A stretch of DNA of 63,694 nucleotides, the filler included, from Octopus bimaculoides (taxonomy: Eukaryota): NCBI RefSeq assembly GCF_001194135.2. It is 10 parts of 10 records of this genome, joined end to end, with 100 filler letters (N's around TTAATTAATTAA, not from the genome) between each part and the next. Parts side by side here need not be neighbours in the genome. Positions count along the whole stretch, not along the records: positions 8,551 to 16,717 come from NC_068991.1; 9 more parts are not named here. One strand, 5' to 3'. Of the stretch, positions 1-63,694 are shown piece after piece. The position numbers and the translations under genes are program-made. The stretch's first letter is position 1. Every line of letters begins with the position of its first letter. The notes beneath the pieces were generated by a model, which was not told the origin of the DNA, ran no database searches, and was given only the letters and a program-made list of their open reading frames with translations.

Positions 1-61
1 ATATATATATATATACATATATGTGTGTGTGTGTGTGTGCGTGTGTGTGTATGTATGTAAA

Positions 62-858
62 ATGAAGATGGCACCAAAGTGGAAGAAGAAAGAATTGGAT
101 CTCCTGTTGCGAGCATGGATGATTGCTAGCAGCAATCCGGCAAACAACATCATCACTGCTGCACTGAAAAACAATGGCTTTTGTAGTACCATTGATCAGA
201 TAGAGCGGAAGAAAAATGAATTCATCCGATCCTATATGCTTATCAGACCACACATTGACAGTCTGGATGTCATAATGGAACACTATTGTGGCAAGGCTGA
301 TAAGGATAGAGAAAAGAAGACAAAATTCAGAAGTCTCTTTGATCCAGTGGTTCCTCAAAAGAACGTATCCCCCACTCCTGCAAACAACCAGGCAGAAAAG
401 GATGGGGGAGCCAAGGAAGCAGCAACCAGAAGCCCCTCTGTGCCAATGGTCCTACAAAGGAATGAAGCCCTCACCCCATTGGACAACCAGAGGAAAAAAA
501 TTCCCACCAGAAGAAAAGGAAGGACAGAACATGAAGAAGGAAAGGGAGAAAAAGGGAAAGGCAAAAATGAAATAACCAGAGCTGAAACCCTAATCCACCA
601 AACAAAAAACAGAAAACCCCATGGAGGATCCAATGCAATCCAAAACCCTAGAGGGGAGAAGAAATTTGTAAGACACTCAAGGACCTGAAATTTTACCTGC
701 AAGGCAAATGTCGACATGGGGAAGATGGCAAAAACTGCCGGTTTGTTCACCCGAGACCCTGCCAAGACTACAGGAGCCTTAAGGAGAAAAACATTCCTGA
801 GAAAAGACAACAATCATCCCCAAGGAAAAAATATAGAAAAGAAGTGCGCTCTTCAGAG
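62..858 (+). mobile_element. ORF1 of a CR1-like non-LTR retrotransposon, frameshifted; Myb/SANT-like N-terminus and CCCH zinc finger
   Basis: ATG at 62 (MKMAPKWKKKELDLLLRAW...TIDQIERKKNEFIRSY). A 1-bp deletion gives TGA at 686-688; the next frame reads (C)KFYLQGKCRHGEDGKNCRFVH. It lies directly upstream of an APE domain and runs into an N gap at 859. Confidence 0.7.
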
Positions 859-1150
859 NNNNNNNNNNNNNNNNNNNNNNNNNNNNNNNNNNNNNNNNNN
901 NNNNNNNNNNNNNNNNNNNNNNNNNNNNNNNNNNNNNNNNNNNNNNNNNNNNNNNNNNNNNNNNNNNNNNNNNNNNNNNNNNNNNNNNNNNNNNNNNNNN
1001 NNNNNNNNNNNNNNNNNNNNNNNNNNNNNNNNNNNNNNNNNNNNNNNNNNNNNNNNNNNNNNNNNNNNNNNNNNNNNNNNNNNNNNNNNNNNNNNNNNNN
1101 NNNNNNNNNNNNNNNNNNNNNNNNNNNNNNNNNNNNNNNNNNNNNNNNNA

Positions 1151-2150
1151 GACCTTGCTGTATGCAATCAAGCCCTATGCATAGCACTTGTGGAAACTTA
1201 CCTCAGCCCTGATATAGAGGATGCAGAAGTACACGTACCAAAATATGCGATACTGCCAACAGACAGAAGGGAAAGGAGCCATGGTGGTGTTGCTATATGC
1301 ATCCATGATGACCTCACACCCCAGGTCTTACTGTCATACTCAAATTCAGTCATATGCAATACATATTGCCCACCAGATGCTCCAAACCACATAGGCAAGT
1401 TTGAAGATTGCCTCACAAGAATTAAAGAAATCCTCATGAATCTGGAACACCACGTGAGCATATTTCTGATGGGTGATTTCAACTTCCCCTACGTCAAATG
1501 GCCCGGAGGCCTCATGCTCTCAGGAATGACTCATTGCAAACAAGCACAGGTGGAGTCCCTGCTCAACCTCACCAATGCTCTATTCATGGAGCAAGTTGTA
1601 CTCAAACCAACTAGGGCAAATAACATTTTGGATCTCTGCTTCATGAACAATATGGACATCATTCATGATGTGAAAGTGACACTGACATTAGTCTTGGATC
1701 ACAAGAATAGAACTATGTATGGGCCAAAAGTAGCCAGAGACATACAGCCTTAAGGAAGCACCCAAAATCTCTCCTATCTGAACTTCCACAAAGCAGACTG
1801 GAAATCGATCCAAAAAGGGATCCTCAAACAGGACTGGCTGAAATGTCTCTCCACACAGACATTGGCATGAAACTAGAATATTTCATACCTGTTGTGCAAA
1901 CCATATGCCAGAAATATGTCCCAGAGCACAAGGCCAAAACAAATAGGAACAAGATTCCAAGGGAGAGGAAGATGTTCATGAGACGACAGACGAAGGTTGC
2001 AAATCGCCTCAACCAACATACTGGCTAGAATGTGGATTTGATTGTCAGACAGGGTAGCGCATTGTGTTCTTGAGTAAAACATCATTTCACATTGCTCCAG
2101 ACTTGAGCTCATCCACTTTGGAATAATAGAATGCATCTAAACAGATATAG
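1151..2150 (+). mobile_element. ORF2 fragment (APE endonuclease and linker) of a CR1-like LINE, decayed
   Basis: Motifs ALVETYL, HGGVAI, LMGDFNFP, PTRANNILDLCF, followed after a frameshift by LNFHKADWKSI. Several stops and shifts; ends next to a SINE. Confidence 0.9.
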
Positions 2151-2160
2151 TCTCTTCCCT

Positions 2161-2547
2161 TACTCTTTTAATCTCTTACTTGTTTCAATCATTTGACTGT
2201 GGCCATGTTGGAGCACCGCCTTTAGTTGAGCAAATCGACCCCAGGACTTATTCTTTGTAAGCCTAGTACTTATTCTATCGGTCTCTTTTGCCGAACCGCT
2301 AAGTTACAGGGACGTAAACACACCAGCATCGGTTGTCAAGTGATGTTGGTGGAGACAAACACACACATACATATATACATATATACGACGGGCTTCTTTC
2401 AGTTTCCGTCTACCAAATCCACTCCCAAGGCTTTGGTTGGCTCAAGGCTATAGTAGAAGACACTTGCCCAAGGTGCTACGCAGTGGGACTGAACCTGGAA
2501 ACGTGGTTGGTAAGCAAGCTACTTACCACACAGCCACTCCTGCGCCT
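2161..2547 (-). mobile_element. Full-length tRNA-derived SINE with internal CA/TA microsatellite
   Basis: Minus strand starts AGGCGCAGGAGTGGCTGTGTGGTAAG (A box) with GGTTCAGTCC (B box). Near-identical copies lie at 16318, 36275, 58670 and 62660. Confidence 0.9.
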
Positions 2548-3229
2548 ATTCTCATAGTGACTGATATTATCAAAGACTTTAGATGTAACTGGTGATAACA
2601 ACTGGTGACAAAGCAGGAGCACTCATATCATCTATAACTTGCAGGATGTGCTTCTAGATCCTTACAACTCCTCATAAAAGAAATTCAGAAGCCATTATCC
2701 TTCTCTACACAAGCTTACAAGTCATCATCATTATTTTGACATCCACTTTTTCATGCTTGTATGGGTAAGATGGAATATGTTGAGGCAGATTTTCTACTAC
2801 CAGATGTCCCCCTTGTTACCAACTGTCAAGTAGTATTTCTCCATGGCCAGACATATTTTCACAGACTAGTGGGTATGGACGACACTGCTTGTATAACAGT
2901 GACACTCATTTACAACTATCATGTGATGTCAAGACATGAAGACACAAACATACACACATATATACATATATGATGGGCTCCTTTAGGTTTCTTTAGTTTC
3001 TGCCTACCAAGTCCAGTCACAAGGTTTTGGTTGGACTGAAGATATATAGAAGGCACTTGCCCACGATGTCCTTGGGACTGAACCTTGAACCACTAGGTTG
3101 AGAAGTAAACTTCTAGACCATATATATCTATCATCACCATCATTGTCTTCCTTTAATATCTGTTTTCTATGCTGGCATAAGTTAGACAGTTAGTAATATT
3201 ATATCCTCTATAAACAATGTCAAATTAAA

Positions 3230-3937
3230 CATTCCCAGGCGAGGAATGTACCCCACAACATAGACTAGTAGTTAGTGACTTCAGGATCAGGGCTAAGTGG
3301 CTGCCCAGAAGATGACCAGTTTGGAGGAGAAGGGTCTGGAAGCTAGAAGATCCTGCGAATGGACAGAGATTTAGAGAAATAGAAGGGGATGTAGCTTCAC
3401 ACAATGTAGACGACAACTGGACATTTCTACAGGACAACCCGCTGTGGGCCACCGACAAGATCTGTGGTTGGTGCAAGATCCCTTCTTGACCGAAAATAAC
3501 GTGGTGGTGGAACAAGGTTGTTGACAGGGCTATTAGAAAAAAGAAACAGGCTTGGAAACACTGGAAAAATGGTGGTAGCAGGGAACTGTGTCAGACAGCC
3601 AGAAGGGAAGCTAGGCGACAGGTTTATTTAGCCAGAGGGGAAGCAGATAAGAAAAAGTTTGCCAATGTTCAGCGCCGTGAGGACCAAAGACTCGAGGTAT
3701 TTCATGTTGCAAGACAGTGTGTCAGAGAGAATCGTGATGTTGTGGGAGAGAAATGTGTTTGCATGGATGATGGTACGCTTGCACTAAATGAGGCTGCAAA
3801 GAAAGTGGTTTGGAGACACCACTACGAAAGATTTCTCAATAAAGAGAATGAATGGGAGTAAGAGAGTCTGCCGAATGTCGACCCAACAAAGGGACCAGCT
3901 ATCCGAGTTGACAGTACCATGGTAGATAAAGCAATTA
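3230..3937 (+). mobile_element. RTE-clade LINE fragment (APE-RT linker)
   Basis: Translates VDDNWTFLQDNPLWATDKICGWCK...TWWWNKVVDRAIRKKKQAWKHWKNGG...WRHHYERFLNKENEW; contains stops; cut by a gap. Confidence 0.85.
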
Positions 3938-3981
3938 NNNNNNNNNNNNNNNNNNNNNNNNNNNNNNNNNNNNNNNNNNNN

Positions 3982-3993
3982 TTAATTAATTAA
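3982..3993. other. Artificial scaffold spacer TTAATTAATTAA; also at 8495, 16762, 23571, 34405, 42796, 55857, 59658, 62606
   Basis: Identical 12-mer with stops in all six frames, always flanked by exactly 44 Ns each side (100 bp total). Confidence 0.97.
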
Positions 3994-4226
3994 NNNNNNN
4001 NNNNNNNNNNNNNNNNNNNNNNNNNNNNNNNNNNNNNAATTACAAAGATATAAAAGAAAGTATTGATTCCTTCAAAGACTTTTTGAAAAATGCTTTAAAA
4101 TGATTTCTTTCCCTTCTTCTCCCCGTTTTCTTTCTTCAGATTTCTTTTCTTCTTATCAATCTTTTATACACTAAGTATTTTATGTCATTTTATTTTCAAA
4201 AACATTCTCTTTATGTATGCACTCAC

Positions 4227-4382
4227 AGATATTTAGAGGTAATAGATTTTGCTTGTTTACAGAAACAAAATCAAAGAACTCAGTACATATCATCTCACCA
4301 TTTAAGGACTGTTTCCTGTACTGACAATGGTTGGGCAATTCAACAGGAACTTGCAAGTCAGAAAAGACTGCACAAAAGTCTA
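4227..4382 (-). CDS. Candidate internal exon of an unknown gene (156 bp, phase 1-1)
   Basis: CCACAG acceptor and GTGAGT donor enclose an open frame VDFCAVFSDLQVPVELPNHCQYRKQSLNGEMICTEFFDFVSVNKQNLLPLNI. No recognisable domain. Confidence 0.3.
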
Positions 4383-4550
4383 CTGTGGCATAATTTCTAT
4401 GGTTGAATACCCTTCTATGGTTGCCTACCACTTTACAGCATGTATTGGGTGCTTGTTACATGGCACAACATAATCATATACATATATATACATACACACA
4501 CACATACATATACACATATTTGTGTGTGTATACATATATACATACATACT

Positions 4551-4583
<33 letters not shown>

Positions 4584-4677
4584 NNNNNNNNNNTCTGTGA
4601 CCTCATCAGTGGTCCTTTGCTTTCTTCTTTCTTATGTGTGGTCCCACCTTGCTAACTATCAGCCATTTTGTATTTTC

Positions 4678-4713
<36 letters not shown>

Positions 4714-5649
4714 CAATATATATATGAATGTTTGTGTGTATACAAAAGAATGAAATGGTACTGGGCAACATACCAAATGATAAACACAAACTCTTCTCAA
4801 ATGTCAGTAACATATATGAATTGTTATTTGCTTCAGTGTTTCCGATATTGCATTATGGGTTCGAAGATATAATAAAAAGCATGACTTGTTATGCTCTTAC
4901 CATAGCCTTCTTATGCTCCTTAACATTTTCTTATAACATGTTATATGATAATGTTTACTGTTGAAAACAAGTTATTTCTTTTAGGCTGGTCAAAGATAAT
5001 CAGAAAAATGAACATAAAGAACTACTGTGTAGCATACAAAAATCAATGAGAGTATTGTTAAATGATACAGTAAATCACTATCTGGGATTGATTACTTGAA
5101 TGGTTGAGACTAAAAAGGTATAAAATGTGTCACTGTAGACGAAGATCAAAAGAAAATGTGGACAGAATATGATTGCTTTAGATATATATTTAAATATTTA
5201 TCTATTATTCAATCGATCAAGTGGTGATATAATCTTCCAGTGTTGCAGTAAGTATTTTTCAAAGTGGCGACATTAAGAGAACATCTCTTAGCAAACATTT
5301 AGCCTGCAGACCCATACATTTTATTCAGTGTTTTTCTTTGATTTTTATGGAAAATGTTTCAATAGTTGACTTAGCTGTTGCTCACATTGATGTTTAGCAC
5401 TTAATCAGTCTTGATTCAATAGACATATGATCTCAAATATTTGGCAGCTGTGACTGTCCCAACTTTGATTTAAATACAATAAGTCTAATATTACATAACC
5501 AAGTGTATCATATAAAAGTTAGTACTACTAACCATTGTTGTTGCTATTGCTGTTTTGTTCCATGTTACTCCAGATTCAACAGATGTATTACACTGTGTAA
5601 CAAAATTTTAATTTTTCTTGTCTTTGGCCAGTAAGTGTTAGTTTCTGTT

Positions 5650-6200
5650 TGCTTCTATCTAAAAATCAAAGAAATCATTACTATTCCCTTCAAACTTTGC
5701 TTTTGTGACCTGGGTATCAACGTTTTGAAACTAATTTATTCTTCATAACATTTTAGACAGATTCACTCTCTGAGTGGTTGGCGTTAGGAAGGGCATCCAG
5801 CTGTAGAAACTCTGCCAAATCAGACTGGAGCCTGGTGTTGCCATCCGGTTTCACCAGTCCTCAGTCAAATCGTCCAACCCATGCTAGCATGGAAAGCGGA
5901 CGTTAAACGATGATGATGATGATGATGATGATGATTCAGCTGCTGAAGCAGAAATATCATTATAGCAAATATTCTGCTCAATACAACAGATTTGTCACTT
6001 GCTTAACCTTAACTACTTGGCTGACAATATGTGCATCTCTGATCATGAGCAGGAACAATGAGGGAACATCATAGCCATGTGTTGAGAGGGATTCCTTGGA
6101 GTTTGAATAAATATAACAAAAGCAAGGTTTGAAGGAACTATAGTCATTTTTCATACTTTCTAGAGGAAAACAAATAAGAAATAGAAGTTGCTACCGAAGG
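5650..6200. repeat. Older interspersed repeat interrupted by the 5766 insertion; uninterrupted copy at about 57310-57700
   Basis: Collinear similarity, e.g. ttttagacagattca...gctgaagcaga...tatagcaaatattctgctcaa...ctctgatcatgagc. Confidence 0.75.
5766..5932 (+). mobile_element. 5'-truncated retroposon tail copy with (GAT)n tail and GATTCA target-site duplication
   Basis: GGTTGGCGTTAGGAAGGGCATCCAGCTG...GACGTTAAACGATGATGAT family (also near 6760 and 14350). GATTCA at 5760-5765 and 5933-5938. Confidence 0.85.
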
Positions 6201-6995
6201 ACAAAATTCATGTTACACAGCATTATCAAAGATGTTCTAACTAACCATCACATCTTTTATTTAGATCTAGTTTATTTCAGGTACATTATATAATACCAAC
6301 CTGTTAGTATTGGTAGCTATACTGCTCCTTCACCTAAGACCCAGAATGGAAGGGGAAAAGCTTCTTACTATACTTTACACTCTGATATATGATGGTAAAC
6401 TTTATGAAGTGTAATGTATTAGTCTCTTACCTTTGCACCTTCTGTCCATACTCACCCCTTATAATATTGGATAGTTCTAGACCCTATTTCCTATGCAATC
6501 CATGCTACCACATCTTTTACCTTATCTCTCTCTTTTTCTTAATCCCTGTCACTAATCACTCCCCTTTCCTGTCATACCCTCCACCCTTCCCATCATCCCT
6601 TCTTACTGTTCCCTTATGCCTCTGCCTAAGATTATGAACCATTGTCTCTTCTATTCTTCTTCAGCCACATGGGCCACAGCTTTGCAGGTTATTAAGTAAT
6701 CATCATCGATACTAATGCCAAGATAAAAAAAAGTACCAAGTACAGTTTGTAAAATGGTTAGCGTTAGGAAGAGTATCCAATCATAGAAACCATGCCAAAG
6801 CATACACTGGATTCAGTGCAGTCTTCCAGCTTGTCAGATCCTCTCGAATCCTCCAATTATCAGCTTGGAAGTCAGACACTGTCAATGACACTGATGACAA
6901 TGGCAAGAATGACGACGACGACAATGATGATGATGAGGAGGAGGATGTGGAGGCGGAGGAGGAGGATGTGGAGGCGGAGGAGGAGGTTGTACTCT

Positions 6996-7056
6996 CTACA
7001 GTCTTGTTTCTGTAGTTCTGAAGTTCTCGATGTTGATGTAGATCACCAGGCCCAAT
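6996..7056 (-). CDS. Candidate terminal coding exon LGLVIYINIENFRTTETRL*
   Basis: TTTACTCTGTCAG acceptor; phase 2; hydrophobic stretch then a class-I PDZ-binding-like ending (ETRL); phase-compatible with a microexon at 7281-7298. Confidence 0.35.
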
Positions 7057-7280
7057 CTGACAGAGTAAACTTAATATGCATGTATAGGTGGACAAATAAC
7101 AAGGTGCAAAAACACACGAATCCATTGTACCAGATATTCCATACCTTAATTTAACCTTTGCAGAAAAATAAACCTTGCTGCATACTCAGACATGCAGTTG
7201 TTAATTGTACAGGGTCGAAGCCTGTCAGTCTAGACAAATATCTGTTTTAATTAAAAACACAAATTGGCTTTGACACTTAC

Positions 7281-7298
7281 ACCAAGCAGGGCAGGTAA
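7281..7298 (-). CDS. Candidate 18-nt microexon (YLPCLV)
   Basis: TTATTTTATGTAG acceptor and GTAAGT donor; symmetric phase 2; 224-bp intron to the 7056 exon. Confidence 0.3.
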
Positions 7299-7602
7299 CT
7301 ACATAAAATAATGTGTTGTATGATTAAGTAAATATGATTACATAGCTTATAATAAGGGTCTTATTTCTTTTTTCGTTTTTTCCTTTTCTTTCTTTTTTGT
7401 TTTGAAGTATAACGGTTAGATCTTCGTTAATGCCACACACTCAACGATTACAAATAAAATCTATTTTGACTTAAACTGATTGAGAAGAGTTGTATACGTT
7501 GACAAGATGCTACAATGCAAGAAATGGTAGCAAGATACTGAGCTATTAAACTTGTAGTCTGTAAGTAAATTATTTAACAGAATTGTCACTGAATGTTCAT
7601 TT

Positions 7603-7665
<63 letters not shown>

Positions 7666-7875
7666 GAGGTAGTGAGCTGGAAGAATCATTAGCATACCAG
7701 ACAAAATACTCAGTGGCTTTTCAACCGTCTTTACATTCTGAGTTCAAATTCCTCTGAGGTGGACTTTGTCTTTCATCCTAAAATAAGCACCAATCAAATA
7801 CTTAGTGTTGATGTAATCAACTAGCCCACTCCACGAAAATGCCTCGTACCTATAGTAGAAAGGATTATTATTATT
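7666..7875 (+). mobile_element. Second tRNA-derived SINE family with (ATT)n flanks; also near 24545 (+), 47860 (-), 49380 (-)
   Basis: GGTAGTGAGCTGG A-box region, GAGTTCAAATTCC B box, CTTTCATCC core and ATTATT tail recur across copies. Confidence 0.75.
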
Positions 7876-8550
7876 ATTATTGTTATTATCATTATTCGTT
7901 TCACTTTTGTACCTTTACTTGTTTCAATCATTTAACTGTGGCTGTGCTGGAGCATTGCCTTAAGGGGTTTTCTCGTCAAAGAGATCAACCCCAGGACTTA
8001 TTCTGTGTAACCCTAGTACTTATTCTATTGGTCTCTTTTACCAAACTGCTAAACACACCAACATTGGTTGTCAAGAGATGGTGGTGGAGGGGGCAGACAC
8101 AAACACAAAGACATACATACATAAATGTGTGTGTGCATATATATATATAATTTGAAGATAAGCAACAAAAATTCAATAGGTTATAGCAGTATGTACGTTT
8201 CGTACAAGCTCCATTTGTTCATGTAGTGAGAACACCACAGAATGTACAATGAAAATGTACTCCTCAGCTGCATAATGGAATTTCATTTTAGAAAGTCATT
8301 TTGAAGATGTTTGCAAAAAACAAGAGTAAGAGAATTAGATTTTAAATTCTTGTTTGATTGGCTTGTCTGTGGAACAGCAGCATAGTCGAGATGGTATGTT
8401 TTCTTCTCTTACTCTTGTTTTTTTGCAAACATCTTCAAAATGACTTTCTANNNNNNNNNNNNNNNNNNNNNNNNNNNNNNNNNNNNNNNNNNNNTTAATT
8501 AATTAANNNNNNNNNNNNNNNNNNNNNNNNNNNNNNNNNNNNNNNNNNNN

Positions 8551-8591
<41 letters not shown>

Positions 8592-8762
8592 ATATATACG
8601 TGAGTCGTCTAAGAGACCAATATCGTGAGAGCGATAGGTATTGCATGAGTATTTGATAGACGGAAACTGAGAAGAAGCCCGCCATATACATACATACATA
8701 CATACATACACACACACACACGCACAAACAAACACACACACACACACACACACATTCCATGT

Positions 8763-8856
8763 CGGCTACCACTGATGAGCGTAGATTTATATGATCGGAT
8801 TGTTACCTAACACTCCGTTGTACTCCTTGCGCGAAACCGATTGGTAACACCAGCCG
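8763..8856 (+). ncRNA. Degenerate type-I hammerhead ribozyme motif inside a SINE microsatellite
   Basis: Stem I CGGCT-ACCA / TGGT-AGCCG; core CTGATGA 8772-8778; stem II GCGTAG/TTGCGC; GAAA 8833-8836. Stem III and cleavage triplet are disrupted (CCGAT). Confidence 0.6.
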
Positions 8857-10241
8857 TGATGGATACATAATACTGTACATTTCGGATAATATATGTATGT
8901 GTGTGTGTGTGTGTGTGTGTGTCCTTACCACCGCCTGACAACCGGTGTTGATGAGTTAACGTCCCCGTTACTTAACAGTTTGGCAAAAGATACCGATAGA
9001 AAAGAAAAAAAAAAGAAGTACCGGGATCGATACATTCGACTAAATATTCTTCCATGCGGTGCCCCAGCACAACCGCAGTCTAATGATTGGATAAAAGATG
9101 TATGTATGTACGTACGTATGCATATTTATGTGTGTGTGTGAGTCTGTTTGCTCCAACTCCACCCCAACCGCTTGATAACTGGTGTTGGTCTGGTTTCGTC
9201 CCCGTATCTAGCGGTTCGGCAAAAGAGGACAATTGAGTAAAGTACCAAGCTTCAAAAAAAGAAAAAAATGTATTGGGGTTCGATTCGTTCGATTAAAAAC
9301 TTTTGAAGGCAATGTCCCAGTCTAAAGACTGAAACAAATAAAAGAAGAGAGAGAGAGAGAGAGAGAGGAATAGATGTTTAAATCAGACGGGTAAATAAGC
9401 ATGCGGATAGACAAATAGATAATAATCAGATATACTCGTATACACATAGACAAACATATAGATAAAGAGACACTTTCATGAAAAAATAAAAAAATAATAA
9501 TGATAATAATAAAATAAATAAACGTTTTTATCTTTCTCCATAGATGTTTTCAACTGATAAAAATCTACTAAACTTATTGTTTTGGCTTTAAATTCCATTT
9601 TACTCTACGTTTTATGTTACTACAGCATTTAAGTTTATTTTGTCTTTGTTTCGGATGATTTTTTTTTATTGACTGTCGTTTCCACACCAAGGTAACTCCT
9701 GTGTGATCCACAAGAAATCACTCCCCACTGTCTTGAAAAAGAGAAGGGCACAGTTTATTTATTTCTAGATACTCTTACGAATACTGGATGCTCTGATCTG
9801 GTTCGCCTCTGATCAGAGGTCTCCTTCGATCTTTTAATATATTCCTCAAATCACACACTGTCTTAAAAGAAAAGAAAAAGAAAAAAAAAATATCAGCGAG
9901 TCAGATCATGAGTTCTAGACACATTATTCTTGAAATTAAATCGTCGTGGTCACGGTTGGAACGTAGGTTTGTTCGATTACAGCTGATCTGAGTTAAATAA
10001 CAAGAGTTGTAGTAATATGAATGACAATAGCAGTAGCAGCAATGGGACTGAATTGACGTAAACAAATGTTTTGATAAAGGAAAAAGACAGGAGAAGGAGG
10101 AGGAGGAGGAGGATAAGAAAATGAGCGAGGGATAAAAGGAAGAATAAAGGGAGAAAGTGAGAGAGAGAGAGAGAGAGAGAGAAAGAAAGTGAGGGTGGTA
10201 GAGAGAGGAAGGGCACAGAAAGAGATGTATTGTTGACATGT

Positions 10242-10271
10242 TATATAAAAGTAGGCTTAAACTAGACAGTT
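10242..10271 (+). promoter_or_regulatory. Putative TATA box and initiator of the phosphatase gene
   Basis: TATATAAAA at 10242-10250 and CAGTT at 10267-10271. A possible 5'UTR intron follows (CTG|GTAAGG at 10449, TTACAG| at 10561). Confidence 0.4.
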
Positions 10272-10613
10272 TTAGTAGAAAATTATGCGGTAAACAACGC
10301 TGTACTTTAAGCGGAAAACAAAACAGAATTATTGGTCGAGCAATTTTAGATTTATTCCAGTTGAATATTAACTAAGAAATACAGAGAGAAGGACAGAGAG
10401 AGAGAGAAAGTGAGAGCGAGACAGGAGAAAACTACAGTTTTCTTCCTGGTAAGGCTCTTTTCTATGTAAATTCCTTTTAGTGCCATTTCTCTAGTCAGTG
10501 GTTATTTTCGAAGTAATTGTAACCTGAAAGGCATATCCTGTGACCACTCTGGCAATTACAGTACTACTATTGCTTATTTGAATATCCCCCAGTTTTCTAC
10601 TTTTCTGTCGAAC

Positions 10614-11459
10614 ATGAAAGACGAAGAACTCATCGTATGGACTACGCCGTCCATTCCTTCTTGGAATCATATGTACATGTTAGAAGCAATGACTTTTAAA
10701 GTGTGTGTACGTTTGGAATCGGACGCGTCACCCGACTCTGTCCGAGTACAGGCATGGACAAACATCTACCAAGCTGAAAACAGTGAAGGTTGTTGGCATG
10801 GAATAGATTTGCCATTTATTCAACGTGATACCGAACAAACAAGCGAAAGTGGCCGTAATGGTAAATCGTACCATCAACTGATATATGGCAAATCCGTTCT
10901 TTTAACTGGCTTCGGAATTTACCAATTCACATTTAGAGCTCGTTACAACACAGCGACCTCAGAATGGAAATGGAGGAATGCATATCAATCGGATGGAGTA
11001 ATCAATATTTCTCCTCCTACCATGGACAAATGGACTCAGGGACCCGATTTTGACCACATTGTGGATAATGTTCACCTTGGTAATTTTATAGCTGCGACTA
11101 AAGCTGAAGATCTTGGCTTCGATGCGGTCTTAAATGTGGCAGATAATCTAGATCTTATATTAGAACCAGATAGTAAACTGCTGTACAAGAAGGTTCCTAT
11201 GGCAGACGGTGCCCACAACCCGATAGAAGACTGGAAAATTAAGGAGGCGGTGGAATGGTTGGCCTCACATAAGTCATATAAAACATTGGTTAACTGTCGG
11301 GCTGGCATCGGTCGTGCAGGATCCACCGTCGTTTCTTATGTGTTCAAAACTAACCCTGACATGTCTTACAATGATGCTTATAAATTTGTTTTCAACAGAA
11401 GGTTTATTTACCCACACAAAGGATTAAAAGATACACTAAGTCAACTTTATCCAAAGTAA
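10614..11459 (+). CDS. Intronless 281-aa protein: unknown N-terminal domain (possibly carbohydrate-binding) plus dual-specificity protein phosphatase domain
   Basis: Uninterrupted ORF with AACATGA start context. DSP motifs: HIVDNVHLGN, FDAVLNVA, acid loop PMADG, P-loop VNCRAGIGRAGS, SYNDAYKFVFNRRFIYP. AATAAA at 11901-11906. Confidence 0.9.
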   Translation: MKDEELIVWTTPSIPSWNHMYMLEAMTFKVCVRLESDASPDSVRVQAWTNIYQAENSEGCWHGIDLPFIQRDTEQTSESGRNGKSYHQLIYGKSVLLTGFGIYQFTFRARYNTATSEWKWRNAYQSDGVINISPPTMDKWTQGPDFDHIVDNVHLGNFIAATKAEDLGFDAVLNVADNLDLILEPDSKLLYKKVPMADGAHNPIEDWKIKEAVEWLASHKSYKTLVNCRAGIGRAGSTVVSYVFKTNPDMSYNDAYKFVFNRRFIYPHKGLKDTLSQLYPK

Positions 11460-13892
11460 ATATTCAGTTTTATAAACACCCGACCAAGCTAGTAACCTTT
11501 ACACAAACAACCCGTTCAGTTTGTTGTTTACCTCATTCAGCCTGGAATGTGTGTCTGTGTATGTGATAAATATATCGCAATGTGTATATATGAACGTGTA
11601 TATAATGTATTTATGTTTTTTTTAAAATGCGTCTTAAAATAATCCAGTTTTAAGACTATTTTTATCATTAAAAATTATATTTTCTAGAATTGATTTTATC
11701 CATTGTTGATCTCTTCATGTTCTGGAACTATAATAAGAAAAATATTGATAATATTAATTAATATTAATGATTTTTTTTAAGCAAGTGTCAAAGAAAAACA
11801 ACAAACCAAAAAAAAAAAAAACAGTAAGATTGTTTTGGTTTGGGGAAAACTCTTTTTATATATATGTATATATTTTATACTTCAAACCTACTGCCACAAC
11901 AATAAACTGCAAAACTGCCAAGTTTGTTTGTGTTTATTCCAAGACACATTACTACACCTATATTCCTTCTCTTTACATATCTACCCCCCTCATTCTTCTA
12001 CTTTTACACCTGCTGTCCATTATTAAATCACTAGACACCTGCTGTTAATTATATCTCTGAACTGTCTTTAAAGAACGATTTTTTTTCTTTTTTTAATTCA
12101 CTGTCTCCATCCCAAGTATTTTTTCGGGTAGAGATAAACATATATTGACCTTTTACACTTTTATCTTAAATTCTAGACTTAAATTTTAAATGATAACCGT
12201 TTAGAATTGTCTTGATTCTATCATAAACATTATTTTTTTTATCGTTGTGTCATGGTTCTTTTATTTTGATTTGTTCTCTTCAATTATTTATGAATCTTGC
12301 GTAAATGTTTATTCCCCAAGCCCACTCCTTTGTGTGTGTGCGTTTTGTGTAATTGTATGTATTTTTTGCTATCTGTTGCAGTCACTTCTATTCCAAGAAT
12401 AATTCAGAGCTATTGCAGTGGTAATGTTTACACGGAAACGCACACATACACACACATATTCCTGGTTTATAAAATTCCATAACCAGTTGTATACTACTCG
12501 ATGTGTGTGTGGTTGACTGTTATATAAGTCAAACTGTTTAATTCTACACAGATATTGTTTCATAATTTGCTTAATATTAATTCTTTTTACTGGCTTCAGT
12601 CTTTAAACTGCGTCCATGCTAGGTCATTGCCTTGACGGGTTTAATTTGGTCATATCGATCCCAGTATTTATAAAACACACACACGCACACGCACACGCAC
12701 ACTACAAACGTACATACTACATATGTGTATTGAGGTGTTCATGTTTTGATTTCTGCCCTAGCTTGTTTTTTATATTCCTTTATAAAACTGCTGTAAATCA
12801 ATTTCCTCCAGTGCAATATTTAACTACCAGTCTTCGATGGTGTTTATTTCTGCTAAGTATCGAAAACACGAATTTGAGGTTTCCACTGTTATGGTTTAAC
12901 CATTATTGCGGAATAGAACAAGTGTAGCAGAAGTGCATTCCAACAGTCACCTTCGTCTTATGTCCAGAATGAATTCTTCTGCTTTACCCAAAGATCTCCC
13001 GCTCTCTTTCTCTCCACTGGGCATACATTTTATTTCTTGTAGAATTTTGATAACATTTAGCTCTCATGTATGAATGTTTGTGAATAGTGTATACACGTTT
13101 TAGGTATGTGTGCATTTTGATTACCACACGTCTTTGGACTGATAAGTGTGTATAAATTTACCAAAATACATATTGTCGCAAGTTCTTTTGTGTGTGTGTG
13201 TGTCTGTAGAGAGAGAGGAAGGGATTATTGTATGAATAATGCGGCTTTAATTAAAATGAAACCGAATAATGGGTATTACAGTATATCGGCACATAAATAT
13301 ATTACGTTGATATACTGTTGCACGTACTCTATCTATGCATGCATGTACGATGTGTATATAAAATTTTATTGTCGTACGTTCTTTCTTGCGTTAAGTTTAA
13401 TAGAAAAAAAAAAAATTAACAAGTTCACGTTAATTTTTTTTTCTTAAATCGATAAATTAGGAACGTTAAAATATTTTTTAAAAACTTTACCCGTAGTCAG
13501 TGTTTATAGTTTGACTGTTGAATTATATTTTGTGTGTTTTTAAAAGTTTTTTTTTCTTTTTATAACTAACACAAATATATCACATACGACAAAAAACACG
13601 CACAATTCGATGTCATAAAATAGAAACTATAACTCTACATGTGACTATGATTAACTCCAGTTGACACAGAATTAGGAGTAGAAAAAAAAATGAGAAAAAT
13701 ATTTTACTACGCGTAACGTAAAAAGAAAAAAAAATTACTAGGCTTCCACAAGGAATACGCCACGTATATATTATACATAAACTTTTTGCATCTTAAAGTA
13801 GGAATGGCAAATAATTTCGTTTTGTCATTGAGGCTTCTGGGTTCGCTTCCTCTGCATGGTAGTTTGAGCAAGTATTGTTTTCCAGGAACTTA

Positions 13893-14099
13893 TGTAGCGG
13901 TTCTTTGGATGGATTTTACCTCCAACTGAAAGGAACATGCCCCTTCGACTTTGTTAAGGGTACACACGCTGCGGCGGCGGAACCTAGTTCAATGATTAGA
14001 TAGTTCAGTTTGATTGAAGAACAGGAATCTTCATATTTGTGTGTGTGGTTGAATAAAGACTTTGTTTTGCAACCTCATCGACCTTGATTCATTCCTACA
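13893..14099 (+). mobile_element. LTR-like 207-bp segment nested in a SINE
   Basis: TGTAG...CTACA inverted termini and AATAAA at 14052. SINE sequence resumes on both sides (gagcaagt / gtcattttc). No clear TSD. Confidence 0.4.
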
Positions 14100-16317
14100 G
14101 CATGGAATCTCGGGATAATGTCATTTTCTAGAGCACTGAGTGGACCAATATCGTGTGAAGGTAGCTTGGGTAGATAGAAACGGTATAGAAGCTCACCTGT
14201 TATGATTGTACTTATTTAAATGTACAGCATTATCCACTAACAAATGTAACATTTAATGGTCTTCTCAGGCAGGATCAGTGTAACCATCTGTACCTTTTGA
14301 ATTACTGGTACAAATGTGTGTATGCCATGTTAAAAGCACCCAGCATACACTGTAAAGTGGTTGGCATTAAGAAGGGCATCTAGCTGCAGAAACTAAGCGA
14401 AATCAGACTGGAACCTGGGGCAGCTCTTCTGCTTGCTAGCTCGGGTCAAATCCTCCAGCTATGCCAGCATGGACAACAGACGTTAAATGATTGTGTGTAT
14501 GAAGATGTGTGGCTTAATGGTTAGGATATTCAACTCACAACTGTAAGGTCTCGGGTTCAATTCTCAACAGCACATTTTGTCTTTGAGCTAGACATTTTAT
14601 TTCATACAAGTAATTTTTATTTGCCTGTCGTGGTACTTAAATGAGAATGAGATGTAAGGTGACAACGTTTTTGAGATTCCGGTTCAAATGACATGAGTGT
14701 TTTTGTTTCACTTTTGACACGTAGTCTAATGACTGAAACCAGTAAAAGATAAAAAGTTCCCTACGTTTTATATGACAGAAGTTTCTTGTGTTTCAGGTGA
14801 AGTCCTCCTGTTGGGAGAGACCGAGAGAAAAGTTTGTCTTCATTCTTAGTCTGTGAGAATTTTGAACAATGTACATTAACAGGGAATGTCAAAGAATTAA
14901 GAATTGTGCGTGTGGAAGAGCTTGAAGTGGAGTGAGAGAAAACCTGTCTCTTAAATTCTCTCTGACTACTTACATCTCATCAATATGTATAAAAATTTTC
15001 GTTTTCAGTCTTCCCCCATCCTCCACTCCTTTGGCTCTCCTCATCTCTCAAATTTTAGATTGGTAGCATGCTGTCAAATTGCACTATTTCAGCGTTTGTT
15101 GACAGAACTTTTTCTGTTCCTTACATTATCAACTCTAGAGTTCCCCAGAGTCCAGTCGTCTCCTTCCTCTGCTCTCTTCCCTCTAAAAATCAATGACCTT
15201 TTCACCGTCATGTCCAACAACACACATTCTTATACAGATGATAATAATTTTCATTCTTCTCTAATCTTCCCCAGCCATGCATCATCCACATATAACAGAG
15301 ACACAACAAAAGACTATGTTGATTCCATGAAGTGAGACTTCGAAAGCAACCTCTGTTAGTGCCAGGCCGATCATGTCTTTTTGTCAACATTAAGAAAACA
15401 TGCATGCTCTCATAACACATACCACTCAACTAGAGCCCTTACAGTTGTTCCAAGTGTTGGGTTCTGCTATTACCAAAGGCACATCTTCTCAGCTACAACT
15501 GCATCCCAACAGGTAACTCTTCTCTTTGGGAGCAGTTACTAGATACAATCTTAGCTTAATTCCTCGCTCCTTCCAAGCAATCATTGACTTTTTAGAAAAC
15601 TCGGGTGAAGTTCTCATTGGAGTACTCCCACAATTGGTGTTGTGCTGCTGCTACACTCACAGGCATCCCTGATGGTATCCAGATGAGAGCCATCTGAACA
15701 GGTGCGGAGCTAGAGAGTGTGCCGCCTAGAGTGACCTTTCCGTTTGCTGCCCCTGGACCCCACAAAAAGCATTGCCAACAGCAGACCCAAAAGTGCCACC
15801 CGGTGTGGACTGCCCCTACTGCCCTACTCTAGCTATGCTAGTCCATCTGACCAACTGGTATAAAATCACTAATACACCTCATCTTTTCATTCATCTGCAT
15901 TCTGTCTCCTTTCTCTGCCTTTTCTGTCACAACTATAATGGCCTCTGTTCCTCACAGCTGGTTGGGCTAGTGCCACCTCTACTTAAGCATACCTGACTTT
16001 CCTCCTCATTTCTCTTGCTGTCACACTCCCAGGCCTTATGTTGAGAACCACACTCAATCCTTCTTCCCCAAAAGGTTCGCTCTCTTCTCATGTCTTTCCC
16101 ATACATGTTGACTTTCAATAATTCATGAGTAACATTAGCATAAGACTATATATATTTACACATGTGTGAAATTTGACTGGTGAATTCCACTGCTGCCATC
16201 TGCGATTGATTTTAGTTTAAGAGGCAGAGAGAAATACACACACACACATATATATATGCACACACACACAAACATATATGCACACACACACGTGTACACA
16301 TTCATATACATCACATA

Positions 16318-16475
16318 GCCATGTGGCTATGTGGTAAGAAGCTTGGTTCCCAACCACATGGTTCCAGATTCAGTCCCACTGTGTGGCACCTTAGGCAAGT
16401 GTCTTCTACTATAGCCTCGGGCCAACCAAAGCCTTGGGAGGATTTATTAGACAGAAACTGAAAGAAGCCTGTTAT
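16318..16475 (+). mobile_element. tRNA-derived SINE, 5' half
   Basis: TGGCTATGTGGTAAG A box, AGATTCAGTCC B box, CCTTAGGCAAGTGTCTTCTACTATAGCC core. Confidence 0.85.
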
Positions 16476-17575
16476 CTGTCTGTCTGTCTGTCTGTCTGTC
16501 AGAAGAGAGGAAAATAGAGAGATAATTAATAATTATTAATTTAAGAATTAGACGACATCACTGACAGCTGTTTTGATTCCAGACCTTTATAAATTAATTA
16601 CCATAATTAAAACCATTTAAAAGTCAAATCTCATCAGAGTTGGCTAAATATATACAATTTGGTGTTCAAATTTCTGCTTGTTGAGTATACAACTCCAAAC
16701 TGTATATATACATATATNNNNNNNNNNNNNNNNNNNNNNNNNNNNNNNNNNNNNNNNNNNNTTAATTAATTAANNNNNNNNNNNNNNNNNNNNNNNNNNN
16801 NNNNNNNNNNNNNNNNNGTGTGTGTATGTATATATATATACACGCACACACACAAATATATATATTATGTGTGTGTATGTATATATATATACACACATAC
16901 ATATATATAATATATATCTGTGTTCGCGTGTGTGTATGTGTGTGTGTGTGTGTGTATGCATTTTCGGTGACGTCTTTTATAGCAGCATCGCCATTGGCAC
17001 TACCAGTGACCAGTTAATATTCGTTAGACTCAAGAGAAGGAGCACTAAATATTACATAATGTGACAATACAACCTGGTAGCGAGCCGTTTCTACGCGTGC
17101 ATGTGTGCGTGAGTTTGCATCCAGTAACAAAAGTTTCTGCCACAAAAACAAGCTGAAATTCCAGTCAGTCATGTCAAATCGTCAGCGACCAAACAGCCGC
17201 GCCCACTTGTCTCATTTCGATACAAAACAATTCACTTTGAGAATTGCTTTCTTTGGGCATTGAAGAATTGTGTTTCATAATTTCTGAGACTATAAATACA
17301 GCTGCTTGCTGCCTTTACGCCTCTGATAATAAATATCTAGAGATGCAGGTCAAGCCACCGATAGATTCTACGTAGTCAAGCAACCCACTAGAAATAGTAA
17401 CCAACATCCCTACAGGTTGCATCCTACCATTTCAAGATATAAAACAGAAACGAACTAAGGGAATATGTCAGTGATGCTTATATTAGAGGACGCTTAACAG
17501 ACTAAGAGGTCACGGTTGGAATACATTTGACCCTAGAACAGCTCATTGAAACCACGTAACACCTTGGGCAAGGTG

Positions 17576-17625
<50 letters not shown>

Positions 17626-17841
17626 TTGCCCACTACACCACCGCTTGACAACCGGTGTAGATTTGGTTACGTCCCTGTAACTTAGTTGTTCGGCATAAGA
17701 ACCGATAGTGTAAATGCCAACTTGTTCTGTTCGACAAAATCCTTCAAAAATGCCCCATCATGGCCGCAGTCGAATGATTAAAAGAAGTAAAAGATAAGAA
17801 GAAAATGCTTTATTTTTATTTATATATTTATTTATTTGCAG

Positions 17842-17926
17842 AACAAAGCCTCCATTCCGAAACTGGTTTGTCTCCCAAAAATCCATAAATGTCGAAGAAA
17901 GAAAAAGAAGAAAAAGCAGGATAAAT
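17842..17926 (+). CDS. CHS: Penultimate exon of chitin synthase-like gene (NKASIPKLVCLPKIHKCRRKKKKKKQDK)
   Basis: TTATTTGCAG acceptor and GTAAGT donor. 85 bp, phase 0 to 1, matching the phase-1 start of the 18289 exon. Confidence 0.55.
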
Positions 17927-18288
17927 GTAAGTTAATCCATGTTTGCTTCCTTCCTATTCTTTCACATTTCATCTTCACGATATTGCCACAAGGCAAACAG
18001 AAACTATAAGAAGCTCTCTCTCTCGGCGGCTTTGCTTCAATCCAATGGCTACAACTCACAACAGAAGAAATAATTCATTTCTTTTAATTGTTACATTTTT
18101 TCTTTCTTCAATTTCTTTTATCTTTTACTGGTTTCAGTCATTAGACTGCGGTCATGCTGGGGCACCACATTGTAAGGCTCAGTCGAATACATTGACACCA
18201 GGACTTTTCTTTTAAAGTCTCGTTCTAACCACACAACCACATCTGCGCCTTAATTTTTTATTAATTAATTCATTTTCTTTTATTTCAG

Positions 18289-18746
18289 ATTCCGCAAATT
18301 TGAATTCTCCCCCTCTTAGTTTAGGCCTCTTCGATGAGTGTGAAGATGAAGACGAATACAAATTCTGGGAGCATCTACGAGATTGCACCGTAGGTACAAA
18401 GGTGAGGACGGGTTTGTCAAAGTCGAAAATGGCTAAAATACTGCAGAGGTTCCGCCTCAAATGTGTTTTCGGATTTTTGATGTGTAATTCGATCTGGATG
18501 ATCATCCTTGGATACGTCTTCACAAACATTGCAACCGAAAAGTCTAAGTTAAATTTATTTGGCATAGTCAATACGTCTCTATTCGGGATTTCGCTCATCG
18601 TTCAGCTGACTGGATTGACAGTACATCGAACCCAAGACACTATCGAACGTTTTATCCGCAAATCGAACAGACACTCGAAGCGCCCCGAATGGATAATTAC
18701 AAAAGACGATAAACTAGATGCTGTAAGTAACAGAAGTGAAAAATAA
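18289..18746 (+). CDS. CHS: Terminal exon of a chitin synthase-like gene (C-terminal membrane region)
   Basis: TTTTCTTTTATTTCAG acceptor. EDEYKFWEHL, LQRFRLKCVFGFLMCNSIWM and IVQLTGLTVHRTQDT match the E..FW..L, L..LR.K...F...N..W and Q...ML.HR..T motifs of metazoan chitin synthases. TAA at 18744-18746. Confidence 0.8.
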
Positions 18747-19229
18747 ATCAAAGAAAACAAAAACATAGACAGAAAACAAATAAAAGAAAAAATAGCATAA
18801 AATTATTAAATAAATAAAATAACACTTCTAAAACGAGGTAGCAACGAGGTAGCAACGTCCATTTCGGTGCAATCTCCGAACATTTCGCTCGATCACATCA
18901 ACCTTATTATTCGTTCCAGTCAGGTATTTATTTTAGAGATCTTTATTTGTTGGAAGACCAAATAAGGTATTTTAAAACGGTACCAGTTATTACAAGGGGA
19001 ACTTATGACTGCGAAACCAAATTTGTAAGCACATTCTCGCATGCTTCCTTCAATTTTCATGCAAACACATAAATTATACAAATTCTGTTATTCTTTTATA
19101 CGTTTTAGCGATGCAGTTGCGATCATGCTGGAGCACCATCGTAAATTTGTACTCTTTCCACAGACCTCTTCTATGGCGGGTTTCTACTGGGATGGGTGGG
19201 ATTTCATATTAACTTTTGCATGTGTTTTT

Positions 19230-19480
19230 TTACCTGGTGGCTGGATCATTAGGTGCATGATGGAGTTTGATACCACTGCCCTCGTCTATACTTCCTGCCG
19301 GGACCGTTGGCTCGTCTGGTAACAAGGATAAGAGAATGTCCAATTCCTTTTTCGAGTCATCCACATCCACATTGTATAGGTGTCTTATATAGTCTAACGT
19401 CTGTCATGTTTAGAGTAAACGAGAGTTCGAGTGTCACAAGCAGCTTTTGACTTTCTCAATTCAAGGGTTTTAAACCAATA
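19230..19480 (-). mobile_element. 3' end fragment of a CR1-like LINE
   Basis: Minus-strand translation YIRHLYNVDVDDSKKELDILLSLLPDEPT, then in another frame RAVVSNSIMH, typical of CR1 ORF2 C-termini. Confidence 0.55.
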
Positions 19481-20613
19481 TTTACAAGCTATCATCTATA
19501 GCTCTATCTACTTTGAGTTCCACCATGTTCCTGCCTATATACTTTTGTGAAAAACAAGTTGACACACGCAATTTCTAAGGGCTTAAATACCTGAATTGTA
19601 CCTTTAACCTTTACATTATCAAAGCAAAAGGATTAAATCCAATGATAAAAAAACTGTCACGCTTTGGGCCTACTTAACAAAAGAGAAACACCTACAACCT
19701 TGTTTACAAAGCTCTACATGCATTCATAAATTCTAAATAATTACATAACCCCAAAGTTAATCAAAATTTCTCCAAAACACCTCTCCTTAACAATAAGTTC
19801 TAAAAACCAAATTACCACTCCTCTCAAATGCACAGATATGTGATTCCATATAAGTATTTATATGTGTGTATAAATATTAGTGTATATGAATATTTGTAAA
19901 CGTGTGTATGTGTGTGTATATACATATGTGTAGGAATGTAAGTATAAGTATGTATATGTGTGTGTGTGTACGTGTGTGNNNNNNNNNNNNNNNNNNNNNN
20001 NNNNNNNNNNNNNNNNNNNNNNNNNNNNNNNNNNNNNNNNNNNNNNNNNNNNNNNNNNNNNNNNNNNNNNNNNNNNNNNNNNNNNNNNNNNNNNNNNNNN
20101 NNNNNNNNNNNNNNNNNNNNNNNNNNNNNNNNNNNNNNNNNNNNNNNNNNNNNNNNNNNNNNNNNNNNNNNNNNNNNNNNNNNNNNNNNNNNNNNNNNNN
20201 NNNNNNNNNNNNNNNNNNNNNNNNNNNNNNNNNNNNNNNNNNNNNNNNNNNNNNNNNNNNNNNNNNNNNNNNNNNNNNNNNNNNNNNNNNNNNNNNNNNN
20301 NNNNNNNNNNNNNNNNNNNNNNNNNNNNNNNNNNNNNNNNNNNNNNNNNNNNNNNNNNNNNNNNNNNNNNNNNNNNNNNNNNNNNNNNNNNNNNNNNNNN
20401 NNNNNNNNNNNNNNNNNNNNNNNNNNNNNNNNNNNNNNNNNNNNNNNNNNNNNNNNNNNNNNNNNNNNNNNNNNNNNNNNNNNNNACAACGCAACAGTCT
20501 TCAAAACCAGATTGCGGTGTTCTAAGTCGCATCGTACAATTGAGAAATTATCTCAGTATAACTTCTTACGTTTGTACCAATATATATATAAAATAGATGT
20601 GTTTATATATGTG

Positions 20614-20647
<34 letters not shown>

Positions 20648-20709
20648 TGTGTGTGTGTGTATGTATGTATGTATGTATGTATGTGTGTATGAGTGTGTAT
20701 CTATGTATA

Positions 20710-21772
20710 TGTCTGGCTTGGCTTCAAGCTCTTGCATGATGAGGCTGGAGTTATTCCAAATCAGTGGTCCCAGAAGCATCATGCATAGAGCCGACCAGGT
20801 CCACCGGTCCTCTCCATCGCTAGCGTTTCCATGTCAGACCCTTCGCATCCGCCAAGGTGACCTCGAACCTCTCGAGATCTTATTGAACTACGTCCAGCCA
20901 TCTTGTGTGGGGCCTGCGACGAGACCCCTTCCAGCACTCAGCTGGTGAGAGTAAACCCTGGTAGGATGATCTAGCGGGAGACGGAGGATATGTCCGTACC
21001 TGCGCATGCGAGAAATAGCCATGAGGTGCGCGCGCGCGCGTACGTGGTGGGGTTGCTGCGGGCTGATGAGTGCGCTCATACAGTTCTTTGTTGAAAACGT
21101 GATGGATCCTTCTGATGTTCTCAATCGTTCTCTGCTATTGAAGCCATCGATCGTCTTTGCTAGAATCTTCGAAAGGGGCCTCGTTTCTGCTCCATAGAAG
21201 AGAACGGAGAGGACCGATGCGTTGTAGACGCGGAGCTTCGTCTGCTGGGAGGTAGAGACGTAACGCCAAAAGGGCTTCCATTAGGAGTACATGAACCTAG
21301 CGGCCAGACCACATCTGCAGTTGATCGCCGGAGTCAAGTCTCCGTTGCTAGTAACTGTTGAACCAAGGTAAATGAAAGAGCTAATGAATTCCACGACATT
21401 GGGAGAGGAGTGGGTCCGGGCCATCTCCGACATACATCAGCTTGGTCCTTGCCTAACTCTCCTGAATATAAACGTTTGCTGATTCTTGTCTGTAAATGGT
21501 TGGTGCATCCCTTAACTGGTCGACCGAGTTACTGAACAATGTGGTATCATCTGCAATAATGTGACTAAGGGCAAAAATACGGTCGATGATAGATAAATTC
21601 GGCATGAATCCGGCTTGTTGTGGGCGGCGTCCTCTTTTAATGGCAGGAAGAGTACTTTGAAGAACTTGCTTGTGATCGAGAGGAGGTTGATGCCCTTGTG
21701 GTTGCTGCATTCGAGTTTCTCGCCCTTCCATTTCCAGAAGGGGAGGATGATGCCTCGGGTCCTATCATCTCT
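20710..21772 (-). mobile_element. RTE-clade LINE 3' part with internally deleted RT, decayed
   Basis: QQAGF, IDRIFAL joined almost directly to ADDT, FIYLGS, KLRVYNASVLSVLLYGAET, and an AAGCC-repeat tail at about 20712-20725. Confidence 0.85.
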
Positions 21773-21912
21773 GTATATGTGTATATTACATATCTGTGTA
21801 TGTGTATATTACATATCTGTGTATGTGTATATCTATGTCCACTATATTAACATATGAGAGCGTCTCATAAAGCGAGATTTATATATCTTAATTTGCAGAG
21901 GAATTTGTAGTG

Positions 21913-21986
21913 GGTAGCTTAGCTTAATCGGTCAAAGCATCGTGACATATAATCACGGGGATGTGAGTTCGAGTCCACAGCTAGCC
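21913..21986 (+). pseudogene. tRNA pseudogene or tRNA-like repeat; anticodon position reads TAT (Ile-like or mutated Met)
   Basis: D arm GCTT/AAGC, anticodon stem CGTGA/TCACG with loop CATATAA, T loop TTCGAGT. 1-nt deletion in the T stem and one acceptor mismatch. Confidence 0.6.
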
Positions 21987-22069
21987 ACCTACACTTTTCT
22001 CTGCAAAATAGGGGTGGTTTATCCTGTTCGGCTATATTATTAGCATTATTCTGCGATTGAGAATATATA

Positions 22070-22105
<36 letters not shown>

Positions 22106-22106
<1 letters not shown>

Positions 22107-22166
22107 GAGGGTTGTATGAAAAGCTTTGCTTTTTTTTGAGGCTCAAGACTTTTCATACACCTCTCG
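22106..22166. mobile_element. Tiny mariner-type MITE (61 bp)
   Basis: TIRs CGAGGGTTGTATGAAAAG and CTTTTCATACACCTCTCG, inserted at TA in a (TA)n tract. Confidence 0.6.
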
Positions 22167-22454
22167 AATGTGTGTGTGTGTGTGTGTGCGTGGATGTGTG
22201 TGTATGCATGGATGTGTGTGTATGCATGGATGTGTGTGTATGTGTATAACTTTCTCTTTTCTCTTGTGTAATATTTGATTTGTTCTTCCTTCCTCTACCT
22301 CAACTATCTATACTGCTCCTGAACCTGTATATACAAAAGGCAGGATGTGTGTGTGTGTTTGTGTGTACGGGAATGTAATTTATGCACATCCAGAAATTAG
22401 CTCGCATGTAGCTCAAATTTTAGGAGGACTTTTGTCACGACCCTAGCTGTATTT

Positions 22455-22596
22455 TCGTCAAATTATTTACTCCAGAAGCACCAGCAAATAGCGGTAAAAA
22501 TAAATTTGAACCGTAACTTCTAACAATTTTCAAGTCGGAGAAATACACCAACATTTGTAAACATGAGTTAAGTCCCCTTCTAGCGACGGCGTAAAC

Positions 22597-22645
<49 letters not shown>

Positions 22646-23180
22646 CAAACAGACAGTCAGGGGTTGTTATGTATGTATGTATGTATGTATGTGTGAATGG
22701 CTTCAGTCACACACACACGAACATGTATGCATTCAAAACACATGTATGCAATAGGTGTACGTACCTGTGTGTGTGTGTTGCCCGTATATATANNNNNNNN
22801 NNNNNNNNNNNNNNNNNNNNNNNNNNNNNNNNNNNNNNNNNNNNNNNNNNNNNNNNNNNNNNNNNNNNNNNNNNNNNNNNNNNNNNNNNNNNNNNNNNNN
22901 NNNNNNNNNNNNNNNNNNNNNNNNNNNNNNNNNNNNNNNNNNNNNNNNNNNNNNNNNNNNNNNNNNNNNNNNNNNNNNNNNNNNNNNNNNNNNNNNNNNN
23001 NNNNNNNNNNNNNNNNNNNNNNNNNNNNNNNNNNNNNNNNNNNNNNNTTCGTCAAATTATTTTCCCCCGAGGCACCAGCGAATAGCGGTAAAAATAAATT
23101 TGAACCATAACTTCTAACAATTTTCAAGTTGGAGAAATGCACCATCATTTGCAAACATGAGTTAAGTCCCCTTCTATACA
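22455..23180 (+). repeat. Two diverged about 130-bp direct copies (22455-22587 and 23048-23180)
   Basis: Shared ttcgtcaaattattt...atagcggtaaaaataaatttgaacc...catgagttaagtccccttcta. Confidence 0.8.
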
Positions 23181-23960
23181 CACACAATATAAACAATATT
23201 CTCCGTTTCTCCGCAACTAACTTCCAAATTACCTGAATCCGTTGCTCTACTCATACACATACACACACACAAACGTGCACACATACATACACACCATCCT
23301 ACCAAATATAAAACACAAGCACATGTATATATATATAGAGACGTGCGCAAAGTCACACACACTCACACCATTCTGACCTCTAAGACCAGTCCCAAAAACT
23401 ACTGAGCCATGAGAGACTAGCCCAGAAACAAAGAAATCCTTTTGATTCCACATTGCTCTTCCTCCCCCCCCCCACACAACCAACCTCCCACACTGTCCCT
23501 TAAAATAGCAAACATTCCTTAGCTACNNNNNNNNNNNNNNNNNNNNNNNNNNNNNNNNNNNNNNNNNNNNTTAATTAATTAANNNNNNNNNNNNNNNNNN
23601 NNNNNNNNNNNNNNNNNNNNNNNNNNAGTTTACAAAAACTAACAATTTAACAGCCATAAAATTAATTTACAAATTTTAAATTTCACTTGAGAATTAGAAA
23701 TCCACTGTAAACAACCTAAAATTGTGTATCCTTAGATGAACATATCCGTTCCCTTAATCCAAGCTATACTCTATTTTATCTTCTGGAAATGAAAATTTTT
23801 ACTTGTAATGTAAAAGTGTAAAATCTTTGAAAAGTTTCTAGTCTATAAAATACTGCCTGAAAATAAAACAAATTCCAATATAAAAATTTATGTTGGAAAT
23901 AGTTCTAAAGAAGCCTTAACGAAGTGTGTTAGTAAATTGTGCAGTAATTAAAATAATTAC

Positions 23961-24099
23961 CTGAGTCAGTGATGAAGTTTCTATTTGCAGCCTGAAGTCT
24001 TTCTCTCTCAGAAATATCATGCAAGAGTGGCAATGATGTGACTTGTGTTTGGCAATTAAAGCTATATTTATAATCTACCAGGAAGAAGTTTCTAGATAC
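23961..24099 (-). CDS. Candidate internal exon of an unknown gene (139 bp)
   Basis: CAG|GTAATT donor; open frame VSRNFFLVDYKYSFNCQTQVTSLPLLHDISERERLQAANRNFITDS; acceptor uncertain (CCACCAG or CCTGGTAG). Confidence 0.35.
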
Positions 24100-25007
24100 C
24101 TGGTGGGTGTTACCTTGTCATGGGTATGTATCTTGGTTTAAAAGTATGTGTCTGTTGTAGTGTATAGGTATGTGTGTGTATATGTTGGCCAGATTACATC
24201 GACACGCCTATCTCTCTTTACATCATCTCCAACATTGCCACCACCACCACCACCTCTCCATGCATTTCCATTCAAGCGTTTCATGTTTCTGAACCAATCA
24301 TATTCACTTATTTTGCCTTCTTTCCTAATATGGAAAAATCCCATCCTCAATATTTAAATTTGTATACATACATATATAGCGACACACTCACACACACACA
24401 CACACGTACATTCATATATATATATATACATATAAACATGTACCTACAAACACACCCATATACATACACATATACAGGCATACCTTTTCCGATGAGTTGT
24501 AGTGACCCTAACATCATATACAATAAGCTCATTATAATTATTATCATTATTAAGAATCATTAGAGTACTGGACGAAATTGCTTAGTGGTATTTCACTCAT
24601 CGCAACGTACTAAGTTCAAATTCCACCGTGGTCGACTTTGACTTACATCTTCCCAGGGTCAATAAGACGAGTAGCATTTGAGTATTGAGGCTGATGTAGT
24701 CGACCGTCCGCTTCCCTACAAAATGTCAGGCCTTGTGCCTTTATTAGAAAGGACTATTATTTATGCAGAGAAGGACTTCATCGTTAATGCATCGGACATT
24801 GAATGTATGCGCGAACCAAGGAAGGAGAATGCTTTAGAGTAGCTAACCCTGACAGAAATAACAGCCAAATCTCCTTCTAGTCAGATTCTATTGTTATAGG
24901 AATGTAGATATGCAGGGCAGGGAATCGTCAATTAGTAATAAAATTAATAATCAACAATTTTGCCGGGTAGCTCAGTATGAAAAAACCTTCTTCGGTAAAA
25001 AACATTT

Positions 25008-25421
25008 ATAATCATAAATATATAGGGATTGACAGTAACCTGTTTCTCCAACATACTGAGAATTCAGAAATAGCAGTCAAAGAACTACTGATTTCAACGT
25101 CTTCCTCACGTGGTATTGATGTTCACATGGTCAAAATTAACGTGAGTTATTTAGACATTAACAAATTTATTAGAATATTTAGCTGAAGATCAGAATAGAG
25201 TATTTTACTCTTAACTGTGAAACAATTGTACTAAATTAACTAAAGGCAAGTGTTTTTTACTCTTCTCTACTGTTTTTTGTTCTGTGTGTATCAAAAATAT
25301 CGCTATCAATCTGGAGTAATAATTTGTAGTTTTGAAATCAGTAGTTCTTTGACTGCTATTTCTGAATTCTCAGTATGTTGGAGAAACAGGTTACTGTCAA
25401 TCCCTATATATTTATGATTAT
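25008..25421. repeat. Perfect 90-bp inverted repeat with 234-bp spacer
   Basis: 25008-25097 is the exact reverse complement of 25332-25421. Confidence 0.95.
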
Positions 25422-26987
25422 GGTTATAGGAATGTATATATGTATGTATTGAGCCAATGGCCAAGACTTCTGTATGGCTGTTAAATCATGAGAATTCTCC
25501 TATTTTGATCTGAACTTTGTGTACTAAAGATCTTTCAAGTTCAATATTTTCTAAATCCCTAAGTTCCACACATTTGGCAACAACGGCTGCATCTCTTTTC
25601 ATTTGTTGTGTTAGCATTTTACCTGCCATAAGGGATCTGAAAGAAACCCTTTAATTGGTTTGGAGAGAGTAATATACTGATAATTAAATGTCTTTAAATA
25701 CACTACACACACACTGTCCATATATCTATGTATGTGTGTCTATGTATCTGTATATGTGAGTGTGTGTCTATGTATTTGTATATGTGTGCGTGTCTGTGTG
25801 CATGTATGTGTGTGTATATATCTCCGTATGTTACTGTATATAATATCAAATTATTCCTCACAATTTTTTCATGTAAAATGTCTCAGTTTTCTACTGAAAA
25901 ATATTGTTTCAACAGACATTCTTTGTTGCAGAAAAGAAAACTTAGGAATGTATATATGTATGTATTGTCTATTGGCACAAGGCCTGGAATTCTAGTAGAG
26001 GCAGCTAATCGACTCCACCGACCCTGCGTGTAGACGATTGTTCCACCTCACAGGCTTATACACACACACACACATACTATGACGGATCTCTCACTCCCTC
26101 TTTATCTTTCTATTCATCTATTACGTAATAATTCTCCTTTTACATTTAGCAAAAGGCCTGCAATTATTGTGGGCAGCTGATCGATTACATTGACCCTTTT
26201 GCATGATTTGTGCTCAATTCATGACCCTGGAATGATCGGATGCAAAGTTATCCTCACCAGAATTTGAACTCACAATGTGAAACTACGAAATGGTGCCAAG
26301 CATTTCCTCTGGTATGTGAGGGATTCTGCCAACACGCTGCCTTATGAACACACACATACTATAACTACAATAACATATATCATATATAGTTATATTAATA
26401 TATATATATGCTTCTAGAAATAGCAGTCAAATCTCCTAAAATCACACATCATGCTGTGTTAGGTCTGAAGAATGTATCTGCATTGTAGGAAGGCTCGTTG
26501 GAATTACCAGCCAATTAAAGCTCTAATTACAGTTTACTTTCTAATGCATGTATATATGAGGTCGTAGAGGATCTCTGTCTGGTAGCTAGATCACTTTTAG
26601 TAAATGTTGATTTAACCCCTCCCCTTAAAATTTCTGGCATTCTCCATAAATCAGGAAAAAATCTACTCTTTTTCAGGGCAGGGAGTCGCTTCTTGTATAT
26701 CTGTATATATAGTTGTATTGATATTTTCTCTTGTAGAAATAGCAGTCAAATCCCTTTAAATCACACATTATACTGTGTAATGTCTGAAGGAAATATTTGC
26801 ATTGTGACTCAGCTTGTTAGAAACAACATCCAAATCTCCCTCTGACATAAACATAGGAGATGAAAGAGAGAGACAGAGAGAGAGAGAAAGAGGAGAATGA
26901 GAGAGGGAGGAGGACATATAATGAGGGAGTGAGAAAGAAGGTGCTACATAGAGGGATCGATGGAATAAATACAAGGCTTAGCAAAAA

Positions 26988-27560
26988 CATGAGGGGTGTT
27001 CATTAAAGATGTTCCCTCACCCACCCACTTCCAGTTATTGCAGGAAACGGAACTTGTACAGGTAGAATCCTACATGTCTCTACATGTCACATTGTAAATT
27101 GCAGCTTTCCACTCGGATTCGTTTGTCTTTTATGGCTGCTGAAGTGGACTAAGCTGTTATAATGGAGCCAGTTGAATGCAGATCAGTGATCAGGTTCTTT
27201 ATACTTGGAAGGTCGTACACCAAATGAGACGTTTGATGAGATGAAAGAAGTTTATGGTGACGATGCACCATCATACGACATAGTCAAGCACTAGCATCAC
27301 CAGTTCAAATGGGGCTGGACATTGGTGGAAACTGTTTGGACAACCACATTCTGCCAATGATGATGATGCCATCCCTAAAGTGGAAGCTGCCATTTTGGAG
27401 GATCAGCCCATAGCTTTATGGCAACTAGCCCAGGAAGTGAAGATAAGTGTAGGAAGTGAGGGAAAAACTCATTTGCAACCATTTGCTCATGTTATCTGCC
27501 CAATGGATTCCCCAGATGCTCACACCTTTTCAAAAGCAGGAATGGGTCAATTGTTCCAAG
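26988..27560 (+). mobile_element. Mariner transposon 5' remnant (TIR plus HTH of transposase)
   Basis: CATGAGGGGTGTTC TIR-like start. ATG at 27162 gives MEPVECRSVIRFLYLEGRTPNETFDEMKEVYGDDAPSYDIVKH*HHQFKWG. Confidence 0.8.
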
Positions 27561-27584
27561 GCAAGTTATCTCTGCTGGTGACAA

Positions 27585-28160
27585 AGGGTCTCTCACTCTG
27601 AGTGAAAGGTAGACTGTATGATGCATGTGCGCAAACAGCCACGCTACATGGCAGTGAAACATGGGTTGTGACTGTTGAGCACACGTGTAGGCTTGAAAGA
27701 AACAAAGCTAGTATGCTCCACTAGATGTGTAATGTCAGTGTGCATATTTGACAGAATGTAAGCACCCTGAGAGAAAAGTGGGACATAAGAAGCATCAGAT
27801 GTGGTGAGCAGGAGAGACGACTGTGCTGGTATGGTTGTATGATGTGTATGGATGAGGACAGCTGTGTGAAGAAGTGTCACACCCTAACAGTGGAGAGAAC
27901 CTGTGGAAACGGTAGACCCAGGAAGACATGGGATGAGGTGGTTAAGCACAACCATCGAACGTTGGGCCTCACAGAAGCAATGACGAATGACCGAGACCTT
28001 TGGAGATATGCTGTGTTTGAGAAGACCCGACAAACTAAGTGAGACCTTAGCTGTGGCCTATGCCAGTGTCGCATAATTGGCCCTTTTAAATGTACCCTTC
28101 AATCATCAGGCAAAATGCTGTGCTTGAGAAGACCTGCTGAGTCAAGAGAAATTGTAGTCA
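27585..28160 (+). mobile_element. RTE-clade LINE 3' end, truncating the mariner remnant
   Basis: LHGSETW, RRLCWYG, GRPRKTWDEVV, DRDLWRYAV. A related 3' end is at 32650-33098. Confidence 0.85.
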
Positions 28161-29039
28161 GGGTTGGCATGTGTGTGTGTGTGTGTGTGTGNNNNNNNNN
28201 NNNNNNNNNNNNNNNNNNNNNNNNNNNNNNNNNNNNNNNNNNNNNNNNNNNNNNNNNNNNNNNNNNNNNNNNNNNNNNNNNNNNNNNNNNNNNNNNNNNN
28301 NNNNNNNNNNNNNNNNNNNNNNNNNNNNNNNNNNNNNNNNNNNNNNNNNNNNNNNNNNNNNNNNNNNNNNNNNNNNNNNNNNNNNNNNNNNNNNNNNNNN
28401 NNNNNNNNNNNNNNNNNNNNNNNNNNNNNNNNNNNNNNNNNNNNNNNNNNNNNNNNNNNNNNNNNNNNNNNNNNNNNNNNNNNNNNNNNNNNNNNNNNNN
28501 NNNNNNNNNNNNNNNNNNNNNNNNNNNNNNNNNNNNNNNNNNNNNNNNNNNNNNNNNNNNNNNNNNNNNNNNNNNNNNNNNNNNNNNNNNNNNNNNNNNN
28601 NNNNNNNNNNNNNNNNNNNNNNNNNNNNNNNNNNNNNNNNNNNNNNNNNNNNNNNNNNNNNNNNNNNNNNNNNNNNNNNNNNNNNNNNNNNNNNNNNNNN
28701 NNNNNNNNNNNNNNNNNNNNNNNNNNNNNNNNNNNNNNNNNNNNNNNNNNNNNNNNNNNNNNNNNNNNNNNNNNNNNNNNNNNNNNNNNGTGTGTGTGTG
28801 TAGGGGTTTCTACATTATGCTGTTTGTATCTGTGTCTCCTTCTTTCTCTTTGCCCTCTCCTGCCTTCAATTGTCATGTTGTGGGGTGGATTTAAGTGGAT
28901 GTGTGTGTGTGTGTGGGGGGGGTATTATTATTCTTTTTGCATTTTCTGTTGGTGCTGGGTCTGCTTTTTATTATGTGTGTGGCCTCCATAAATTGTTTCA
29001 ATATCATATTTATTATATGTATGCATAGAAACATCTATG

Positions 29040-30230
29040 TTATCTATTGAGCCCCATGTTCTTAGCTTGTTGGTATGGCAGTAATGAGCTTTTCTCCTCC
29101 TTGGGGTATCGCCAGTGACCCTTAATCTTCTTTCCTATGCTGCGGGTTCTCTCTTCATTATATTGTTATCATGTTTCTGCACCATCCCTCTGTACACCAC
29201 TGTAAATTGTATTCCTTGTTTTCATGTTTATCTCTGGGTATAACCTACACACTATACAGTTCCTATCAGCTCAGAGGGTTCTTTCGAATGGGTTTGTTCT
29301 ACAGATTAGGGATTTTATGGCAGTTCCTGGCCTTTCTTCCTGCTTCAGTCAGTGGATTCAATTTACCCAAGGTTTTTCTAAAATAATATGCTAGTTCTCC
29401 TCCAGGGGTAGCATTGATGAACATGATGCTTTTGGTACGTTTGGCCATCATACCATGAGCTGGCCTTCCCTATCTTCCTCTTCGTCCCTTCTATACTATG
29501 CCATGATTTACTCTTGNNNNNNNNNNNNNNNNNNNNNNNNNNNNNNNNNNNNNNNNNNNNNNNNNNNNNNNNNNNNNNNNNNNNNNNNNNNNNNNNNNNN
29601 NNNNNNNNNNNNNNNNNNNNNNNNNNNNNNNNNNNNNNNNNNNCTCTTGTCTAGCAGGCAGATCCCATTTGCATCATTCTCTATGATGGTCTTGAGTTTT
29701 GTCACGGCTCCTTTGTCCACCCTGATCCTTTCTCTTTGACTGTCCCTGGAGAACTGCAAACAGTAGATGAAGTGCTCTATGTGTCTCTTCAATTCCGTTG
29801 GGTCACACATTTAGGACTCCTTTCTCATAACCCTTATCAAGTCCGATATCAGGATATTGAACTTAATATCATCCACATTTGTTGTATTCTGTGGCACAGG
29901 GATCTGGAGGCCATGGGTTTCGCATAGTATGGATGGAGAATCTGAACTTGGTTATTTCTAGTTTCCATCCACAGTTGAGTGTCTAAAATGGGTAGTCTGT
30001 AGTTGGGGTGCTTATTAGGGTAATCTATCGTTCGTTAATACCCTGGTAGACAGGATTAGCTATTTGTTGGATTCTCTTCCTGGTGCTCCCTTCTAGTTCA
30101 TAGATGTTATCTGATCCACCCTTTCCATCTGTCCATAAGGGTATTCTTGGCCATGGGGGGGGGGTGATGGTAGGGTGTCTACCTGTTTTCAGTTGACTGG
30201 GGTAGAAACATAAAGGATCTTGCAAAAACA
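29040..30230 (-). mobile_element. Penelope-like element (RT thumb plus GIY-YIG endonuclease), decayed
   Basis: Across frameshifts: DYPNKHPNYRLPILDTQLW, YYAKPMAS, FIYCLQFS...RERIR, MFINATPGGELA, RTNPF, YNEERTRSIGKKIKGHW. Confidence 0.8.
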
Positions 30231-30909
30231 AACACATAAACATAGAAAATAGGTTGTGCTTTATTGAGTGACTAAATGACTAAATCTTTTTGAATAGAGA
30301 AAACATCAGGTGAGTTTTATTTCAAATGATTGTTTTCAGGTTAGATCACAATGACATCAGTCTTTCTGTACAAGTAAATGTGTGCCCAAGCACATCTGCG
30401 CACACACACACACACACACACTCTTATGTATGTTTTTACTTAGACATAAACACAGGCGTCATTGTGGCCTGACCCAAAACTGATCATTTCAAATAAAAAC
30501 TCACCTGATATTTCTTCTATTCAACAAGTATTAATCATTTCATTCAATAAAGTATGACAACTGGTTTTTTGGGCTTTTTCACATTTTTTTTTTGCTTATT
30601 ATTTTGACTTCTTGCAATTTGTATTCATGTGAATGTGTGTGCATATATGTATGAGTGTGTGCAAACACCTGCGTGTGCATGTGTGTGTGTGTGTGTGTGT
30701 GTGTGTGGTAGGTATGTGATACACCCATCAAGACCTGGGCAGACAAGAAGACTGCATGAAAAGAAATCTGATACACCCTCCACCCAAGCAAAGAAAGGAG
30801 AACACTTTGGAAATTGTTTTTAAGTAAGAAACTCAACCTGTCTGTCTATCTATCTATCTGTCTGTCAATATATATATATATATATATATATATCTATCGC
30901 TCATCTACT

Positions 30910-31550
30910 TATGTGAGACATGGACTCTGTACAAACGTCAGGTAAGGGTCCTTGAACGCTTTCATCAGAGATGTCTCAGACACATGCTCAATATTGGCTG
31001 GACCTCAAAAATTCCAGACACACAGGTCCTGAGGACAGCTGATATCTTGAGTATTGAGGCGATGGTGCACAAGCAACGGTTACGTTGGACTGGACACCTT
31101 ATTAGAATGAAGGATAGCAGGATTCCTAAGCAGATGCTCAATGAAGAACTTGTGAATGGAGGGAGACTCTGGCAGAAACCAAGGCTGCAATTTAAGGACT
31201 GTGTCAAGTCCTCATTAAAGGCCTGTGATATGCAGGACACTGACTGGGAGAATAATGCCTGTCATCGCCACAGCTGGAGGGAGCAGGTTAAGGAGGGGAT
31301 CGAAACTTTTGAGAGAGCACGTATCCAGCATGAAGAACTTAAGCGAGCTGCGCGAAAGCGCACGGCTCGTATAGTGAATGGGGAAAGTTTGGTCTGCAAT
31401 GATTGCAGTCGTGTATGCTTGTCGAGAGCAGGGCTCATTAGCCACCAATGGAGCCACAAATGCAAAATATAAGTTAGTCCTAGAGCACACAATGTTCCTG
31501 AAGGTCGGCAATGGTCTTCCTCGGTCACGAGTGGACGGCCATCATCATCA
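30910..31550 (+). mobile_element. RTE-BovB-like LINE 3' end with C2H2 zinc finger
   Basis: LERFHQRCLR, RLRWTGHLIRMKDSRIPKQML, KPRLQFKDCVK, CNDCSRVCLSRAGLISHQWSH, and a (CAT)n tail. Confidence 0.9.
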
Positions 31551-31796
31551 CCATAATCCAAGAAAGTTAGGGGTTGTGAATCCAACCAACTCAGGGATAA
31601 TATCTATCCAATATACTGCCGTAAGGATACCCAATTATTATTACACTAGTGTTTTTAGCAAGTGCAATAAATGGGTGTGGTTAAAAGGAAATTTTACCCT
31701 TAATTTATATAGCAATAAGAAAATGGAGGGGAATATGTGGTACTCATCAACTTGCAGAAACTGTATTATGTCAATTTACCTGTTTATTTTTCAACC

Positions 31797-31960
31797 AAGA
31801 GGACAATAAAAACAATATACAAACACATATGACATATTATGTCACATTAGTAATTAAAAATTAAAAAGGACAGCTAATGACCGAAGTGATTTTTAATTTT
31901 TAATTATTGATATGACATAATATGTCATATGTGTTTGTATATTGTTTTTATTGTCCTCTT
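31797..31960. repeat. 71-bp inverted repeat (3 mismatches) with 22-bp loop, abutting a gap
   Basis: 31797-31867 versus the reverse complement of 31890-31960. Confidence 0.85.
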
Positions 31961-32003
31961 NNNNNNNNNNNNNNNNNNNNNNNNNNNNNNNNNNNNNNNN
32001 NNN

Positions 32004-32042
<39 letters not shown>

Positions 32043-34318
32043 TATATATGTAGATATAGATATATAGTGGTGCTCCAGCATGACCACAGCTGCATGGCGA
32101 AATGAGTAAAAGAATAAAACAATAGTATATACGTATACACATATACATATATATAGATGCATACACACACACACACACACAGATATACATACATACATAT
32201 ACATATATAGATGCATACATACACACACACACACACATATACATACACACACACATATATACATACATACATACATATGCATATATATATACATTTGAAG
32301 TATTGTCCAGGTAAATCTAGGTGAAGAAGACTAACAAAATTTACGATAACAAACATATTTTTGAAGAGTCTGAAACCTGGGTACTAGATTATCTGATTCT
32401 GGGTTGTCCATTTATGTAATGTTCTTCCCAGAGGTAAGATGGAATTTTTTATGTTCCCGGCCCTCACACGTCTTTCCCAGTATATACACAGTGAAGCTTT
32501 ACTGTAGGGTCGTAAATTTATCGGCTGCTATTTCCAGTAAACATTGGTGCCTTGTTGTACCACTACTCTATATTTATACTTCTACCTTTATGGTGTTTCA
32601 TTTGACTGGAAAGTAATACATTTGTATTGCAATATTTAATTTTACGAACATTAGGCCTCACCGGGGCAATGACTAGTGACCGAGGCCTTTGGAAATATGC
32701 AGTGAGTGAGAGGACCCAGCAAGCCAAGTGAGAACATAACCCGTGGCCTATGCCAGGGGTGTAGCCAGCCCACTTGTGCATACCTTTCCTTCATTGGACA
32801 CAAAACTCTGCTTGTGAAGACCTGCTGAGGCAAGTAAAATTAAAATCAAATCAAATTCGCAAAATCGATGACTGGCACCCGTGCCGGTGGAGCGCTAAGA
32901 ATACCATCTGAGCATGATCGCTGCCAGAGCAGTTGACTGGCTTCCGTGCTGGTGGCATGTAAAAAGCACTATTCGAACGTGATCGTTACCAGTGACACCT
33001 TACTGGCACTTGTGCCGATGGCATGGGAAAAAACATTTGAGCGAGGTCATTGCCAGTGCTGTGGACTGGCTCCTGTGCAGGTGGTGCATAAAAAACACNN
33101 NNNNNNNNNNNNNNNNNNNNNNNNNNNNNNNNNNNNNNNNNNNNNNNNNNNNNNNNNNNNNNNNNNNNNNNNNNNNNNNNNNNNNNNNNNNNNNNNNNNN
33201 NNNNNNNNNNNNNNNNNNNNNNNNNNNNNNNNNNNNNNNNNNNNNNNNNNNNNNNNNNNNNNNNNNNNNNNNNNNNNNNNNNNNNNNNNNNNNNNNNNNN
33301 NNNNNNNNNNNNNNNNNNNNNNNNNNNNNNNNNNNNNNNNNNNNNNNNNNNNNNNNNNNNNNNNNNNNNNNNNNNNNNNNNNNNNNNNNNNNNNNNNNNN
33401 NNNNNNNNNNNNNNNNNNNNNNNNNNNNNNNNNNNNNNNNNNNNNNNNNNNNNNNNNNNNNNNNNNNNNNNNNNNNNNNNNNNNNNNNNNNNNNNNNNNN
33501 NNNNNNNNNNNNNNNNNNNNNNNNNNNNNNNNNNNNNNNNNNNNNNNNNNNNNNNNNNNNNNNNNNNNNNNNNNNNNNNNNNNNNNNNNNNNNNNNNNNN
33601 NNNNNNNNNNNNNNNNNNNNNNNNNNNNNNNNNNNNNNNNNNNNNNNNNNNNNNNNNNNNNNNNNNNNNNNNNNNNNNNNNNNNNNNNNNNNNNNNNNNN
33701 NNNNNNNNNNNNNNNNNNNNNNNNNNNNNNNNNNNNNNNNNNNNNNNNNNNNNNNNNNNNNNNNNNNNNNNNNNNNNNNNNNNNNNNNNNNNNNNNNNNN
33801 NNNNNNNNNNNNNNNNNNNNNNNNNNNNNNNNNNNNNNNNNNNNNNNNNNNNNNNNNNNNNNNNNNNNNNNNNNNNNNNNNNNNNNNNNNNNNNNNNNNN
33901 NNNNNNNTTTTTCTGTTGGAAAAAGCTACTCTAAGTATATGAGAATTTATAATCGAATAATATCTCGAATATTACATATGTATGTAATATGTATATGTAT
34001 ATAAATTACATACATATACATAACTATACATAAATACATATATATATATATATATACCTACACTTAAATGTACATACGTAAATGCCTGTATATGCATACA
34101 AATGAATCAATTATTATTATCATTAGATGCATTATATTATTCATATTGGATAAAATAAAAAAACAGAGGTATTAGAAAGTTATAAGAGGAATAATATTGT
34201 AATTTATAAAATCAATATATCTTAAGATTATTTTAGTTATGTAAGAATGAAACTGTGTATACATGAAGAGCACACATATATATACACACATACATATGTA
34301 TACATATATATACATAAT

Positions 34319-34360
<42 letters not shown>

Positions 34361-34460
34361 NNNNNNNNNNNNNNNNNNNNNNNNNNNNNNNNNNNNNNNN
34401 NNNNTTAATTAATTAANNNNNNNNNNNNNNNNNNNNNNNNNNNNNNNNNNNNNNNNNNNN

Positions 34461-34492
<32 letters not shown>

Positions 34493-36274
34493 GAATATAT
34501 GTATATAAGAAGTTGTGACATGCATTACTTTCCCAAGAGTATAGTGTAGTCAATGAAGTGAATTCGTTAATGAAACAGCGCAGTTTGTTGCACAACGCAT
34601 GCTACAACTATTCAATATTTTTGCTGTCTTGCAGCGAACGTCAGAGCAGGGCGTAAATTTCTAATAGGCTTCGGCTACGCCACGGTTTCGATAACTGGTT
34701 GAAACTATTTCACCGCCGTTAATGACCTTCCCCTAAATTATGGGTCCTTTGTGTCTAGTCGAAATGAAAGCAATATTTTTGTTGTCTTGTTTAGGTCTTT
34801 CTAACTTTTATGATACCGTTTAAATGTCAAAGTAGAAGTAGAATGAAGATATCTCTCCCCTGTGTATACACAAATAACCAGTTGACATTTGCAGTATTCA
34901 ACTCTGAAGCTAGTCTTAATTGTGATTGATTATATACCAATATGTTAAATTGCGATGATAATTCAAGACTTTAAATAGGTTCGTTGACAATTTTATGAAG
35001 ATGTTTTATTTGTCCCTAATGTCACGCTTCAGTAATATTTATTACGGCGACTACAATTGTAGACGTGTATTATAGATTTTTAAGTAAGGTTATAAGAAAT
35101 ATGATGTAAAACACTGCGCAGGATGTATTAAAATTCTTCTAACCACAAGCGTACATACAAGAAAGGCTCATCTGAAAAAAAAAAGAAACAAAGAAAAAAA
35201 TGAAGTAGAAAATATTGATTTTTACTTAGGCACATAGCCAGCTTTTGGTGGGATATAGACGATCGGATCAACCCCAGCACACAGCAGAGATCGATATAAT
35301 AAATAAGGCATTATTTGTACTTAAGGTGATCTATCACTTCTCATAAATCAGAGCTCTACTGGTTTAATATTAATGTCTTTTCTTTATACACAATACACTA
35401 AGTCTGTAGTGGTAGCATACAGGCAAATGAATTTATTGATTGCACTGTATTACTGGGACTTAATCGAACTAACGAGAGTGCCTTTTAGGATTTGTTCGGC
35501 CTGCTAGAAATAGCCAAATTTCTTTCAAATCACAACTGTCTTACAGAATAAATTAGATAATGCAGTGTTACCCACCTATAAAGGTGCAAGATGATCATGA
35601 ATGGGGACGTTTCTGATTATAGGCCTGCTCGATCAAGCTAAACAAACTGCAATTTATCCCAGAAATTTGAACATGAGGAAACTAAATGTGGCAATCTATT
35701 TTGATTCACTCTTCAGTAATTTAAAAGAATTGTCTTCGAATGAAACCCATTTCTTTCTCAGTAAAAGTACACACTATCTGAGAAGTATTTAGAATTTCTA
35801 AAAAATATGCTATTTTCTGGTGAATATTCAATTGTTTTTGTTGTTGTTTGGCGCTTAGTCATCCGTGATCGTGAAGACCTATGATCAAAAGGGGAACCTG
35901 CTATTATCATGTATTTTTAAACTCACAATGTAGCTAAGACTACTATCCGAGTCCTTTTTAGGGTTGTAGTTTGAAGGATGACCACATGGTAACTGCCTCG
36001 TTGATTTTCTAGAGTTCATATCTGATAGTATAAGGGTAAAGTTATTCAAAAGAAGAAGAAGAGGTTACAGAGGGAATTCGATACAGATAGATGATATTAA
36101 AAACAACTGGTTGGTGTTCTTAAGTCCGACTTTTGAAATTGTCCCGTTTGTCTTTTGCTTTTTTTATGCTCAATTGCAGAAGATAAAAATCTATTTAATT
36201 GTTTTTTAATGATTATACGGTACATAAACTTGAAATAACATTTATTAATTACAAAAAAGAAACTTTATATATAT

Positions 36275-36426
36275 ATGCCGGAGCACCGCCGTTTTAGTCG
36301 AACAAATCGACCCCAGGACTTATTCTTCGTAAGCCTAGTACTTATTATATCGGTCGCTTTTGCCAAAACGCTAAGTTACACACACTCATCGATTGCCAAG
36401 CGATGGTGGGGGACAAACAATAACAC

Positions 36427-36465
<39 letters not shown>

Positions 36466-36626
36466 TATACGACAGGATTCTTTCAGTTTCCGTCTACCAA
36501 ATCCACTCACAAGACTTTGGTCGGCCCGAAGCTATAGTAGAAGACATTTGACCCAGGTGCCACGCAGTAGGACTGAACCCGAATCCATGTGGTTGGTAAG
36601 CAAGCTACTTATCACGCAGTCACTCC
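36275..36626 (-). mobile_element. tRNA-derived SINE, near full length
   Basis: Same family as 2161-2547. Confidence 0.85.
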
Positions 36627-37740
36627 TTGTTATATGTATAAACAATATATATCATCCATATGTATTATATGTATATATATATATATATATNNNNNNNNNN
36701 NNNNNNNNNNNNNNNNNNNNNNNNNNNNNNNNNNNNNNNNNNNNNNNNNNNNNNNNNNNNNNNNNNNNNNNNNNNNNNNNNNNNNNNNNNNNNNNNNNNN
36801 NNNNNNNNNNNNNNNNNNNNNNNNNNNNNNNNNNNNNNNNNNNNNNNNNNNNNNNNNNNNNNNNNNNNNNNNNNNNNNNNNNNNNNNNNNNNNNNNNNNN
36901 NNNNNNNNNNNNNNNNNNNNNNNNNNNNNNNNNNNNNNNNNNNNNNNNNNNNNNNNNNNNNNNNNNNNNNNNNNNNNNNNNNNNNNNNNNNNNNNNNNNN
37001 NNNNNNNNNNNTATATACACATACATATATACACACACACATATATATTTGTATGTGGGAGTACATATATAAATGTCTGTGCATATATAGATATTTTGAA
37101 CCCAGTGTGATAGATGTATAGGAAGGTTTTTCTTAACAAATCATTTTTGAAGTGTATAATTTTTAATATTCTTAATTTAAAATGGATTTGATCACAAAAT
37201 GTGAGTTGTCGCTGAATTAAAATGGAAACAGAAGCTTGTATTCTGCGTAAAATAGTGATGTTTAAAATCTATATTTTAATCTTAGAAAAGTATGAGCAGA
37301 GAAATCAATTTTAAGAAAAGAGAGATAAGCTACATCCCAATGCTTAAAATTTTCATCTACTATGCATCAAATCTTGTTTCAGAGATTATTGATTCAAAAT
37401 ATCTGTCCAAATTTCCAGAGTTAGTTGAACGAATAAATCGTCAGTTAATGCACAATGAATCCTGTTTGCTGTAAAGGTTTCAACTTTAATTAAACCAATG
37501 GAATTTACTCGAGAAAACTACAGACGAAAACTTCGAGCAAGTTTTATTGTACTCAAAGCAGAAAATGATGGAGGAAAAAAAAGTGACTGCCTCCAGTAAT
37601 TTGTATGAAAGTTGAGTGAGAATGGCGAATATGGTATGAATGAAAGGATCAATTATTTCATTTCAGCATGAGGTTGGATCTGGAAGGATGTATATGCTCA
37701 TACACAGTGAAAGGGAAAAGAGATGCTATGAAGACAATTA

Positions 37741-37935
37741 TACGAGGGGTTGCTTTAGGGGACCGCGAAAAGCCTGGCTGGAGGCCCAACATTCCAGGTT
37801 CTTTTACAGGGCTTAGAAAAGCTGAAGGATCACTGTAATAAGTGTGTGAATCTGAGAGGGGAATATGTTGAATGAAATCATAATTAACTGAAACTTAATT
37901 AACTGAAGCCAGAAACTTTTCAGTACCCTCTCATA
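37741..37935 (+). mobile_element. Internally deleted mariner (both TIRs plus transposase C-terminus)
   Basis: TA-CGAGGGG...CCCTCTCA-TA ends; encodes LEKLKDHCNKCVNLRGEYVE*. Confidence 0.8.
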
Positions 37936-38280
37936 TGAATATATCATTATGTATATAAGCGTGTCTCATGCACACATGCACAAACATTTGTGTGTGCGTG
38001 TGTGCGTGCGCGCGCATATTTGCGTATATATATATATATATATATATATNNNNNNNNNNNNNNNNNNNNNNNNNNNNNNNNNNNNNNNNNNNNNNNNNNN
38101 NNNNNNNNNNNNNNNNNNNNNNNNNNNNNNNNNNNNNNNNNNNNNNNNNNNNNNNNNNNNNNNNNNNNNNNNNNNNNNNNNNNNNNNNNNNNNNNNNNNN
38201 NNNNNNNNNNNNNNNNNNNNNNNNNNNNNNNNNNNNNNNNNNNNNNNNNNNNNNNNNNNNNNNNNNNNNNNNNNNNNNNN

Positions 38281-38322
<42 letters not shown>

Positions 38323-39579
38323 AATATACATTCATGCACACACACACATAACGTCTGAAATTAAGTTATTTAATGAGATAAAATATGAACTAATTTCTAC
38401 AATTGCATAATATACATAAAGCGACGGGAGGATGAAATATTCTTAAAATCATTTATAACCATATATTTATATAAATTAAATTTAAAAGAGTGGGATTGTC
38501 AGTGGATTTATAGAGTGTCAGACAAAACACTTTCGATGCGTGGTTTATAGGGATGAGTTACTCTTCCTTTAATCTTTGATAACTGTTTAAAGGTTGGTCG
38601 GACAGGTCTATTTGAGAGGGAAGTTTCTTGGCTGTAGACATAGGATAACGCTAACCGACAGTCTGTCTAGTACGCGATCGATTCGGTCATCCACAACTCT
38701 CATGTATTAAGTGTATAATGGCACAAATGTACATATTATTGACAAATCAAACTATAAGATATTTATCTCTAGAATAATAAATTACTTGTTCTAACAAAGG
38801 GGCATTTTTCAATATGGGGACTTGCTGTACATTGATATAGCTTAAAACAATAATTAGTGCTTGATTGTCTGAGTTCATGGTTCGATAAAAGTTTCGATTA
38901 ACTTTAGATTTGTTTGTTATTAGGTATATAATTCTATTATTTATGGACTGATATCAAATGGTCTTTTGTGTAAACATACGTGCATTGTTCACAGACATTG
39001 TACAGTAAGTAGCTTGTGGCAGAAAAATATGTTTAACGGAAGGTTTAAGTTTTTGTTACAATACAAAGTTTGGAGAACATTGTTGATAGATGTTTGTTTG
39101 TGTACGTAAATGGTGAGCGCCATCGAGAATGTTTTCAATGATTTAAAATTGGGAAGTAAGTTCGATTTGCGTAATATTTCATTTATTCTTTGAGAAATGA
39201 ATGAATGCCACAGTACCACGGCTTGCTGTCTATGCAACTGATAATCCTTGGTAGATAAAATGTTCGCGAAAGATCAAGCAGCATACCCTAACCATCATAA
39301 TAGTGGATGCAAGTAAGAAATAATTATTCCTTGATTTCATACAACAGTTTAATATGCATATGTATGTCATTGTTCATTTTTATTTCAAAATTTCTTGCTA
39401 ATAGAGAAAGGGGTGGTTTCTAACCTAGGTTCAAGGCTCCTTCAGTGGAATTTCAACATCAACAACAGGGTATTTTTGTTTGTATGTATGCATGTATGTA
39501 TATGTGTAGATTTGTATGTTTTGCTTTATGTATGTATCCTCATGCATATAGTTGCATATATAAACATGCTCATATATAT

Positions 39580-40297
39580 TTAAATGATAAACTTCTTGAA
39601 AGTTTTACAGATTTTTACAATTCCAGTGATGGGTTAGGTCTGTAGTCTTCGAATTAGCTTTCTCCTCTCTGGTTTTGAGAAGCCTAATTTCTCAGGCAGT
39701 GTGTTACATATCCCAGGGTCCCAAAAATTACCTGAACTTGTAATCTGGATAGAGTAACTGCAGATTTCTCAATAGTTCAGCGTAGGTATTTTCTTTTTCA
39801 CTGATCTTTAGCTTTATGTTAACATCCGCTGGGCAGCTAATTTCCACAACTGTGCACAGTTTCTCTTCTCTATCCCAAATCATTATATCAGGTCTGTTGT
39901 GCTTACATTTTATCGAGGTCTTCACTGGGACATTCCATCAGCACTCCTTTTTATTATGAATGACTATAGCTTCTACCATACTGTGGGTTCTTATTTCTTT
40001 GTCCTCGGGGTTATCCTTCCGACAGATTTCATTATGGAGTGTTTTAGCTACATCATCATGTCTCATCGGTAGATAATACCGTAATGACATTTTCGGACGA
40101 CTGCTTATGGCGTGGGTGATATTTTCGGTGTTAACTCCACAAAGTCTGCAGCGGTTATCACATTTTACTGCTTTTCCAGCATCTCTATCCCTTTCGTGCA
40201 TCAGGAACTTGATTGATATTTCCTGTTCCTGGATTACAAACGCATACTCTTAAAAGTGGGAGGTAGTAATCCGGTTATTGTTCCATGATAAACTGCT
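39580..40297 (-). mobile_element. R4/Dong-like non-LTR retrotransposon 3' end (CCHC knuckle plus restriction-like endonuclease), decayed
   Basis: AFVIQEQEI, CRLCGVNTENITHAISS, RHDDVAK, HNRPDIMIWD...VVEISCP...EKENTYAEL, KICKTFQKFII*. Confidence 0.85.
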
Positions 40298-40314
40298 TTG
40301 ATGATCAATGTTAA

Positions 40315-40491
40315 TATCGTCTGTTTGTCTATCTGTTTGTCTGTCTGTCTATCTGTCTGTATGTATGTACGTATGTATGTCTGTATGTATGTATGTGTGT
40401 TGTGTGTGAGCTTGTCTGCCTGCCTGCCTGCCTGCCTGCCTACCTGCCTACCTACCTACCTACCTACCTACCTACCTACCTACCTACCTAC

Positions 40492-40542
<51 letters not shown>

Positions 40543-40545
40543 CCT
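40315..40545. repeat. Compound tetranucleotide microsatellite CTGT, ATGT, CTGC, CTAC, CTAT
   Basis: Directly visible blocks of different 4-bp units. Confidence 0.95.
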
Positions 40546-40958
40546 AGATAAAGAATCAGTCAAGTACTGAGTTCAATTTAATCGGCTAACTCGCTTCCAC
40601 TAAATTTCGGTGAGAGCAACTGTATCTTCATAGCTGGCGTCTCTGGATCCACTTGGCTTATAACCCGAAGTACGCAATACTTGAAAAAATAATTAAATTA
40701 AGGAAAATAAAATTGCGTGGTTATGGTTGGAATGCCTTGCATTATAGGTCCAGTGGATCATGGATGATCCAGGATTAAATAACAAAATGAACGACTACTA
40801 CATTTGTTTATGTAACAATACATTTTTGAAGGTAAGTAGTAAAAGTAAAGGCAATATAAGAGAAGGAATGTTAACGACTGAATGGTTTACTTATTTTATG
40901 TATATATATGTGTGTGTAAGTGTGTGTACGTGTGTGTGTGTATGTGTCTCTGTTTGTG

Positions 40959-40989
<31 letters not shown>

Positions 40990-41087
40990 TCAATGCAAAT
41001 AAACAAACAGTTCAAATAAACGACTAAAAACGAAGAACATGAGGACGTGCATAAGAAATGTATTAGCTTGCTCGGTGGAAGGAGAGA

Positions 41088-41123
41088 GTTCGACGTTTCA
41101 GGCATAGCTCTTCGTCGGAAAGG
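41088..41123 (-). ncRNA. Degenerate minimal hammerhead ribozyme motif
   Basis: Minus strand CCTTT-CCGACGA-A-GAGC-TAT-GCCT-GAAAC-GTC-GAAC; core and stems mutated relative to the 59881 copy. Confidence 0.5.
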
Positions 41124-42699
41124 AGAAAGGGAAAAGTCCAAAGGAAGAGAAATCATATCATCAACGGTACACGTACAATTACACTGTTGAATGTAACTCA
41201 GAGAGTCTAGTGGCATGTATATGAACAACATTAAAACAAATACAGGTATATCAAATACCATGCGACATAAACACTTGATTTATTAAAATTATCTTCAATT
41301 TGAGAGGATATGTTATAATGATCAGATAGGAATTAAGACCACCTCCACATGAGAAGAGAGGATAATGTTAACAATTCTCCAAAGTTGACATGCCATTAAC
41401 AAAAAGAAGTCAGACTTATTTTCTGGAGACGAGAAGGGAGTTTTGGACATGTGTTTCTACCTCTTTAGGCATCATCAGCACAACAATTGTGTTATTTATC
41501 TCCAGTAGGTGAGAAACTTAGACAAATACAAAAAGAGTAGAACTTATTTGTGGCATTCGCAATTTGTATAATTGAAGCAAAAATGTGGTAAAGGAAATAA
41601 CTCAGAGTGGTCAGTGGCATGGAACATCATAGACAAATACAGATATGAAATACAGGTAAATCAAATACCATACAACATAAATTCTTGAGTTACTAAAGTT
41701 AACTCCACCTCTAGAGGATATGTTACAATTATCAGATGTGTGTGCGTGTGAGCGTGTTCTTTCTGGTCATTCCGTTAAAATTGGAAAAAAAACACAATTA
41801 AAAGGAAGTACTCAAGTACATCATGTAGAGATTATTAATTCATTTAATGGGAAGTGACTTTTATAAGACTAATTCTCTTCTATTCGAGAAACCATCAATG
41901 TGCCTCAATGTATGTGTATGTGTGCGCGCGAGTGTATCATATATAAATGCACATACTCAGATATACACACACACACACATATGCTCACACATATTCAGAT
42001 TAATAAGTCGATTTTTTTAAATAGTAGTTAACTAAATCTAAATTAGATTCGTATAGTCTCAATATATTTATTTGGAAAATAAAAATAAAAATAAAAATGG
42101 TTTCTAATACGGAAATATAATTTATTTTTATTATGGTGCAAATGGTTGCAAGCTTTCAGCAAGCAGTCATATAGATAAAATATAATGTCGGTCTAGCTCT
42201 CGCTTGGCTGGCATAACCGGCAATATTAGCTATTAACAATTCAATCAAATGTTAGGCAAGATTGTTAATATTTTTCAGAACAATACTGCACACAATACTT
42301 TACCGTGTGTGGCATCATTAAATATTGATTAATGATAGGGGAAGTATTGCATTAAAATGCTAATATAATGAACTATAGGAAATCTTGATTACTTCCTACA
42401 AGTCAATACTAGTATAACAATTTCGTCCGATTGGACGTTAGATATTCTCTGCATGCTTTCAGTAAATCAGAAGTTGGACATAGTATAGGAAACGATATTT
42501 ATTTATTTATTTACTTACTTTGTGTTAACTACCTAAGACGCGCGCAAACTCACACTCATCCCTCTATGCAAACATACATAAGTACATTGCATTCACTTAC
42601 AAGTACAAATGTACGTCATACACACAGAGGAGACTCATTTACTTGCATATAATACAGACATACGCAAGCACAAAATCAATCAATCAATCAATCAACCTC

Positions 42700-42751
<52 letters not shown>

Positions 42752-42851
42752 NNNNNNNNNNNNNNNNNNNNNNNNNNNNNNNNNNNNNNNNNNNNTTAAT
42801 TAATTAANNNNNNNNNNNNNNNNNNNNNNNNNNNNNNNNNNNNNNNNNNNN

Positions 42852-42887
<36 letters not shown>

Positions 42888-42889
<2 letters not shown>

Positions 42890-44030
42890 TCTCTCTCACT
42901 CCTCCTCCCTTGCTCACGTGGCTCCCACATGACCATCAGACATCTTTCTTTCTCTCCGTTGTAGCTGGAACAAGGAAGACGTGTTCTTGTTTGTCTCCTG
43001 TCCTAGCTTGATTTACGCTTTCACCACCAGAACCTCGTTTAGGCTTAGCAACCCTTCCTGTTTATTATCACTGTCCTGTCTATGTTACCTATTTTGACCC
43101 TCCGCAAAATCCTAAATATGAATTAAGTCGCTTTGCGGGAGCAACTGTTTTATCAAAAGCGTATATTGTTGTTAAATGCTCGAAATACGAGACTAGACAA
43201 ACAGCGAACAACTGATGAAGGCTCGGTCTTTATGTTTGTTTTGTTTTCCATTTGTGTATTTCGTTGTTCGAAAGAATAGTTCATGTTCCATGTACTCGTG
43301 CTTCGTATTTTTTGTACACATTTCATGACGTCCTGTGCTCACATATGTACATATATATACGTATAGATGTAAGTATGTACATATACGTATGTATATATGC
43401 ATATATATATTATTTATATTATTATATGGGTGATCGCAACGCATCCTCTTACAAGTGAGTTTTATCTTAATTATTCTGATGTGCACTCTATACGATCTTT
43501 TTACGCTTTCGTTTTTCTCTCTTTTATTCTTTTACCTCCCCTTCTCCTACTATTACTCTGTCACTCTGTCCCGCATTCCTCCTCCCTTTCTCACGTAGCT
43601 CCCATGTGACCATCGGACATCTTTCTTTCTCTCCGTTGTAGCTGGAACAGGGAAGGCGTGTTCTTGTTTGTCTCTTGTCCTAGCTAGATTTACGCGTTCG
43701 CCACCACAACCTCGTTTAGGCATAGTAGCCCTTCCTGATTGTTTTCACCTTTCTGTTTATGTCACCTATTTTGACGCTCCGCAAAATCTCAAATTTTATT
43801 GAATTTCCTTTGCGCGAGCAACTGTTTTATCGAAAGCGTATATTGTTGTTAAATGCTCGAAATAAGAGACTAGAAAAACAGCCAACAGCTGATGAAGTGT
43901 CGTTCTTTATGTTTTTTGTTTTGTTTTCCATTTGCGTCTTTCGTTGTTCGAAAAAATAGTTCATGTTCCATGTACTCGTGCTCCGTATTTTTTTTTGTAC
44001 ACCTTTCATGACGTCCTGTGCCCACATATG
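42888..44030 (+). repeat. Two diverged about 460-bp head-to-tail copies (42888-43347 and 43556-44030), probably Penelope terminal-repeat related
   Basis: Collinear high similarity; each copy ends at a (TA)n tract. Confidence 0.8.
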
Positions 44031-44312
44031 CTTATATATATATATATATATNNNNNNNNNNNNNNNNNNNNNNNNNNNNNNNNNNNNNNNNNNNNNNNNN
44101 NNNNNNNNNNNNNNNNNNNNNNNNNNNNNNNNNNNNNNNNNNNNNNNNNNNNNNNNNNNNNNNNNNNNNNNNNNNNNNNNNNNNNNNNNNNNNNNNNNNN
44201 NNNNNNNNNNNNNNNNNNNNNNNNNNNNNNNNNNNNNNNNNNNNNNNNNNNNNNNNNNNNNNNNNNNNNNNNNNNNNNNNNNNNNNNNNNNNNNNNNNNN
44301 NNNNNNNNNNNN

Positions 44313-44362
<50 letters not shown>

Positions 44363-44603
44363 GTGTGTGTGTGTGTAGAAATATATAATAAGGCGTATAG
44401 GTTATAAGCAAAATTACACAACACTAACTGGTTGCCTACACTTCCACTCAGTGTCATGACAGAACTAATGTTTCAGAAAACAGAACTCGTTCTGTCTCTC
44501 AAACAATTTTCCATCAGCCACAATAAAAGACTGTCTGCCAATAACCAGTTAGCGTATAACCAGTTTAACAGCATGTAAATTTATACAACTTTTGCATGTT
44601 TGG

Positions 44604-44639
<36 letters not shown>

Positions 44640-44776
44640 ACATACACACACTCACACGTACATGCAAACATACATACATTCATACATACATTCATACATA
44701 CATTCAAACGTACATATATTTATACATATTATTCATATACATATATATATATAAATATATATATCATACATGTGTG

Positions 44777-44841
<65 letters not shown>

Positions 44842-45333
44842 NNNNNNNNNNNNNNNNNNNNNNNNNNNNNNNNNNNNNNNNNNNNNNNNNNNNNNNNNNN
44901 NNNNNNNNNNNNNNNNNNNNNNNNNNNNNNNNNNNNNNNNNNNNNNNNNNNNNNNNNNNNNNNNNNNNNNNNNNNNNNNNNNNNNNNNNNNNNNNNNNNN
45001 NNNNNNNNNNNNNNNNNNNNNNNNNNNNNNNNNNNNNNNNNNNNNNNNNNNNNNNNNNNNNNNNNNNNNNNNNNNNNNNNNNNNNCGTGTGCGTGTGTGC
45101 GCGTGTGCGTAGTGTGTGTGTGTGTGCGTGTAGATGTGTTGAGATAAGTACATACGCTGATATTGGTTATACGAAACAATTCAAAGTTCCGTTCGAAAAC
45201 TCTACTAGAATTTCTTCATCCCGGTGCTTTTGTTTTCATTATTTATTTATTGCTTTCTCACTTCTCTTCCTTTCCTGTTTAGTATTTTCCCTTTGCCCTC
45301 ACTTCTCCCTCTTCTTTTCCTTCTCACTCTCTG

Positions 45334-45391
<58 letters not shown>

Positions 45392-45544
45392 CGTCTCTCT
45401 CTCTCTCTCTTTTTCCGTCTCTTCTTTACCGTTAAATGTGCAATGTGCTCAGTTAACAGATTTATCACGCACTCACAATGTTTTATTCATAAGACAATCT
45501 AAGAGAGAGCTGTTTACTAAGATGTGAATACTATGAAGGGCATA

Positions 45545-46130
45545 ACAGCGACCACGACGTCGATAACGACAACAATGATGGTCAATTTGACGACCAAGAG
45601 GAAGTTGATCACGGTGATGATGATGATATGTAAGATGAGCAGGAAGTGAAGGAAGAAGAGGAGGAAAGTGATGATGATGACGACGATGACGACGACGACG
45701 AAGATGATAATGATGATGACAATGATGGTGGTGGTGGTGGTGGTGGTGGTGTTGGTGGTGGTGGTGGTGGTGGTGTTGNNNNNNNNNNNNNNNNNNNNNN
45801 NNNNNNNNNNNNNNNNNNNNNNNNNNNNNNNNNNNNNNNNNNNNNNNNNNNNNNNNNNNNNNNNNNNNGGTGTTGTTGTTGTTGTTGTTGGTGGTGGTGT
45901 TGTTGGTGATGTTGTTGGTGGTGTTGTTGTTGTTGTTGTTGGTGGTGGTGTTGTTGGTGGTGGCGTTGGTGGTGGTGGTGGTGGTGGTGGTGGTTGTGAC
46001 AATGATGCTGATGATGTCGACGACGACGACGACGATGATGATTTACGATGATGACGATGATGATAATCGATGACGATGTTGATGACGATGATGATGACAG
46101 AAACGATAACGATGAGGATGGTAACGGCTT
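45545..46130. repeat. Long compound trinucleotide low-complexity tract (GAT/GAC/GGT/GTT)
   Basis: Directly visible; contains a gap. Confidence 0.95.
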
Positions 46131-46212
46131 AGTAGACCGGGTCCCTGGCTCGATTTAACTCCACTCCTTCGTTCTTTGGTACTTTTGTCGGAGTTTTGTC
46201 TGTTGCAAGCAT

Positions 46213-46290
46213 TCAAGCCAGGTCACCTCTCTCAGACGCATCTCTGAGTTCATAGAATTCGTCACTGTCACTGCCTGTCCTGTCCTCTAC
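46213..46290 (-). CDS. Candidate terminal exon VEDRTGSDSDEFYELRDASERGDLA*
   Basis: Strong polypyrimidine acceptor (TTTTTTCTTTTTAAG); phase-0 open frame of 25 aa with an acidic tract. Confidence 0.3.
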   Translation of the reverse strand, partial: VEDRTGSDSDEFYELRDASERGDLA

Positions 46291-49200
46291 CTTAAAAAGA
46301 AAAAAAAAACAATTGTGATGGAGATTTGATGTATATAATGACCATCAATGATTGCAATGCCGATTAAAGTAACTACAGTGATATTGATGAGGATGATGGC
46401 TGCGTCGAAGAAGAATATTATGAAGATACTGATGGAGATGATTATGGTAATGATGAATTGTCGCACAGATCTATTTCAATATTAAAGAGAAATATGTATT
46501 AATGAAAGTTTCGGGCGCGTCCATGCTTTCCAGAATATTATTTCCCACTAAACTGAAATGATTTCTACTGGGAAAATGAAAACATACCAAGAACTTAGTC
46601 CTGAAAAATGAAAGCTTACCGCATACAAAAAGAGACTCAAATATACATACTTATATACATACACATCAACGGCACAATGCATTTACAAGTGTATATATAT
46701 ATACAGGTTTGTATTTGATTGTGCACAGCTGAAACGGTTTATTTATATATATGAATGTAGGCGCAGGCGCGCGCTTGTGTGATTTAAAGTACTAGCATGA
46801 TGAATTGTTATAATAGAAAATAAAAATCAAAATTCTAATTATGATTTCTCACATTGGCACAACGCCTATAATTTTAATTACAAACACATTTGTGAATCAC
46901 GTGATAAAAATATTGATTTTTACTGTTACCTTCTATTCATTTAAAAAACGGCATGATGTGAAAAAAATAGTACTTATAACCATAAAGTGTGCGGAGCCAG
47001 TCCGACAGTGTAGGTGGTAAATTGCTGGTAAGTTTTAGCCTACAGTGTAGGTTCGATTCCTGTCTGTAAGTTGCTTGCTTTATTTTCAATGTCCTCAAAA
47101 ACACGGCTTGAAGGTCACAAATTTCATACAGCATCGCCTTGAATCAATAAATACGTAATAGCAGTTTTTGGATACCTCTGATCACAAAACACCTCAATCA
47201 GTGGATCTATTTATCGCTTTATTGAGAGGGTGAATAAATATTAAACGAAAATCTATTGATTCTTTTACATGTCGATCACGTTTGTTCTATGGAATTTTGG
47301 TGAAAGAAATTAAATCGATGCCACTAAACGATAAAACTACGTGCAGTTTTCTGCCAATCTATGATTGTGTCAGTGACTTGACTTCTGATCAGCATAGGCA
47401 TCCATCGATGACTGAGCAATCCTTTTGAATTATAGATGAAACCAATGAAACTCCAAACCATCTTCTGATCACACTCACATGGGGAGCTGAATAAAACATT
47501 GCAAAACTACGAAATACACGTTATTTCATTTATGTTATCTATTTATTTTATTTTTGTTTATTTCTTATCATTCGTTCTGATGCTGTTTACAATGTTGTAT
47601 CCGTTCTATTAAGTGGCATCTTTCTATCTTTACAGCTTTCACCATTCTGGCGTATAAGATTGATATCAAAACTGTTTAGGTCGATAACGTCTTAGTTATA
47701 TGTTACGCTGTCATATCATACTGGACGTTTAGTGTTTGAGAATATTTCGACAAGCAATAGGCTTTAATCATCTCACACATCTAGATTATTTCAAACCGAA
47801 GCCTTGTAAATAGGAAAAGAGGAAGAGCTGTGTAGACAATATTCTTTCTAATTTTAGCACAAGGTCAGCAATTTTGAGGGGATGGTAAGTAGATTACATT
47901 CACTCTGGTGTTCAACTAGTATTTATTTTATCGACCTTGAAGGGATGAAAAGGCAAAGTTGACTTCGGTGGCATTTGAAATCAGAACGAAAAGACGAGCG
48001 AAGTGCCGCTAAGCATTTTGCCCGTTGTGCAAACGATTCTGCTGGCTCGCAACCCCTATGGGTGGGAAATATACTGCATCAACAACAGAGTATTATGAGT
48101 TCATAAGTTATTTACAAGTATATCAGCGAAGTTTGGCCAATCAAGTTAAGAATAATTCTTACCGAACTTTTCTATGAAAGTAACCTAGGATATAAAAAAG
48201 GGGGGCTATCTATAATCAAATTAGAATATTTCAAGAAAAGTCATGCATCGCGTTTCCAAACACCTAGATTGAAGATTAGGCTAACATTTCAAACAACTGC
48301 TGGACAGATTAGATTTGTCAGTTTTTTAAAATTAAAATTTTAGTTCTCTGGAACCACATACCCACTGTATAAGTACTCAACAAGCCCTTGTACTTACGGC
48401 ATAATCTTCAATCGGACTCTTCTTTACATAATTTATGATAAGCCTGATCTTCGCGTCATACGAACGGTCAATTATACAGGCTGCTATACAATTTTTGACT
48501 ACTCGATTTCACACGCTAATTTCTTGGTAGATGACAGTTTTTCAAGATGACATGCAAGTTGATCAAACCTAGTATCACATGATTGAGAAAATAACTTGTT
48601 AATTACTCCGTCATGCGTCAAATATTGTCAAAACTATAATATTTCTGCAAGGCCATAAATTCCTCTGAGTAGAATTTTTAAGCGATTTTTTTAAACTGAA
48701 GCGCTTCGTGTTTTTCTCTTTATTATCAATGATGTTGGATGATGTTTCTAGCTTCAGAAATAAAATAGATAACTGCATTTCACGTTTCAGGTAGTGTTGA
48801 GAATGTTAATTTTTTTTCTAATAAAAATATTTTTAATAGCTAATTAAAATTTTATGGTAAATAATATTTTTGAGATTAATTTATTTTGTTTGTTTTAGGG
48901 ATTTCAAATGTAGGGGAAACATAACATTCTCCTTCTACAAGAAGAGAGTACACATATCCACTTCACTTTTATACTCTCTCATGCAAGGAGAGAGAAAGAG
49001 GGGGGAGGGGGAGAGGGGGGAGAAAGATGTATAAACTCACACACATCCTGGTACGCATGCAGAAAGGCATAAATTATATATTCGTACGTGCATAACTGTA
49101 TAAATAAATGTAGAAACATATAAATACGTAAATGACCAGCGGATATTTTGCCGTGAATTTAGTGCAACAAAGTCCGTCCAGCTTTCAATTCTAGTAAGAA

Positions 49201-50068
49201 CTGATTCTTCATAGTATAATGTATGCTCCTTGTGTGTTCGAAGGTTTCGATCTTCGATTGACTAATTAATTTTGAATTACAGTCTAGAAAATGTTACAAA
49301 TTCCATTTTCTTTTCTTTTACTGAGCCTGGATTGATGAACCTTGTGAATGAGAAATCAGCAGTGTTTTGTATACTGATTTCAATTTTTGGCATAAGGCCA
49401 ACAATTTCGGGTGATGTGTAAATTGATAACATCGTCCCTAGTGTTCAATTGGTATTTATTTTATCGACCTCGAATGGATGAAAGTCAAAGCTGACCTCTG
49501 CGGAATTTGAACTGAAAACGTAAAAACGAACGAAACGCTGCTAAGTATGCGTGCTAACGATTCTACCTACGCACCACTTTAGTATCTTTTTGTATATTAG
49601 TAACATATTCCAATCGTTTAGAGGAAAAGAAACGGAGAGCTGTAACATTGTTGTCTTTCAAACTTAAATAAGAAGTCATACAACAAGAACGAATTAATGT
49701 AGGGTAGAAATCAATAGCAACATTGATATTGTAGCTTGCGAAAGAGGAACAGATTTGAAGATAAACATCAGCGTTTATAGTTACAGTAATAAGTGTAGTT
49801 ACGTGTCAAAATCAAACCGGCATCAATCGTCGTAGCAGCAGAGACATTTTTAACTGAACTGCATTACTAACTGTACCGGAGGTGATGAGACACGACTAAG
49901 TTGAAATTCGATTGTTTGCTTAAATATTCTGTCGAAGGTCATAACCGATACTGTTTAGAGAACAATCTGCTCTTAAATATTGAATTAGTTTATTACACTT
50001 TTCTCGTTGTGGTTATCTTTTCTCAAATATTGAATTAATTTACGAGTTTCACTTTGTGTGCATGTAAA

Positions 50069-50110
<42 letters not shown>

Positions 50111-50144
50111 TCAGATATACATACATACATACATACATACACAT

Positions 50145-50195
<51 letters not shown>

Positions 50196-51236
50196 CATAC
50201 ATATACATATATATACACACATATAATGCATATACTTATACTTAAATATATATACACACACATACAAATACACACGCGCACTCAAGCCGATTTGTATTGG
50301 GCTTTTTACTAATCGTTTCAATATTTGTGTTTTCCATCAGATATCGCAGTAAAATATGTGTTGTGTAAAGTTATTCACTTGTTTTTTTTGCGTATAACAA
50401 GAATTCTATACCCGAATGTGTCTTTCTTTAAGGAGGAAAGACACATGAAGCAAATTCCCTTCTGGAAATTTGGTTAATTCTATTTTCAATAGAGTATTCA
50501 TGAAAGCTTACTTTCTGTCTTTGAGAATCACGGGGACTATAAACCCTATTGTACTCTTCTGTTTTTTAAAAAAGGTAGTGTACAATATGTAGTGTCTTTG
50601 CTATTTTTATCAAGTCGATTTGTAGCGTAAGTTCTCATATAAAGGCTCGCAGTTGTTGTCTAGCCTTAGGTTAACTATCATAAGAGACATTAATCTAGTC
50701 TTTTTTAAAAAATTACATTGTCATATAATAAGTATGTACATGTGTGTGTGTTTGTGTGTTTGTCCGTCTATACTATATTAGTGTGTTTATAAGTTATATT
50801 ATGATATAACATATTTATGTTGGTAGACACACACACATACACACACACACCCATATACACACATATGTATGTATACTGAGTAATAGTTTAGCTTGTATTT
50901 TGACGTTAAATTTTCGTTGGGATGAAAGCTAGAGTAGCTCTTCGGAGATATTCAAAAAGAAAATAAAGAACAAAGGGGCTCCTTTATTTAAGAGAGACAA
51001 CTCCCATTTGACAACAGCTCACGTTGCTGTAGTCATAACTCTGTGATGACAGATAACAGATGGAAGTTTCTACATGTCGAAGCAGGCAGGATATTAACGT
51101 CATTAGTCATTGACGCACTCCAGTTGGTGGTTCAAATTCATCAGTACTTAAGACACAGGGTGGTGAGAAGTGTTTACAATCTGATGTACAGTTATGGTCA
51201 TCGAAGTAGAGATGACCTAGCGACAGCAGATTCTAG

Positions 51237-51647
51237 GTGAAAGTAACGTTGTCTTAGCTTCCTTAACAGGCAAGTAAGTACTAACTACTCCTATTAAAAA
51301 ACACAACGGAAAATGTACTTCTCTTTTGATGCATTTGAAGGTATTGTATTTGATAGTCTCGCTACTCGCACAGTTATCACCCCATTTATTCCTGCTACTC
51401 GGTGATCCAACTAAAACACTATAGACATCTAAGCCAAGTACCACACACCGATGACTAAGTGACATTAGCATTTCACGTTGCCTTGTGTCTCTACCAGCCA
51501 TCTGTGGTCGCTAAGTTATTATTACATCTACCGTATCCGAAAATCGGACAATAAACTCTCTCCTTTCTCTAATACAGAAGCCATTTTTCATTACACAATG
51601 CCTTGAGCACTGATGCGACTGACGCACCAAATACTATACATTTATGA
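51237..51647 (+). CDS. Candidate last two exons of an unknown gene (51237-51273 and 51578-51647)
   Basis: GTAAGTA donor and CTCTCCTTTCTCTAATACAG acceptor; phases agree (GESNVVLASLTGK-SHFSLHNALSTDATDAPNTIHL*); AATAAA at 51736. Confidence 0.28.
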
Positions 51648-51933
51648 CTGAGTTACATTAATATTCCGCCTGCTTTAATATGTGGAGTGCATCCATCTAT
51701 CTATGCAACAGCCGGTTGGATTAAGTTATCTTTGCAATAAAGAAGTTATTTTACTTTTCTTCACTTTGCTTGCAAATAACCGAAGTGCTCGATTTGCTTT
51801 CACGTTTAAGAAACTTAATTAAGACCAGAAGCTAAGTCGACCTGTTAATAAATACAACTCCAACAATATGTATTGAGTGTTATTTCCGTACGCCTGTCAC
51901 ATTCTCGAATATAATATATAGACTAGCTTTTGA

Positions 51934-51970
<37 letters not shown>

Positions 51971-52200
51971 NNNNNNNNNNNNNNNNNNNNNNNNNNNNNN
52001 NNNNNNNNNNNNNNNNNNNNNNNNNNNNNNNNNNNNTATATATATGTATACATATATATATATACATATATATACACATATATATATACACATATGTATA
52101 TACATATGTATGTACATATATACATGTACATATATATTTGTAAATATATATATACATATACATACATAAATACATGTATTTACTTACATAAATGTATATA

Positions 52201-52231
<31 letters not shown>

Positions 52232-52620
52232 ATGTATGCGTGTATATATGTATGTAAGTAAGTAGGTATATATGTATCTATGTATCTGTGTATGTGTGTA
52301 TACATATTCATGGAATAAAAAACATTGTGTTAAAAGACAATTTGAAGAAACAGGTGAAGGAAACGCAGGAATTGAAGAAGTACAATAAGCAAGGTATATA
52401 GAAGAAATGAAAAATGGAGGGAAAATAGCGGAGAAAAAGAAAATACGGTACTCACGGGTGTTTATCGAGAATGGATTGTGGTCCATTGACAGGATTGACT
52501 TCTGTGCGTATGATTATGCGACGACATTTTCTAAAGATTTCCTTTCTAGAGTTCAGATAGGTAATATGATTTCTGAAGATTTGTTGAAAACCTCTGAGAA
52601 AAAATATTCACATCTTGGTT

Positions 52621-52656
<36 letters not shown>

Positions 52657-53330
52657 AGAGTGTCAAGTACTCTTCATTTGATTTAATATTCAATTTTACT
52701 GTCCTTCAAGCACTGCGAATGTCGTGTCGATGTATTGGCTTCTTGCTCGTTAGAATGGTTGTTAGATGAAAATTAGTTATAACATCTTTAACTAAATTGG
52801 CCATCTGCTATAACAATGTAACAAATTTCCCCTGCAGTTGATTTGATACGGCCCTGGTGATCACTGGCTCATTTCTTGCATTCATGCTGGAAAAAAGATG
52901 CACTTTATTGTCTTATATTTGTATGCATCGAGTTGTCAGGTCGCTCTCGAGTACTACTGGTTGCTCTTCAACGATACTGGTAACATGTAACCCAGAACAA
53001 CCTTTTACTTGGTCGGGTCATCGAGAACTAAACTGGCAACACCACCAAGCTTGCTTTGTGAGGAGGGTAATTTGTTGGATACCCTAAGGGGCGAAAAATA
53101 AGAGGAACTGATGAGTTGTCAACGGCCATTCAACAATATGTGTGCGCGTGTGTGCGCGTGTGGGGTGGGTGGGTGTAGAATATATATATGTTGAATATTT
53201 TTAAACTTCTTTTTATATCTATATTTTTATAATCATTTTTAATTCTTATTTTTGTTCTTTATTATTTTTATTTTGTCTTATATCTATACACATATATATA
53301 TAACGTGTTTTATATTTGTCTGGAGTAATC

Positions 53331-54890
53331 GGGTGGGAGTAGCACCACTGATGGGGGGACTGTCGCACACTTTTAGATATGATCCTCCCACTTCGGTCCC
53401 CAGTTGACTCTTAGCGCTCACTCAAGGCTTCTCGTAACTGTTTGCATGCAACAGCGGTCACACCACCGCATGCAACAGCGGCAACAGTTTCGATAGGCCG
53501 GTTAAACTAGGTGAGAGTAGCCGATGGGTCTGAAACCCTCGGTAAGTAAATCAAGGTTTACCAACCTTTGGCGTGCGAAGACTGGTTCCGGTGGACTGGG
53601 TGGACAAGTTCCAACGGCTAAGAAGGTGGTCCCAGCAGGCGTTGTGGAGCGCTTAGGGCAAAATAAGACCCGAAGACGTTCTGGTCATCCACTGCAGGAG
53701 GGAGGTTTCTACACGCAACTGTTCTCCCTGCCACTGGGTAAGGGTTTCTTTTGCCGAGAGAGTAGGATTTCCTACGTGCAAATACTCTTCCACTTTAATC
53801 AAGCTCTAGCACAGGTGACTGTGTATCCCAGCCCCAACATGCTACTGAAGTACTGCGGCAACGGGGAAATGGCGAAAGTGGCAGGTGGAGACAGCTCCAG
53901 GAATTCATAGTCACGAACCTGCACGTAGGCTGCCTGGGACTTTGGTCGTTCTTCTTCGAACTCGAGACAGCGGAGAACTTCGACAGAATCTCAGGCGACT
54001 GCGCAGCTTTTTTAGGAACGCACTGCTGATCCCAGGAATCGTGGGACATAGATAAAGCGGCCTAAAGAGAACCCGCCCTACACCATATTGCCAGTTTACC
54101 GTGGCTGGCAGACTTAATCCACTTGCAATAAATTCCAACTGATCATCGGGTCGTGAAACATAGGAACCCTTCTAGATCGTGACAATGCTTCAAGACCCCA
54201 GAGGACAGCCCTTGAAGCCAACATGTCGAGGCACAACATCGACATCACTGCTTTAAATGAAACCAGACTGGATACAACTTTTTCTGGAAAGGAAAGACCC
54301 AGAACAGAGACTGCGTCCACAGGATTGGACGTGCAACCAAGATCAAACTCCATAAAAAGATCCCTGATCTCCCCGACTGGGGTGAATGAAAGGCGGATGA
54401 AGATCCGCCTCTCCATCAGCAACAGACGGCTTGTCACTATCATCAACGCCTTCACTCTCACCATGACATCCACTCAACTATGTAGGGTGAGCTGAAGGAA
54501 TGCACAAAGCAACGAGGAAGATACAAGTTGAGTAATAAGGACACCCTATAGGGCAACCTAAAGTGGTGTGGAATCAAACATCGCAAACTTGAGACTGCAG
54601 TCAGAAACAGCGCTACCTGGAGGTCAACCACCTACACTGCTGTAGCTGTCTTTGGAGAGGATAGACAGCACATACACAGCAACGCCTCGCAACAGCAAGG
54701 GACAGATGTCACCAGGCCGCAGCATCCTCAGTCCCGACCACAGTCTAGTAGTGTCCAACCTGCTGGTGCCTGTGTGCTTCCGGCTTTGAGCTGCGCAGCC
54801 ACATGCGTCCCACCGTTGACTGCTGAGACCACAGAGTTCGTCTTCAACAGAGATCGGTGGACTACCAAGCAAGCAAGCAAGCAAGCAAGC
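53331..54890 (+). mobile_element. Internally deleted RTE-BovB-like LINE retaining 5'UTR, part of APE, C-terminal zinc finger and (CAAG)n tail
   Basis: NIGTLLD, NIDITALNETRL, VNERRMKIRL, KDTL*GNLKWCGI, CPTCWCLCASGFELRSHMR, and CAAGCAAGCAAG. RT core is absent. Confidence 0.8.
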
Positions 54891-55022
54891 ATCGAGTTGT
54901 GACCTGCTTATCAGTAATTGTTATAATTAAAATAAAATATTTTTCTTTTCAACCAAAATACGTTCTCCCATTGTGTTTTGGCTTACATTGCAATATATAT
55001 AAACACACATATATATGTGTAA

Positions 55023-55064
<42 letters not shown>

Positions 55065-55669
55065 ACACACACGCATATGCATATTACATATGTACACACA
55101 TGCATGCACACGCACGCACCATTACACACACACATATATGCCGCGCTTTGACTATGGTCAACCGAGGATGCGCTTATATACAGCTATTGTTGAATCATAT
55201 TAGTTCAATATTATGTATAATATATGTAACATTCATCAATTAACAGCTGATAATGATGCATAGAAACAATTATAATGGTTTGTTATAAAGCTTGCCCAAT
55301 CCATCTTTTCGTTCAATCTATCTTTTGGGTCAATCAATCTTCGTTTTTTTTTATACTTTTCTGAGAATCGCGGAATTTTACATCCAGTGACAGGAGAAGT
55401 CTTACAGTATAATAACATTTGGTAGCCGATACTCGGAGAGAAGATTTGGGAAACACACTATGGGGTTATTATCCAGGTTATATTAGATCTGTGAGGGGGT
55501 ATGTGTGTGTTGGGGGTATGTGTGTCTTTGTGTGTATGAGTGTGTGTGTCTGTGCATATAACTGTGCATGTGTTCGTATAGAGATATACAGATATAAAAG
55601 AGGATAATTAATGCATATAGTAGTTGAATTTATTTACTAATACATTCGATGCTGCTCCTTAGCTCACCA

Positions 55670-55812
55670 GAATCTGCAATGCAAGACATTTCCGAATCTG
55701 CAATGCAAGACATTTCCGAATCTGCAATGCAAGACATTTCCGAATCTGCAATGCAAGACATTTCCGAATCTGCAATGCAAGACATTTCCGAATCTGCAAT
55801 GCAAGACATTTC
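55670..55812. repeat. Perfect 24-bp minisatellite GAATCTGCAATGCAAGACATTTCC, about 6 copies, cut by a gap
   Basis: Five complete identical units plus 23 bp; no spacers between units. Confidence 0.97.
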
Positions 55813-55912
55813 NNNNNNNNNNNNNNNNNNNNNNNNNNNNNNNNNNNNNNNNNNNNTTAATTAATTAANNNNNNNNNNNNNNNNNNNNNNNNNNNNNNNN
55901 NNNNNNNNNNNN

Positions 55913-55947
<35 letters not shown>

Positions 55948-56123
55948 GTGTGTATGTGTTAGTGTGTGTGCGTGTTTGCATGCACACATGTGCACATATA
56001 TCTATCAATTAATCTATGTAATCGTCTTCCCCTTCTTTCTCTGTATGTGTACACATATACACACATTATATAAACATATACATATACATATATACATACA
56101 CACACACACACACACACACACAT

Positions 56124-56192
<69 letters not shown>

Positions 56193-56372
56193 CATATATA
56201 TACATACACGCACTCGCCACGATTATATACAGGTGTATAACCTGACGAATGTCGTGTACAGGATATGAATCAGGTAAAAATCGATCTCCACGAGATTATA
56301 ATGTCACCCGTGACTCAATAGCAATGTCCAGGAATGACCAATAAATTAATGGTGGCAAATTTTTTAACATAC

Positions 56373-56438
56373 CTTTGTTAGTGGATATCGATTACACTTT
56401 GATATCTGTCGTTAATTCCTCTACGGACAGAACAGAAG
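56373..56438 (-). other. Candidate non-coding (UTR or lncRNA) exon
   Basis: TTCTTTTTTTTTCAG acceptor and AAG|GTATGT donor; 66 bp with stops in all three frames. Confidence 0.3.
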
Positions 56439-56588
56439 CTGAAAAAAAAAGAATCGATTTTCACCTGACTCATATCCTGAATACCTCATTTCTTATCCCT
56501 GTATATTTGTATATACATGATGCTTTAGTCAGATTCAAGGGATGACATTATACACACGTAAACGTAGGCTTACCTTTTTACGTATTTA

Positions 56589-56652
<64 letters not shown>

Positions 56653-58240
56653 TACACATACACATAGTCTCCTAAGGTTAAATATATACAAATGTACAAG
56701 GACATTATAAGTCATACATGTATTTATAGTGTATGTGTATGCGTATCCGTGTGTCTGCATGTATGTGTGTATGTATTTAAGTATGTGTGCGTGTGTATGT
56801 GTGTGTTTGTATACAAAGTATTATGTATATGTATACATAAATATGCATATTTGTCATATTTGTGTGTGTGAATATGTTAACCTTTTAAATCCGGTATTAA
56901 TGAATACATACAAATGCTGAATCACGTAAGCAACCGGAATGCAGAAAAAAATAACTTAAGATACCCGCCACGAATATTCTAGAAAATTTAAACACCAATG
57001 CTCAGTCGAACCATTCCCAGAAAATATTGTGAGAAAATTAGGAGCCGCGTATCTAATCTCGCTACTTGCCAAAAAGTAATCTTGCTCAGCGAGAGATAAT
57101 CGTCAGAAAGCAGCCGATATTAAAATTAATATATCGCCTGATTTCTGAAAATGCATTAATTTTATTGCCGAAAGAGAACTTCAGACCCATTTAGCTTCAA
57201 AATGAATATTGAAAAGTTTACAATGATTACACAGTGTAACAAATTTTTATTCATTCATTCATTGATTCATTTATTTATTTATGTCTTTGGTCAGGAAGTG
57301 TTGTTCATTGCTTCTATTTAGAAATCAAAGGAAATGGCTACTTTTCTCTCCAGACTTTGCTTTTATGAAGTGGACATCAATGTTTTGAAACTGACCTATT
57401 TTCCATCACATTTCAGACAGATTCAGCGCTGAGTTGCTGAAGCAGACATACCGTTATAGCAAATATTCTGCTCAACACCACAGATTTGCTTGTCCGTTGC
57501 TTGACCTTAACCATTTGAGCATGTCACTTAGTGGCTGACAATATGTACATCTCTGATCATGAGCGGGAGTAGTCGGGGAGCATCATAGCCATGTGTTGGG
57601 TGGGATTCTTTGCGGTTTGAATAAATGTAACAAAAGCAGTTTTGAAGGAAATAGCCATTTTTCATATTTTGTAGGGGTAAGCAAATGGGAAATAACAGTT
57701 GCTACCCAAGGACAAAAATCGTGTCACTTAGTGTAATCGTCAGAAATCAGGCAATATTAAAATGATCACATCACCTAATTTCTGGGGGTGTATCAATTTT
57801 ATTGCCCAAAGAGAATTTCAAACCCATTCAGCCTCAAAATGGAAATTCAAGAAAAGTTTACAATGCACATTCACATTACTGTTTTTGAACTGTTTCTTTT
57901 TTACTTGTTTCAGTCATTGGACTGCAGTCATAGTGGGGGCATCGCTTTGAACGGTTTAATCGACCAAGTGATATTTTTTAAAATCCTGACGCTTATGTTA
58001 TCGGGCTTTTTTTTTTTATCGAACTGTCAAGTTACGTGAACGTAAACAAATCAACACCGGTTTTCAAGCAATTGGGTGGGAATAAACACAAGAAAAAAGG
58101 TAAAGACATACGCACATAGATGCATATGCACACACACGCGCGCACATACATGTATACATATGTCAAAACATGATCGCAGCTGGATAACTGAAGCTAGCAA
58201 AAAAGATAAAAATAAATATGTACACACACACACACACACA

Positions 58241-58288
<48 letters not shown>

Positions 58289-58616
58289 NNNNNNNNNNNN
58301 NNNNNNNNNNNNNNNNNNNNNNNNNNNNNNNNNNNNNNNNNNNNNNNNNNNNNNNNNNNNNNNNNNNNNNNNNNNNNNNNNNNNNNNNNNNNNNNNNNNN
58401 NNNNNNNNNNNNNNNNNNNNNNNNNNNNNNNNNNNNNNNNNNNNNNNNNNNNNNNNNNNNNNNNNNNNNNNNNNNNNNNNNNNNNNNNNNNNNNNNNNNN
58501 NNNNNNNNNNNNNNNNNNNNNNNNNNNNNNNNNNNNNNNNNNNNNNNNNNNNNNNNNNNNNNNNNNNNNNNNNNNNNNNNNNNNNNNNNNNNNNNNNNNN
58601 NNNNNNNNNNNNNNNN

Positions 58617-58674
<58 letters not shown>

Positions 58675-59061
58675 CGAGAATCTTCTTTCACTTTCCATCT
58701 ACCAAATCAATTCGCAAGGCTTTGGTCGGCCCTTAGCAATAATAGAAGACACTTGCCTAAGCTTGCACGCTGTAGGACAGAACCCATGACTATATAGTTG
58801 GGAAGTGACTTTCTTAGCCACACAGCCACACCTGCACCTATTTACATTTTTTTCTTAATTTTAAAATTCTGAGGGAATATTTTTTTATCATTTTGTCAGG
58901 AAAGAAGGAAGTATCCATGATCCTTTACAATGATCTTGAGATTAATGGGATTCTTAAGTCAGAGACCTGTCCAAATGCTTGCAACAGAGCGGATTCCACT
59001 ATGAGTACACAGGGTACACGGCGATGGTGTCAAATCGGGAGACTGGGTAAATCTACCATTT

Positions 59062-59328
59062 GTGTAGTTTTCAACCATTTTTTTACCAATGGACCCCTTT
59101 GATTCCTATTTAGCTCAGCGGTGGGGAGGACCCTTCGAGTCATTTGATGTCTAAAAACTCCTATTAGAATTTTATGATTAAATATTATTAGGAATAGTAT
59201 AAGAAAATGTTTAGATATTTTGTGTAATGTAGAAATATAACCAATTTGTTGCACATAAATTTTAACAACAAACTCTTAATCCATATGACCCGTTAAGAGG
59301 TCATATGGACCCCGGTTGAGAACCACTG
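59062..59328. mobile_element. hAT-type MITE
   Basis: Right end GGTTGAGAACCACTG (reverse complement of CAGTGGTTCTCAACC); degenerate left end GTGTAGTTTTCAACC; subterminal hairpin CCATATGACC/GGTCATATGG; no TSD seen. Confidence 0.5.
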
Positions 59329-59454
59329 GTGTAGGTCATAGCTAGATTTGAACTAAGAATGCAAAGAAGCAGAAAAATATCACATAGCATCCAGTCTGAC
59401 ATTCTTAATGTTTTGTCAGACCACTTGTTGGATTATCATTATTATTATTGTGTG

Positions 59455-59495
<41 letters not shown>

Positions 59496-59740
59496 GCGTG
59501 CGTGTGTGGACCACGAAAGGATCAAGAGCAAACATTTACCTCGGCGGAATTTGAACTTCGATCGCAGAGATGTAAAACATATACCAGGTGTAGAACTCAA
59601 ACTACCGAAGAAANNNNNNNNNNNNNNNNNNNNNNNNNNNNNNNNNNNNNNNNNNNNTTAATTAATTAANNNNNNNNNNNNNNNNNNNNNNNNNNNNNNN
59701 NNNNNNNNNNNNNTATATATGTATGTATGTATGCATATAT

Positions 59741-59790
<50 letters not shown>

Positions 59791-59880
59791 GGGAGAATAT
59801 ACAAATAATAACAACAGACGAGGACAGGTGGTGTAAATAACAAAAGTATATATTAGTATGACGCTCGGGAATACGGAAAG

Positions 59881-59917
59881 TCTTTGACGTTTCGAGCTAC
59901 GCTCTTCAACAGAAAGA
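59881..59917 (-). ncRNA. Minimal type-I hammerhead ribozyme motif (Penelope type) with variant core CUGUUGA
   Basis: Minus strand TCTTT-CTGTTGA-A-GAGC-GTA-GCTC-GAAAC-GTC-AAAGA: perfect stems I and II, palindromic ACGT stem III and GUC triplet. Confidence 0.7.
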
Positions 59918-60149
59918 ATACGGAGACAAGGAGAAAAACACGGAGAAAAAAATTGAATAGTGTTCAGTCAACGGTCAATCTGTATGCGTGCGCATGTGAG
60001 TGTGTGTGTGTGTGTGTGTGAAGTCGCCTGGCGTAATGGTGAGTCGGGCTGTCGCATAACGCGGACCTCTTGCAGATTCAAAGCAACCTCGATATGAAGA
60101 AGCGGATCAACTTTTCCCAAGAGTGGAAAAGATGAAGTTTAAAATGCAA

Positions 60150-60340
60150 ACGAAAGGAAGTCTCAATTAAAGAACACGATGTCGCTTTCAGAATTTTCGA
60201 AGACGGATAGAAGATGACAATCGATTCAGACCCGAATGCATAAAGAATGTTGCAAATGAGAAGACAAGAATTGAAAATGCACTTGGCTGCTATATCGACA
60301 TGCACCAAGTGAAGAATAAAGAAAAATGAAAGCAAACAAC
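60150..60340 (+). mobile_element. Tigger/pogo transposase C-terminal remnant
   Basis: AFRIFEDG...DSDPNA*RMLQMRR, then RIENALGCYIDMHQVKNKEK*, resembling the Tigger DPN.ER...IE....CY tail. Confidence 0.45.
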
Positions 60341-61018
60341 ATTTAAAAAAATATTTTTAAAAGAACAAAGAGCGTTCTTTGTCGGTTTATGCTGATGCAA
60401 GTCGATAAACTAGTAAAATATAAAACTGCGTTTAATTCATATATTTGTTTATTTATATTGATTTTCATTTGCTTTTTGCCACAAGGTATTTCGGAAAATA
60501 TAAAAATCGAGAAATCGATCGGTGATTTTACAGGTATTTATGTATTCGAACGCCTGGAGAGGAGACAGGCGCCACCAAGTCATCAATCCATTTAAATATA
60601 GTGACACAGTGAAATAAGGTCACGTCTTTTTGTATGCACCAACGGCCTTCCAACACTAAGAATTCTCATTGATCTACTGATGTTCGAACACTATTGTGCT
60701 TTAACAGCGCATTTTGCTAGCAGTAATCAAGACATTTTTTCATCTTATTCCTCCTCTCTTTCTTTATGTGTGTGTGCTTATATTTATATATGGAAAGATA
60801 AATAGATAGAGAGACTGACAGACACACACATCACATATATATGTATGTATATATATATATATATGTATGTATGTATATATATGTATGTATGTATGTATGT
60901 ATATATATATATATATTAATTTTGGGACTGCCATGTTGGCTTGGCGATAACTATTAATTTCCAGTACCGCTGTCGTAGTCTCCTTTAGAGAGACTTAGAA
61001 ATATTAATNNNNNNNNNN

Positions 61019-61060
<42 letters not shown>

Positions 61061-61947
61061 TAGATAGATATAGATATGTGTATGTGTGTGTGTGTGTGTG
61101 TATATATATCTTGATAATACTAAAATCTAAGGATGTGTGTCTGTACCCGAAATATCTCAGAAATAGTATATTTTATCTTAATATTGTTTTGCGTATTTAT
61201 TTTCATACTTACCTCCGGCAGTGCAGTACAAACCTTTGTGACATTTGGACCTCTATTTATTAACGAAAACGAGTAAACGCAATTTTTGTTTGTTATTTCT
61301 TGCCGAAAAACATGGCTTCCGTGACGTCAACACACATTCACACACACAGAATACACACATATAATGAATGTCAAGGCCTGTCAAAAAATACAAACACACG
61401 TCCACTATCTGTGACATATGCACACACATAGTCTTCGCGCTCTCTAAAAAAGAAATAAACGTGGATTTTTTGACGTACACAATATTTTAATCATTTAGAA
61501 ATATTTTTAACTGAATGTGATTTCAAAAATGTAAGTCGCTTGTACAGTAAGTATTTATATTTTAGCTTTCTTTAAACAAACATTTTTATGTTTAAAATTA
61601 TTTTCAGTTTCTTTAACATTTTTTATTTATTTACTTTTGTTTTTAAAATGAAAGAGAGGAGAAAGTGAAAGATGTATGTACGTGTATATGAAATAGACGT
61701 GTGTGTGTGTGTGAAAGAGAGAGAGAGAGAGAGTGACAAAGAGAAAGAGAGAGGAAGAGAGAAAAAGAGAAAGAGTGAGTGAAAGGGTGTATTGTCATGT
61801 ATACGTACATACATCAATACATATGTGTACATCTTTTTTGTATTACATGTGCATGTGTGTGAGAGAGAGAGAGAGTGAGTGAACGTGTGTGTTCTCATGG
61901 ATGTATAAGTGTCACTCTTTCTGTCTGTCTGTCTGTCTCTCTGTTTA

Positions 61948-62017
<70 letters not shown>

Positions 62018-62225
62018 GTTTCATATACACGTTCATACCTCTTTCACTTTCTCCTCTGTTTCACTTTAAAACAAAAGTAAATAAATAAAAAAAATTACGG
62101 AAATTAACGGACAAAACTAGCTGATCAGGATGACAGTTCTAAGAGTCAAAGCGAAAGATCGCCCCAAGGGAATATCATTACAAAATTTTTTTCGACCGCA
62201 TTCAACGTATCTCAGCTCCAAAAAA

Positions 62226-62332
62226 TTGGCTGCTATTTCTAGCACGCCCTGCTACCACGTAACAGCTATTTGCAATAAAGGATCCGAAATATCTGTTACG
62301 TGGTAGCAGGGCTTGCAAGAAATAGCAGCCAA
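62226..62332. repeat. 40-bp inverted repeat (2 mismatches) with 27-nt loop
   Basis: 62226-62265 versus the reverse complement of 62293-62332. Confidence 0.9.
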
Positions 62333-62445
62333 ATCTTTCCTTCTCTGGGGGAAAAGAGCCGTTTACGCGTGATTCGTTGGAAGCATGCGAAATAACTAGG
62401 AAAAGAAAAAAAAAACTCTGTTGCCGGGAAACTCAGACTTTCCAG

Positions 62446-62473
62446 GTGACCCAATGGGTCACGGGTAGTCTAG
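62446..62473 (+). mobile_element. Helitron 3' terminus
   Basis: Hairpin GTGACCC-AAT-GGGTCAC, 7 nt, then CTAG followed by T. Confidence 0.65.
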
Positions 62474-62661
62474 TGCACACATACATGCAGGAAGTAAATA
62501 GACACCTTTAATTTTCAAAATCTTTTATTTAATACGCAAAGCGAACAATTGAAATGTAATCNNNNNNNNNNNNNNNNNNNNNNNNNNNNNNNNNNNNNNN
62601 NNNNNTTAATTAATTAANNNNNNNNNNNNNNNNNNNNNNNNNNNNNNNNNNNNNNNNNNNN

Positions 62662-62900
62662 ACATAAACACACCAGCATCGGTTGTCAAGCAATGCTGGG
62701 GGGGGGACAAACAGAAACACACACACATATATATACATATACGACAGGCTTCTTCCAGTTTCCGTCTACCAAATCCACTCACAAGGCTCTGGTCGGCCCG
62801 AGGCTATAGTAGAAGACACTTGCCCAAGATGCCACGCAGTGGGACTGAACCCGGGACCATGTGATTGGTAATCAAGCTACTTACCACCACTCCTGCACCT
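62662..62900 (-). mobile_element. tRNA-derived SINE (5' and middle part)
   Basis: Same family as 2161-2547. Confidence 0.85.
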
Positions 62901-63694
62901 CTTTATTTTCTTCTAACATGTAACCCAAAACTCTTTTCAATGCCTGTGATTTCCTCTATACCATATTTTAATTTAAAGAAAAAACGTTTTTTTATCTATA
63001 TTCCATTATTACTATGTTTATATATCAATATATCTATATGTCCATGTATATTTTTAGTATTCATATATTTTTATATTTCTAATATATCAATGTATGCTTC
63101 AGCTTGAACAACTCTTATTTTTATCCTAATTAAACCCGTATATATATATGTGTGTGTGTGTTAACCGTAGTTTGCCTGATTTGAACTTTTCTAGTGTATC
63201 CATTATACTTATATATATATATATAATCACATAGCCACTCCTGTGCCTAAATATGGTACATACACACACACGTATATGCATAAATGTATGAACGTATAAT
63301 CACTCACTAGTGGATGAATAATATTCATAAGGTTAATATTTATTTTTTTCTCGAAAAATTAAACGCGGTTAAGTTCATTAAAGAGAACCACCACTATCAC
63401 CACCAAAGTTTTTGTGAGTTTTTTACCTTTTTTTTTTTTTTTTCGAAATTCCAACTGAAAAAATATGGAGAAAACGATTACGAAAAATTCTGCTTTTTTT
63501 TCTATTTTATCAAATTTCAATTTAAATACCTTCTCACTCCTCCCGGCTTTCAGGATATGGCGATTCCGTGTCCTTTTACTAATATTCCGGTTGTTTTCAA
63601 ACTTGAACGTTCATTTCTGTATGTGTGGATGCTTGTCTAACAAGCAGACACAATGAGGGAGGCCGCAGTATAGTCGCTCGACATGCTAGAAATA

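What the first reader, a model, noticed from the sequence alone, without database searches (positions are those of the whole stretch)
10614..11459. Intronless phosphatase with a laforin-like two-domain layout: candidate invertebrate glucan phosphatase
Seen: an intact 281-aa ORF. The C-terminal half is a DSP with catalytic Cys/Arg and acid Asp (PMADG, NCRAGIGRA). The N-terminal about 130 aa is aromatic-rich and predicted beta-rich (VQAWTNIY, CWHGIDLPF, YQFTFRARY, EWKWRN...DGVI). Known: glucan phosphatases (laforin, SEX4, LSF2) combine a DSP with carbohydrate binding and share a C-hydrophilic-AG-aliphatic-GR loop, which CRAGIGR fits, though Cdc14-type loops fit too. Laforin is reported missing from most invertebrates. 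Inference: the FTFRAR...WKW...DG pattern recalls, from memory, N-terminal modules of fungal Sip1/GH36 raffinose synthases, not CBM20. This may be an undescribed carbohydrate-binding module plus DSP fusion that dephosphorylates glycogen or another glycan.
Basis: partly seen in the sequence, partly recalled or inferred. Interest (0 to 1): 0.85.

Follow-up and report, generated by a model that had tools for sequence, protein, structure and literature searches.

The report
Octopus phosphatase with unknown β-sandwich domain
This is a real, conserved, single-exon octopus gene for an apparently active dual-specificity phosphatase fused to an undescribed β-sandwich domain; the layout resembles the glycogen phosphatase laforin, which protostomes are reported to lack, but sugar binding is unproven.

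Summary
Window 10614-11459 (+) is an intact 281-aa ORF, the only long ORF in the piece. It is 96% identical to an Octopus vulgaris protein and 72% to one from Argonauta, and it is under purifying selection (dN/dS 0.12).

The C-terminal half is a bona fide DSP: Pfam 55 bits, general acid D198, P-loop C228-R234. The N-terminal 137 aa fold with high confidence into a nine-strand β-sandwich that matches no Pfam, NCBIfam or PDB sequence.

The laforin-like reading is partly supported. The layout is the same, but the N-domain is not a detectable CBM20, and fold search on it alone returns only generic Ig-like sandwiches. The DSP scores closer to MKP and atypical DUSPs than to laforin, SEX4 or LSF2.

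The N-domain belongs to a wider eukaryotic family, mostly fused to this DSP. Profile comparison (97%) links it to bacterial modules that sit in front of a pullulanase and an α-amylase, but also beside lamin-tail domains.

The family is not animal-specific: it also occurs in fungi and stramenopiles. A glycogen-targeted phosphatase is the best single guess (about 0.4). No biochemistry exists.

The parts
10614..11459 (+). Complete single-exon CDS, 281 aa plus TAA stop
   Evidence: ORF list. 96% identical to a cluster containing Octopus vulgaris CAI9729773.1. Cross-species nucleotide similarity is confined to this span. dN/dS 0.12.
10614..11024 (+). N-terminal β-sandwich domain (aa 1-137) of a family with no Pfam, NCBIfam or PDB sequence match
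   Evidence: AF2 gives nine strands, pLDDT 89-93. No Pfam or PDB sequence hit. 119 relatives in the representative library. Fold search gives generic Ig-like/E-set sandwiches.
10755..10757 (+). W48 (in VQAWTN), at least 90% conserved across all N-domain architectures
   Evidence: Alignments A2 and A4
10794..10799 (+). W61-H62 (the 'WH' motif). W61 is at least 90% conserved across architectures.
   Evidence: Alignments A2 and A4
10929..10937 (+). T106-F107-R108 (the FTFR motif). T106 and R108 are at least 90% conserved across architectures.
   Evidence: Alignments A2 and A4. The motif is retained in the P0120 pullulanase modules as GFTARC.
10965..10973 (+). W118-K119-W120. W120 is the only invariant residue across 38 diverse N-domains.
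   Evidence: Alignment A4
11028..11045 (+). Junction 'KWTQGP' (aa 139-144). W140 is invariant in DSP-linked members and mostly absent where the N-domain has another partner. Probably the DSP recognition region or the domain interface.
   Evidence: Alignment A1 invariants. The A4 C-terminal columns compare DSP-linked members with others.
11046..11456 (+). Dual-specificity phosphatase catalytic domain (aa 145-281)
   Evidence: Pfam DSPc 55.4 bits. Foldseek TM 0.6-0.8 normalised to target, rmsd 2.2-5.3 Å, against DUSP5/7/10/22 and VH1/VHR. Profile against PDB.
11196..11210 (+). D-loop PMADG. D198 is the predicted general acid, 30 residues upstream of the catalytic Cys.
   Evidence: D198 and G199 are at least 90% conserved. 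The expected position of the acid is described in PMC5779698.
11292..11324 (+). P-loop NCRAGIGRAGS (aa 227-237): nucleophile C228 and R234. Asn replaces the usual His before Cys, and Ala replaces the usual Ser/Thr after Arg.
   Evidence: C228, R229, A230, G231, G233, R234, G236 and S237 are invariant. [NH]CRAGIGR occurs in 67 of 72 family sequences.
11397..11417 (+). R-motif region RRFIYPH (aa 262-268). Y266 and H268 are invariant. hhalign places Y266 opposite laforin Y294, a CBM-DSP interface residue.
   Evidence: PMC8564118 classes Y294 as a CBM-DSP interface residue.

Best explanation
The gene encodes a cytosolic, catalytically competent cysteine-based dual-specificity phosphatase. Its DSP domain is permanently coupled to an N-terminal β-sandwich domain that serves as its targeting or substrate-recognition module.

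The most likely target is glycogen or another α-glucan particle. On this reading the β-sandwich docks the enzyme on the polysaccharide. The DSP then removes phosphate, either from the glucan itself or from proteins bound to it, through the standard mechanism: C228 thiolate attack, R234 phosphate coordination and D198 general-acid catalysis.

This would be a laforin analogue, not a laforin orthologue. It would be built from a different non-catalytic module, in a clade reported to have lost laforin.

**Shown:** the gene is real and under constraint; DSP membership and intact catalytic residues; the β-sandwich fold; the confident two-domain model; the wider domain family and its fusion partners.

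**Inferred:** ligand, substrate and cellular role.
For: 1. The architecture matches laforin (N-terminal β-sandwich plus DSP). pTM 0.86 points to a fixed inter-domain arrangement, and laforin 4RKK is the top whole-protein Foldseek hit.
2. The family-invariant Y266 aligns with laforin Y294, which is a CBM-DSP interface residue (PMC8564118).
3. The N-domain profile is homologous to four tandem modules at the N-terminus of a secreted bacterial protein that continues into Pullulanase_N2 and CBM48. hhalign gives 97.6% and E 4e-12, against 0.1-0.4% for reversed and shuffled controls.
4. The same module type sits directly before a GH13 α-amylase catalytic domain in a Chloroflexia MAG.
5. Eukaryotic N-domains also occur in a GH36 Raffinose_syn protein and in a giant protein that has a GH13 domain.
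6. Fusions to a cNMP-dependent kinase and to a B56-like protein parallel known glycogen-tethered signalling enzymes such as AMPK-β CBM48 and PP1 G-subunit CBM21 (established knowledge).
7. The P-loop CRAGIGR fits the CxAGxGR form of LSF2 and OsttaDSP (PMC5779698).
8. Protostomes are reported to lack laforin, while oysters have a glycogen-centred metabolism (PMC12913940; PMC2714694).
9. Both domains are under purifying selection.
Against: - No sequence signal links the N-domain to CBM20, CBM21 or CBM48. CBM_20 hit 1 of 23 members at E 0.049, which is chance level. hhalign against the laforin CBM20 gave 1.5%. The N-domain profile against PDB sequences found nothing.
- The fold search of the N-domain alone is non-specific: fimbrial subunit, PD-L1 IgV, sulfite oxidase, arrestin-N, a GH5 accessory domain, and PTG CBM21 at only TM 0.42.
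- The DSP is nearer to MKPs and atypical DUSPs than to any known glucan phosphatase.
- CxAGxGR also occurs in Cdc14, PRL and PTEN (own knowledge).
- A sister type of the bacterial module alternates with what I read, from sequence motifs only, as lamin-tail (LTD) domains in giant secreted proteins. Other N-domain carriers have Fic, GNAT or sigma-70 domains. The superfamily is therefore not dedicated to glucans.
- The residues conserved across all contexts (W48, W61, T106, R108, W120) may be fold-core rather than ligand-binding residues.
- There are no biochemical data.
Confidence: 0.4

Rival explanations
1. It is a protein-directed DSP. The N-terminal Ig-like β-sandwich acts as a protein-protein interaction, dimerisation or regulatory domain that recruits a phosphoprotein substrate such as a kinase. 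Polysaccharide plays no part.
For: - The best sequence and profile matches of the DSP are protein phosphatases: DUSP10, DUSP7, DUSP6 and DUSP9 at 50-56 bits, and DUSP22, VH1 and VHR at 44-49 bits.
- The N-domain's fold neighbours are mostly protein-binding Ig-like domains: PD-L1 IgV, VEGFR-2, Axl and VDUP-1 arrestin-N.
- The same domain is fused to signalling proteins, namely a cNMP-binding kinase and a B56-like protein.
- No CBM signal was found.
Against: - There is no MKP-type rhodanese domain or kinase-interaction motif.
- The P-loop differs from the CxAGxSRS of MKPs and atypical DUSPs at two positions (Gly233 and Ala235).
- Scores fall off shallowly across DSP subfamilies, so the DSP does not sit firmly in any protein-directed subfamily.
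- Homologous modules are attached to GH13 and GH36 enzymes.
Confidence: 0.35
2. It is a phosphatase for another non-protein substrate, for example a phosphoinositide, an inositol pyrophosphate, a nucleotide or RNA 5' end, or a different phosphorylated glycan. The β-sandwich would act like a C2 or lipid/ligand-binding module.
For: - The P-loop has Gly at position +5 and Ala after the Arg (CRAGIGRA). By my own knowledge this resembles PRL, Cdc14, PTEN and SEX4-type loops more than classical DUSPs.
- Secondary Pfam hits are to PTP-SAK and Tc-R-P, DSP-like families of unknown substrate.
- Asn replaces the canonical His before the Cys in 60 of 72 members, which suggests atypical chemistry.
Against: There is no similarity to C2, PTEN-C2 or lipid-binding domains in the fold search, no basic-patch evidence, and no membrane-targeting signals. 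This remains pure inference.
Confidence: 0.15
3. It is a gene acquired by horizontal transfer or retroposition into the lophotrochozoan ancestor from a fungal or protist donor. Its present role would be unrelated to animal glycogen metabolism.
For: - The CDS is a single exon in a cephalopod, a bivalve and an annelid.
- All named animal hits are lophotrochozoan, while the two-domain family also exists in Mortierella, Linderina and Blastocystis.
Against: - Most hits are unnamed, so the apparent absence from other animals is not established.
- Origin says nothing about function.
- Long-term purifying selection on both domains shows it is a working host gene whatever its origin.
Confidence: 0.2

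Closest known systems
Laforin (EPM2A), the CBM20 + DSP glycogen phosphatase (PDB 4RKK)
   Same: - Same order of domains: N-terminal β-sandwich followed by a C-terminal DSP.
- Compact size and an integrated two-domain unit.
- CxAGxGR P-loop.
- A Tyr in the R-motif aligns with laforin's interface residue Y294.
- Laforin is the top whole-protein Foldseek hit.
   Different: - The N-domain is not a detectable CBM20 and has nine strands.
- The domain orientation differs: rmsd 18 Å over both domains, TM 0.37.
- The DSP is no closer to laforin than to generic DUSPs.
- Asn replaces His before the Cys, and Ala follows the Arg.
- No biochemical data exist.
Plant glucan phosphatases SEX4 (DSP + CBM48) and LSF2 (DSP with surface binding sites)
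   Same: A DSP with a CxAGxGR loop (PMC5779698), used together with a non-catalytic glucan-binding element. They show that glucan phosphatases have arisen more than once from different modules: Gentry & Pace call laforin and SEX4 functional equivalents that are not orthologues.
   Different: - The domain order is reversed in SEX4, and LSF2 has no separate module.
- LSF2 matches only weakly by sequence: E 2e-4 for the single sequence, and it is not among the 60 matches shown for the profile.
- The aromatic-channel residues could not be checked.
MAP-kinase phosphatases and atypical DUSPs (DUSP10/MKP5, DUSP7, DUSP6, DUSP22, VHR, poxvirus VH1)
   Same: These are the best sequence, profile and structural matches of the catalytic domain: 44-56 bits, TM 0.6-0.8 normalised to target, rmsd 2.2-5.3 Å.
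   Different: - Only about 21-28% identity.
- No rhodanese or KIM domain.
- The P-loop is CRAGIGRA rather than CxAGxSRS.
- Family-specific KWTQGP, GNFIAA and RFxYPH motifs.
- An obligatory N-terminal β-sandwich.
Glycogen- or starch-targeting β-sandwich modules on signalling enzymes (AMPK-β CBM48, PP1 G-subunit/PTG CBM21, STBD1 CBM20)
   Same: A small β-sandwich attached to kinases, phosphatases or their regulatory subunits. The N-domain family is likewise found on a DSP, a cNMP-dependent kinase and a B56-like protein. PTG CBM21 appears among the fold neighbours at TM 0.42.
   Different: No sequence relationship was shown, and the structural similarity is at the level of a generic Ig-like sandwich. 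Ligand unknown.
Unnamed bacterial tandem β-sandwich modules preceding GH13 pullulanase or α-amylase (P0120; Chloroflexia locus L004)
   Same: Homologous to the N-domain by profile-profile comparison: 97% probability over 116-121 columns. They share the W...W...G-Y-x-F-T-x-R...W pattern.
   Different: - They are extracellular, tandemly repeated and about 20% identical to the N-domain.
- A sister type (P0150, L009, L010) accompanies domains I read as LTD rather than glucan enzymes.
- They are themselves uncharacterised, with only weak GlgE_dom_N_S hits.

Membership tests
Dual-specificity phosphatase (VH1-like, Pfam DSPc PF00782) | Profile match above the curated threshold, and the DSP α/β fold | tested here: met
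   55.4 bits against a cut-off of 33.5. Foldseek TM 0.6-0.8 normalised to target, rmsd 2.2-5.3 Å, against many DUSP structures.
Dual-specificity phosphatase (VH1-like, Pfam DSPc PF00782) | CX5R P-loop with nucleophilic Cys and Arg, and a general-acid Asp about 30 residues upstream | tested here: met
   C228 and R234 are invariant. D198 is at least 90% conserved and lies 30 residues upstream. The canonical His before Cys is Asn, and the Ser/Thr after Arg is Ala.
Laforin (EPM2A) orthologue | N-terminal CBM20 with the CBM20 signature residues (Gentry & Pace 2009, PMC2714694) | tested here: not met
   No CBM_20 Pfam hit for the window protein. 1 of 23 family members hit at E 0.049, which is chance level. 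The N-domain-only fold search lists no CBM20 or laforin entry among the 50 shown.
Laforin (EPM2A) orthologue | DSP domain specifically related to the laforin DSP | tested here: not met
   hhalign of the DSP against laforin gave 93% at 21% identity. However, MKPs and atypical DUSPs score 44-56 bits, while laforin is not among the 60 PDB matches shown.
Laforin (EPM2A) orthologue | pNPP activity, amylopectin binding, and phosphate release from amylopectin | not testable with these tools
   Biochemical criteria from PMC2714694.
Glucan phosphatase (functional class: laforin, SEX4, LSF2) | DSP combined with a carbohydrate-binding module or surface binding sites | tested here: inconclusive
   A β-sandwich is present and homologous modules occur on GH13 and GH36 enzymes. 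They also occur in non-carbohydrate contexts. Binding has not been shown.
Glucan phosphatase (functional class: laforin, SEX4, LSF2) | P-loop of the form CxAGxGR | tested here: met
   CRAGIGR is invariant in the alignment. LSF2 and OsttaDSP share Cys, Ala, Gly, Gly and Arg at these positions (PMC5779698). The feature is not exclusive to the class (own knowledge: Cdc14, PRL, PTEN).
Glucan phosphatase (functional class: laforin, SEX4, LSF2) | Aromatic channel or platform around the active site that engages the glucan chain | not tested
   Model coordinates could not be inspected. Family-specific aromatics (W140, F158, Y266) lie in DSP motifs that sit near the active site in other DSPs, but their positions are unknown.
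MAP-kinase phosphatase subfamily | N-terminal rhodanese (CH2) domain with a kinase-interaction motif, and a CxAGxSRS loop | tested here: not met
   No rhodanese hit, and the N-terminus is a β-sandwich. The P-loop has Gly233 and Ala235.
CAZy-type carbohydrate-binding module (any family) | A discrete fold appended to carbohydrate-active enzymes, with demonstrated carbohydrate binding | tested here: inconclusive
   The fold is discrete. Some relatives are appended to a pullulanase, an α-amylase and a GH36 enzyme. Most are on a DSP, and some on unrelated proteins. Binding cannot be tested here.

The most novel reading that the evidence does not exclude
Lophotrochozoans, which are reported to have lost laforin, and several fungal and protist lineages would possess an independently evolved glycogen/α-glucan phosphatase. 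It would be built from a DSP and a previously undescribed starch/glycogen-binding β-sandwich family. The same module would also tether kinases, PP2A-type subunits and GH13/GH36 enzymes to glucan. Reversible glucan phosphorylation would then be far more widespread in animals than the laforin distribution implies, and a new CBM family would be defined.
Probability: 0.3. Interest if true: 0.8.

Novelty: new variant of a known kind. Interest (0 to 1): 0.55.

Why it matters
Laforin is described as the only known glycogen phosphatase (PMC12834914 abstract), and protostomes are reported to lack it. Yet molluscs store very large amounts of glycogen.

If this family binds and dephosphorylates glycogen, three things would follow:
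- It would help explain how laforin-less animals could handle glycogen phosphate.
- It would give a second, independent animal model for Lafora-type biology.
- It would add a new carbohydrate-binding module family, one shared with bacterial pullulanases and amylases.

If it does not, the result still defines a widespread, conserved and unannotated β-sandwich domain. That domain is a constant partner of a distinctive DSP with the loop [NH]CRAGIGR[AS]GS, and the substrate of that DSP is unknown.

Tried and rejected
**Searches that found nothing**
- N-domain profile (A2) against PDB sequences: nothing significant.
- Per-member Pfam scan of the N-domains at E up to 10: only chance-level hits.
- The search for homologous proteins with the diverse N-domain alignment A4: 2 hits. 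With the bacterial-module alignment A7: 0 hits. The word index is too insensitive for short divergent domains.
With A6 in metagenomes: 0 loci.
- P0172-type fungal proteins (N-domain plus about 440 aa): no Pfam or PDB match.
- DOI look-up of the Meekins 2015 paper that I recall as the source of the CζAGΨGR signature: not held. The signature therefore rests on PMC5779698 and my own knowledge.

**Ideas rejected**
The idea of a demonstrable CBM20 or GlgE-N relationship is rejected.
- I had recalled laforin Y294 as a glucan contact. PMC8564118 classes it as a CBM-DSP interface residue, so that argument was dropped.
- The short, roughly 160-180-aa metagenome hits at 55-58% identity (P0050-57) begin at the QGPDY domain boundary. 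I read them as broken gene models, not a DSP-only subfamily or a bacterial donor.
- The RT-like motif in ORF 14985-15335 has no Pfam support.
- The possible 46-nt leader intron upstream (10449-10494) is too short and was read by eye only, so it is not claimed.
Full report
**1. The observation**

The piece 8551-16717 is AT-rich, microsatellite-bearing eukaryotic DNA. It has no Rfam match. It holds one outstanding ORF, 10578-11459 on the + strand. The first ATG is at 10614, giving 281 aa; the next longest ORF is 116 aa.

The protein is 96% identical to a cluster that includes Octopus vulgaris CAI9729773.1, annotated only as 'specificity phosphatase family'. It is 72% identical to an Argonauta hians protein.

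Nucleotide similarity between the window and the Argonauta locus is confined to the CDS, 10611-11437 at 75.6%. dN/dS between the two is 0.12: 0.19 for the N-domain and 0.06 for the DSP, with dS near saturation.

The coding sequence is a single exon here and also in Argonauta, the bivalve Sinanodonta and the annelid Capitella. In detail: this is a real, constrained gene.

**2. The catalytic half**

Pfam DSPc matches aa 159-278 at 55.4 bits against a cut-off of 33.5.

In a 35-sequence alignment, C228, R229, A230, G231, G233, R234, G236 and S237 are invariant. D198 and G199 are at least 90% conserved, and D198 lies 30 residues before the Cys. This is the standard catalytic triad of Cys-based DSPs.

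The AF2 model (pLDDT 93.3, pTM 0.86) superposes on DUSP5/7/10/22 and VH1/VHR. TM is 0.6-0.8 normalised to the target and rmsd is 2.2-5.3 Å.

The P-loop [NH]CRAGIGR occurs in 67 of 72 family sequences. Two departures from the canonical HCxxGxxR(S/T) are family features:
- Asn replaces the His before the Cys in 60 sequences.
- Ala follows the Arg in most animal members.

By my own knowledge, an Ala after the Arg is seen in PRL and SEX4-type loops and slows breakdown of the phospho-enzyme intermediate. This is inference, not tested here.

Single-sequence and profile searches against all PDB sequences both give a shallow gradient. MKPs (DUSP10, 7, 6, 9) score 50-56 bits. DUSP22, VH1 and VHR score 44-49 bits. 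Laforin, SEX4 and LSF2 are not among the 60 matches shown.

The DSP therefore does not sit firmly in any characterised protein-directed subfamily. It also shows no special affinity to the known glucan phosphatases.

**3. The N-terminal half**

No Pfam, NCBIfam or PDB sequence matches aa 1-140, even with a 23-sequence profile.

AF2 predicts a nine-strand all-β domain with high confidence, both in the whole protein and alone (pLDDT 89).

Foldseek with the whole protein ranks human laforin 4RKK first, at E 2.5e-10 with 333 aligned columns covering both domains. Three things weaken this result:
- The margin over DSP-only hits is small (6.6e-10).
- rmsd is 18 Å.
- TM is 0.37, so the two domains are not oriented as in laforin.

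Foldseek with the N-domain alone returns only generic Ig-like/E-set sandwiches, at E 5e-5 to 2e-3 and TM 0.26-0.52. They include a fimbrial subunit, PD-L1 IgV, sulfite oxidase, VDUP-1 arrestin-N, an accessory domain of a GH5 mannanase (the best TM, 0.52) and PTG CBM21 (TM 0.42). No CBM20 or laforin entry is among the 50 listed.

**4. A wider domain family**

An exhaustive HMM search with the N-domain profile found 119 proteins.

The dominant partner is the same DSP: 24 of 58 mid-length hits, plus several long fungal proteins.

In Mortierella-type proteins the DSP is split by an insertion of roughly 350 residues. Octopus residues 41-189 and 191-278 align on either side of it. These are the same family, not a different architecture.

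Named carriers include Mortierella polycephala, Linderina pennispora, Blastocystis and Cantina marsupialis. The family is therefore not invertebrate-specific.

Other single-domain matches at 38-55 bits share the hallmark VQxWTN...GxWHa...fEFTxR...WxW pattern:
- An N-domain followed by two cNMP-binding domains and a protein kinase (Cantina).
- An N-domain with a B56-like region.
- An N-domain followed by a GH36 Raffinose_syn/Sip1 domain in the yeast Rhodosporidiobolus azoricus.
- Giant proteins combining GH13, Fic and the N-domain, or Fic, the N-domain and GNAT.
- A bacterial sigma-70 protein.

Across 38 diverse N-domains, W120 is invariant, and W48, W61, T106 and R108 are at least 90% conserved whatever the partner.

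**5. Link to bacterial glucan enzymes, and its limit**

One hit, P0120, is a secreted bacterial protein. It has four tandem copies of a roughly 125-aa module followed by Pullulanase_N2 and CBM48, and it matches pullulanase structures from there to the contig end.

The individual HMMER domain scores were weak (6-16 bits), so I tested the link by profile-profile comparison:

| Comparison | Probability | E-value |
|---|---|---|
| N-domains vs P0120 + P0150 modules (116 columns) | 97.2% | 4e-11 |
| N-domains vs P0120 repeats alone | 97.6% | 4e-12 |
| N-domains vs P0150 repeats alone | 92.5% | 5e-7 |
| Reversed control | 0.4% | - |
| Eight column-shuffled controls | 0.1-0.2% | - |

A scan of bacterial genomes found one more carrier, in a Chloroflexia MAG. 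It reads as a lipoprotein signal, one module, then the canonical start of a GH13 α-amylase ([23 protein letters not shown]...VQVSPPNEH). The gene is interrupted by what looks like an assembly frameshift.

That gives two bacterial cases where the module sits directly in front of an α-glucan-active GH13 enzyme. This is the position normally occupied by starch-binding modules.

However, metagenome relatives of the P0150-type module alternate with domains that I read as lamin-tail (LTD) domains, from their SEYVEGSSNNKAIE-type motifs only, and with Cys-rich repeats, in giant secreted proteins. The superfamily is a versatile β-sandwich and is not a dedicated glucan binder.

Weak recurrent hits of the bacterial modules to GlgE_dom_N_S could not be carried over to the eukaryotic N-domain.

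**6. Context from the literature**

- Gentry & Pace (PMC2714694) found laforin in only two invertebrates, Nematostella and Branchiostoma. They defined orthologues by CBM20 and DSP signature residues together with pNPP activity, amylopectin binding and phosphate release.
- A 2026 survey of CBM20 proteins in 74 metazoans concludes that protostomes and echinoderms lost laforin. Lophotrochozoans keep STBD1-type CBM20 proteins, and oysters have a glycogen-centred metabolism (PMC12913940).
- Laforin W32 and K87 are the CBM glucan contacts. Y294 and P301 are CBM-DSP interface residues (PMC8564118).
- The family-invariant Y266 (RFxYPH) aligns with laforin Y294. Together with pTM 0.86, this suggests an integrated two-domain unit.
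- No paper describing this family was found.

**7. Interpretation**

Shown:
- An apparently active DSP is permanently fused to a conserved β-sandwich of an undescribed family.
- Both domains are under selection.
- The family is old and patchily distributed across Lophotrochozoa, fungi and stramenopiles.

Inferred: the β-sandwich targets the enzyme.

The best single hypothesis is targeting to glycogen or another α-glucan, which would make this a laforin analogue. I put it at about 0.4. It rests on:
- the shared layout;
- the GH13 and GH36 associations;
- the parallel with glycogen-tethered kinases and phosphatases;
- the CxAGxGR loop;
- the reported absence of laforin in protostomes.

Nearly as likely, at about 0.35, is a protein-directed DSP whose Ig-like domain recruits a protein. 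It rests on:
- the MKP and atypical-DUSP affinity of the DSP;
- the generic fold neighbours of the N-domain;
- the signalling-protein fusions.

A different non-protein substrate is possible, at about 0.15.

The protein is not a laforin orthologue, because the CBM20 criterion was tested and not met.

**8. Verdict**

The finding is real.

It is a new variant of a known kind: a DSP plus a non-catalytic β-sandwich, as in laforin and SEX4, but with a different and undescribed module. Its function is unproven.

Interest is moderate to good. The hypothesis is cheap to test, and a positive result would bear on a long-standing question about glycogen phosphate in laforin-less animals.

Noticed in passing
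window 11292-11318 (aa 227-235): The canonical His before the catalytic Cys is Asn in 60 of 72 family members (NCRAGIGR), and the Ser/Thr after the Arg is Ala in most animal members. Both positions normally tune Cys pKa and phospho-enzyme turnover, so the kinetics may be unusual.
   Followed up: partly
window 9801-10550: A strongly purine-rich stretch on the + strand just upstream of the gene (GC skew +0.4, AT skew +0.28), with (GA)n microsatellites at 10151-10186 and 10383-10421. Possibly promoter-proximal low complexity.
   Followed up: no
window 16336-16440 versus L001 8511-8615: Apart from some low-scoring matches that look like simple repeats, this is the only block outside the CDS with octopus-Argonauta similarity (tblastx 54-65% over 25-35 codons). 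It lies about 5 kb downstream in octopus and about 1.7 kb downstream in Argonauta. It could be a small conserved exon or a regulatory element.
   Followed up: no
window 14985-15335: A 116-aa ORF contains 'FPRVQSSPSSALFPLKINDL...YTDDNNF', which resembles decayed reverse-transcriptase motifs of a non-LTR retroelement. Pfam gave no hit.
   Followed up: partly
L004 5806-7849 (Chloroflexia MAG CAVPIK010000038.1): A lipoprotein with a β-sandwich module and a GH13 α-amylase is split into two overlapping frames near nt 6578. This looks like an assembly frameshift. A GH2 gene and a CBM96-containing protein lie nearby.
   Followed up: partly
L009 975-6653 and L010 2700-5948 (metagenome contigs): Giant secreted proteins are built from alternating Cys-rich repeats, the P0150-type β-sandwich module, and domains I read as lamin-tail (LTD) from their sequence motifs only. 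Function unknown.
   Followed up: no
P0136 (2242 aa) and P0156 (2858 aa), Logan assemblies: Very large proteins combine a Fic domain with the N-domain, plus either a GH13 α-amylase domain or GNAT and a weak HATPase_c match. This architecture is odd and the source organisms are unknown.
   Followed up: no
P0116, P0118, P0119, P0124, P0166, P0167 (Mortierella-type, 636-792 aa): In these proteins the DSP domain is interrupted by an insertion of roughly 350 residues, between the LNVAD strand and the Y-x-K strand. The short metagenome fragments P0050-59 carry His/Gln/Asn-rich insertions at the same site.
   Followed up: partly
L001 12175-12843 (Argonauta): MCM8 lies about 5 kb downstream on the opposite strand in Argonauta. 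No MCM8 similarity was detected inside the window piece, so synteny could not be confirmed within 5 kb.
   Followed up: partly
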